From assembly GCA_951406725.2 (NCBI GenBank), contig OX597818.1, forward strand, positions 62,992,001-63,056,000: a stretch of 64,000 nt of DNA, in the 5' to 3' direction. This DNA is from Octopus vulgaris (taxonomy: Eukaryota). Of this stretch, positions 1 through 64,000 are shown piece after piece. The translations under genes were made by a program, and so were the position numbers. Position 1 is the stretch's first letter; each line of letters opens with the position of its first letter. The notes under the pieces are model-generated. The model searched no databases. It was not told the origin of the DNA and was given only the letters and a program-made list of their open reading frames with translations.

Positions 1-1295
1 TTTAGATTTTATTGAAGATGAGAATTCTTTATTATTTGATAAGATCTACTTGCAAAAGTGTTGTAACCTGTTTTAAATATTTAATTCTCTTCCATCATGA
101 GGTGGTAGTAAAAGCTGAAGTGCCTCGAAAATAAATTAGAATTGTATTTTTAACTAAACATATTTATTCATAGTTTAAATTTTATATATTTTCGTTTAGA
201 ATCATCAATATTTCTCTTTACTCATATCTTAAGGCGATTCAGAGTTTGTGGACGTTATCTTACTCATTTAGATATTTTACGACATATCAGCCGCTCATAT
301 CGTTATTAAGGTTAGTTATCTAATACTATTTTAGGTTATTCAATCACTTTTCCAAAATTACGTCCAGTATATAACTTTATACGACGTTTATGTCAAATAT
401 ACTAAAACACTATGAAGATAAAACAAAATAACTAACAAAATAAAGAAATATGGTAAAACAGTAAAAATTCTATAAAAGCGGAGCCAATAGCAATTTGGGG
501 AGTATTGAGTTTATGAGTATAACTTTTCGGTCGTTTACTTTTATCTAAGCAGCAGAGATTAGCATCGTTTTTTTATTGTATTTTCTAATATACAGGGACA
601 CGACACGAAACCAAATATTTAATATTACTTTTAAAATTTCTGACAGTTTGTAAATTAATAAGATGCTAGGAATACTGAAAGAATTTTGTAAATAGAAAAC
701 CAATCTACATTGGCACCGGTCAAAATATAATTTGATGGATTTCTATTTATACATGATGGAGACAGACATCAAATAAGTACGTATATGGCTGGATACCAGA
801 AATCTCATTATTAGCATAGTAAGTGACGCTCGCATATATATACATATATTTATATCTAAACGACGACTTTCTATTGTTATTTGTGTATTTTTAACATTTC
901 TTTTAGATTTGAAAGTAAAATATTAGTGTTCTTGTTATTTGCCAAGATGGATTGAAATTTCTCTTAAACCAATATTAGGTTTCTCCAATAATACAAAGCT
1001 AAAATCAGTCCAAAATGAAGTTGAGGCTGTATTGTTCTATATTAAGAATGCAGTTAACATTCCTAGTTTGCATAAATGAAGTCTTGAAACTTTTATAAAT
1101 AAATTTACTTTCCAAATATATGCTAATCTGTTATTAAAAAAATACAACGTACATGACAATTTATATCACTATAATACTAAGAAAACTAAATATTCCGATT
1201 TAAGTTACCTGAAAATTTAATTAATGTCTAGCCATGAATTTCCTAACGCTAATTTGAATAATCAAATAATATTATCTGAAAAGATAAATTGCCCC

Positions 1296-1298
<3 letters not shown>

Positions 1299-1391
<93 letters not shown>

Positions 1392-1490
1392 TTATGTATG
1401 CATATATATATAAGTATATATATATATATATATATATATTTGTGTGTGTATAATGCATGTCTGTATATATATAAATATATATATATATAT
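1299..1490. repeat. (TA)n microsatellite with degenerate flank
   Basis: Pure TA run at about 1299-1387, then interrupted TA; explains the YIYI ORFs. Confidence 0.95.
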
Positions 1491-1987
1491 AGTGTTTGTG
1501 TGTATTTAATGAAATATTAATGTCTGGTTGTAGTGTGATATAATATCTATTTTCATATGTTTTGTTTATTAGAATTCTCTATGAAATTGAATTGGTACTC
1601 TACATGCCATAACTGATGCCAATTCAACAGAAAAGGTAAAACATTACGACACCATTCAATTACTTATGCCGATCTACGTTTAAACGTGTCATGTTTTACG
1701 TAGATTTCAAGTAATAATGAATAGTGGTTTGCTATTCAACTCCGTAAATATTGAAGAATACCATTGATGAGACACGAGTAAATTTGACGTATTTTATTAG
1801 GAATGAAAGGTAAGGCATTTTGCTGACGTAAATATTGGTAACAAGTACATATGACATTCAGATATTTGAAAGTCAACTTAGATAATATTCTTCAGAGCAT
1901 ATTCCAAGAGCAGTTTTCACTTGAGAGCGAAAGCTTGAATGCGATATAGACACACACGAGAACACACACGCGCAAGAAAACACACAA

Positions 1988-2024
<37 letters not shown>

Positions 2025-2212
2025 AATATGTATATATACATACAGAGAAGCAAACAGGATTGTTTGGTTCGGCAAAAGAGAATATTAGATTGAGTAGTGA
2101 GCTGAATAAACAGTCGGTTCGATTAATTCAACTATAAAAATTCTGCTGAGCGGTGCTCCAGAATGGTCTCGGTGAAATGACTGAAACAAATAAAAGATGA
2201 AAGGCATATATG

Positions 2213-2250
<38 letters not shown>

Positions 2251-2349
2251 ATAGATATATACATATATATAAATACATACATATATATACATATATATAT
2301 ACACACATGTATACATATACATATAAATATCATATATTTGTGTGTGCGT

Positions 2350-2680
2350 GTGGAGGCGCAATGGCTCATTGGTTAGGGCAGTCGCAGGGTCACAGTTTCG
2401 ATTCTCAGATCGGTCTTTGTGAGAGTTTATTGGGCAAAGACACCTAAAGGTCCACGAGCCTCCGGTTGTGGGTGGCTGCGGACCCTGCTGTACTCTTTCG
2501 TTACAAGTTTCTCTCATACTTTCTTCTTGTTTCTGTTGTACCTGTATTTCAAAGGTCCAGCCTTGTCACACTCTGTGTCACGCTTAATTTCCCGGAGAAC
2601 TACTTAAAGCGTACACGTGTCTGTGGACTGCTTGCGCGTTAATTTCACGAGCGGGCTGTTACGCTCCTCGTTGCAACCGA
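2350..2680 (+). mobile_element. tRNA-derived SINE family B, degraded copy
   Basis: Head TGGAGGCGCAATGGCTCATTGGTTAGGGCAG with B-box-like GTTTCGATTC; body matches copies at 23800 and 45574. Confidence 0.85.
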
Positions 2681-3099
2681 TGGTGTGCCACGATATAGCC
2701 ATACACACACACATATATATATTTTTATGGTCAACATTACAAAAGTATGAAATATACCAATCCCTTAAAACGACAACCACTTTCACAGTATCCAACAATA
2801 TCTACACATTTAAAGCAGTCTGGCAAAAGCCCTTCAGCTACAAAACACCCTGATAAACTAAGTGACTACTACTAAATTCAGGCCACGACAGACAGAGAGA
2901 ATGTTCTTTAAGCCGAGGATTATAAACTTAAGGAGACAATATTTACATATCGCCTGAAGGAAAAGCAAGATCTCATTATTCATAGAAATAGTTGCATAAT
3001 TACTTACCTGCACGCCTGGAGAACTACCATGCGTCGAAAGAATTGTAGTGTTTAAAAAATAAATGTTCTCCTTTTTCTTAACACCAATTACTTCAATAA

Positions 3100-3494
3100 T
3101 CTTTGTATATAAATGTAAGGTTGTGTGTCTGTCTACTCCGATTTAGATTCCTAACTACTCCCACATTTTGCGGTGCAGTTTAACCAAAACCAGGTATCTT
3201 ATAGTCGTGATTCATATCGATCCCTTCTGGGTATTAGCGCGCGTCTACGATGAGTCTACGATTTTAAAAATAATTTACCATCATTTTTTTCCATTTTAAT
3301 GCATATCTTTTTAAATATAAGGGAAGTAACTCTCTAAAAATGTCTACGATGAGTCAACGATTTTTATAAAAAATTACCATCATATTTTTTCCATTTTTAA
3401 TGCATTTTTTTGCTATTTTTTGGCTATAACTCTCTAAAAATGCTTTATAGTTATTTCCCTTACAAACCCGAGCAACGCCGGGCGATACTGCTAG
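3100..3494 (+). mobile_element. Non-autonomous Helitron, copy 1
   Basis: 5' TC after A; 3' GC hairpin CCCGAGCAACGCCGGG then CTAG before T; internal ~98-bp tandem unit; homologous to 22969-23645. Confidence 0.85.
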
Positions 3495-6400
3495 TATAAT
3501 TATATATATATAACCTTGTAAATGTGTACACGTAATGATTATTTGCTTATATTCGACTGACATATATAATACGATGAAAAGTCCATTGAATCAATATCTT
3601 AATTCATTGAAATTTCGCAAAATTTAATTCATTGTCTGATATGCAGCAGTCTTTGATGTCATATATTTTTAATTGTATTTTTATTGACATAGATTTATGC
3701 AATTTAATATTCTGTAGGGGAGCAATGCTACGGAAGAAATAGCATTTCGTTAAGTTGAAATATTCAAAATCATCTCGCAACCTGCTTACTCCATGAGATT
3801 GTTACACATCCAGGCGGGTGGACGATTGATAATCGTAGTACAGGTTGCCTACACTTGGACTGACAAAACTTTTGTTTCTAATGAAAAACAAATCAATATT
3901 TTCATATTTCGTGTTCCCATTTGTTAGCTCACGTTCCGACTAAATCTACTCCGATCATAAGGAAAGCTGAGACAAGATCTATTTGCTAATATACTCCGAA
4001 ATACATTACGTAATCTTATTGCCAATCTTTGAAGTAATAGGAGAAAGGAGAATATTGAGAAATCTGTTAAAACCATTACGTCATGTTATGGTGTATTTGC
4101 ATGATCTGATCACGACTGAATGCCATAATGACATTCAAATCTTTTAATCGCAACATAATATCCCCCGCCTCGCCACTGCTTCTGTTCTTATCTTTCCCCA
4201 GTTAATGAGGTGAGGTCTGGGTGAAATATTCAGTTTTGATAAAGTCTGTAATTATGATTATGTTTAGCTTATCAAACAATATAAAATTATGATAATTATT
4301 AACATATCAGCTTCAGAACTTTGTCGTTTGTATTTTCTTCTCCGCCATCTACACTGAACAATCGTTAGTATAAAATACCAAAACAATGTCAGTCATGGAA
4401 TACTTCAAAGGAATATCGTAAGAATAATGTATCAATAGAAGTGAATATCTTACAGTTCGACACTTGCATAATATATCTCTATTATCAAGTGTGTTCGGTA
4501 CGAGTACATTATAATAAATGATATTATATCAATAATAGATTTTTATTACATTTTAAAGCAGTAATAATGCAAAACATATTTAATTGATGCTGCAAAACAT
4601 TATGTATCACCAACTGTATTTGCATATTATATATATTTGCAAACGCCAGAGGGGATCGAATGCTCAAATTATATTCTGGTAGCAGTTACTTCCTCGCTGA
4701 AATCAGAACAGATGATATTACCATTTCAAAATATAAATTACTCCTGTAAAAACTGGCAGTAATCATCATTGATATCTCTTTGATATCCTTAGATTTGTGA
4801 GTTCAAATTCCTCAATGGGTAGAGCATTGTTCAAGGGTGGTCTTCCTAAACATTCATGTTTGGTATTGATTTCAGCATGTCAAGTCTTTAGGTGATAGTT
4901 CTAAATATCTCAAATGGTTACATCTGCTTCATAGCCTCATGTATTGATGCTTTTCATCTGTAATTATATCACAAGCTCAAAACTGTTTTGATTCTAAAAT
5001 ACAGAAATGATTGCCTTAACACGATATCCTCATATTGATGTTATTGTTTAGCCCAAAGGTAGCTACAGTTCGATGTATTTACGATCAAATATATCCCAGC
5101 TTTCACCGGCTTTATTTTATTCAGATTGGATATATCTACAGATACATTTCCGAGTATAGGTTTCCTCTTTTAAGCGGCTAACATGTGATCTTAAGGAAAT
5201 TTAGTTGTTATTTCTAACAAACGAAGCTGCTGGAGAGAGAGTTCTTTTTATTACCTAAGAGACCTGGTGATAAGTAGTTCTTTCAATGGTAAATCTATAA
5301 ATAATCGATCATAGAATCACTGCATAACTGTTGACACACTTATTGCAAAACCATTCCAGATTGGGGAAACTGATATTTTAAACCATAAAGTGCTGTGTGT
5401 TCTGTAGCGCTTATGAGTGAAATAAACCGAAATATTGTACATTGGAGATAATAGCCTCATAATACTATTCTTACACGTTACATGAAATGATAGATTCCTT
5501 TCATAAATAATCAACATCATTATGCAAATGAAAAATAAATTATACGTTTTTATAGAACAATTTATTGTAACATTAGCAGTTGCCAATATTGTAGACCATA
5601 GTAGTGTTTATTAAAAAAAAAAGAAAGGGTTTCATTCTAAATAAGATATTTCGTTTTATCTTCATGAAAAGCGAAGAATTACATTGAAAACACTTTTGTA
5701 GTCGGCTGGGAAAAAAATTATTATTTTGCTCCCTGCATCCAGCTGTTGAGATAAGTAATATTTATCGACTTTGCAAACGTTTGTGTTTCGTCTATTGATT
5801 TCTCTCCAGTAACCCTTATAATTCATCCCGGATAAAAGCACCAAAACATTCAAACATCTTTCTTATTGCTGTTTCACTTACATATTCACTGTCACACACA
5901 GCTTCACCAAAATACACAGCTATATACACACGCACGCACATTATGGCTTAGAAAGTGTACAACAGTCTCATGCGCCAAGCAGCTTAGAAATCACGTATTT
6001 TCAATAGCTATTGATCTTTCTTAAGAGATAAATTGATTTCATTATATATATGGCGGATTTTGTTGAAGTATGATGCTATTTTCCCCAGTGCTATATCTCA
6101 TAGGATCATGAAAAATGTTCATAGTATAAAGCGTTAGATATACGTTGTCACATTAAACATATTCAGCATTGAAATGCTGTGTATGCATTTTTTGATGTGC
6201 GAGATATATCTAAAGTAACTCTACTTTCTAATCATAATTTCATACACTATTTTTTTTCTTTACTTGAAATGTTGCTCAATGTTTCATAATAGACGTGTGT
6301 ACAAGTGAGATGAAAATATTTGTAAAGAAAAAAAAAAAGTTTTACACGTCATACTGAATTCTTACAGCGTCCAGAGCAATTTACCAATTTGTACTTCGAT

Positions 6401-6849
6401 ACATAAATTATGGAAATTTCCAGCCGCCTGCGTTGATAACGTGTCTAACAACTTGCCAACGGCTTGACGGTTAGTAGGGTATGTTATCTTTCAGAGATGG
6501 CGCATTTTGTTTCCGTAACTGAATACAATTAAGAAAGATGAGCACTACGGAAGTATTCAGCTACAATCATGTAAGATGTGACGTTATTATATGTTACAGG
6601 TAGTAAATTTCTTATCACTACATACGTGAAAGATTTTATCGCTTAACGTTATACAATGAAATGTACTAAGATACATTAAAGATCTGAACTGCTGTCACGT
6701 ATTATTGCTTTGTGATGAGTGAAATTCCTAGCCTGATGACGACACGAAATAATCTTACTTTCTCTGGTTTTACAATTCCACCAACATTGTCTTTCTCGCT
6801 GCCAAAATATGCTGGTATACCCAATAAACCGTGTATACAAAATATAATC

Positions 6850-7433
6850 GTTTCTACTCTAGGCACAAGGCTCGAAATATTGGGTGAGGGGCCAGTCGAT
6901 TATATCGACCCCAGTGCGTAATTGGTACTTATTTAATCGACCCCGAGGATGAAAGGCAAATTCGACCTCGGCGGAATTTGAACTCAGAACGTAACGGCAG
7001 ACGAAATACCTATTTCTTTACTACCCACAAGGGGCTTTAATACTACACAGAGAGGACAAACAAGGACAGATAAACGGATTAAGTCGATTACATCGACCCC
7101 AGTGTGTATCTAGTACTTAATTTATCGACCCCGAATGGATGAAAGGTAAAGTCGAGCTCGGCGGAATTTGAACTCAGAACGTAACGGCAGACGAAATACC
7201 TATTTCTTTACTACCCACAAGGGGCTAAACACAGAGAGGACAAACAAGGACAGATAACCGGATTAAGTCGATTACATCGACCCCAGTGTGTAACTAGTAC
7301 TTAATTTATCGACCCCGAAAGGATGAAAGGCAAAGTCGACCTTGGCGGAATTTGAACTCAGAAAGTAGCGGCAGACGAAATACCACTAGACATTTCGCCC
7401 AGCTTGCTAACGTTTCTGCCAGCTCGCCACCTT
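6850..7433 (-). mobile_element. SINE family C (Nin/Deu-like central domain), head-to-tail trimer
   Basis: One full head (reverse complement ends ...CTGCCAGCTCGCCACC at ~7431) plus two 5'-truncated bodies joined at GAAATACC|TATTTCTTTAC; core GCCTTTCATCCTTTCGGGGTCGATAAATTAAGTAC resembles the Nin/Deu SINE domain. Confidence 0.85.
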
Positions 7434-8083
7434 ATGTAGACAAAATATAATAAAATGTCCATGTATACAGTGAACGACGATAAACAAAACGACGACACAC
7501 ATGTCTATTCTTAATAAGTACTTAATATGTCTTCGTTTTGATTTCCATTGTTAACAGTGCACATGAGTGTTTATTATCGATTGGACGATACCAGCAGAAA
7601 ACCGCAAATAATATATTTGCTGAATACCATTAAAAATAACCTTACGCTCACTGTTATTGTGTGTGATATGTAAGTGCAAACTATGAAACACATTGTGTTT
7701 TATCTCAAGTACACCAAACTGGAAGTGCAGTACAGACCGGAAGTGCAGTACAACCAAGCGTTCCTCGAGAATCCGCTTTTCCACGTAATATGTATCACCA
7801 GCTGGCCCAGTGCCGTCAAAAATGACGGCAAATTGTTGTATTATATATATAAATATAAATGGTAAATCAAATTAATACCCTTGTTAATGTTTTCTAGTGG
7901 TTGTCTTTTGAGATGTGATATCGATCATCGTTTGTTACTGAAAGGATGTTGGTTCACACACAAAACAAACACATACTCCCCTTCTACACGCACACACATA
8001 CACATATATATTCACACAGATTTGAAACGCAGTTTGATTTTTCTTTTCAGCGTTGAATGTTCGCCGTACCACTTCCATTGCAC

Positions 8084-8132
<49 letters not shown>

Positions 8133-8133
<1 letters not shown>

Positions 8134-8351
8134 TACTCTTTACTCTTTTACTCTTTTACTTGTTTCAGTCATTTGACGGCGGCCATGCTGGGGCACCGCC
8201 TTTAGTCGAGCAAATTGACCCCGGGAGTTATTCTTTGTAAGCCCAGTACTTATTCTATCGGTCTCTTTTGTCGAACCGCTAGGTGACGGGGACGTAAACA
8301 CACCAGCATCGGCTGTCAAGCAATGCTAGGGGGACAAACACAGACACACAA

Positions 8352-8382
<31 letters not shown>

Positions 8383-8553
8383 AACATATATCCGACGGGT
8401 TTCTTTCAGTTTCCGTCTACCAAATCCACTCACAAGGCTTTGGTCGGACCGATGCTATAGTAGAAGAAACTTGCCCAAGGTGCCACGCAGTGGGACTGAA
8501 CCTGGAACCATGTGGTTGGTAAACAAGCTACTTACCACACAGCCACTCCTGCG

Positions 8554-8556
<3 letters not shown>
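8133..8556 (-). mobile_element. tRNA-derived SINE family A, full length
   Basis: Reverse complement of GGCGCAGGAGTGGCTGTGTGG (A box) and GGTTCAGTCCC (B box); internal TA/CA tract; GTAAAAGA-repeat tail. Confidence 0.9.
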
Positions 8557-8603
<47 letters not shown>

Positions 8604-8604
8604 C

Positions 8605-8668
8605 TGTGGCTAAAAGGTAGAAACATCGTTTTGGATAGGACTGCCAAGTTGCGTAGGCAAATAGATTT

Positions 8669-8714
<46 letters not shown>

Positions 8715-8778
8715 AAATCTATTTGCCTACGCAGCTTGGCAGTCCTATCCAAAACGATGTTTCTACCTTTTAGCCACA
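8605..8778. repeat. Near-perfect palindrome: ~68-bp arms around a (TA)n centre
   Basis: 8605-8672 is the reverse complement of 8710-8778 with one mismatch. Confidence 0.95.
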
Positions 8779-8928
8779 CCAATTTTTTTTCTGCTGGCTA
8801 CCGACATAACATCTTTGTCGATATAATATGAGCGACGGAATCTACCGCGCCCTATCTAACTGCAGCGATACATGTAGACCAATGGTCTCTGAGTAATTTA
8901 CCGTTACTCGGTACAGGATGAAGGCCGG

Positions 8929-8964
<36 letters not shown>

Positions 8965-8990
8965 AACAATTACTATGAAATATGGTGTAG

Positions 8991-9293
8991 AATATATTGT
9001 GCAAATATCGTGGGTAAACCCAAAACAATGCGAAGTTAATGCAGGGTAAATGACAAGATAAAAAAAATGTGTGAATTAATGTAAACTTTCCTTGTACTCG
9101 ATATTTCGGGGTTACGACGCCATTTTCAAAACATTGACGAACGATACCGATTTGCGAGTCTGTCAGCTTGTGTGGAGTGGACATGCGCAGCAGGGGTGTT
9201 TCTATAGCAATCAGCTAACTTCCTATAACAGGATTTCCTTTGCATTTACTTCGCATTATTTTAGCTTTACCCACGATCTTTTATACAATAAAT
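8991..9293. mobile_element. Short element with ~60-bp imperfect terminal inverted repeats in (TA)n, probably PLE-derived
   Basis: ATCGTGGGTAAACCCAAAACAATGCGAAGTTAATGCA at the left end versus its reverse complement near 9240-9285; degenerate hammerhead-like core on the minus strand at ~9095-9135. Confidence 0.7.
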
Positions 9294-9327
9294 ACATACA
9301 TATATATATACACATATATATAAATAT

Positions 9328-9467
<140 letters not shown>

Positions 9468-9621
9468 ATATACTGTTGGTAGAATACCTAATACACAATC
9501 ACTATACAATTCTTGGTTATTGTGTGGCAATTATTCTAGTAAGTATAATAATTAGGCGAGGTTAATAAGTAGTTTTACCCTTAATTTATATGCCATATAT
9601 ATACATACATACATACATACA

Positions 9622-10421
9622 TACACAGAGTGGCTGCAATTGGTAAATTCCCACAATTGCATATTTTTTAATTTCGCGCAAATGCATTGTTTCTCTTTGA
9701 TTTTGTTGACTACAGCGTATTGTAGGGTCACTGGGAAACCGTGTCGGTGGAAAAATCAGCAACATGTCGTAATTTCCAACATTTAGAAATGACACGCTGT
9801 ACTGCTTGACGTTCGCTGGTTGTGAATCTGAGGACAGTTCATCCTGAGGACCTGTACCGAGAATGATAAAACACAAACATCCAGTCAACATCATCACTAG
9901 AGATGGCAACGTTATGCCTCCGGTCATCATCTTACACGGTATTGCACTCAACACGGAGGCCTGGAGGAGGTAGTGCTCTCCTGGGTCAAGAGGGTGGCTG
10001 CTAGAAAATCCTATATTCGGTAACAGGAATCTACACCATGCCATAAAAGCAGGAAAACCAAGTCATGGCTGTTAGAGAATTTCTGCGATCACATCACACC
10101 GAACATCTGGCCACCTCACGCCCAAGACTGCAACTCTCTTGATGATTATTGTAAGGAGGGAACGATTAAGCGAACGACCAACAAAACACATTGTAACACC
10201 AAAAATGAACTGAAGGCAAATCTTTAACAAGGACAATAGCCGGTGAAGTGCAGGAGATTCCGAAGTCGACTAGAGGCCGTGGTTGGAGCCAATGGTGATT
10301 ATATTAACTAAATTTACTCTTCAGTATTTGAAGATATTTTTATGAAATTTTGGTTAACATATCTGTTAAAATGAGATGTCAGTGTTATTTACATTTCAGT
10401 ATTATATTCACTGCACCCTAT
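9622..10421 (+). mobile_element. Degenerate Tc1/mariner-superfamily transposon relic
   Basis: Broken reading gives ...GNVMPP...NTEA..EEVVLSWVKRVAA...QESTPCH...ENFCDHITPNIWPPHAQDCN.LD, matching the QQDxAPxH and WPPxSPDxNPLDY catalytic motifs; TIR-like ends TACACAGAGTG / CACCCTATA. Confidence 0.8.
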
Positions 10422-10505
10422 ATAAAAACATATACATACACATATACATAGACAGACACACATATCTTTATCTCTCTCTTTCGCGCTCTCTCTTTCTCTC
10501 TCTCG

Positions 10506-10542
<37 letters not shown>

Positions 10543-10650
10543 CATATACACAGAGCGAAGTGGGGAAGAGACAAGAAACTGGTAAGCTTCTATATTCTGT
10601 GACTATGTATGGAAGAATTTTTATCGTTATATAGATTTGCAAATTGAATA

Positions 10651-10730
<80 letters not shown>

Positions 10731-10797
10731 TATACATATATATACATATATATACATACATATATATGTATATATATATACACATATATATATATGT

Positions 10798-10848
<51 letters not shown>

Positions 10849-12059
10849 AATTACCATCAATGGTTTTGGAATAATATATAATGAGATAAATACGATAATG
10901 ATCGAATAAACTAGGATTAGTGAGACTATCGAACGCTTTGGAGGACTGAGTATACAAAATAGATAAACTCATAGCGTTATGGAAGATGAGAGAATCGATG
11001 AAATAAAATATATTGAGATAGAATCGACCAAGAAACTGAATTGTTTGAATTTAAAAAAAAAAAAACGAAACGAAGCAAAAGTGAAAGCACAGACGATTGA
11101 ATATCGTATGTGCGATATCTCAGCAAGAATTAAAATGAAAAGATTTAGTGATAATGGAAGACAGAGTGAACGAGACAAAAGTGTATAGACACATAAAGAC
11201 ACACAAACACACACACACACACACACATGCTAACACACACATGCGAATATACATACACGCTTATACGCACACAGATATCTTCATGCATGAATGTACATAA
11301 AAGATATTTACCGACACACATACGTATATATACACACGTGTACACATTTAAAAACATGTTAAATGTTTTGATACCATTTAGAAGTCAGGAAGATAGTTGC
11401 GGAATAAATCGTCAAGGAGAATAATAATAAACAAAGAGTAAACAGTAACAGCAGGAATCATGCAGACGGCGTTACCAAAAATAACAAAAGAGGAAAATTG
11501 TGCGAGCGCGGGAGAGAGAATGAGACGGAGCGAAAGGGAAGGAGAGGAAGTGAGAGATAAAGCGACGGGGAAGAGCTGAAGGAAAAATAGAGATAACGGA
11601 CTGGAGTAAAAAGCCGGGAGCTGAGAGAGTGGGGTGGGGAGATGGAATGAGTAAAAAAGATAAACTGGAAGATTTTAATTCCAAGAATAACTGAGGAACA
11701 TTATAAAAGCAAAGTGAAGTAATGTCTTTATTGATAACAACATTTCAAAGTGCAATTAAATGCCAACAGCATCCTTGTCGTTAGAACCGGAAAGTTAGTG
11801 ATACTGAAATTTATTTGCATTTCCCGATCGATATCTTAAATTATTACACTTGTACAAAAATAATTACGGTCAATTATTTCTCTGCTCACTTACAGTCTAT
11901 TATTGTTATTATATATATATATAAATATAGGTTCAGTAAAAATTTAGACACAGTAGAATACGGTACTTAAGTTAAAGGCACCAGAATTTAGTATGGTGTT
12001 ACCCATATAATTCAAAATGGGGTGGTTATAATCAAAATAAGCAATATATATATATATTC

Positions 12060-12104
<45 letters not shown>

Positions 12105-12107
<3 letters not shown>

Positions 12108-12303
12108 CGCCATGTTGAATCGCTAGCTTCTGCACGCATTTTTTTCTCTCCTTGTTTCTCTCCGTGTTTCTTTTCTGTGTATCTTTCTGTTGAAGAGCGT
12201 AGGCTCGAAACGTAAAAGACTTGTTTTATTTATATTCCTGAGCACCATACTATTACAATTGTTTGTTTGTACTCTTTTGTTTATTTTCATAAAGCTTCCC
12301 GTT
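12105..12303 (+). mobile_element. Short (TA)n-embedded PLE-terminus-like element with a minimal hammerhead motif
   Basis: TCTTT-CTGTTGA-A-GAGC-GTAG-GCTC-GAAAC-GTA-AAAGA at 12182-12219; TA runs on both sides; downstream TTCCTGAGC shared with the ~28060 and 56035 copies. Confidence 0.7.
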
Positions 12304-15300
12304 ATATATATATATATAGGCAATTGGGGTTTAAAATGTCAGCATCTTGAGTAAAACATATGGGGTTCGTATCTCGTATATTGAATTGTTTTATGTAAAA
12401 ACTACTAAAGCAACACTATAGATCACTAATCCTGAATTCCTCATATGTGTAAGATATGGCTACTAAAATAATATATTGTAAAGGCTACGTTTTAGGCGAG
12501 AGAATTAAGAGCAGATTTTTTCTGTATGATAATGTAAATATTGGTCTCAAATTTTCACAGGGACGAAATAATGACAGCCATTTACAGGGAACTGGAATAA
12601 TTCAAATCAAATGCCAAATAATATGGAGCTCTTTTCATATATATGAGAAGTGTAGTTTATGTCTTGCTGATTCATGTAAAATGGTTGAATTATTTAAATA
12701 ATTGAAACTGCGCTTCAAATCACATGTCTTTATAGCTGGTGTTGTTTTACGTTAAAAATACTCTCACGCATCCATTTGAGGACACATTTAAATTCAAGAT
12801 ATTCCATGAGGGCGATGCCTCTTTCGAGATCATGTTCTCCAAGTAACCGCGTATATATTTCTACGTGTGTATGATTAAATATGCAATTAAACTGAAGGAA
12901 ACGTAAATAGGAATTTTACAAAAGCAATGAATTTCAAAACAATTACTATTTTGATTCCACCCCATTCTAATTTTTGCAACACCCCATATCATAATTGTTC
13001 GAAATGGATCGAAATTGTGAGACAAGGCTAGCAACTTCGGAGTAGGATGTAAGTTGCTTACTGCGACCCCTGAGCCCATTTGATACTAATTATATCGACC
13101 CGAAAGTATGAAAACAAAGTCAACCTCGACGGAATTTGAAACTGACGAAATGACGCTAAGACTTTGGCCAGATTCGGCCAGATCAGCGCCATAACTACGC
13201 CTTATAATAATATGAATAAAATGGGAAAAGTTCGTATTCCTTGTACAACTTGTGTCCCCATCGGAAGCCATACCTGAAATCCATGATATAAAATGTTTTG
13301 TACACACAGTGTTTACATTATGTGATTGTGAAAACTCTAATATCTTCTTTTCCGTTCTATAACCGAAAAAATATAGAACTGACCATTTAACTTCAATATC
13401 TACAAAATTCCTAATTACGAATAATTTAATAACCTGACGAAAATGACTGGGTGTCGTTTTAAGAAAGCAAACTTTTTGCAAAATCCGTTAGAGATGTTTT
13501 TCTTCTCATGAAAATTTTATAAAAATATGAAAAGAATCAATTAATATGATATCTGTGTTCAACGTTGAGTAGCTTTCTACTAGTGTTCTAATACAATTAT
13601 CGAACCGAAACTCTGCATACACCCCTGCACACACAAAATGATCAAAATATTAATATAATATTTCGCCGTTGTTTTATTACGGTACTGGATCGGCAGGATA
13701 ACAAACGGATTATTTTGCAGAATACCCAACCACATATATTCAAAGTTCAAGATCTACTACGTTTGACAGGGCCGTTTATCTTACCACAACTGATAAAAGA
13801 AGAACCAATGAAGTATTGGAATATATGCATTCAATTATAACATTTTTATTACGTTAGTAGCATGGCGCTCATGGCAGAAACCTACATTTAGTATTTCTAT
13901 ACGCGTTTATCTGAAGAAGGACGCTATTAATGCCTAGATTATTATTGGCAAACGAATCGGGTAAACAAACAACGTTTAATTATAGAATAGCAATTAGATA
14001 TATTTTTGCCTCTAATTTTGAAACAACAGTAGTCTGATTATAATTATTCCTAAAACAAATATCAATATACTAAATAAAAATGAATAAAGAATTTCTAAAG
14101 GCGTTTCATTTCTCACTATGTCGCATAGTCAAACGAGGCACAACGAGTATGCTGCATGCTGTAAATACAATATTAAATGCAAAATAACTAAGTTAATGAA
14201 ATAATATAACTGTGGGGAAACATGGAATACACTCTGTGCAAGGTGAATGTCTTGTATCTTAAAAATTGGAGTGTTTTAAAATAGAAATATAAATTTTTTA
14301 AAAAATGTGTACTTAAGAAGTTAGTTGTTGAGATTCAATTGTTCAAGTATATCATTTAGTGAGAAATATTGCCAAGGGAACGATATCTGGAAAGTCGAGA
14401 TGGCTACAGATTTTACTAAATTTAGTTTCCAAGCTTTATTTCCTTTTTCATTTCAATTAACATGTTTCCATTAATGGGTTAGTTATTTTGAGAAAAATTC
14501 GATCAAATGAGTTATTTTGAGTGAGAAAAAGATAATATATTTGTCAATTGTCTTACCAATAGTACGCTGTCGTTCGTTCAAAACGGCAGCCAAGAAATGT
14601 AAATATAATTACTGTAAATGTGTTACGTTTTCGTTTCGACAAATTGTTATGACTTACAATTGTACTTTTCATTAAAAAAATGTGACTTATTAACGTCTAA
14701 CTTTTGACATTAAAAAATTCATCTAACATTTTGCTGAGATCTATTCCCTTCTAAATATATCCTAATGGTTTTAATTTGGAAAATGTGCTTTATAGTATTG
14801 ATCAGTAATCGCCACGCTAGAGATTAAATGGATCTTGTCGTATACGATTCCCGATGCGATAGAAAGAAAATGACAAAAGACATATCGATGAATAAATCAT
14901 GGCCATTAATGACTTTTTCTTCTCTCTCATAAAAATCAACGAAACCAACATCTTAAACATTGACCGCCATTTTTTCATACAAAGCAACGAGAATGAAATA
15001 AAAACATTTACACTTGGCGAAGCTTGTCACGACACAGAACAGACTTGATAATACGTATACAGTGTTGGAAGACGGTTAACAATGGCTTAATCTCATTTGA
15101 TAAATATATAAATAACAAGAATCAAATTATAATTTTCTTTCTTTCAGAGCTCTGTAGAGGTACGCTTATAGTTTTAGGTTTCTTAAATACGCTTAAATTA
15201 TTTTCATTCATATAAGAATAAGATATAATACCAGGAGAAAAGTGTTTGATATATGATATATAATGCTCGAAAAGTTCAGAGCTATGAAGCCTTTATTCAC

Positions 15301-17544
15301 AGAGACGTTACGCCGTTTGAGAATCGTTTATTAGTTTTATGCGACACAAAAATCTGAATCGCAATTTCTTATTTCCGCTTGATATACATTTTTTATTTCC
15401 GCTTGATATACATGTATTAAATCATGTAAGGAAGTTTAACTGTAATATGCAAGTATTAAAAGTATTTCCTCGAGTGTTGCAAACTACATAAATACGGAAT
15501 GAATAATTCGGCTTACGGAATTAGGCACTCGCGAAAGGAATAACCGATTAATGACTGAAAGAACTCTATTACGAGTAACTTGAAGACAGATTTGTATAAG
15601 TGGCTGATACAATAGGTTTACATTATAAATTATTCATGATATCATTTTCAATGTTTTAAACTGTCTTTGGCTTAGAATTCTAAGTCCCGCATCTATAAAC
15701 ATTTCTTTCATTCATCCGTTACTGTTGAAGAAACATCCAGTAAAATAGTTTCTCCAATCAAACGTCTGTGCTTAACAAAAAATCAATATTTAGCGACGGA
15801 GTAACATAATGGTGAAAAAAAATGTTATTCAATTCCAAATATTCGAAATATTACATCAGGAAACATATTGAAGTTTCAAAATATAAAAGGAAATAATTCA
15901 CTGTATAAAGTGATAGTTTGCAAAGAAATATCTCTCTGAAACCTTTTGTGAAAAACTATTGTTGCTACTATGTTAAATAGCTACTGTTTCTGATGTTACT
16001 GCAGTTGACTTCAAGATGTAAACTGGAAGATTAAATAACCATGTTATGTTATCAGACATTAAATGGCGATTTAGCTTCATAAAATGAGAAAATTGCTCAC
16101 AGTCAATACTACTCTTCTGTTCGTTCGTTTTTATGCAATATATTCCAAACCAATTGGCGTAGAACTTTATTTACTGTCTTTACTAGCATAGATAATATTC
16201 AGCCACTAAGAGCTTCCGAAAAATTTATAGCTAGGTAAAAATGCTCAATTGATCTCTTTTATTACAAATGCAACGCACTTCGATTTCTTACGAGGAATTA
16301 AGTGTTATTTTTATGTAGTATTTCATTTGATTTTGTTGCTAGTGTTCTATTAACTCTTTTAAAACATATTTCCTGCTCTGAAAGCATTTTGGCCATATAC
16401 AATAGAAATGCATTAATTTGAGCCCATTAATACGATTCCTAAGATTTTCGTAGATAATAAGATTTCCGAATTGCGCAGTAAGTATGTTTCTTTTATTCAT
16501 TTATTCCTAAGAAGAAATTATATATGTCTTCTTTAAAAATTACGTTTATAAATAAAAAGCTCGAAATTGAAATAAAATGCATTCAAATAAGAAAAAAAGT
16601 TATGTAGATAATGCTTTGATAATGCATTATACCATAATTTTAGCTACGATGGATGATGCAATATTAACAATATAGAGAAAGGAAAGACATATAAAAGGAT
16701 TTCAGCACATTTATATCTAATTAAACAACAACAACAATAATAATCTTGCTGGGAAAAACTAAAAGATATTCTAAATTATTTTAAGGAACGAAGCCTTATA
16801 GTCTCATATGAGTTATTCAGCATTATAAATTACTCACTGGTTATAAAAACATTTTTCCTAGATAAAACGTCAAACTGGAATATATTAGCAAAACGTGGAT
16901 CAGAATTCGTAGATGTATTTTGTATGTAAATAATAGGAAAATGGTTGAGAAATAATCGATTGTTTTGTTCATAAGAAATAGAGGTTTGCCCTTTTAGCCA
17001 GACGGACCGGAAGTTGTGCACTTAATCTTGTATTGTGAAAATTCTCTACAGTGTGAAGGAGAATATAGACCATTATATCACCGGAAATTGAACACATTTT
17101 CCTTTTATGTCATATTTCTTAGTGACAGAGATGTTTGAAGGGAAGGGCACTGAGTATCACTACTACCTACTTAATTCTGATTAGCTGTCTTCGAAAGATA
17201 TCCATCAATGTTTGTTGTAGGTATTAAAACTTGAAAGTATTATGTCAAATACACCATAGGTTATCTGCGTGAACGTCTCGCAATGAGGTTTGTAACGTAA
17301 ATATATTTTCTTAATTCAAAGCATTTCAAAATTTCTACATCTTATTCAGGAAAATGTATTTCTTACACGATAATCATAGCGGAAACAAAAATGACCGCCA
17401 TCCAATTATAGAAAACTGAAGTTCTCTTCATATGAAATACATTATTGCCGTTTACATGAATGATATCAACAAAATTAAGCATATAACCAATACACGACAA
17501 GACGCCCTGTATTTAAATACATGAATTTTCTTAGTGCGCTCCGT

Positions 17545-17720
17545 CGCAGGTGAGCTGCGAGATGCAGGAGGAAAGAGTGAGAGAAATTTGTGGCGAAAGA
17601 GTCATCAGAAGTTCATCATTACCATTACGTGGAGCGTAGGTGTTTCGCACATAAACACACATATCACCCGGTCTGTGATTCGAACCCGCGATACTTCGAC
17701 CACTAGGCCATGTGCCTCCA
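17545..17720 (-). mobile_element. SINE family B-related, degraded
   Basis: Reverse complement of TGGAGGCACATGGCCTAGTGG...GGGTTCGAATC head and partial B body. Confidence 0.7.
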
Positions 17721-17726
17721 TATCTA

Positions 17727-17783
<57 letters not shown>

Positions 17784-17798
17784 CTCTCTCTCTCTCTC

Positions 17799-17857
<59 letters not shown>

Positions 17858-17891
17858 CTTTATATACATATATATATATCTATATATATAC

Positions 17892-18326
<435 letters not shown>

Positions 18327-18512
18327 CATACATACATATATATATATATATTGGCGTAGGAGTGTATGTGTGGGGAGGAATTTCCCTCACTACAAAATGT
18401 TTCCCTTTTCAGTCCCAAAACATGAAAATATTGGCAGTTGTCCTCTACTGTAGCCTCGGGCCGAATAAAGCCATGTGAGTGGATATTGTAGAGGGAAACT
18501 GAAAGACGCGCC

Positions 18513-18548
<36 letters not shown>

Positions 18549-19005
18549 AGGGAGAGAGCGAAAGAGAGAGAGAGAGACAGACAGACATACAGACGCACAC
18601 ATACAACGCATAAATGCATCAACCTATGTGTAAGGAATATATTTTCTGAGGTAACCCTTCGCACCAAAAAATCAAATTATGTTAAAGAGTTCAAATTGCG
18701 TCATCATTAAAAGAAAACGTGGAGAGGAAGTAGTTTACACAGCCATTGTTACTATTTGAAAGAGGTAAGTTTTAAAGCACACACAAATAAACACATACAC
18801 GCATATATGTATAGTAATATAAAGTTTCAAATAGAATGAAGTACTTGAGAAGACTTGCACCAGGTAAGGTTGAATAAACATGTGGTTCTGGCCTGTAGTT
18901 GTTAAGTATCAAATAGGATTTTCCGTTTGTGTACACAGAGAAAACTAGCACTATGATCTGACAATTACCCATAGTCTGTTCTTATTCATTTGATTATATA
19001 TATAT

Positions 19006-19236
19006 ATTTCTTTACTACCCACAAGGGACTAAACACAGAGGGGACAAACAAGGACAGACAAAGGGATTTAGTCGATTACATCGACCCCAGTGCGTAACTG
19101 GTACTTAATTTATCGACCCCGAAAGGATGAAAGGCAAAGTCGGCCTCGGCGGAATTTGAATTCAGAACGTAACGGCAGACGAAATACGGCTTCGCATTTC
19201 GCCCGGCGTGCTAACGTTTCTGCCAGTTCGCCGCCT
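19006..19236 (-). mobile_element. SINE family C monomer
   Basis: Full head to AAAGAAATA tail; flanked by TTGATTATATATATA on both sides, a probable TSD. Confidence 0.9.
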
Positions 19237-19258
19237 TGATTATATATATATATATACA

Positions 19259-19289
<31 letters not shown>

Positions 19290-19291
<2 letters not shown>

Positions 19292-19690
19292 CATTTCAAC
19301 AAGTTTGAAGATTTTTTCTGTGACAGTCCTCCATGATCAGTTCCTGAATGTTTAGGATGTTTTCGCTCTTTCGGGAGGTCGACGGTCATTCTAAACGACG
19401 GCCATTCATCAGTGGACAAATGAATATTCCTAAAGCGTTAAAATCACTCATAAACTTGTGTTTTGCTTTTGGCAGTGTCCTACTAAGCTGTTTGAAGCAT
19501 GACTTATGCTTCCGTCTCTCAGCCATCTCAAAAATCGACGAACAGGTGAGAAGCACTTGAAAACAAAGACTCACCACTTGGGTGTACGGCTGCATTGGAT
19601 GTAAATCAGTCAGCAAACCCATGCCTGTGGGTCACATCAAGTGGCTTCTAGTGGCAGAGGCTTGAACGTGTTTGTCTCACACAGAAAGTT
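19290..19690 (-). mobile_element. Mariner transposase N-terminal (HTH) relic
   Basis: Broken minus-strand reading ...KTQVYE*F*RF...PSTSRKSENILNIQELIMED resembles the mariner WFxRFxxG...GRPSTS..ENI motif. Confidence 0.6.
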
Positions 19691-21473
19691 TCTGGTTACT
19701 TATGTCTACTCCTTCGTATATGCATATACATGTGTGTGTGTGTGTGTGTGTGTGTTTGTATATGTATGTGTGTATATATGCAAATATATATATATATGCG
19801 AATGTGTTTCTGTTAGTTTCATCAATGAAATGAAATTGACGAAATGTATTCTGAGGGTTGGTATGGATATGCTTTGAAATTGCTGAGGAAACCAAATGAT
19901 GGACTCCGCACAGTCTCGTTATTTGTAACTTGTTTCCGAAGATATACGTCCACCGAAGATTATAGTACACATACCTGCGCAAGATTCCAAGCTTTCATAT
20001 ATTACTGGATACCTAAATATGTGCCAAAAGATTTACATCACGACTCGGCCACTCAGATAAGACACTCTATGATATTTACGGTATTCCATTATATTATATG
20101 AAATTGTCGTGTCTGCCTTTACTGAACACCTTGAAATTAGCATTTGGATATAAGCATCTTTTGGCGTTCACTACCAGGGATTACTGTGGCTTATCTTATT
20201 CACATTTTGCATATCAGTTACATAATATCTGCATTCTTTCAAAACCTCACCAGTTGATTCTAATTAAGAGATTTTCTTTCTAAAACCCTAACATAACGTG
20301 AGATCTTTGATAAGATTCATTTATTAGTTTTCTTGGATGACTAATCCTTTGATCTATCTTTATTTAATACGAATAGAAAGCCTTAGGCTTGTTTCAATTT
20401 TGGTATCTTTGATTTTGAATCCATACACATACATGCATACATATATACATAAATGTGTTTGTGTAAGTCTGTGTTTGTGTGTTTATGTAAAAATGATGTA
20501 ATTATACATTAATGGATTGAACGTTACAAGAAAAGAGCTGGTTCTAAGAAATTTGTAGATTTCAATACTTAGCTAAGCACACACAAACAGACAGATAAAA
20601 AGACAGAGACTACACCGCAACGACTTTTAAAAGACTCATCAATTTTGCTATATCGGAGCAACGGGAATTAGATTTTTGTTCGAGCTACGTTAAATGGTTT
20701 ACTAGAAAAAAATTATTTATAACTGGCAGTTGAGAGCATATAACGTTTATAGACTATTATCTAGTCTTCGTTTAATTTCAATATATATGGTACAAATGAC
20801 AGAAGAAAATATAGTATTTATTGTTTAAGTATTTCCACTTCGAAATAATGTTGTTATTTATGTCTGGTTCACTTACTTTTATAAGAAATATTTCCAAAAC
20901 ATTTTCTGTTTTATCTTTCCATTATTTAATGTTTCTCTTTTGAAACTGTTCGAGGTCTCATACAGAAAATGGCATACATATGAAATTATACGTTCGATTC
21001 TATATTATTAAAGTCGAGGTCATTCTCCAGAAGTCTTTAACCATAATCTTTCAGTTTTCTTATAGTGTTTTCATACGAATTTCACAACGAGATTTCCATC
21101 AAAATATCTTGGATATTTTCTAAGAATGTCTCTGTCACTTGGGTGATTTTCTGACTTTTTGACAAATTATTTAAAGGTTATTTTCTGCATTAATATGTGT
21201 AAACAATCTTTTGACATTTTCGAACAAAACTATGCATGAATTGTTTAGCTTTTCCAATATTTCTGTATCTTTTTTTTTTGTTATTATTCAGATGTAATAT
21301 TATAGAAATATATAGAAATATAAGACTTCGTGTACATGTATGTGTACGTCTCCAAGTTTATATATATATATACATACATACATATATATCTGTGTGTGTA
21401 TGTATATATATGTATAGATGTATAAATTATATCTGCATGTGTATGGTCATACATTTATATATAATAAATACCC

Positions 21474-21506
<33 letters not shown>

Positions 21507-21552
21507 CACATACATATATGTATGTATATATATATATATACATATATATATC

Positions 21553-21613
<61 letters not shown>

Positions 21614-22142
21614 TGTGTGTGTGTGTGTGTGTGTGTCTTTACCAGAGGTCATCCAAATATAACTATTCTTTCACTTTTGATATTTTAGAAATATTTAGTA
21701 ACTATTCAGATGCTGAAGATGGTCTTGGTTCTTTTTTTTTTTTCTGCTTGTTCTCTTGTTCGACGTGACGTCTTTGTATTCGAGACTTACGTAAATCATT
21801 GACATATTCACTTCAATAATTCCTAAGATATGTAAGTCTGTAATAGTTTTGACTTATTTCAAGTACAATTTATCACTGCGAGGATTTGGATGGCTGTGAA
21901 GTAGGCGTGAAACTGAGTGAGAGCCACTTCTGAAGCGTAGGTCGATACCGGCTTCGACTATATTTACTTCTAATCGAATAATATACATTCGGTTAAGCAA
22001 TCGCTTTAAACATTGCAAATTTATGTATCTGGAAACATAAGTTATTTCCAGTAAAGAAGTCATTGAATTGTAGTTTTCCACATACACATACAGATTTATA
22101 CATACATATATACATACGTAGAAACATACATACACACCGTTA

Positions 22143-22144
<2 letters not shown>

Positions 22145-22189
<45 letters not shown>

Positions 22190-22190
22190 A

Positions 22191-22235
<45 letters not shown>

Positions 22236-22271
22236 GTATATCTATCTGTCTATCTATCTATCTGTCTATCA

Positions 22272-22304
<33 letters not shown>

Positions 22305-22324
22305 ACTATCTGTCATTCTATATA

Positions 22325-22387
<63 letters not shown>

Positions 22388-22580
22388 TATTATTATCATT
22401 ATAACCATCATCATCATCAATATTATTATTACTATCATTATTATTATTATTATTGTCATTATTATTATTATTAGTAGTAGTAGTAGTAGTATTAGTAGTA
22501 ATAGCGGTGGTACTACTACTACTACTACTAGTAGTAGTAGTAGTGGTGGTGGTGGTGGTGGTAGTAGTTGTAGTAGTAGT
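22145..22580. repeat. Compound microsatellite: (TCTA)n, then (TAT)/(TAG)/(TAC)/(TGG)n
   Basis: Direct reading. Confidence 0.95.
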
Positions 22581-22968
22581 ATCATCTAAAATATTTTTCC
22601 ATTTCTGTCTTCCTGATACCAAGGGCAGAAAATGTCTCTGTATAGATTGGTAGGCCATTAAATTAAAAAAAAAGACAATACCAGATTGTTAATTTACGAA
22701 GTCAAGTTATGTAATAGAAATAGAGGAAAAACAGAAAGAAAGATAAGGGAAAAATAGCAAAATATAGAAAAAAAGAAAAAAAGAAAAAAGGAACAAAACA
22801 ACTGCTGTGCTCCGGCATGGCCGCAGTCAGACGTCTGAAGCATATAAAGGAATAAACAAAAAAGTGGAATTGAGAAAAGAAAATTCGCAGTGACAAGTAA
22901 ACAATAGGTGCGTCATATTAGTTGAAACAATCTTCTTAACTTCCTACATGGATGATAAGCCAGGATCA

Positions 22969-23645
22969 TCTTTATATATAAAAGATAAGTTGTGTGTCTG
23001 TCTCCTACGATTTAGATTCCGAACTACTCCCACGTTTTGCGGTGCAGTTTAACCAAAACCGGGTATCTTGTAGTCGTGATTCATATCGAGCCCTTCTGGG
23101 TATTAGCGCGCGTTTACGATGAGTCTACGATTTAAAAAAAAATTACCATCATTTATTTCCATTTCAATGCATTTTTTCGCTATTATATAAGGGAAGTAAC
23201 TCTCTAAAAATGTCTACGATGAGTCAACGATTTAAAAAAAATTACCGTTATTTTTTCCATTTTAATGCATTTTTTTCGCTATTATATAAGGGAAGTAACT
23301 CTCTAAAATGTCTACGATGAGTCAACGATTTAAAAAAAAATTACCGTCATTTTTTCCATTTTGATGCATTTTTTCGCTATTATATAAAGGAAGTAACTCT
23401 CTAAAATCTCTACGATGAGTCTACGATTTAAAAAAATATTACCATCATTTTTTCCCATTTTAATGCACTTTTTTCGCTATTATATATGGGAAGTAACTCT
23501 CTAAAAATGTCTAAGATAAGTCAACGATTTAAAAAACAAAATTTACCATCATTTTTTTTTCCATTTTTAATGCATTTTTTTGTTATTTTTTGGCTATATA
23601 GTTATTTCCCTTACAAACCCGAGCAACGCCGGGCGATACTGCTGG
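22969..23645 (+). mobile_element. Non-autonomous Helitron, copy 2, with expanded internal minisatellite
   Basis: A|TC start; same 3' hairpin as 3100-3494; ends CTGG|T (CTRR); ~98-bp unit starts near 23113, 23213, 23311, 23409 and 23510. Confidence 0.85.
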
Positions 23646-23799
23646 TTTTCAAATAATTTTCAGTTCCCTTCTTGATCATTCCTGTTGCTCCTACATTTAC
23701 TGTTTCTGTAAGTTTCTTGAGATGCCACGTTTTTTGAATTCAATAAGCATATCTTATTTTCTCGGCTTGTCAATTTCTTTTGCCGAGATATTTAGATGG

Positions 23800-24181
23800 A
23801 AGCACTCCATCGGTTGCGACGATGAGGGTTCCGGTTGATCCGATCAACGGAACAGCCTGCTCGTGAAATTAACGTGTAAGTGGCTGAGCACTCCACAAAC
23901 ACGTGTACCCTTAACGTAGTTCTCGGGGATATTCAGCGTGACACAGAGAGTGACAAGGCCGGCCCCTTGAAATGCAGGTACAACAGAAACAGGAAGTAAG
24001 AGTGAGAGAAAGTTGTGGTGAAAGAGTACAGCAGGGATCACCACCATCCCCTGCCGGAGCCTCGTGGAGCTTTTAGGTGTTTTCGCTCAATAAACACTCA
24101 CAACGCCCGGTCTGGGAATCGAAACCGCGATCCTACGACCGCGAGTCCGCTGCCCTAACCACTGGGCCATTGCGCCTCCAC
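23800..24181 (-). mobile_element. SINE family B, full length with TSD
   Basis: TSD GCCGAGATATT at 23782-23792 and 24182-24192; intact A and B boxes. Confidence 0.92.
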
Positions 24182-24694
24182 GCCGAGATATTACGATCAG
24201 AAGGAATACTCCTGTCGATCAATAAACAGAAATTATTGACATTGTCTTTTTACTCTTTTACAACAATCTTCGATTTATTAGCTTTGATGCTTCTGTCTAT
24301 GTGCCAGGAGGTCCCAAGCAATCGTTATATTTCCTCCCTCAGTTACAGCTTGAGTGTAGTACTTACACCATTTGTCAGAAGTTTTGACTTTATAATGCGG
24401 ACATATTAACCAGTGTAGATATTGGTCAACTGTGCTATGTCTTCATTTATACTTCATAGGTGCCGACACTGTTACACCCAGAGATCAAGTGGTCCACTAT
24501 ATAATCCTCAACGGTCAAGTACCGGCATTTTGAATGTACTTCATTTTTTTCATCGCATTGGCTTCGAATTTTCGGCTAAATAACCTTTGATTCTAGGCAG
24601 CTAAGATGAAGCCTTCACGCTCTACCTTTAGCGCTGAACTCGTAGCAACTTATCGCAGTGCTTATAGTCTGCATCTATTATTATTTATTATTTA

Positions 24695-24725
<31 letters not shown>

Positions 24726-24766
24726 AATTAATATTATTTTTATTATTATTATTATATTTAATATTA

Positions 24767-24831
<65 letters not shown>

Positions 24832-24846
24832 ATTATTATTATTATT

Positions 24847-25190
24847 AGGCGCATGGCTCAGTGGTTAGAGCGTCGAGCTTACGATCGTGAGGTTGTGAGC
24901 TCGAATCCCGGACCGGGCTGCGTGTTGTGTTCTCGAGCAAGGCATTTTATTTCACGTTGCTCCAGTTCACTCAGCTGTAGAAATGAGTTGCGACGTCACT
25001 GGTGCCAAGCTGTATCGACCTTTGTCTTTCCCTTGGATAACACTGGTGGCGTGGAGAGGGGAGGCTGGTATGCATGGGCGACTGCTGGTCTTCCATAAAC
25101 AACCTCGCCCGAACTTGTCTCTAGGAGGGTAACTTTCTAGGTGCAATCCCATGGTCATTCATGACCGAAGGGGGTCTTTACCTTACTTTT
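24847..25190 (+). mobile_element. SINE family D (tRNA head plus CORE-like domain)
   Basis: TGGCTCAGTGGTTAGAGC A box, GCTCGAATCCC B box, then GTGTTGTGTTCTCGAGCAAGGCATTTTATTTCAC...CAGCTGTAGAAATGAGT resembling the CORE domain; embedded in (TTA)n. Confidence 0.85.
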
Positions 25191-25194
25191 ACCT

Positions 25195-25282
25195 ATTATT
25201 AATTATTATTATTATTATTATTATTATAATTATTATTATTATAATTATAATAATAAAAATAATAATTATTATTATTATTATA

Positions 25283-25348
<66 letters not shown>

Positions 25349-25393
25349 ATTATTATTATAATTATTATTATTATTATTATTATTATCATTATA

Positions 25394-25431
<38 letters not shown>

Positions 25432-25591
25432 CATTATTATAATTATTATTATTATTATTATAATTATAATTATTATTATTATTATAATTATTATTATTAT
25501 TATTATTACTATTATTATTATTATTATTATTATTATCATTATTATTATTATTACCATAATAATTAATATTATTATAATTATTATAATTTTA

Positions 25592-25633
<42 letters not shown>

Positions 25634-25662
25634 GTTACTATTATTATTATTATTATTATTAC

Positions 25663-25705
<43 letters not shown>
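25195..25705. repeat. Long (TTA)n microsatellite
   Basis: Direct reading; source of the poly-Ile ORFs. Confidence 0.95.
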
Positions 25706-25708
<3 letters not shown>

Positions 25709-26333
25709 TAGTTTTATTTTTATAGCGTGCTTTCACTTCACTACCGAGCGCAGCTTTCTGTGACTTAGGTATGTGCTGTGATTTGTTGTGATGCTCTGAT
25801 GGTTATTGTATGGAAAGTGTTCTGCGTAGGATGTGTGCAGTGCCTAGCAGTGCAATTTTCTGTATGTTATATGTGTTTGTAAGTCCTGGTGTTTTTGTTA
25901 TGTATTTGTCTGAATATTTTTTTTATCATGCCTAATGCACCTACTATGATAGGAATTGTTTCCGTTTTTAGATTCCACATTCTGGTTACCTCTATTTCTA
26001 GGTCTATGTATTTTGAAAGTTTCTCCATTTCTTTTAGAGACACGTTGTCATCTGCCGGTATTGAAACATCAATTAGAAAGCATTTTTTTCTTCATGATCT
26101 CTGACAACTATATCTGGTCAGTTGGCCTTAATTTCTCTATCTGTGTGTATTGGCATATCCCAGAGTATGGTTGCTTTCTCGTTTTCTGTGACCTTTTCTC
26201 TGTTGTTATTCCATAATGTTGGCATAGTTTCCAGTGTATGTAGGTTCCAACTCTGTCATGTCTGTGAATATATTCCTTCTTAGTCAGGACTGGGCAGCCA
26301 GAGATAATATGATTTATTGTTTCTTGTCCATCT
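25706..26333 (-). mobile_element. Dong/R4-clade non-LTR retrotransposon 3' fragment (CCHC finger plus restriction-like endonuclease)
   Basis: Minus reading ETINHIISGC...HRHDRVG..IHWKLC...ILWDMPIHTDREIKAN*PDIVV...FLIDVSIP...EKLSKY.DL..EV.RMW...IPIIVGALG...QKIALLGTAHILRR; stop and frameshifts present; flanked by TAA repeats. Confidence 0.9.
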
Positions 26334-26340
26334 TATATAA

Positions 26341-26376
<36 letters not shown>

Positions 26377-26425
26377 CATTATTATTATTATTATTAATAT
26401 TATTATTATTATCATTATTATTATT

Positions 26426-26545
26426 CGCTTGTTTTATTTTTGTCACATGTTTTAACTGCACTACAGAGCGCAGGCCTATGTCGATTAAGTATGCTTTGTG
26501 GTTAGTTGTGATGCTCTTATTTTTTCTGTATTTAATGTGTTTTCG
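26426..26545 (-). mobile_element. Second, diverged Dong/R4 3'-UTR stub
   Basis: GTTTTATTTTTG...CACTACAGAGCGCAG...GTTGTGATGCTCT parallels 25711-25800. Confidence 0.7.
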
Positions 26546-26599
26546 CGTACCAAAAAGGATTATGTAATTCAAGCTGGTATGAATAACACACGCACACAC

Positions 26600-26648
<49 letters not shown>

Positions 26649-27261
26649 CAATGAAGATAAACAGTGATGCGTTTTGTGTTTCTATAAAGGCCAAATATAT
26701 TTGTTACTAAATGCGACTATGTGTGTCAAGACACATAAATTGCTAGAAATGAGGTTGAAAATACTTTACTCTTGTACGATAAGCACATAAAATTATACAT
26801 ATATACTCACAAGTGCTGCAATCGTATACATTTATGTGTTTCTAGTACAGCATTTTAGCTCTTATTTAAATGAATGTAGGTGTCTTGATACAATCGCATT
26901 TCATGAGAACTATAAATTTTCATTTATGGTAAATGACTGCGCATGGCTGTTTGTATCAATTTTCTTTATGCACATTAGCGATTCGCTAAATCATACATAA
27001 TTTTTGATGGTAAGTACATATATGCTGACAGGACACTAAGCTCGGAATGAGCCGAGCAAGCAGTACTTACTGAAGAGGCGACGGAAATAGCCGAAACAGA
27101 GCGTTCAGTATAAGGAATTTTTGAGTTGGCGTTTCGGGGATATAGCAAGCTCCGCAAGCATGCATGTATATATTTCCGTGCATTTCGTACAGCATTAGGG
27201 CATTTAAGCTCTTATTTCTAGCAAGGAAGGTGTATATGTATACACACACACACACACACAC

Positions 27262-27336
<75 letters not shown>

Positions 27337-27442
27337 TAAATAGTATGGATGGCTTATTCACAATTACAGCTTAAAGGCAGAAATATGGACGTCACTAAAG
27401 TGAGAAAAGCCCCATTCAGTACCAGAATTGCTACGTATGTAT

Positions 27443-27497
<55 letters not shown>

Positions 27498-27867
27498 AAT
27501 TGAGATAGGGGTTGTAAATGCAACCCTCCATGGGATAACATATATCCAATATAATGCTAGTGAAGTACCCAACAAACTTAATACATAAATGTTAAGGATT
27601 GCGATGCAATCAATTCATAAATCTATATCTATATTTATATTTATACTTACTTATATTTATATAGTCTTATATATATTCTACTTATTGTATAACATTACTC
27701 TTTTATGTACACTTTTTAATGTACACTCCTTTATGTACACTGTTTTGTTCTACTTTTTTATGTTTAACCCTATAGTTTCTTATGTCGTGGTTTAATAAAG
27801 TATGTGATTGAGTATTATCTGGTAATTGATATTTGATTTGGATGTATTTCTCCATATTCTTATTTTG

Positions 27868-27899
<32 letters not shown>

Positions 27900-28821
27900 T
27901 ATACATATGCATGTATGTATGTTTTTATATGCGCGTGTCTGTGTATGTATGTATGTATGTATGTATATATATATAAATTACCCCCACCAAAAAAAGATGA
28001 AGAACAAACACAAAAATCAACAAAGCGAAGACTTGGTACATGTTAAGTATTAGAAGACGCTCAGGGAAGGAAAGAAATATGGTGTAAAGTTTCTAGCAAA
28101 GCTCTTCTTCAGGAACAGAGGAACGTCCAATAGGAAAGGAAGACGGGGGAAAGAAATCGCCAACGTTTTACCTGTTGCTACACACACACATAATATTGTC
28201 TTTTCTTTCTGATGCAGTAAACCGGTTTTAAGCACCTAAGAATAGCATATGGATATTTAATGCCGTTCTGATATTACAATTCACATTCATAGTATAGGCC
28301 AATTACACTAATACATCTGCGTTAATTTGAAAATTGCAGAGTCAGTTTATTGTGAATAGTTATTTTATAACAGTAAATCTCCCAGATTTTTAAATGTCAT
28401 TATATGAGACATTCTTGGTATGTAAATATTTTATTTGACATCTGTTTCTAAACGCAACATATTGTAATGACTTTATTACTTAACTCTGAATATAGTACTT
28501 AATATTTGTTTTAACTGACATCATTTGAATGCGAATTACACTGCATTGAAATACGGTATATGTTTTATTAAACAGCAGAAAAACATGAATTGTTAATGCG
28601 CAGTGATTGTTAATGCATTCATAATTTTTTCGTGAACAACTTTCTAAAAATTCTTGTCCAAATTTTGTCACCTGAGCTTCAATGAAATAACAAAATATTT
28701 ATTTTTGCTTTCAGGTAAAGAAACAAATTTTGTTTAAGAATTTCTATATAATACATAACTAAAATACGCATATTTATTTGCGTTTGTGTGTATATATATA
28801 TATCATATATGTATTTATATG

Positions 28822-29543
<722 letters not shown>

Positions 29544-29753
29544 TTTTATGCAGAAAGCGGAATTTTATAACGCCGCACTATCCAAAGCCGGTTATAGGCA
29601 GAAGGTAGTATATATTGATCCAGCCCTTCCGATGCCACCATTCAGTCATCAGGATAGGGCCGTCTATAATAACATAAATAATTTAAGTAGTGATGCGAGC
29701 GGGGGGAGTGTTGGAGCAGGTACTTCTGGATTTAATTTAGGGAACATAGATAA

Positions 29754-30896
29754 TTTACGGTCCGGGGAGGTCATACTAAACCAAAACCTTTTATACAACC
29801 TAGAATCACCCACCCTAATGTCAGAGCTGGCTTCCCGACCCATCACATAAATAGGAATAAACATATCTGGTTTGTAATTCCCTTTGGTAAGCAGATTAGA
29901 ACTAATCTTCCCCTCCTGTTTCGCCAAGCCATTGCCAGTAACTTCCCCAGAAATTCTAAATATTACTCCACGGTTAATTCACATAAAGTTAGGATAGCTT
30001 TCTCCAACACAAAAAACCTTTCCCAGATAATCGCCTCCCATAATAATAGGCTGCTTATTAAGACCCTACCACCATTGTCCGGAGGCGCAGCTCCGTCTAA
30101 TTCCAGTTTAACGCGCAGTAGGAATAATAATAGTAGTAATAATGATAAAAGAGCCAGTACAGTGACTGGTAATCTCAGTACCAACCAGGGAGTAAATAAT
30201 AGGATTAGCGATAGAAGAAATGGTGATCTTAATAACGTTAGTAATGGTAATAAGGAGGTGAGCGCAGTTCGGGTCATTAATGTAGAGAGTCCTAATAGCA
30301 ACTTCAGCATCGTTTCCGGCAATAGCAGGTCCACGGATACTAGCAATTACAGCGTTCTCAGTGATAGGGAATACACAGGGGTTAGTCAGTTAATTAATAG
30401 TGATAATGAGGAGTATAATGTAGTAGGCGGCCGCAGTTCTCACAGTCAATATAGTAACAGAAACGCAGTATTAATATCAGAAGCTAATCCCAATAGAATA
30501 AGGTTCTTGTCTAGTAACTCCAAGATCAGAAATGCCATTTACCAATGCAATGTTTACACGGATTCAGATGTCTACTCGTATGTCGGTGCCTCATCGTCAA
30601 AATTGGCCTTGAGAATATCGAACCATTTCGCAACTTTTTGCGACGTTAATAAATACCAAGCTACAGGACTTAGCAAACTTATCTGGCGTTTGAAGAACGC
30701 GAATTCAGTTTTTAGGCTGGAATGGTCGATTTTGTCGGTGGCCCTCCCGTTTGATAGGGGCAGAAGGAGGAGTAATCTTTGTAACTCTGAGCTTTTCCAC
30801 ATATTGTTCGCCAGAGGCCGTTTGGTAAACGGGCTTTTACAGACGGCTTTTCGATGTCCCCATTGGCGGCGTCATACTTATCTTACATATAAATGA
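29754..30896 (+). pseudogene. Open frame of the PLE linker plus GIY-YIG domain (no start codon; one frameshift from the 29548 frame)
   Basis: The frame of ORF 30075-30896 stays open back to a TAA at 29751-29753. Confidence 0.8.
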
Positions 30897-31537
30897 TACA
30901 TAAGACAATTAACACCTTGTTACCCTATTAAAATGAAAATAATTTTCGGAAATAAGTTTTGAAAAAACTTTTTAAAAAATCTATGAACAACTCTTGCAAG
31001 GGGAAATTACTCCCATTAGGCGATTGGTCGGTTTTTTTTAGAAGCAAATGCTGGAATTATATATACCCTTATGATTCTTTGACGATGTTAATTTTTAGAC
31101 AAGCAGGCCACAGACGAACACACGAACACAGAATTTTTTCAGCCGCCTGACAGGCTTTCTTCAGCAGTGCTCATTATCTAGCGCCCCTCGCCAGCATACG
31201 GCCGCGCACACATAGGCTAGTATACACATACATGCTTTTAGGTAGGTTTTGTCTCGCCCCTAAAAAATACACCCTGTATTCTTAAAATATTCAGAACATT
31301 AGTTGTGGTAACACAGAACATCTCCACACCCCTTGTTCTCATTAATTCCTCACCTACTAGATTTGACCGCGGCCTGACCTGTAATTATTCCAACGGACCT
31401 TTTGTCGGCCCCCACCAACCCCCCGATTTCAACGTACATTGATAAACAGTTTTCCCATGGGCTCTTAAGGAGCGTCCTCGTTCGAATTGCTTTGCTGCGC
31501 CTCTGTTTTGTTTTGTTCTGACAACGTAATTCCTGTT

Positions 31538-31622
31538 TTTTTCTGAAGAGAAAGCTGCAATATGGTATCCTTATTTAATCAGAATTTGGAAAATTGTGGC
31601 CTTTGAAACATGTGTAGAATGT
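31538..31622 (+). ncRNA. Hammerhead-ribozyme-like motif in the PLE 3' terminal region
   Basis: CTGAAGA-G-AAAGCTGCAAT...ATTGTGGCCTTT-GAAAC-ATGT-GTA; long stem II, short stem III, GUA site. Confidence 0.7.
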
Positions 31623-31677
31623 AATAAAAGGAATTCTGTACAATATTCGTTCAACTCCATTTCTTCCATTCACTAAT

Positions 31678-31788
<111 letters not shown>

Positions 31789-32637
31789 GTATGCGTGAGT
31801 GCAGCAAAATATCATTTTTTTGTAATTTTTCTGTACAAGCCTGGCTCATTTATATCCTAATGGGACTACTAAACGTTTATTTGTGAATAGCAGTCTGCAG
31901 TGTCTAGTCTTCTGTCTCTCTGAACATATATAAGCAACGTTGGTTTTCCTTCTTAAAATGATTGATTACCATCTTTTCGTGCTCTGTACTCGTTCCCAAG
32001 AGAATAAGTGGTAAAGGATTGGAGCTCAAAGAGAGACTTGTATTATTACGTCCGCTTCTCTTAAGGAAAATCTATTTGTAACAATGCATTGTCGGTCATT
32101 CCTTTAACTTCTATTCATCTATATCGAATATACTGTATTTACTCAAAAGAGATAGAATAGAAAAGATGACTCCATGCGTTTTTTTCCGTTTTCAGAACTC
32201 TTGTATCTATGTACTTATTTTAAACGCAAATTCCAGCTGATATATCATACGTTTAAGGCTATGTGTTAAACAAGAGCAAGTAACTCATAACTCCGAAAAA
32301 TTATATTAATAAATCAGAATAGTATCTATTTACCGAAGAAAGGATATTAGTTGGGTATTCTGCACCAATTAAAATGTGTATAACGTAAATATCGCTCTTA
32401 TCAGCAGAAATACTTATCAAAAATAAAGTCGTTTGCCAAATTGAACCAAACAAATGCTTCTGGTGCGAAACCATCGATTCCTTACATAAGTTCCCTGTTC
32501 TACCGAGATTCTATGTGTGACCAAGTTTGCATTTCAAGTCCTCTCGCAGTATACATACATACATACATGCATACATACATACATACATACATAAATGAGA
32601 ATACACACATATACACGCATACATACATGAACATATA

Positions 32638-32695
<58 letters not shown>

Positions 32696-33079
32696 GAGAG
32701 AGAGAGAGAGTGAGAGAGTTAGGGTGATACATTTTCAAACGCAGCATCGTAGTTTCCATTCTCAGACTGGCGTTACTTTGTGTTCTTGAGCAGAACACTT
32801 GCTTCTACGTTTCTCCTGTCCAATCATTTAAATTAGCACTAACTTAAGAAATCAGTTTGATTTTTACCCACCTCTCAGTGCAACAGGTCTCTACAGTTGG
32901 CTAAATTTCATACAACGCCGAACTTGGGAATATAACAAATGTGTCAACCAAATGGTAAGCAACACATTACGCGTTTGATGAAATAATCAAAATAATTCCA
33001 GTTACCGGGACCCATTTTTCCTCAAAGACATGTAGCTTTTCTAGCTTTATGTTCTTCAGTGCTGTTCACCCTATTGGAC

Positions 33080-33555
33080 AAGAAACTGATCCTGCTGTGT
33101 TCGTTCGGCTGTTATTCTTGCACATCCCTTGCACATAGTGCTGACTAACTTCAGGTCATCTTCTAAATGTCGGCCTCCCAGTCTTACGCCTGCTGTCAAG
33201 TGGTACAGAAGTAAAGTCTGTTTTCCAGTGATCTTGACAGAGCAGAGATTTTGACCAAAGACACGGAATTGTTGCTCAGATAAAATCTTTTGCTGTGACT
33301 GTGTCTTTGCTCTTCCTTGAATCTCTTCATTTGTGACACGGTTAATCCAGTTGACACTCAGAATCTTTCAGATGTACCTTTGATGAAATACATTCAATTT
33401 TCTATCGTCCATGCCATGAAGTTTTAAATTTTGCTGCCGTAGGTTGCTGTAGATGGAGTTATATCGACGTAAATGTAGAGAACAGGTTGTGACTATACAG
33501 TGACAACTTAAATGCGTTAAGGGTATTTCTACAGATATCTTGCTACCACGTTTCG
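33080..33555 (-). mobile_element. RTE-clade LINE RT C-terminal relic
   Basis: Broken reading ...YGS...DDRKLNVFHQRYI*KILSVNWINRVTNEEIQGRA...FG resembles the FH.RCLR.IL.I.W.D.VTNEEV motif. Confidence 0.7.
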
Positions 33556-33559
33556 TATG

Positions 33560-34305
33560 GAGACGTCAGATGTAAACAAACAAAAGAGGGTAATGGGTAT
33601 ATTTGCTATACTTCGTGGGGTTTTGCCCCTTCATCAGCATCGATGTAAATCATTCTCGCCTCCGCACACATTGGTTATATAGCCACCGCATACAGCGGTG
33701 TTAAGTTATTGGATATACCAATTTGCATAATAAACGCCTTCCGGAGCTGCGCTGTTAGAGGGCCTAAACAAGAGCATTCGGTGGTACTCGGGCGAGGGGG
33801 CCCGGCCGCGACTTGTGGCTCGGCAAGTTTCGCGAAGAAACTGCGCGCTAGGAGGCGAGGAACAACGGCTGCGCGTTACGGTGGTCATCGGAAAGCGCCG
33901 GGCGGCGCCCCCGGCCTAGGCCGTCGCGCGGTCGGCGAGGCAGGAAGGAAGAGAGAAACGTCATGGAGCTCGCAAAGCTTGGTATTTCGTTATGCAACCT
34001 ATACTATAAAGTATATTACCTGATTTTAGGAGTCAACACCACGTTCTACTGTGTTATCACTGCTTTCTACATTATTCCGTTTTGGTTATTTCTACAGATA
34101 ATCCATAGATATTATAACCAGTCCTGATTTTTGTACAATGCGATTAATATGTAAATTGGCATATTCTATAGAATATCTTTATAAATAACCTCAAAAGGAC
34201 AGTGTAAAACACTGCTGACGCAGGACAAAATCCCCGAAATATGGCATATATATTCATTATCCATTTTCGTCTTCGATCTCATTGTTTGCTTACATCGAAT
34301 GTCTC
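33560..34305. mobile_element. Element bounded by inverted hammerhead-bearing arms, enclosing a GC-rich island
   Basis: 33560-33640 is an imperfect reverse complement of 34213-34305; cores CTGATGAAGGGGCAAAACCCCACGAAGT (-) and CTGACGCAGGACAAAATCCCCGAAAT (+). Confidence 0.65.
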
Positions 34306-34951
34306 AATAAGTAATGTTGTAGCGGAAAATGAACGCTGGTTATAATTTCTGTAGAATAGTGTAAAAAGCACGGCTAACGCAGTAGGACGTGGTGATGACT
34401 TAAAAAAAAAACATTTAATATACTTTATATAATGAAATGCCATGTACCTAAAAGGTATTACACTTAAATGTGATACAGGAAAGGGAATATTATAAATACA
34501 TCATATCACTAATTACACATGAAATTACACATACTTTAATGAATAAAACTATTAACAAAGAAGCTAATGTTGAATTAATATGAAATCTGAGCAGTTCTCT
34601 AATTAGTATGGACTGGCTTCTTCTCATTAAATATTTGTCTAGACAATGAGTGGGAGATCCGTATTAAATAAGCATTCTATGTTTAATAATTATTGCACAC
34701 GAGTTGCCCTGGTAACCTCATCAACCTATGTGGAAGAAAATAATCTACATAATCTGTGAGTGTGTAGTTATAAACCTGTTAATAAATCACAATTACGAGG
34801 ACGTAACATCTGAATTATATGACGCTATGAGAATTTACAAACTTTTGAGGAAAATGTGAACAAGATTTTTAAATAACGTTTTTCTGAATATAGGAGTGCG
34901 TTCATTTTGTGACGATGTTCTGCGCATCACGACAGAGAGATTTTTTCCTTT

Positions 34952-35380
34952 AAGCGCAGGAGTGGCTGTGTGGTAAGTAGCTTGCTAACTAACCACATGG
35001 TTCCGGGTTCAGCCCCACTGCACGGAACCTTGGGCAAGTGCTTTCTGCTATAGCCCCGGGCCAACCAATGCCTTGTGAGTGGACTTGGTACGCAGAAACT
35101 GAAAGAAGCCTGTCGTATATATATATATATATATATATATATCTGTGTGTGTGGGTATGTGTGTGTGTGTGTGTGTGTGTGTTTGTTTGTCCCCCTAGCA
35201 TTGCTTGACAACCGATGCTGGTGTGTTTACGTCCTCGCTACTTAGCGGTTCGGCAAAAGAGATCGATAGAATAAGTACTTGGCTTACAAAGAATAAGTCC
35301 CGGGATTGATTTGCTCCACTAAAGGTGGTGCTCCAGCATGGCCGCATTCAAATTGCTGAAACAAGTAAAAGAGTAAAAGA
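34952..35380 (+). mobile_element. SINE family A, full length
   Basis: GCGCAGGAGTGGCTGTGTGGTAAG head through to the GTAAAAGA tail. Confidence 0.9.
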
Positions 35381-37682
35381 GAGAGAGAGAGAGAGTTCGC
35401 TCTTGTGAGTGATTCATCAGATAGTGCTATATATGACAGTATATACATATTGTGTTAAAAAAAAACAATATTTAAACTTTTTCTGATCAAAAAGGAATTT
35501 TCGAGACGACTGTATTCTGGCCGCTCAGTAATTAAGATGTAAAAAGTCTGTGCTTCTAAAAGTAACTTCAATATAACTGCATGTGCATAAGTCGCCACCA
35601 AAATATTTCTCCCGTGAGACTATTTGTTAAGCGTTGTAGGTAATAGTTTCTAGACGAGTAAATGAATATTTTGTTTTACCAAATTGATCTATCTTATTTC
35701 AAATAAAGGGTATTAAGTACCTACCAGTTCTATTTTGATATTATTCCTGAGTTCTCGATACATTTTGCACAGTCTTAGAGCACATCAAATATTTTGAGAC
35801 GATGTTATGCGCATCACATCAGAGAGATCTTTTCCTTTAATCCTGCGCAGAATTATACCAATTATTTCTATTCTTAGCAATTATCTTTAAATATTGAAGA
35901 GAGATGCAAAGCAAAATTTCCTGAAACCATTATGTTTCGTCAGGAAATCAGTAATTGATCCATGGAAGATAAATCAGGAAATGCCATTCACCTTCATAGT
36001 GTTAGGAATTCTGTAAGTTTTTGCTCGACCTCCAAGAAATAACCGTCATATAATTAATTCTTTCTCCATGCAATATAAGATACGAAAATGAAGACAAGGT
36101 ACATCTGAAATAATGGAGTATTTATCTTGTGAAGAATAATCTAACCATTTTTAATAGGCTGTGGCAGATGCGAACGTGAAAACATGAGCGCTGCGTTTTT
36201 CGCTCCCAGAGAAAACTTCCCTTCCTCTAGATGAGGTATGTTCCTTACAAAAGCGATCAAACGGCACAACGCGACTCTGAAAATACTCTGGCGTTTCGCT
36301 CCCTTAGTTCGTCTCTTCATCCAAAGCTACCCACAGAACCGATGAAGTTCTTAAAAGTATGCGCACGTATATATAGAATTCAGCATATAGCGACAACGCG
36401 GATGCGTTTCGATATCTGCCAAAGAGGAAAGCGAGAGCCGAAATAATAACATATCTATACATTAAGAATAGGTCTTGAGAGATTCCAATACGAATATCAA
36501 ATCCAGTGATTTTGGTCATAGGGCAGCATGATTTAAGACTGATGCAGGGTTATGAAAGTACTTAAGAAACACATTTATAATTCCAATATCCAACCATTTT
36601 CAGCTTTCCATGCAGGCTATATACAACTTAGCAAGTAGTATGAATCTTATATACAAGTGTTAAATATATAAAAGAATTACATTAGAAAAAGAGACCATTA
36701 ATCTTCGAGTAATTTCTATATATTTAAATGAATTCTAACATTTGTAACAATTATCTCACCGAAGCTCTCTTTGAAAAGGTGGTTTCTAAATGAATAGTAA
36801 CGTATAAGACATTCCTAATAATTCAATTTCGGTAAGCTAGTTAAGAATCTCCACGTACTTAACTCTTTATCAGAAAGAAGAATAATACGATGTAAAATTA
36901 TAATGGAATCTGACTCTCTTAGGATTTAACCTATTAAATGTATGGTTTTTCACCTTCTCCATTTTAAGATATCATCATTTTATTCAAAACACATAATTGG
37001 TTTCGTTGTTAGGGTAATCCCGCACCTGAATAAAATAGTTCTAGCCAATGCATTGCTTAATATCTTGTGTCTAGCATTATTTATTATCGTCATCGTCCTC
37101 CTCCTCCTCATCATCATCATCATCATTATCATCATCACGATTATTATCGCCGCCATCATCATCATATTGCTTCGCCTTTTCATCATCATCATCATCGACA
37201 GCATTGTCTCCCATAAGCATCATTTTTGTTACACTCGACATCTCAATCATCATCATCATCATTACCAAAATTAACCCCCACTACCCCAACTATACCACGA
37301 ACACCATCACGAACACCACCACTACCACCAAAGCCACCACCACCAATAATCAGTTGAAGAAGTTATTATGGTTCGATTAATTCCTACTCCAGCGGTGTTG
37401 TCTTCGTAGAGAAATCAGAGGATTTCTTTTTCGCTCGATTTCCTAGAACCAATCAGGTTACCATTTGTATTGAGACCAATCCTTCCGAGTTTGTCAAGTC
37501 CTTTCTCCCGGGTATTTTTGTTTTCTCTTTTTATTAAACGAGTAAGGAGTGTACTTGATACGTTTTATTGCGGTACTAGCAGTCATAAGGTTTCGTCCCT
37601 CCCCATAGAAAACGTTCTTGCTACTATATCCTGAGATAGTGGAATTAAAGCAATGATGTCGAGTGACTGAGTAAGAGATGAT

Positions 37683-37725
<43 letters not shown>

Positions 37726-37763
37726 GACAAAGTACAAACAAAGATAAATGGGAGAAGGAAACA

Positions 37764-37977
37764 ATTACTCTTTTACTTGTTTCAGTCATTTGACTGTGGC
37801 CATGCTGGTGCATCACCTTTAGTCGAGCAAATCGACCCCGGGACATATTCTTTGTAAGCCCAGTACTTATTCTATCGGTCTCTTTTGCCGAACCGCTAAG
37901 TGACGAGGACGTAAACACACCAGCATCGGTTGTCAAGCAATGCTAAGGGGACAAACACAAACACAAAAACACACACA

Positions 37978-38038
<61 letters not shown>

Positions 38039-38106
38039 GACATGCTTCTTTCAGTTTCCGTCTACCAAATCCACTCACAAGGCATTGGTCGGCCCGGGGC
38101 TATAGC
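37764..38106 (-). mobile_element. SINE family A, 5'-truncated
   Basis: Tail and body match 8133-8460. Confidence 0.85.
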
Positions 38107-38320
38107 AAACCCTCTATCGTTAATTTTCTTTAGTAGATACAGTCTTTGGATTTTTCCCGTGCTGAGGGCATCATAAACGAGCCTAGTACTTAATTTTAAG
38201 GCTCTTATTCTATCGGCCTCTTTTTGTCGAAATTTTCAGTTACGGGAACGTAAACATAATAACACCGGCTGTCCAGCAGGGGCGGAGGCAGATACAGCAC
38301 ATAGAGAGGGACACACACTT

Positions 38321-38552
38321 ATATTTCTTTACTACCTACAAGGGGCTAAACATAGAGGGGAAAAACAAGGACAGACAAAGGGATTAAGTCGATTACATCG
38401 ACCCCGGTGCGAAAGTGGTACTTAATTTTTCGACTCCGAAAGGATGAAAGGCAAAGTCGGCCTCGGGGGAATTTGAACTCAGAACGTGGCGGCAGACGAA
38501 ATACTGCTAAGCATTTCGCCCGGCGTGCTAACGTTTCTGCTCGTTCACCGCC
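38321..38552 (-). mobile_element. SINE family C monomer
   Basis: Matches 19006-19236. Confidence 0.85.
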
Positions 38553-39812
38553 ATTCACGCACACACACAAACACACACACACACACGCACACACACAGAC
38601 ATACACACACACACACACACACTGGTAAGCATAGACGCACACGTAGATATCTATATATATATATATGGTGTTACTAAATACAGGAAAAAAAACTAGTTGG
38701 TATTTTAAGCTATATAAAACATACAAAGATGACGAGCTTCTTTCAGTTTCCCTCCACTCGCAGTGCTTTGGTTGGTCTCGGGCTCTGGTGGAAGACAGTT
38801 TACCAAAGTGTTGCGCAGTTGGACTTATCGCAACACCATATGGTTAGAAAGTAGTCAAACAACCACTCCTAAGTTTATGAGGGCAGAAATAATGTGAGTT
38901 TGCGGTAGGAAGGAGAGAACAATGGTTTTGACAGAGATAGACAATATTAAGCGGTTGTGCTGGATGTCATTAATGAGTAACGAAGTGAGAATGGATGACT
39001 ATGATTATAATCAGGTTATTGCCGACTGTATTGGATAAGGATTGGCGGGACAGTAACTCGGGATAGTGTCCATGTTTCAGTAATTAGGTGGAAGGTGACC
39101 CTGATCGGACAAATGAATAAAGGCGTTGAAGATGTGCTAAAACCCTTGTTTTTACCAATACGTTGTCTTTAATTATATAATGAGATCTATCCCTCCATTT
39201 TAAATGAGTTATCTTAAGGTTTCAAGTTGATTTGAAACTTAATTCTGGCAGAAATAGCGAACAAACATAAGCTCCCAGGTGAGGTATTTGAAATGTGTTG
39301 AATGTATAAGTAACCTCAGTAATAACTGGATACAGGAATGTTATTTTAAAATGCTGAGTAAACGTTATTTATATTTTTAATTTTGTTAATGGGATGTCGT
39401 AAATGTTCACACGTAACTATATTAAAGCGAAGTCTATATTCTATTTCAAAAAAAAAAAATGTGACAATTTAATTAAAAGGTACATCTACTTAAAAGCTTG
39501 TTCCACAACGAGCTAATTATTGCTACTACACATACATATATACATACATACATACATACATACATACATACATACGTGCATACATATATACATACATATA
39601 TACACACATACATATATACATACATACATACATACATATAAGTGTACGCATATATATATATGTGTGTGTGCGAATGAAGATATATGCAATATTTATGCTT
39701 GTATATTTATCTACCTATATATGTGCGTGTGTGTATGCGTGTGTTTGTGTGTGTGTGTATTTGTATTGACTGTGTCTATGTATGTATAGGCACACTGACA
39801 CATATGTATGTA

Positions 39813-39877
<65 letters not shown>

Positions 39878-40507
39878 TTGTGTGTGTTGCTGAATTATAT
39901 ATAAACTTAGAAAAGCAATATAGTATGATTTAGGTCCAACATTGGACAGAAACTTGTATATATTGGAAATAGAAATATATATTGATTTACTTTTAACGTA
40001 TTTGAATAACAAAGCTGCCATTTATACATCCCTATTCCACCACAGAAATATAGACAAAAATAAATAAATAAATACCTACGCACACATACGTCAAGCTCGG
40101 ATATGCTTGCTAAAATTCTCTTAGGATCGCGTATCATGTTCGAAGAAGTTGACTATAGCTTTCTTTGTATCTGCTGTGTCGTCCGTTACTGACCATCCGT
40201 GCAATTCTGTATTGGTCCTGTAAACACTTGTTTAGTGAGGCCACTGTATCACATCCATGGATGCTTCTTTAACTAATCTTTTAGTTGATTTTAACGCGTC
40301 TCGCTTCTCCTCCGTATATTTAATCCAGTTTCAGTGAATGAATTTATATTTCGTATTAACTACCAATGTAAATAATTCTCTTAAATGTAAAATATATTAC
40401 ATTATTTGTAGTGAAATTTAAATTACAAATCTTAAGTACACTATCTTGAATATATAAAATGATGACACATTCAAAAATAAATAAATAAATTTATTTATTA
40501 ATTGTTT

Positions 40508-40545
40508 AATAATAATAATAATAACAATAATAATAATAATAATAA

Positions 40546-40604
<59 letters not shown>

Positions 40605-40605
40605 T

Positions 40606-40637
<32 letters not shown>

Positions 40638-40705
40638 ATAATAATAATGATGATAATAATGATAATGATAATAATAATAATGATGATGATGATGATGATG
40701 ATGAC

Positions 40706-40762
<57 letters not shown>

Positions 40763-40765
40763 AAT
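40508..40765. repeat. Compound trinucleotide microsatellite (AAT/AGT/ACT/GAT)
   Basis: Direct reading. Confidence 0.95.
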
Positions 40766-41092
40766 AAATGAATAATTTTATACAATGCCATATCGTGATC
40801 TGAAAATTTTCTATTGCAAGCACAAATTTCCTGCTATTTTTCTGTAGGTAATTAATATATAAATATAAATTTTGATTTACAGAGATTTTTTTCCTTCTGA
40901 TAAACTAATTGTAAACTTTGTACGAGGAATAATATTTATATATATACCAATAAATGTATTAGAAAAATTATTATATACATATTTATAGCTTTTTAAATAA
41001 TTACTCATATAAATATTAATTTAGTTTCTTATATTTCATCATGTGAAGTTCATTAGAGTTTGTATACATATAATATTTTATACCATAATATA

Positions 41093-41291
41093 ACTCTCTT
41101 TACTCTTTTACACTTTTACTTGTTTCAGTCATTTGACTGCGGCCATGCTGGAGCACCGCCTTTAGTCGATCAAATCGACCCCGGTAATTATTCTATCGGT
41201 CTCTTTTGCCGAACCGCTAAGTTACGGGGACGTAAACACACCAGCATCGGCTGTCAAGCAATGCTAGGGGGAAAATTACAGACACACAAAC

Positions 41292-41344
<53 letters not shown>

Positions 41345-41484
41345 TACGACATGCTTCTTTCAGTTTCCGTCTACCAAATCCACTCACAAGGCATTGGTCG
41401 GCCCGGGGCTATAGCAGAATACACTTGCCCAATATGCCACGCAGTGGGACTTAACCCGGAACCATGTGGTTGGTTAGCAAGCTA
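41093..41484 (-). mobile_element. SINE family A, 3' part; head interrupted and resuming at 43702-43738
   Basis: Ends ...ACCATGTGGTTGGTTAGCAAGCTA; resumes GTTAGCAAGCTACTTACCACACAGCCACTCCTGCGCC. Confidence 0.92.
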
Positions 41485-43701
41485 ATTTATTTCAAAACAT
41501 TTGCCATAAAGGCAGTACACAGATTAAGTTAGCTTTGCGGGCTGGACGAGGACATTAATGAGGTGAATGATAATGAAAGAAAGATGATAAGGATGGGAGA
41601 AGACAATTGCTACTTGCTTCTCTAAAACATTGTTCTTTTTAAAGATAAACACAAAACGAGGTATTAAACCTCTTACAATTTTCCCAATTTTTGGACTTAG
41701 CAGTCCATTATTAATACAAAACGAGGTATTAATCCCCTTACAAATTTTCAATTTTTGGACTTAAGTCCATTACTAATAATACATATCGTCCTCGAAATAG
41801 CTTGTGCCCGCGCCCTCCACCATCAACCACGCCTCCCTCAGAACGTAATCAAGTTCCGAGTTCACGTCACCCGGGACCAAGTTATAATCTTCATTGAGCT
41901 CCTTTAGCCTAAGCCTCACGTCGAACGCCACGGCCTCCACAGCTACCTGCGGAGGCCATTCGGGGTCCTGTGTGAAGGCTAAAGGTGCTCCCTTGTATTG
42001 CTCTTCCATCACTTTTTTCAATTTCTCCTCCTCTATAGAAGAGGACCAATACGTTCAGTTCTTTCGTTGGCGGCACAGTTCCCGCCAACGGTATTCCTTC
42101 TCTTGTCGGTGGCACAACCCCAACAGACGTAGTTCCGGGACATTCCGGTGCTACACTGACAGCCGGTAATGTCCCGTTTTTCATCCTCTTTTTCTTTTTT
42201 TCCCTTTTCAACTGAGGGAGGGTGCGTCTCCTCCGTGGCTGGAAGATTCGCCTTCCTCTCCTCATCCCTATTATCCTTTGGTGAGCACCCATTGTTGCTC
42301 ACCTTCCTCTTTCAGCCTCTGTTTGAGGAGTCCTCTGCTTTCTCGGCCGTTATCGTTCCCTCTTCTAGAGGGGTTTTACTTAACTGTTCCGGGATCCTAT
42401 TTTGTTCCCGAGGACAGTTCTTCTTTATGTGGCCGGACTCCAAGCACCGATGACACTTAGGGGGGCGACCCTCAAGCATCACCGGGTACCTGCACCCGGC
42501 CATTTTCAAAAAATCTGGAAGAACCAGATTGGCTGATTGGGTCCACAGGGTCAAAATTGCTTTTGACCCAACCCAAGCAGCCGCAGGAAGAACTTTTACA
42601 TTGAGGAGCTTAGTTTCGCTGTCACCCAGACCCCGGCGGATGGTCACCTCTATCCACTCGGGTTCTATGTCAGGTGGCAATCCGCATATCCAAGCTTTCA
42701 TCAATTTCTTTTTTTGTACGTGGGCAGGAATAAGATTTCCCTACCCACCAGGGGTTTGCTAGCAAATTTGCAAGCCTCTTCAGGGGTGTCAAATAGCAAC
42801 CACACCGTTGCATATTTGACACCCCTGGAAATGAATTTAATTGTTGGCAAATACTCTTCCAACTCCTCCTCAATTGCCGTCTTTTCGAATAAGGCGATGG
42901 TGTCGAGTGCCTTGGAGTAGGTTCTCAACACCACCGTCCTATCTTCACGGTCTTTTAACCACTTTTTAGGTGGTATGATTTCCCACTCCAAAATTTTGTT
43001 ATTTTTCATTGCCATGTTTTTTTAAAAATATATTCAAATTAAACTCAAAAAGCAGGAAGAAAAAAGTTCAAAAGTCCAAATAAAATTTGATAGATTTTGA
43101 AAAAACAAAAAGTAGAAAGCACAACATAAGGGAAGAAATCAACGGAAAGTCGCAATAAAGAAAAAAACAAAAGGGGGGGGGTAAATGAAGTTCAAAAGAA
43201 AGTTAATAAACAGAAAAAACACAGCAAAAATATTCTGGCCTTGCGGTACTCCCGGCCTGGGTTGAACCTGGAACGCCGCAACTGCAACACAACCTCCACA
43301 AAAATGGGTCCGAAAGGTAATCCAATAGTGGCTTATTTTTATAATTTTCTTGCGAAGTAGTAGTTTTCACAATTCATAAAAGTTCTTCACAGCACAATAC
43401 AATTCTCACAATTACGTGAGAAAAATATTTACTCAATTTATCGAAGACGGATACGCCCCCCAACATTTTCTCAGCGAGAAAAATATATTTGCCACATGTC
43501 GGCAGAATCAGAATTCTGAATCCAGTAGGACTTCCTGCCTGTAAAAAACAAGTTTCAACAAAAACTCCCACTGGACACAGAAAACAGAATCTTACCTTAC
43601 ATGGGGCTTCCAAAGTTTTCAATTCAAGACGGCTTCAATAGCACATCTTCACCGCTTCAGTGCCAAACACAACACTGACTCGCACATACGCAGAAGCAAC
43701 C
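41485..43701 (-). mobile_element. ORF1-only Tx1/L1-type non-autonomous retroelement with 12-bp TSD
   Basis: TSD GTTAGCAAGCTA at 41473-41484 and 43702-43713; single disrupted ORF; ends AATAAAT; no EN or RT motifs. Confidence 0.8.
41773..43015 (-). pseudogene. Disrupted ORF1-like protein (RRM-like region plus CCHC zinc knuckle), about 410 aa when reconstructed
   Basis: ORFs 42701-43015, 42312-42704, 42033-42302 and 41773-42021 join through two frameshifts and one TGA; motifs WICGLPPDI and EGRPPKCHRCLESGHIKKNCP (CX2CX4HX4C). Confidence 0.8.
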
Positions 43702-44057
43702 GTTAGCAAGCTACTTACCACACAGCCACTCCTGCGCCTTATTCTAACTATTGCCTTATTCTAATTTTGTTCCTTCTGATAAACTTAGTAAAATTACGTT
43801 ATCTATTTATTCATTGTTTATTTTCTCTTTATCTAAGAGACAATATAGTTTATAGTTATCGTAGCTCTACGTTCTTGTTTACTTATTTACGGAGATTTTC
43901 CCCCTCATAAACCAACTATACTGGTATTTTTTTTACTTGTTAGTTACTTAAAATAATGCTTATATCAGTAAGAATAAATAAATGAGAGAAGTTATTTGAT
44001 ACTATCATTATATATAATATGTTATTTACATTATTTACATTTCACGGATATTTGCCT

Positions 44058-44175
44058 TCATCTTGTTTGTTGTTAGCATAACGTTTCGGCTGATATACCT
44101 TCCAACCTTCCCCAAGACACCTGATGAAGGCTTGAGGGTATATCAGCGGAAACGTGTGAACAACAAACAAGATGA
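44058..44175. mobile_element. Short palindromic element with hammerhead motif
   Basis: CATCTTGTTTGTTGTT...ACGTTTCGGCTGATATACC...CCTTC is inverted against GAAGG...GGTATATCAGCGGAAACGT...AACAACAAACAAGATG; core CTGATGA at 44121 and GAAAC at 44149. Confidence 0.75.
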
Positions 44176-45573
44176 GGATATTTTATCAAATAGATGGCAA
44201 CTTGGACATAATTCTACGGTACCTCGGAATTGCTCTTTGACACCACTAATATACGCAAATATTAAATTAGGTACCTGATGTATGGGGAAAAACCTTCAAC
44301 ATGACTCGAGGACAGGAAATTAGGGCATGCCAACTGTATGGTGGAATATCTCAGCGACCTTAAGTTTTTGCTGAAGTTGACATACTATGATAACAAACAG
44401 ACACAAAATAAGCGAAATAAAGACTAGAAAATTCCAAAATTCACGTAATTCTTCAGAACCTATCTTGATCAAAATCGCTACACACAAAACTCTGGTTCAG
44501 AAAAAAATATGCATTTGGAACAGTTTGAAGGAACGTTGGTCCCAATTCCACTTTGCCTCATGATAGTGCTCAATTTCATTTCGGTTACCTAAGCCACTGT
44601 TTGTATATAACATTAACAAGCACGCTATTAACTAACGCACATGTTAAACAAGGTTCAAGTCTAAGCCTGTCACCTCAGAGATAATCTCTATAATGTTTGA
44701 GCATCCTGACCTGTTACTGTCATAATCCCATTCTTCATTCCGGAGATATATCTTCCGCGGTTTATAAGTTTTACTTTCCCCGTTATTTCTGTTACACGTT
44801 GCTGTAGCAACTGAGAAATAAAAGCAGAAGATTGTTTCATAAACTGAACACTTATAGGGTCTCTATGGGTGGTCTTTTCCGTCATCAAAATATTCCTTTT
44901 GGGAAGAAACCTGAACGTTCCTGTCAATGATTTGTCATATGACGTTAAGATCTTAATACAAACGTGATCCAGCTGTCTACCGAGAGACATTCAAACTTCA
45001 CTCAGATAATGACTTACATGGAAAGTAATGAGCGTTATTGGCATATTTAATGCTTATATCACATTTATAAGAATTCTACATTCATCGAAATCTTTTTGTT
45101 ATCATTTACTGGGATTGTGCAATAGATATACAAAAGGCTTCTTATATTTTAATGCTTATACCGATCATTGAGAAATATTGATCTCCGTATTATTTCGATG
45201 TATGTGTATGCATTGAAGGTGTCTAATTCTCTGGACTAAACGTTTCGACAATTTCTATGGTTGAGAAATTCATGACATGAAAACCTATTATATTTTGGCA
45301 AACGAAAGTCCATCCCAGAATGGAACACTGCTCGCATAAAGCGACTTTGTTTAAATATATTCTATCAACAGTTGAAAAAGAACAGAATTGAATGGGCAGT
45401 TAGGAAGATGATCTCTTATCCATCCGTTTTTCTGTCAATAGAATGCTGCAGTCTTTACCCTTTTATGTTGTTATTTCTAATGCAGTTTGTTCAGATGAGA
45501 TTAAATAACTGAAACGAAAAATTATGAAACGCTAATCGTTAACAAAGTTTCTTTGAGCATATATACAGCAGAA

Positions 45574-45958
45574 GTGGAGGCGCAATGGCCCAGTGGTTAG
45601 GGCAGCGGGCTCGCGGTCATAGGATCGCGGTTTCGATTCCCAGACCGAGCGTTGTGAGTGTTTATTGAGCGAAAACACCTAAAGCTCCACGAGGCTGCGG
45701 CAAGGGATGGTGGTGATCCCTGCTGTACTCTTTCACCACAACTTTCTCTCACTCTAACTTCCTGTTTCTGTTGTACCTGTATTTCAAAGAGCCGGCCTTG
45801 TCACTCTCTGTGTCACGCTGAATATCCCCGAGAACTACGTTAAGGGTACACGTGTCTGTGGAGTGCTCAGCCACTTACACGTTAATTTCACGAGCAGGCT
45901 GTTCCGTTGATTCGGATCAACCGGAACCCTCGTCGTCGTAACCGACGGAGTGTCTCCA
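45574..45958 (+). mobile_element. SINE family B, full length with TSD
   Basis: TSD ATACAGCAGAA at 45563-45573 and 45961-45971. Confidence 0.92.
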
Positions 45959-46348
45959 CCATACAGCAGAAACTGCCTTTTTCTTTTGCCTACAGTGTAG
46001 ACAGAAGAGACACTAAGTATGTACGGGAAAATTAAGTTGGTTATAAAAAAAAAAACCGATAGTGTAATACTTCATATGGTAATGCTTTAATTAACAAAAT
46101 CATTGAAATCCAATGAGACCATCAGAAGATTGTGCAAATCAAAGCTCAAAAGAAAGTTTAATTTCTTGGAAAAAACAATCACATAGAATTTCTAATGAAT
46201 GAAATACTTCACTTGATTTTGTATTCACTTTCTAAGCTGGTGAGATATTCTTATACGAATGTAAACTCGTGAATGCAAACAGGGTTTCCTTGTCTATTAA
46301 TTTGACTGTATATCTGATGTAGAGTTGCAATCAATATTATCGGTTGCA

Positions 46349-46587
46349 AAGGCGTCGAGCTGGGCGAAACGTTAGCAGGCCAGGCGAAATGCTTAGTGGC
46401 ATTTCGTCTGCCGTTACGTTCTGAGTTCAAATTCCGCCGAGGTCGATTTTCCTTTCATCCTTTCGGGGTCGATAAATTAAGTACCAATTACGCACTGGGG
46501 TCGATGTAATCGACTTAATCCGTTTGTCTGTTGTTGTTTATCCCCTGTGTGTTTATCCCCTTGTGGGCAGTAAAGAAATAGGTATTT
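46349..46587 (+). mobile_element. SINE family C
   Basis: Head AAGGCGTCGAGCTGG... to tail AAAGAAATAGGTATTT. Confidence 0.88.
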
Positions 46588-46984
46588 AATTCGTATTTCT
46601 GTTCTGAGTTCAAATTCTACTAAAGTATAGTTTTGCATTGCATCCCCCAGGGTTGTCTAGTCCTGTACCAACATTTGAAACCTGCTTCGTCAGTTGCAGT
46701 ATTTTCCTACTTATTTTTCCGAGCAGAAAGAGATGCAATTAAAACAATATCAGAATTCATATGGCATTTATTCTAATGCTCTTAATAAATGCAGTAACAA
46801 TGTTCACCAAACGTTTTACTAACTTAAAAGTGGCCCTGTGGATTGATTTCAAGTACAGAAATAATAAGTTCAGCATCAGTTATAGAATACACACAGACAG
46901 ACACGCACCACACACACACACAACTATTCACACGCATAGAGATATCTATCTATCCATCTCTCTCTCTCTATATATATATATATA

Positions 46985-47382
46985 TTCTTTTACATGATTC
47001 AGTCATTTGACTGCGATCATGCTGGGGCACTGCCTTTAGTCGACATCCGGGTTTATTCTTTGTAGGCCTAGTACTTATTATATCGGTAACATTTTGCCCA
47101 ACTGCTAAGTTACAGATAGGTCAACACACCAACATTGTTTGTCAAGCGATCGTGGGGGACAAAAAATAGACACACAAACACACACGCACACACACACACA
47201 TATATATTTAAACATATATACGACGGGCTTCTTTCAGTTTTCACCTACCAAATTTACTCAGAAGCTTTTGGACGGCCCGTGGCTATAGTTGAAGGCACCT
47301 GAACAAAGTCATACGCAGTGGGACTTAACCCGTAATCATGTGGTTGGGAAGCAAGCACCTTACCATACAGCCACGCCTGCGC
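46985..47382 (-). mobile_element. SINE family A, diverged
   Basis: Colinear with 8133-8556. Confidence 0.8.
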
Positions 47383-47431
47383 GTAATATACCTGCCTATG
47401 TCACTATGTTTTTGTGAGGTATAACTGAGAA

Positions 47432-47750
47432 GGAGCATGGCCCGGTGGTTGGGGCGTCGGGCTCACAATCATGAGGTAGCAAGCTCGATTGCCGGACAGG
47501 GCTGTGTACTGCATTCTAAAGCAGTACACTTTGCTCCAGTTCACTCAGCTGAAGGAATCAGTTTCGGTGCCCAGCTGTATCGGCCTTAGCCTTGCCCTTG
47601 GAGAGCATTGGTGGTGTAAAGAGGGAAGGCTGGTATTCATGGGCGACTGAAGACCTTCCATAAACGACCTTGCCCTGACTTGTGCTTTGGAAATAAAGGT
47701 TGTAAGTGCACTCCCATAGTCATTCATGGCTTAAGGGCGTCTTTTATACT
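47432..47750 (+). mobile_element. SINE family D, diverged
   Basis: Colinear with 24847-25190. Confidence 0.8.
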
Positions 47751-47866
47751 TCTCAGTGTTTTGAAAATAAACGATTGTTTTGTGGAGACACAAGTTAGCC
47801 AAAAAAAGGACGAAGACGGTTAGTTTCAATTTAACACTATATTGTTTCCATTATATGTCAAAATTA

Positions 47867-48410
47867 AGGCAGTGTGCTGGCAGAAACGTGGTTGGTAAGC
47901 AGAAAAGGCAGTGTGCTGGCAGAAACGTGGTTGGTAAGCAGAAAAGGCGGTGTGCTGGCAGAAACGTGGTTGGTAAGCAGAAAAGGCGGTGTGCTGGCAG
48001 AAACGTGGTTGGTAAGCAGAAAAGGCGGTGGGCTGGCAGAAACGTGGCTGGTAAGCAGAAAAGGCGGTGTGCTGGCAGAAACGTGGTTGGTAAGCAGAAA
48101 AGGCGGTGTGCTGGCAGAAACGTGGTTGGTAAGCAGAAAAGGCGGTGTGCTGGCAGAAACGTGGCTGGTAAGCAGAAAAGGCGGTGTGCTGGCAGAAACG
48201 TGGTTGGTAAGCAGAAAAGGCGGTGTGCTGGCAGAAACGTGGCTGGTAAGCAGAAAAGGCGGTGTGCTGGCAGAAACGTGGTTGGTAAGCAGAAAAGGCG
48301 GTGTGCTGGCAGAAACGTTGCTGGTAAGCAGAAAAGGCGGTGTGCTGGCAGAAACGTGGCTGGTAAGCAGAAAAGGCGGTGTGCTGGCAGAAACGTGGCT
48401 GGTAAGAAAA
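47867..48410. repeat. 39-bp minisatellite, about 14 copies
   Basis: Unit AGGCGGTGTGCTGGCAGAAACGTGGTTGGTAAGCAGAAA; 13-aa periodicity in the ORF track; about 1.7 further units at 48620-48676. Confidence 0.97.
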
Positions 48411-48689
48411 GCTAGTTAACACACACCCACTCCTGCACCTATATAATCACGCACATACATTTCAAAACGGAGATCAACTAATTCTGCTTGTTCAATGTAT
48501 AGAAAAACCGAAGATGTTAAGCAATCTAATTTATATCTATATTTTAAATCATTGGTGTAGTGCATGTATCATATCAACTGAAAATATAACTAGTGGAACC
48601 CTGAAGACGTTCTGTGAAAGAAACGTGGCTGGTAAGCAGAAAAGGCGGTGTGCTGGCAGAAACGTGGCTGGTAAGTAAGCTAGTTACCA

Positions 48690-49076
48690 CTTGTTTACCA
48701 GCCGCATGGTTCCGGGTTCAGTCCCACTGCGTGGCACCTTGGGCGAGTGTCTTCTACTATAGCCTCGGGCCGACCAAAGCCTTGTGAGTGGATTTGGAAG
48801 ACGGGAACTGAAAGAAGCCCGTTGTTTATATGTATATATATATATATGCGTGTGTGTGTTTGTGTGTCTGTGTTTGTCCCCCTAGCATTGCTTAACAACC
48901 GATGCTGGCGAGTTTATGTCCCCGTTACTTAGCGGTTCGGCAAAACAGACTGATAGAATAAGTACTGGGCTTACAAAAAGAATAAGTACCCGGGGTCGAG
49001 TTGCTCGATTAAAGGCGGTGCTCCAGCATGGCCGCGGTCAAATGACTGAAACAAGTAAAAGATAAAAGATAAAAGA
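48690..49076 (+). mobile_element. SINE family A lacking its extreme 5' end
   Basis: CTTGTTTACCAGCCGCATGGTTCCGGGTTCAGTCCC through to the GATAAAA tail. Confidence 0.88.
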
Positions 49077-49695
49077 TATGGTTTTTCCGAAACAGAAGAC
49101 AATCTAATTCAGAAATATTGCTACAAGTAGTAAAAAATTCATATATTAACATTAAAATTTCATTCATTATTTAAAGAAAAGCATGACTGCCCGTCCGGGT
49201 AGATAGCATAATTTGACAAAGTGATAGACTCTTACATTTGACAGACGACATATTGAAAACGTCAACTGATATTTCATTGGGAAACTTTAAAGAACGTTTC
49301 ATTTTGTAGATATGTGCTATTTCAGCGAATATTCTGATCCAAAATTAGTCTTCAACATCTGTTATGGAACTTATGATGTGTTAAATTTCAAACAATCTCG
49401 CGAAGCCGTTTATCATGGAGATTGATAATTCTAAAATAATGTTCTGGCACACTGATCTATATCTAGCTTACAGTGCATCGAGAATATTTAATAGTGCGAT
49501 AACGCATACATTGTTCTGTGTCAGTAACAACACTATTTTTAGCGAATGTCTAGAGCCAGAATTTGAACAGAAAAACCTACATTTCTGCCAAAGCATTTTC
49601 AATTTTTGGATCGTAATATTTTACGCACCGTTTGCTGTATCAACTGCTTACAAGTTTCGGTGGGAAAACGAAGTGATTTCTGAAAGATAATTGGA

Positions 49696-49696
<1 letters not shown>

Positions 49697-49757
<61 letters not shown>

Positions 49758-49795
49758 TAATAATAATAATAATAACCATAATAATGATAATGATA

Positions 49796-49832
<37 letters not shown>

Positions 49833-49953
49833 TAATAATAATAATAATCATAATAATAATAATAATGATGATGATAATAATAATAATAATAATAATAACA
49901 ATAATGATAATAATAAGTTTTCCAAGAGCCTAATCTGTTGTGTGAATAGGAAA

Positions 49954-49985
<32 letters not shown>
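49697..49985. repeat. (AAT)n microsatellite
   Basis: Direct reading. Confidence 0.95.
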
Positions 49986-49986
<1 letters not shown>

Positions 49987-50952
49987 TTAGTAACAATGCA
50001 TGTGTGTGTGTGTGTGTGTGTGTGGAAGTTATAAAACACAAAATAAAGTGGTATTGATGTTTTTTGATGTATTTTGTGAAATGAATTGAATCAGATTTGA
50101 TAGAAAGATAACGGGTTTCAGACGAGTCTCTGGAGAAATTTAGCGTTTTAATGTTTATTAGAGACATGTATGTGTGGTTAATCAAGTGAGTGATATGTTC
50201 ATCAATGCTCGTTTATTTATCGATTATAACATTATGCCCTTTAGTCTCACAAGAAGCAGAAATGTCGGTGCCATGACGAGATATGCCCGCACTAATAAAT
50301 TCATCACATTTATTTTTGGGCGTGAACGATTATTTATAATTTTGACATTTACTTTGAGGCAGTTATTCACGATGCTTTATTCTTAATAATATTTGGGAAA
50401 ATCAATTCTGACGATCTTATATTTCTGGGGAAAAAAATCGAATATATTAAAAATGTATTATGTTTGTCAGTGTTGCTATATACAGTTATACACATTAAAT
50501 AAACTAGGGAATGAAAAAACTTGAAACAAGACTCTTCTGATAAGTCATAGGTTAAACCCGATAATCGTAGTCTAAAGTCATTTAAGATGGAAATTCAAGT
50601 GCAAATAATTAAATGTAGAACCATGGAGACTAATCAGATATTTTAATACTGAATTTGATAAAAATCTATCAAGCGAATTCAGTCGTTTATTTAATTAGAT
50701 GCCGAGGATAAATAACAAATGCTGAATGTAGAGGCTGCATATATGTCTAAGAAATATGTATACAATAGCGGAAGAATGTGTGTGTGGTTGAGGTGCTCAA
50801 TTTGTAATGATGTCGTTACATGATCCTCCTGTTCGAGTTCTTCCCTGGGCAATGACTTGTGACACGGAAAATGTGCGGTGTGTGAGTGAGTGTGTGTGTA
50901 TGCGTGTGTGTGTGTGTGTGCGTGTGTGTGTGTGTGTGTGTGTGCGTGCGTA

Positions 50953-51750
50953 GTGGAGGTGCAATGGCCCAGTGGTTAGGGCAGCGGACTCGCGGTTGTA
51001 GAATCGGGGTTTCGATTCCCAGACCGGGCGTTTTGAGTGTTTATTGAGCGAAAACACCTATTTCTTTACTACCTACAAGGGGATAAACACAGAGAGAACA
51101 AACGGATTAAGTCGATTATATCGACCCCAGTGCGTAACTGGTACTTAATTTATAGATCTCGAAAGGATGAAAGGCAAAGTCGACCTTGGCGGAATTTGAA
51201 CTAAGAACGTAACAGCAGACGAAATACCTATTTCTTTATTACCCACAAGGGGCTAAACACAGAAGGGACAAACAAGGACAGATATAGGTATTAAGTCGAT
51301 TACATCGACCCCAGTGCGTAATTGGTACTTAATTTATCGACCCCGAAAGGATGAAAGGCAAAGTCGACCTCGGCGGAATTTGAACTCAGAACGTAACGAC
51401 AGGCGAAATACCGCTAAGCCTTTCGCCCGGGGTGCTAACGTCTCTGCCAGCTCGCCGCCTTTCAGCGAAAACACCTAAGGCTCCCCGAAGTTCCGGCAAG
51501 AGGTGGTGGAAAACCCTTCTGGACTCTTTCACCACAACTTTCTCTCAATCTTTCTTCCAGTTTCTGTTGTACCTGTATTTGAAAGGGCCAGTTTTGGCTC
51601 ACCCTCTGTCACGCTGAATCTCTTCTGAGAACTACGTTAAGGGTACACGTGTTTGTGCAGTGCTCAGTCACGTGCACGTTAATTTCACGAGCAGGGCATT
51701 CCGTTGATCGAATCAACTAGAACCATCGTAGTCGTAACCAATGGGGAGCC
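50953..51750 (+). mobile_element. SINE family B interrupted by a SINE C dimer
   Basis: B head at 50953-51060; body resumes at 51464. Confidence 0.88.
51061..51463 (-). mobile_element. SINE family C dimer with 14-bp TSD
   Basis: TSD AGCGAAAACACCTA at 51047-51060 and 51464-51477. Confidence 0.92.
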
Positions 51751-51797
51751 CCTATAATGTGTGTATGTGTTACTGTGTATATTTGTGTGCGTGTGTT

Positions 51798-51829
<32 letters not shown>

Positions 51830-52023
51830 AGAGTGAGTGAGAGTATTTTTCCATTTCTATCTTGCTGATTGACAAATTAAGATAAGTTGTTGTTCCGCGC
51901 TAGTTAATTCTCATCAAGTAGACATTAGATCGCTTGCTTCCATTAAAGGCCACGCCGACATTTATTTCGAATATGATTATGAAACACAATACTCATTTTG
52001 AAGACGGTATAATGTGAGTAGAA

Positions 52024-52256
52024 AAGGCGGCGAGCTGGCAGAAACGTTAGCACGCCGGGCGAAATGCTTAGCGGTATTTCGTCTGCGTTACGTTGTGAGT
52101 TCAAATTCCGCCGAGGTCGACTTTGCCTTTCATCCTTTCGGGGTCGATAAATTAAGTACCAGTTACGCACTGGGGTCGATGTAATCGACTTAATACCTAT
52201 GTCTGTCCTTGTTTGTACCCTCTGTGTTTAGCACCTTGTGGGTAATAAAGAAATAT
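52024..52256 (+). mobile_element. SINE family C monomer with TSD
   Basis: TSD GTATAATGTGAGTAGAA at 52007-52023 and 52257-52273. Confidence 0.92.
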
Positions 52257-52664
52257 GTATAATGTGAGTAGAAGGTTTTGCTGCTCTTTCTATCAGGACA
52301 CTCGCTTAATATACATCTCCCGTTGAGAATATCAGTAAAACATTTATTTGAATGAATGGGAACAGCATTATATTTTTCTTGAATTCACAACAGACTTGGT
52401 GAGGTGACCGCTCATCTAACAACTAAATTCAATATACAATCAGTGATATACAATCAAGATCTAAATAGAACGGCCCAGATGTAGTTGTGTAGCAGGAGGC
52501 TTGCTAATAGTTCTATCTTCAGTCCCACTATGTGAGGCATTGGACAAGTGTCTTCTACTATAGCCTTGGGCAGGCAAAAGCCTACAGAGTGGAGTTGGTA
52601 GTCTGAAACTAAGCTAAAATAATCCCTTCACATACACACATATATGTATATTTACAAATACATA

Positions 52665-53039
52665 TACTCTTTCTCTTTTACTCTTTCACTTGTTTCAGTC
52701 ATTAGACTGTGGCCATGCTGGAGCACCGCCTTTAGTCGAGCAAGTCGTCCCCAGGTCTTATTCTTTGTAAGCCTAGTACTTATTCTCTCGGTCATTTTTG
52801 CCGAACCGCCAAGTTATGTGGACGTAAACACACCAGCATCTGTTGTCTAGCGATGCTGGGGGGACAAACAGAGGCACACAAATATATACACAATCACACA
52901 CACACATATATATATACGACGGGCTTCTTTCAGTTTCCACCTAGCAAATCCACTCACAACACAACTTCCCCAAAGTGCCACTGAACCTGGAACCATGTGG
53001 TTAGTAAGCATGCTACTTACTACACAGCCACTCCTACAC

Positions 53040-53041
<2 letters not shown>
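52665..53041 (-). mobile_element. SINE family A with internal deletions
   Basis: Colinear with 8133-8556. Confidence 0.85.
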
Positions 53042-53091
<50 letters not shown>

Positions 53092-53366
53092 ATTTCTGTA
53101 GTGCTGGAACTACTGCTTTTTCGAATGTCCTGAAGAATGGAGTTTTACCCCGAAATATAGAAATACAAAGTAAAACTGCAACTTTGTTCTGCTTTGTTTT
53201 CCTTTTTCCTTGTTCTGACCTTCCACAATTACATTCTTTAAAGTTATGCCTCACAAACAATTAACAAAAACTACAGGGCGCGTGGAAAGTAACTAGGCAT
53301 TAGAAATTGCTTGTAGGATTGATAGTTTCATGGAAGTCATGAGGAATACATTTTTAAACAGACATA

Positions 53367-53780
53367 GGCTTAGGAGGGACTGTGTGGTAAGTAGCTTGCT
53401 TACGAACCAAATGGTTCCGGGTTCAATCCCACTGCGTGACACATTGGGCAGATGTCTCCTACTATAGCCTTGTGCCGGCCAAGTGGATTTGGTAGACGGA
53501 AACTGAAAGAAGCCCGTCGTATATATATATATATATATATATATATGCGTGAGCGTGTGTGTGTATGTGTGTGTTTGTGTGTCAGTGTTTGTCCCCCAAC
53601 ATCGCTTGACAACCATGCTGGTGTGTTTACGTCCCCGTAACTTAGCGGTTCGGCAAAAGAACCGACAGAGTAAGTACTAGGCTTCCAAAGAATAAGTCAT
53701 GTGGTCGATTTGCTCGACTAAAGGCGGTGCTCTAGCATTGCCACAGTCACATGATTGAAACAAGTAAAAGAGTAAAAGAG
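53367..53780 (+). mobile_element. SINE family A
   Basis: Head through to the GTAAAAGA tail. Confidence 0.85.
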
Positions 53781-54942
53781 ACAATACTAATATTTTCTTT
53801 TTAATTGTCTTATTTTCCAGATGGCCGGACGCTTGACTGTCCAGAAGCGAGCTAAGTGAGCAGCAAGCTATCAAGTGTGGAATTCCATTGTGCATGTATT
53901 TGTGAGTCTTTGAGTTTATCTACCATCACCGTTTGATAACCGGTGAAGTTTTGCCTACGTCCCCGTAAGTTAACTGTTGGTCAAATTTGACCAATAAAAT
54001 AAGTACAAGGCTTAAAAGAATAAGGACTAAAAATTGTCCAAAGTGGTGTTCCAGCATGGCTAAGGTAAAAGAAACTAAAACACGTGAAAGCTAAAAGTTG
54101 TTTGCAGAGAAATCTCCAAAAATTGACGAACGATAAAGCTAATAATCTCCACAACTACTTACTCCGGGAATCTATATATTTGATGATGTTGGAACGCAAG
54201 GTTCCTGGCAGTTTTATTACCAAAATCCCCTTCAATTCTATGGCGTTTGGAGCAATAATATTGACGGCAAGTAACAGCTTCTTTTAAGTGGTTAATGCCA
54301 TGAAGTAATTCCAGACTTTTCTTTCACCTCGAGAATGTTTTGGAGATGATTTAACATTCTGTTCACTTTTATAACGGCTTAGTTAATTACTGCATTTTCA
54401 TCTTCGTAATAATCACACCTGCCTTAAAGACAAGGGCACTTGAAATCCTTTGGATTTAGAATAAGAATTGAAGACATTCTTCTGACAAAGCAATGAATTT
54501 ATAGTTTGAGGGAGCAAAACTTGAAATGATTCAAACGCGTTCAATATTGTAAGAGGATTATTGAAATTCTTCAACGATTCCCTCATATTTTATTCCCCGG
54601 CTGTTCGAACCTTTTCTTGACATTCTCTCAAAACGAGATATATTCGAACATTTTGCAGATTAAATTATTCTTCGAATAAATCCTTGTACACCTTCTGCAT
54701 TGATTATCGTTTCATCTCTTCCACCAACTTTCAAATCATTCCAATTTTATTTGGTAACACTTCTTTTACAACATCATAAACAACATTAAATGAATCTTCT
54801 GAAATTTCGATTGGTGGCTTTAATCTCATCAAACATTATACAATGCAACGGTGTTATTATACGTTTCCCAATTCACTACTCGGACCTTCACATTTAACAG
54901 TCGCAAATGAACGTCTAACTGTCCACAAAAGAGAGAAAACGA

Positions 54943-54999
<57 letters not shown>

Positions 55000-55002
55000 C
55001 AT

Positions 55003-55271
55003 ATATTGTTATATATCGGAATGGTCATATTGCCAGTTTAGCCAATAAAAACACACGCACTATATATTTGGTGTTATTTTGCTTCAGTGTTATTTAATGT
55101 TTACATTAATCTTAATCTTATTTCGGCCAGAGTTCTTTCGTCACACTCCTGTGACCGCATCAGATTAATGTAAAAAATAAATAACACTGAAGCAAAATAA
55201 CACCAAATATATAGTGCGTGTGTTTTTATTGGCTAAACTGGCAATATGACCATTCCGAAATATAACAATAT
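55003..55271. mobile_element. Inverted-repeat element (~108-bp arms) with a hammerhead-like core in the loop
   Basis: 55003-55112 versus 55162-55271 are near-perfect inverted arms; minus strand CTGATGC-G-GTCAC-AGGAGT-GTGAC-GAAA at 55136-55163; TA runs on both sides. Confidence 0.8.
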
Positions 55272-55324
55272 CTGTTTCAACACACGACTTCACATAAACA
55301 ATCTTGCACAACAAATATTTAAAC

Positions 55325-55372
<48 letters not shown>

Positions 55373-55604
55373 CAGATGAAGAATTATGTACCATCTGTTT
55401 GTCTCCCGTTAGTTTTTACATTCCGTATACGTTACGTCACCGGTTTATATATTTTTCATTTATATATATGTATATATATATATGCGAATTCACTCGTCTA
55501 TATAAATGTGGATATGCTGATTAACTTTCCTATGTTCCGATGACGCTTGGTCGGAAATAGAAGGGGTACGTTTTCCTAGCATTTCTAGATTTATTTATCG
55601 GAAT

Positions 55605-55663
55605 ATTATGTCGATGAAGGAAATGAATCTTTGGATTCTAATCCAGAAACGTAGGTCCATAAT
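55605..55663 (+). ncRNA. Hammerhead-ribozyme-like motif, type I topology
   Basis: ATTATG (stem I) TCGATGA A GGA..GAATC TTTG GATTC..TCC A GAAAC GTAG GTC CATAAT (stem I'); the first two core positions deviate from consensus. Confidence 0.65.
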
Positions 55664-55841
55664 TATCCGAAGACTGTTTGATTTCATTGTTCTTCTTCTT
55701 TATTTTTTGCCATATGTGAGTTACAAATATTGTTGTCTGCGGAGACATATTTTTATAGAAAAAGGAAATAGTAGTCCTTTGGCTGCTACTTCTAAAATTT
55801 TTCGGTATGTGGTCAAGCAACTTGTTGCTAAACCCTAATTG

Positions 55842-55899
<58 letters not shown>

Positions 55900-56113
55900 T
55901 TGTTAAATGCTCGAAATACGAGAGTAAAAAACCATCAGTTGTTGGCTGGTTTTTTACTCTCGTATTTCTTTCCTTCTCCTGATTCCGACGAAGAGCTCCG
56001 CTCGAAATGCTATACCCTCCTTCTTTCCTTCTTTCCTGAGCGTCCAATATTACTTTATTTGTTCCACGTCCTCGCGTTGTTGTGTTTCTTTGTGCTTTCT
56101 TGTATGGATTAAC

Positions 56114-56222
<109 letters not shown>

Positions 56223-56316
56223 TATATACCTATATGTATGTGCGAGTGTTGTGCGTGTTTGCGTGTGTGCGTCTGCGTGTGTATGCTCAATTACTGAATA
56301 TGCTTCAACCGTAGAT

Positions 56317-56647
56317 TTTCTTCTTTTACTCCGCCGGTTACGACGACGAGGGTCCCAGCTGATACGATCAACGGAACAGCTTGCTCGTGAAATTAACGTG
56401 CAAATGGCTGAGCATTCCACAGACACGTGTACCCTTAACGTAGTTCTCGGGGATAATCAGCGTGACACAGAGAGTGACAAGGCTGACCCTTTGAAATACA
56501 AGTACAACTCATTTTTGCCAGCTGAGTGGACTGGAGCAACGTGAAATAAAGTGTCTTGCTCAAGGACACAACGCGTCGCCGGGAATCGAACTCACAACCT
56601 TACGATCATGAGCCGAATGCCCTAACCACTAAGCCACGCGCCCTCAC
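56317..56647 (-). mobile_element. Chimeric SINE: tRNA head plus CORE-like domain (as in family D) joined to the family-B tail
   Basis: TSD TCAACCGTAGAT at 56305-56316 and 56648-56659; switch point near 56505. Confidence 0.88.
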
Positions 56648-56825
56648 TCAACCGTAGATAATTATAATCCATTCGCCATTCATTCTCAAACAAGATCTTA
56701 CAAGATCTTTGTACACATTTGCAAACACGTGTTTGCCTAAAACTATTTTCTATTTTAATTCTAAATATATTCTAAAACTGAATCAATGTAAAAGTATTTA
56801 AGTAAACACATTTGTAAGTAATTAT

Positions 56826-57046
56826 ACTTTTTACTTTTTTTACTTTTTACTTGTTTCAGTCATGTGACTGTGGCCATGCAGGAGCACCGCCTTTAGTCGA
56901 ACAAATCGATCCCAGGATTTATTCTTTGTAAGCTTAGTATTTATTCTATCGGTCACTCTTGCCCAACCGCTAAGTTACGGGGACATATACACACCGGCAT
57001 CGGTTGTCAAGCGATGTTGAGGGGACAAACGCAGACACACAAACAT

Positions 57047-57123
<77 letters not shown>

Positions 57124-57289
57124 TACGACGGTCTTCTTTCAGTTTCCGTCTACCAAATCCACTCAGAAGGCTTTGGTCGGCCCGAGGCTATAGTAGAAGA
57201 CACTTGCCCAAGGTGCCACGCAGTGTGGCTGAACCTGGAACCATGTGGTTGGTAAACAAGCTACTTACCACACAGCTACTCCTACGCCT
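56826..57289 (-). mobile_element. SINE family A, full length
   Basis: Colinear with 8133-8556. Confidence 0.9.
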
Positions 57290-58326
57290 AACATAATTTA
57301 CCTAGTTAATTAAAATTGAAATTACAAAATATGTCTTCTCACACTACTTGTTTTCTATACAAAGTCATTATCTTCCTGTTTTCAGCCTGCTTATCTGAGA
57401 ATTTATTATTGCAACTTCATTTCTGTGTATTAGTATTTAACATTTTATGACACTAAAATAAATATTTTCTTTATTAGTAGTATCAATTAAGTAGCTTCAC
57501 TGTTTCATTTATTACTTTTCAGTAAACAAATTCTTAGGAGAAAAATTTGCAAGACATTTTAGATTTCTAGTGCTTCAACACTTAGAAAAGACTTCGGTTG
57601 TCATCTCTCCAACATGACAATATCTGCTGCAATTTCATTGAATTGCTAATAATAATTTCTTGAAGGATTACATTTGAAGCATTCAAGATATATATACCCT
57701 CAAGTTAAAGACGTTAAGTATTTCTAAGGATGCACCTATAGTTTATTTGAGGCATGTCACTTTTCAATCATCCAGTCGCCAGCATATTTACAGAGGGAAA
57801 CAAATGATGTTGTCTTGGTTATTTGACTATATAAATTCATAATCTCTCAAAAATGTGATTCGAATTTTGGAGAAAAACTGGTCTGTCAACTAGTAGTGAA
57901 ACTTGAATTACATGTTTATATAACAAATATTTAACTTGCAACAATTATTTAAAGAATTTTCAGATATTGTATAAAAATAAAATGAAAACTTCTGAGCAGT
58001 AGTTAACTGCTGAAAATGTCATTTGTTTGTATAAGTGAAATCATATTTTGGATTACAAACTCCCCTCGGATATATTAGAGGTAATGCAATAATGGTATTG
58101 ATTTAATTTAATTTCTGAGTTAATTAATTTCAGGACTGCAAATCCGTCATTGTATGCTACAAAAATTTTGTTACAAATTATAGTGCCAATTCATTATATT
58201 TGGCTAAATATATTCTTTGCAGTCGCCGTTGTGTAACTTTTACACTTCCTACCTAAATCCTACGATTGCGAAGATAATTTTATACTGAACGTTCTATGGA
58301 AATGCGATTTAAACTTTTTTGTTTGC

Positions 58327-58364
<38 letters not shown>

Positions 58365-58629
58365 TTAGATAGATTTCGGCCATTATTGGCCCAGGCCATG
58401 TCTAATTTAATAGCACAACCTGGGTGCTATTTATATATAAATTCAGGGTGAATACTTGATAAGTGTAAGCACCTGTATATGCGAGCTAGTAGCAGAGGTG
58501 AGAGGGTATACGCATCAAATGAAATAAAGAACAGAACACAAAGGATGTCGCGGTACATGTGTTTCAAGCTTTATAAAGCTTTTTATTTCATTCGATGCAT
58601 ATGCATATATATATATATATACATACACG

Positions 58630-58699
<70 letters not shown>

Positions 58700-59210
58700 G
58701 CAAAAACAATTAAGATTCAAGTGAATTCCAATGAATTCAGATGAATATGGTACTTAACTTAGATGCACCAGAATTCTTTATAGTATTAAACATAAAATTT
58801 CACAACGGTTGTGAAATGAACCGGCGTGTGACCAGCAGCTTTCCTCATATCTCCGGAAATTATACCTACATTTTTATGGATAGATTCACCTTCTCTGGGA
58901 AGTTAACAATCTTTTTAAAAACTTTTTATAAAACTGTGCATCATTAGAAAGCATTTTAAGTCTGCTTATAATTTAACTGTAAATTTCATAGAACTCACTC
59001 CTAATACTTCATGAAGATAATCAAACTCTCTAGGATGTCTGGAAATCATATATGTGATTTAGCTGATGAATACTGGACATTTGTATTTGCTGCAATATTT
59101 GCAGCTTCAAATAAAATTGGTCTTAGTATGAAACAATTGTACTAAACTACTAATCAATTCTTGTTGCTTTTTTCTTGGTTATATAAATATATATATATAT
59201 GTATATATAA

Positions 59211-59285
<75 letters not shown>

Positions 59286-59641
59286 AATGAAAAATAATTA
59301 ATTCATACAGACACATGCCCTCACACATACATTTATATTCGAACAACTTAAAGGTCTGTATAAAGTTGATGAACCGAAATATGGCGGAGAAGTTACAATA
59401 CAACACTTATGACAAAAGGAAACGACGACAAAACGAAAAATAGTATAAACAATGCAAAAATGGAGGACGCCAGTAGTTCACTTGGTGCTGGGTGTCACGT
59501 CTTGGAGAGGTCATGAACTATCCAGAGAAAGTACGACTGTGAAATGGAGGTCACTCTTTCTGGATTATAATTATCCCATTTATATGGATTACCATACAAA
59601 TTTGGTAATTTCTGTAGATCTAAATTTTTATTATATATATA

Positions 59642-59693
<52 letters not shown>

Positions 59694-59776
59694 ATATAGG
59701 TGCAGGAGTGTTTGTGTGGTAAGTAGCTTGCTTACCATAAAACTGCATGGCACCTTTAAACCAGAAAAACTGAACT

Positions 59777-59839
<63 letters not shown>

Positions 59840-60004
59840 CAATATGTATATATATATCACATATATATAAGGGTAAATAATTATTAATTTTAAATTAATA
59901 AATTTTACCAAGTAGTTTCAGTATGAAAGAGAACCATTATCGGTAGGAACTTTTACAAAAAGTTTTTAAAAAGTAACTTCAGAGGTGTCTTTTGCAGGTA
60001 TAAT

Positions 60005-60045
<41 letters not shown>

Positions 60046-60049
60046 TACG

Positions 60050-60171
60050 ATATACGATGGGCTTCTTTCAGTTTCCGTCTACCAAATCCACTCACAAGGC
60101 TTTGGTCGGCCCGAGGCTATAGCAGAAGACACTTGCCCAAGGTGCCACGCAGTGGGACTGAACCCGGAACC

Positions 60172-60211
<40 letters not shown>

Positions 60212-60256
60212 GTGGTTGGTTAGCAAGCTACTTACCACACAGCCACTCCTGCGCCT
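60050..60256 (-). mobile_element. SINE family A 5' half with a (TA)n run inside the tRNA head
   Basis: GAACC|TAAATATA...ATAA|TGTGGTTGG. Confidence 0.85.
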
Positions 60257-60527
60257 ATATATATATACATATACATACATATATTTATATATATATAAAT
60301 ATATAATAAAATATTAGGGAATAAATCCAAACTTACAGGGAAAAATCAGATTTAGGATTAAATCCAATTTTTTAGTATAAATATATTATATTATATTATA
60401 TTAAATTAGAGATAAAACAACTATTAGGCAAATCAAACAATGAAAAGCATAAGGCAATACTTAAAATTAATTAATTTATATTATTTTTAATATATATCAA
60501 AAGTATTAAAAGTTTAATAAAAGATAA

Positions 60528-60570
<43 letters not shown>

Positions 60571-61289
60571 TATGTATGTATGAATGTATGTCTATATGCA
60601 TTTATTATCTTATGTATATTTATTCGTGTGTCATATTGTATTGCTCGTATCTGGCGTCTTAAATTCCTTTCAATTTACATACTGCAATTTTTAAATGCAA
60701 CAAAACCTTTAAAGAATGCGTCGCTGTGGCAACATAATCTTTGTAGCATCTCAAAGCACACTTTGTGCTCTTATGCGTTCATATGCTCTGTATTTGATAT
60801 TTATTTTGTTCACATTCATTATGAGAGAATAAGTGTCTTAGCTGTATAGAGGCACATATATACTTCCTATAAACGTTCATACGTAATGCTAAACTATTAT
60901 AACCAGATCCATGAATTCCACAAAGTTGAATATCTTATGTATGTCATTATGATGACATCAAACGTCGGATAATATTAACAGAACCGCTTTCGCTGCCTTG
61001 ATTACTGTCTCCCGTTTTCCTAATCAGATTATTCTGGGATTAAAACTAGGATGTTAGGCAAACAAATACATTGATCCAACAGTTAATAATCGATATATTG
61101 TATTCCGATATAAATGCTACCGTTATGATGAGGATTCTTCGAAACGAGGTCGTGAGTTAAAAGTACAAATACCTTAGTTAAATATTATTTGTTTAAACGA
61201 ATCTCGTGTTAAATGACGATTGTTAACATCTGCGATTTGCATTTCTTATACTTCTTTAAATAATGCTACTGGCGATTTCGTATGTTGGC

Positions 61290-61742
61290 AAAAGGCTAGC
61301 AAATGTGAAGGGCGGAAAAATCGATTACATCCTCCGAAGTGGACACCTGGTATTTATCGTCCCCAACATGATGAAATGCTATGACGAGCTCGGCAGAATT
61401 TGAACTTAGAACGTAATAACGAATGATACAACGCCAAGCATTTTGCCAGGCGTGCTAAAGCTTCTGCCAGCTCACCGCTTTACTACTGCTACTACTGCTC
61501 CACCTGCTGTTGATAATAACAATAATAATCCTTTCTACTATAGGCACGAGGTATGAAATTTGGGGGAGGGGACCAGTCGATTACATCGATCCCAGTGCAT
61601 AATTGGTACTTAATTTATCGACCCCCGAAAAGATGAAAGACAAAGACGACTACTGTGGAATTTGAACTCAAAAGGTGACGACTGACGAAATACAGCTAAG
61701 GATTTCGCCCGGCGTGCTTGCGATTCTGCCAGCTCGCTACCT
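61290..61742 (-). mobile_element. Two diverged SINE family C copies
   Basis: Heads end at about 61478 and 61742; the second carries the alternative tail also seen at 6850-6900. Confidence 0.75.
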
Positions 61743-62269
61743 GATTAACAATAATAATAATATTAATAATAATAATTGATATTTTATTGGCTAAACGATA
61801 TATCAACAGTAAGTCTGTCTTTTGAAGTTCAACATTAGAAGTGATAAAATTTCAAAATTATAGAAATTTAAATGTAAAGTATGAACAAGGGCAACCAGCG
61901 TCCATACTTTGGGGTTGAATGACATCAGTTTTTAAGTTTCAGTTTTATAACAGATGAAAAGAAAAAGACAGGAAAAAAAAAACAGAAGAAAGCTAATAGA
62001 AAAAAGGCAGAAAAAACGAGGAAAAAAGAAAAAGAAGAATGTTTAATCAAACAGTTTTGTATAAATTTAGATCATATTCTCCTATCAGTTTATTCACAGT
62101 TGTGAATTTGTGCCCATAAAACCTATTGTTTAATTGTTGTTTTACAACCAGCGTAAATTAAGTTGTGTTTCATGCACTCTGTCGCGTACACCAAATGGGA
62201 ATCCCTAGATGTCCCACCTTCTGTATAATTTATAACATTTCTTTTGATTTCTGATGGAATTCACTTCAC

Positions 62270-62945
62270 TCAGGTTGTTGCACAATGAACAGGGCTTACC
62301 TCTCTTACAGCTGTTTCAAGGTACAGATATACAAAGGCATTTGCATGTTTCCAGGAATCTCCTATATCAGTACAAATCCATTTTATACTAAAAAATGGGG
62401 ATTTTAGATTTGAGCGAATAATATGATGTGGATGATCGGAGCGGCGGTGGATATAACTGTGGGATGACGTGGGCTTCTAAAATAACTTTGTCGCTATTCT
62501 ACCTCCAAAAAATTTGACTGTTGTGTCTAAACATTCAACGCAATTTTTTGAAAAACTAGACGTAAATTTCATGTTGGACGTAAAACCATAGTTCCTAGCA
62601 TGCAAGAAGTTAAATTAAACTAACCTGTGGTCCTTCCCAGACAAAGAAATACGTCATCAATGAACCGTAACCAGAGTATTGGTTCATGACCATGAATGGA
62701 TTTGAATGTCTTCAGTAACTCTGTGTCAAATTTCGTCATGAAGAGATTAGCGAAATTAACTGCCATGGGGGTACCCATGGCGCAACCATTCCTCTGGTGG
62801 TAAAAGCTTTGTCTAAACTTCATTGTGTTACTTTCTAACACAAACTTCAATAATCTACAGAGAAAATTTCATAGAATGCTTTTGTTTGGCCGCTTTTCTT
62901 AGGCATCTATGCATGCTTCTACCCCTGCATGGCGGTCAATATTGG
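62270..62945 (-). mobile_element. Penelope-like element RT fragment
   Basis: FVLESNTMKF...YHQRNGCAMGTPMAVNFANLFM...WLRFIDDVF, then broken DTTV...KPT..H.Y....SDHP.H. Confidence 0.88.
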
Positions 62946-63079
62946 GATATAAGGAAGAAACATTCATGGTTACCAAAAAGCAGTTCTCGACACGGCCTCG
63001 GTGCTTAAAAAAATTGTTGATTTTAGATACAAAATCAAAAGTATCCCGAATATAATAACTTGATCGTTTTGCGAAATTG

Positions 63080-63830
63080 GCATAATTTTAGCAAACACAA
63101 TACAATAGATGACAGAATTCATTTTGTGATTAACTGTCACCAACATTTCGCTGGCATTTCAAAACTGTTGCATGGAAGTTAACGAGCATGTGGCGACAAA
63201 ATATCCTCGTTTCAAACAGGTATTTACTCAGCCTTTAGAAAGAATAAAAATATAAGAGAATTATTGACCTCTATTTCTAACTCCAAGAAAACAAACATCG
63301 GAGTATCTGCACGCTGTACCTTAAAGAACAGCCGCAAGCGAGGTAAGCCCTGTTCATTGTGCAACGACATGAGTGAAGTGAATTCCATCAGGAATCATAA
63401 CATAAATGTTATGATTTATACAGATGGTGGAACATGCAGAGATTACCATTTGGTGTACGGGGCAGAGTGCACGAAACACATGATTTAAGTTGGTTGTATA
63501 ATAGAACAATTAAACAAAATGTTTAATGGGGACAGATTCGGCGTCAGGCACCATAACAGTATTTCGGCAGAACTTGCTGAACATTTCGTTTTGAACGGCT
63601 GCAATTTTCAAGAAGACTTGAAAATGTATATTCCCAGAATATAATCTGAATCTGCTTCACTTTCACTTCTCAGAATGCATGAGGAGAAATATGTTTGCGG
63701 CTTATTAACATCAGGCCCTGGAGAAATGAATAAAATGACAGGAGAATATCATCAAATTTATACAAAACTGTTTGATTAAATATTCTTCTTGATGAGCTTC
63801 CAATGTAACTAAAACGAAGCAAGGAACTGA
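63080..63830 (+). mobile_element. Penelope-like element linker plus GIY-YIG fragment (Cys-rich, Neptune-like)
   Basis: RKNKNIRELL...KPCSLC...GTC..HLVYGAEC...*VG...AELAEHF...EEKY...LTSGP.EMN; decayed TTGATGA-GCTTC...GAAGC hammerhead remnant at 63789. Confidence 0.8.
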
Positions 63831-64000
63831 AAAAAAAATGACATATACAAAAAGTAATATTTAGTTCATGGTATAAAAGATAAACAAATAAATCAATAAA
63901 TAATGGTGAGAGGCAAGAAAATTCTTAACACGTAGAGGTTACAACTGCTTTATATTCTACTCTGACTTACCTATTCTATATTGGTTACGAAACTACATTA

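What the first reader, a model, noticed from the sequence alone, without database searches (positions are those of the whole stretch)
41473..43738. Complete, TSD-bounded retroelement encoding only ORF1, inserted in the tRNA head of a SINE
Seen: a 2217-bp insert is flanked by an exact 12-bp duplication (GTTAGCAAGCTA) that splits SINE A just 3' of its A box. It has a ~690-bp 5' UTR, one ORF of about 410 codons (RRM-like region plus CX2CX4HX4C knuckle, now with 3 lesions) and a ~290-bp 3' UTR ending AATAAAT. There is no endonuclease or RT sequence. Known: this ORF1 architecture is typical of Tx1/L1 LINEs; mammalian HAL1 elements are ORF1-only parasites; several Tx1 lineages are sequence-specific for small-RNA genes or repeats. 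Inference: a HAL1-like non-autonomous family in a cephalopod, possibly targeting a high-copy SINE. Ordinary 5' truncation would remove ORF1 and keep ORF2, the opposite of what is seen.
Basis: partly seen in the sequence, partly recalled or inferred. Interest (0 to 1): 0.8.

Follow-up and report, generated by a model that had tools for sequence, protein, structure and literature searches.

The report
ORF1-only retrotransposon homing into octopus SINE
This is one decayed copy of a multi-copy jumping-gene family, likely from an octopus, that carries only a predicted RNA-binding protein; its copies turn up repeatedly at one spot of a very common short repeat, likely placed there by enzymes borrowed from a full-length relative.

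Summary
Observation confirmed. An exact 12-bp duplication bounds a 2217-bp insert that splits a SINE head; other SINE copies in the window show the empty site. The insert has a 686-nt 5' UTR, one broken ORF of about 414 codons (four lesions, not three), a 288-nt 3' UTR and no RT or endonuclease. A close octopus homolog folds as two RRMs plus a CCHC knuckle (type I ORF1p, unlike HAL1's type II).

Public contigs show a multi-copy family. Two UTR variants join the ORF1 stop directly to the 3' UTR, so this is not a one-off deletion. Of 9 listed pieces reaching the 3' end, 7 continue into the same SINE site. One of them is a different element that shares only the last ~90 nt.

Best reading: a non-autonomous, ORF1-only LINE family moved in trans by a site-specific, probably Tx1-type LINE. 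I did not see that partner. Tail-target pairing and SINE-tail sharing were not significant here. The scan has already noted this system on at least twelve other stretches of this genome; eight paper searches listed no description. New variant of known kinds.

The parts
43714..43739 (-). 5' part of the host SINE head, with A-box-like TGGCTGTGTGG at 43718-43728
   Evidence: aligns with the heads of other SINE copies in the window; contigs of four runs leave the stretch at 43739, the SINE's 5' end (table 7)
43702..43713 (-). upstream copy of the 12-bp target-site duplication (TAGCTTGCTAAC on the element's strand)
   Evidence: exact match
43016..43701 (-). 5' UTR, 686 nt; promoter not identified
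   Evidence: sequence; covered by contigs in 4 of 4 runs, at lower summed depth than the ORF
42456..43015 (-). ORF1 N-terminal part, two predicted RRM domains; frameshift in the T-run near 42710
   Evidence: 72% and 75% identical to O. sinensis LOC115225585, which reads through this point; model of that homolog matches RRMs in both halves
42414..42455 (-). CX2CX4HX4C zinc knuckle (CHRCLESGHIKKNC)
   Evidence: Pfam zf-CCHC E 0.002, under the curated cut-off; 15 of 45 aligned homologs match zf-CCHC at E<=0.5
42012..42413 (-). low-complexity, charged and proline-rich ORF1 linker with a premature stop (42312-42314) and frameshifts near 42198 and 42015
   Evidence: other copies differ at these places in 4 of 4 runs (tables 3 and 4)
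41773..42011 (-). ORF1 C-terminal segment of about 80 aa with the stop codon; no known family
   Evidence: 7 of 12 segregating changes synonymous; diverged relatives continue in frame past 41934 (table 7); no match
41485..41772 (-). 3' UTR, 288 nt, with a ~65-bp tandem duplication (41645-41778) and a terminal ~100-nt tail shared with other elements; ends AATAAAT
   Evidence: tables 2, 5, 7, 8
41473..41484 (-). downstream copy of the target-site duplication
   Evidence: exact match
41095..41472 (-). remainder of the host SINE: B-box-like GGGTTAAGTCCC at 41446-41457, body, (TA)/(TG) microsatellite and tail
   Evidence: BLAST matches of 70-91% to ten other stretches of the window; alignment

Best explanation
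This is a decayed copy of a multi-copy family of retrotransposons that encode only an ORF1-type protein (predicted: two RRMs and a zinc knuckle) and recur at one position in the head of an abundant SINE, likely inserted there by target-primed reverse transcription with the ORF2 protein of a site-specific, probably Tx1-type, full-length LINE. Shown: the TSD, the empty site, multiple copies, the direct ORF1-stop-to-3'UTR join in two variants, repeated 3' junctions into the same SINE site, and a ~90-nt tail shared with a different element at that site. Inferred: the element is transcribed whole; its ORF1p coats its own RNA or co-assembles with the partner's ORF1p; the partner's ORF2p recognises the shared tail; its endonuclease nicks the SINE on one strand after TAGCTTGCTAAC and on the other 12 nt upstream after GGTAAG, which gives the 12-bp TSD and a fixed orientation. 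The downstream junction (TAAAT-TAGCTTGCTAAC-CAACC) keeps most of the site, so later copies could stack there. The SINE would act as an abundant, harmless landing pad.
For: Family. 20 of 24 listed runs, from 9 studies and 4 organism labels, hold 27-60% of the insert's words. All 30 bins are covered in 4 of 4 runs. In X1 the summed depth over the 28 inner bins is 1.1e4-2.4e5, against 33-148 for the 8 listed single pieces (the tool warns that this is no copy number). ORF1-only. X6 piece 21 spans 41654-41935 across the stop without gaps (8 differences, depth 75); X17 piece 14 spans 41687-41829. A second variant with one UTR unit joins 41714/41716 to 41778/41780 in X1 and X17 and shows as a loose end in X9. 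Targeting. With only 18 nt of SINE flank offered, 9 of 32 listed pieces reach 41490 or lower. Six run 5-18 letters into the TSD and SINE (1-18 differences from this copy), one has a loose end that reads as a SINE variant at the same site, one ends there, and one goes on in letters not shown. The window has 11 recognisable heads in 64 kb, so random insertion would hit this base and orientation about once in 10,000. Shared tail. X17 piece 10 matches only 41490-41579 and has other sequence upstream. Coding constraint. 12 of 22 segregating changes are synonymous against 22-29% expected (binomial P 0.014 at 30%); 5 of 14 for changes private to this copy. Protein class. Precedents: PMC5786205 and PMC4494074.
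Against: No autonomous partner, RT or endonuclease was seen in any call, so trans-mobilisation and the Tx1 label are inferred. No listed contig spans the whole element, and the 5' junction could not be read because SINE contigs swamped. Table 8 lists the longest pieces (32 of about 1,620), which favours pieces that extend into the offered flank; table 7 showed 24 of 220 loose-end rows, so ORF2-type or off-target ends may be among those hidden. Flank-to-tail depth is only 22% in X1 and 33% in X17 (59% in X9, 110% in X6), and SINE-only contigs may add to it. The junction pieces have fewer than the 31 letters per side that the tool asks for a bridge. The synonymous excess rests on 36 displayed rows, and the two classes do not differ from each other (Fisher P 0.32). 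The element tail is not significantly like the SINE tail (613 of 1000 shuffles score as well).
Confidence: 0.75

Rival explanations
1. One early insertion made a SINE-ORF1-SINE composite, which then spread as a unit (by retrotransposition from the SINE's own 3' end or by DNA duplication). The shared junction would be inherited, not hit repeatedly.
For: A near-identical junction piece at depth 439.5 in X6 fits either model. I could not compare the host SINE halves of different copies.
Against: Junction pieces differ from this copy by up to 18 letters in 140. X17 piece 10 has a different upstream sequence and sits in a SINE variant (AAGCTTGCTTCC) like a free copy in this window (GTGCTTGCTTCC at 47346-47358). 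The two TSD copies here are still identical, while the host head is 8-14% apart from its four closest neighbours.
Confidence: 0.08
2. Same family and site, but the site is chosen or secured by base pairing: a motif in the RNA tail (41525-41538) pairs with the target strand or with read-through SINE sequence.
For: The tail holds GCAAAGCTAACTTA, which resembles the reverse complement of the site (GCAAGCTACTTA). With read-through flank the predicted fold pairs the two. Alignment score reached by 96 of 2000 shuffles; duplex with the TSD alone by 50 of 1000. Note e1-8667107 claims covariation.
Against: Duplex energies with the 18- and 24-nt site are ordinary (193 and 462 of 1000 shuffles). Five other 100-nt tiles of the element pair better with the 18-mer, and 17 of 35 other SINE 18-mers pair better with the tail. 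The fold's z-score is -0.72. Covariation was not testable on the rows shown.
Confidence: 0.08
3. An ORF1-only family with only a loose preference: the SINE is hit often because it is abundant or open, and most copies lie elsewhere.
For: Flank-to-tail depth of 22% in X1; X6 piece 18, X9 piece 26 and X17 piece 11 go on in letters that were not shown.
Against: No non-SINE loose end at 41485 is among the 24 best-supported rows. Even 22% is over a thousand times the random expectation for one base.
Confidence: 0.06
4. A one-off internal deletion of an ordinary LINE at this locus, or a processed pseudogene of a host ZCCHC3-like gene.
For: The Atlas lists ZCCHC3-type RNA-binding domain clusters among look-alikes (score 0.90). 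The family depth over ORF1 could come from autonomous copies.
Against: Direct ORF1-to-UTR joins occur in three runs as pieces or joints, in two sequence variants. The 3' UTR is covered in every bin in 4 of 4 runs. Many diverged homologs and contigs point to a repeat family, not a single gene.
Confidence: 0.03

Closest known systems
ORF1-present non-autonomous LINEs: HAL1 (L1 clade), HeT-A (Jockey clade), Ag-Sponge (CR1 clade) (PMC5786205 and PMC5753468, passages read)
   Same: Keeps the 5' part, one ORF1-type protein and a 3' end; lacks ORF2; multi-copy; signs of selection on the protein.
   Different: ORF1p is predicted type I (two RRMs plus CCHC), not the type II of mammalian L1 (types as in PMC5203782, passages). 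No poly(A) tail. Found in octopods. Inserted at one base of a SINE. The passages read list no Tx1-derived member.
Tx1-clade LINEs that target other mobile elements: Tx1 in Tx1D (Xenopus); Tx1-Mar with its passenger SINEU in Mariner-N4_AMi; Tx1-9_AMi in Harbinger (PMC4494074, Introduction whole, other passages)
   Same: Preferential insertion into another repeat at a defined position; passengers share the target of the presumed carrier; RRM/CCHC ORF1 variants are said to be consistent with Tx1 (PMC5203782, passage).
   Different: The target is a SINE head, not a DNA transposon or LTR element. The passenger encodes a protein, whereas SINEU is snRNA-headed and non-coding. Clade membership is not tested here, since no RT was obtained.
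Keno (U2 snRNA-specific Tx1) and other small-RNA-gene-targeting LINEs (PMC4494074, Introduction)
   Same: Site-specific insertion into a sequence derived from a small RNA gene.
   Different: The target here is a dispersed, high-copy SINE head rather than the functional gene, and the element is non-autonomous. Whether real tRNA genes are also hit was not tested.

Membership tests
ORF1-present non-autonomous LINE (class) | encodes an ORF1p-type protein only, no RT or endonuclease | tested here: met
   25 frames of the insert without RT/EN match; two RRMs plus CCHC predicted for the 72-75% identical homolog
ORF1-present non-autonomous LINE (class) | amplified as a family in the ORF2-less form | tested here: met
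   ORF1 stop joined to the 3' UTR in pieces or joints of X1, X6 and X17, two variants; coverage in 4 of 4 runs
ORF1-present non-autonomous LINE (class) | non-LTR insertion signature: TSD, no terminal repeats | tested here: met
   12-bp TSD; no LTR or terminal inverted repeat among the repeats listed or in the self-BLAST
ORF1-present non-autonomous LINE (class) | 5' and 3' parts derived from an identifiable autonomous LINE | tested here: inconclusive
   one different element shares the last ~90 nt (X17 piece 10) but its coding content was not seen; no genome held; metagenome scans empty
HAL1 | derived from mammalian L1, with type II ORF1p (coiled coil, one RRM, CTD; Transposase_22) | tested here: not met
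   model shows two RRM-like domains followed by a CCHC knuckle; Transposase_22 is not among the 25 of 39 families shown for 45 homologs
HAL1 | poly(A) tail as in L1 (feature recalled, from no call) | tested here: not met
   3' end reads TTTTGAAATAAAT, then the TSD
Tx1 clade | RT that groups with Tx1 in a phylogeny; APE endonuclease | not testable with these tools
   the element has neither; no partner ORF2 could be fetched
Tx1 clade | ORF1p with RRM and CCHC domains (type I variants) | tested here: met
   necessary at most, since type I also occurs in other clades (PMC5203782, passages)
Tx1 clade | target preference (Kojima's criterion: one sequence type in over 20% of flanks, PMC4494074) | tested here: met
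   7 of 9 listed 3'-end pieces at the SINE site; flank-to-tail depth 22-110% in four runs; biased sample, not a genome-wide count
tRNA-derived SINE (host) | tRNA-like head with A and B boxes | tested here: inconclusive
   box-like motifs visible in the alignment; no ARAGORN or Rfam tRNA match
LTR retrotransposon or retroviral gag remnant | LTRs, short TSD, capsid-type gag fold | tested here: not met
   no LTR; 12-bp TSD; fold matches are RRM domains

The most novel reading that the evidence does not exclude
Octopus genomes hold a three-tier parasite system: a SINE supplies self-renewing landing sites, a LINE supplies the enzymes, and protein-coding passengers bring their own ORF1p with an unclassified C-terminal domain plus a tail motif antisense to the site, so that site choice is partly RNA-guided and co-evolves with the SINE.
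Probability: 0.1. Interest if true: 0.85.

Novelty: new variant of a known kind. Interest (0 to 1): 0.52.

Why it matters
It joins two known strategies that I did not find joined in print: ORF1-only parasitism and site-specific insertion into another mobile element, here a SINE. That reverses the usual relation in which SINEs only exploit LINEs. The family still shows constraint on ORF1 although it cannot move alone, so it offers many natural copies for asking why a passenger keeps ORF1p (cis-acting packaging or competition for the partner's ORF2p). A precise 12-bp site with many independent events would also help to study how an APE-type endonuclease becomes sequence-specific. For annotation, such copies already appear as octopus 'uncharacterized protein' genes.

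Tried and rejected
No whole genome was held, so copies and flanks could not be counted.

A 24-letter tail pattern found 0 stretches in JGI metagenome contigs. A profile of distant homologs found 422 pattern matches and no confirmed relative. The viral-contig scan did not run because the alignment was too variable.

No RNA holder was listed on record; X6 and X17 are RNA only by guess, so I claim nothing on expression.

The ORF1 C-terminal segment had no match in Pfam, the protein search, the Atlas (best 0.79), or a profile of six homolog C-termini (rank 48 of 430 reported). A resemblance I saw by eye to their C-terminal motif is rejected.

SINE tail versus element tail: not significant (613 of 1000). 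Tail-target pairing: marginal by alignment (96 of 2000), not by duplex energy. Tail fold alone: z -0.12. Rfam gave only sub-threshold matches. Fold matches reach Z 8.7 at best; they show a common RRM arrangement and no specific relative.

Sequence look-ups in earlier findings gave nothing relevant. Bao and Jurka 2010 was not held. Paper searches listed no description of this octopus system. Repbase, most subscription journals and all supplements were not seen, so an existing Repbase entry is not excluded.

Full report
Observation. The 12-mer GTTAGCAAGCTA stands exactly at 41473-41484 and 43702-43713 and bounds 2217 bp. With the insert left out, the two flanks form one SINE head that aligns with other copies in the window; two of them carry the same 12-mer once (34978, 60219). 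Of 11 SINE-head upstream halves found by a fuzzy scan, only this one is followed by this insert. Element and SINE both read on the minus strand, and the insert starts 4 nt after the A-box-like motif. The tRNA origin of the head is inferred from box-like motifs; ARAGORN and Rfam gave no tRNA match. No other copy of the insert lies in the window.

Anatomy. A 686-nt 5' UTR precedes an ORF from ATG 43015 to the stop at 41773, about 414 codons, then a 288-nt 3' UTR with a ~65-bp tandem duplication that ends AATAAAT without poly(A). Other copies differ at all four places in 4 of 4 runs. All three frameshifts lie in T-runs, so assembly error is possible for them. None of 25 frames of 50 aa or more inside the insert matches an RT or endonuclease family.

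Protein. The closest protein is Octopus sinensis LOC115225585 (281 aa, 72-75% identical). A full HMMER search with it gave 46 proteins at E<=0.001. Of 10 looked up, 7 carry names, from O. sinensis, O. vulgaris, O. bimaculoides and Argonauta hians, and 3 are unnamed. None of the 23 scanned at E<=0.01 has an RT or APE domain. The AlphaFold model of that homolog, built on 45 sequences (mean pLDDT 81, pTM 0.60), matches tandem-RRM proteins by Foldseek (best E 1.3e-5). Both halves match single RRMs (residues 14-102, Z 8.7, rmsd 2.8, 82 aligned; 103-183, Z 8.1, rmsd 2.6, 75 aligned). These scores show a common fold, not a specific relative. Atlas look-alikes are CCHC and ZCCHC3-type clusters (0.90-0.92). 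RRM plus CCHC is type I ORF1p; mammalian L1 has type II (PMC5203782, passages). The last ~80 residues match nothing.

Family. No genome was held, so I used public runs. 20 of 24 listed runs hold 27-60% of the insert's words, from 9 studies and 4 organism labels; one may be the window's own source. Contigs cover all 30 bins in 4 of 4 runs, with summed depths far above those of single pieces. The tool says this is no copy number, so I claim only 'multi-copy'. X9 holds pieces with 1 and 4 differences at depth about 475 against 6-12 for its shallowest pieces, which suggests a young subfamily.

ORF1-only is a family trait. I laid four runs on 41467-42006. X6 piece 21 covers 41654-41935 without gaps, with over 100 letters on each side of the stop, 8 differences and depth 75. 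X17 piece 14 covers 41687-41829. A second variant with a single UTR unit joins ORF1's end to 41714-41716 in X1 and X17; an X9 loose end shows it has its own stop two codons earlier. No ORF2-like loose end at the stop is among the 24 rows shown, of 220. Of 36 displayed coding variants (16, 20 further), 12 of 22 segregating ones are synonymous against 22-29% expected (P 0.014 at 30%), and 5 of 14 private ones (P 0.42); the classes do not differ significantly (Fisher P 0.32). This is mild evidence that the protein was used by moving copies.

Targeting. One search offered only 18 nt of SINE flank, which cut the contigs laid in X1 from 73,453 to 1,043. Of 32 listed pieces, 9 reach 41490 or lower. 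Six continue 5-18 letters into the TSD and SINE, one continues into a SINE variant at the same site, one ends, and one goes on unseen. They differ from this copy by 1-18 letters. Flank-to-tail depth is 22%, 59%, 110% and 33% in X1, X9, X6 and X17. Random insertion would hit this base and strand about once in 10,000 (11 heads in 64 kb). Limits: the list favours long pieces, the junction sides are under 31 letters, and the 5' junction was swamped. X17 piece 10 shares only the last ~90 nt (13 differences), has other sequence upstream and sits at the same site. It shows that different elements share tail and target, and it is a candidate for the carrier, whose coding content I could not see. One X6 contig shows non-SINE sequence just after the TSD, which fits stacking but is a single row.

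Mechanism. Shown: TSD, family, ORF1-only structure, repeated junctions, shared tail. Inferred from established non-LTR biology (target choice set mainly by the endonuclease; passengers share tails with carriers; PMC4494074 Introduction): a full-length site-specific LINE supplies ORF2p, recognises the tail, nicks the SINE head with a 12-nt stagger and copies the passenger in. The passenger's ORF1p likely packages its RNA or co-assembles with the carrier's, as proposed for HeT-A, HAL1 and Ag-Sponge (PMC5786205, passage). Confidence 0.75. Rivals: a composite moved as a unit (0.08), pairing-guided targeting (0.08), loose preference (0.06), one-off deletion or pseudogene (0.03).

Results against leads. 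Earlier notes suggested that the tail pairs with the target and that the SINE shares the tail. In this copy the first is marginal (96 of 2000 by alignment; 50, 193 and 462 of 1000 by duplex energy) and the second is not significant (613 of 1000). A single decayed copy is a weak test, so neither is excluded.

Comparison and novelty. It works like HAL1, HeT-A and Ag-Sponge but is not HAL1 (type I ORF1p, no poly(A)). It targets like Tx1-Mar with SINEU, but the target is a SINE and the passenger encodes a protein. Tx1 membership is untested; L1-Tx1 elements are reported in coleoid genomes (PMC8967140, passages). Eight paper searches listed no description of this system. I read PMC4494074 (Introduction whole, other passages) and passages of PMC5753468, PMC5786205, PMC5203782 and PMC8967140; other papers only as search listings, no supplements. 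Bao and Jurka 2010 was not held. The scan has noted the same system on at least twelve other stretches of this genome; those are unchecked AI notes and count as leads only. Several report a full-length partner at the same site, which I could not test. Verdict: real, a new variant of known kinds, interest 0.52.

Noticed in passing
window 47866-48406 and about 48620-48700: A 39-bp minisatellite (13.9 copies) begins inside a SINE head on the minus strand at about the same position as the target site. Its unit holds GCTTACCAGCCACG, like the SINE's GCTTACCAACCAC. A further unit and a half abuts a headless SINE in the opposite orientation near 48690.
   Followed up: partly
window 29754-30896 (+): A 380-aa open frame that looks by eye like the end of a Penelope-type element (recalled resemblance); no Pfam match at E<=0.05.
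   Followed up: partly
window 44058-44178: A 53-nt inverted repeat pair (72% complementary, 17-nt perfect outer arms), MITE-like, 350 bp from the element.
   Followed up: no
P0014 (O. sinensis XP_029639579.1): A gene model in which a piece like the first 45 residues of this ORF1 is joined to an integrase core; likely a chimeric annotation across two mobile elements.
   Followed up: no
window 41935-41988: Contig depth peaks over the YKGAPLAFTQDPEWPPQVAVE-coding stretch in X1, X9 and X6, and loose ends beyond 41934 read in frame as diverged relatives: a larger set of families shares this unclassified C-terminal motif.
   Followed up: partly
window 38041-38107 versus 41350-41416: A 5'-truncated SINE copy is 100% identical over 67 nt to the host SINE here, including its private changes, which suggests a local duplication or conversion.
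   Followed up: no
window 60061-60256: A SINE copy with an intact target site carries a (TA)n insertion 9 nt downstream of the site.
   Followed up: no
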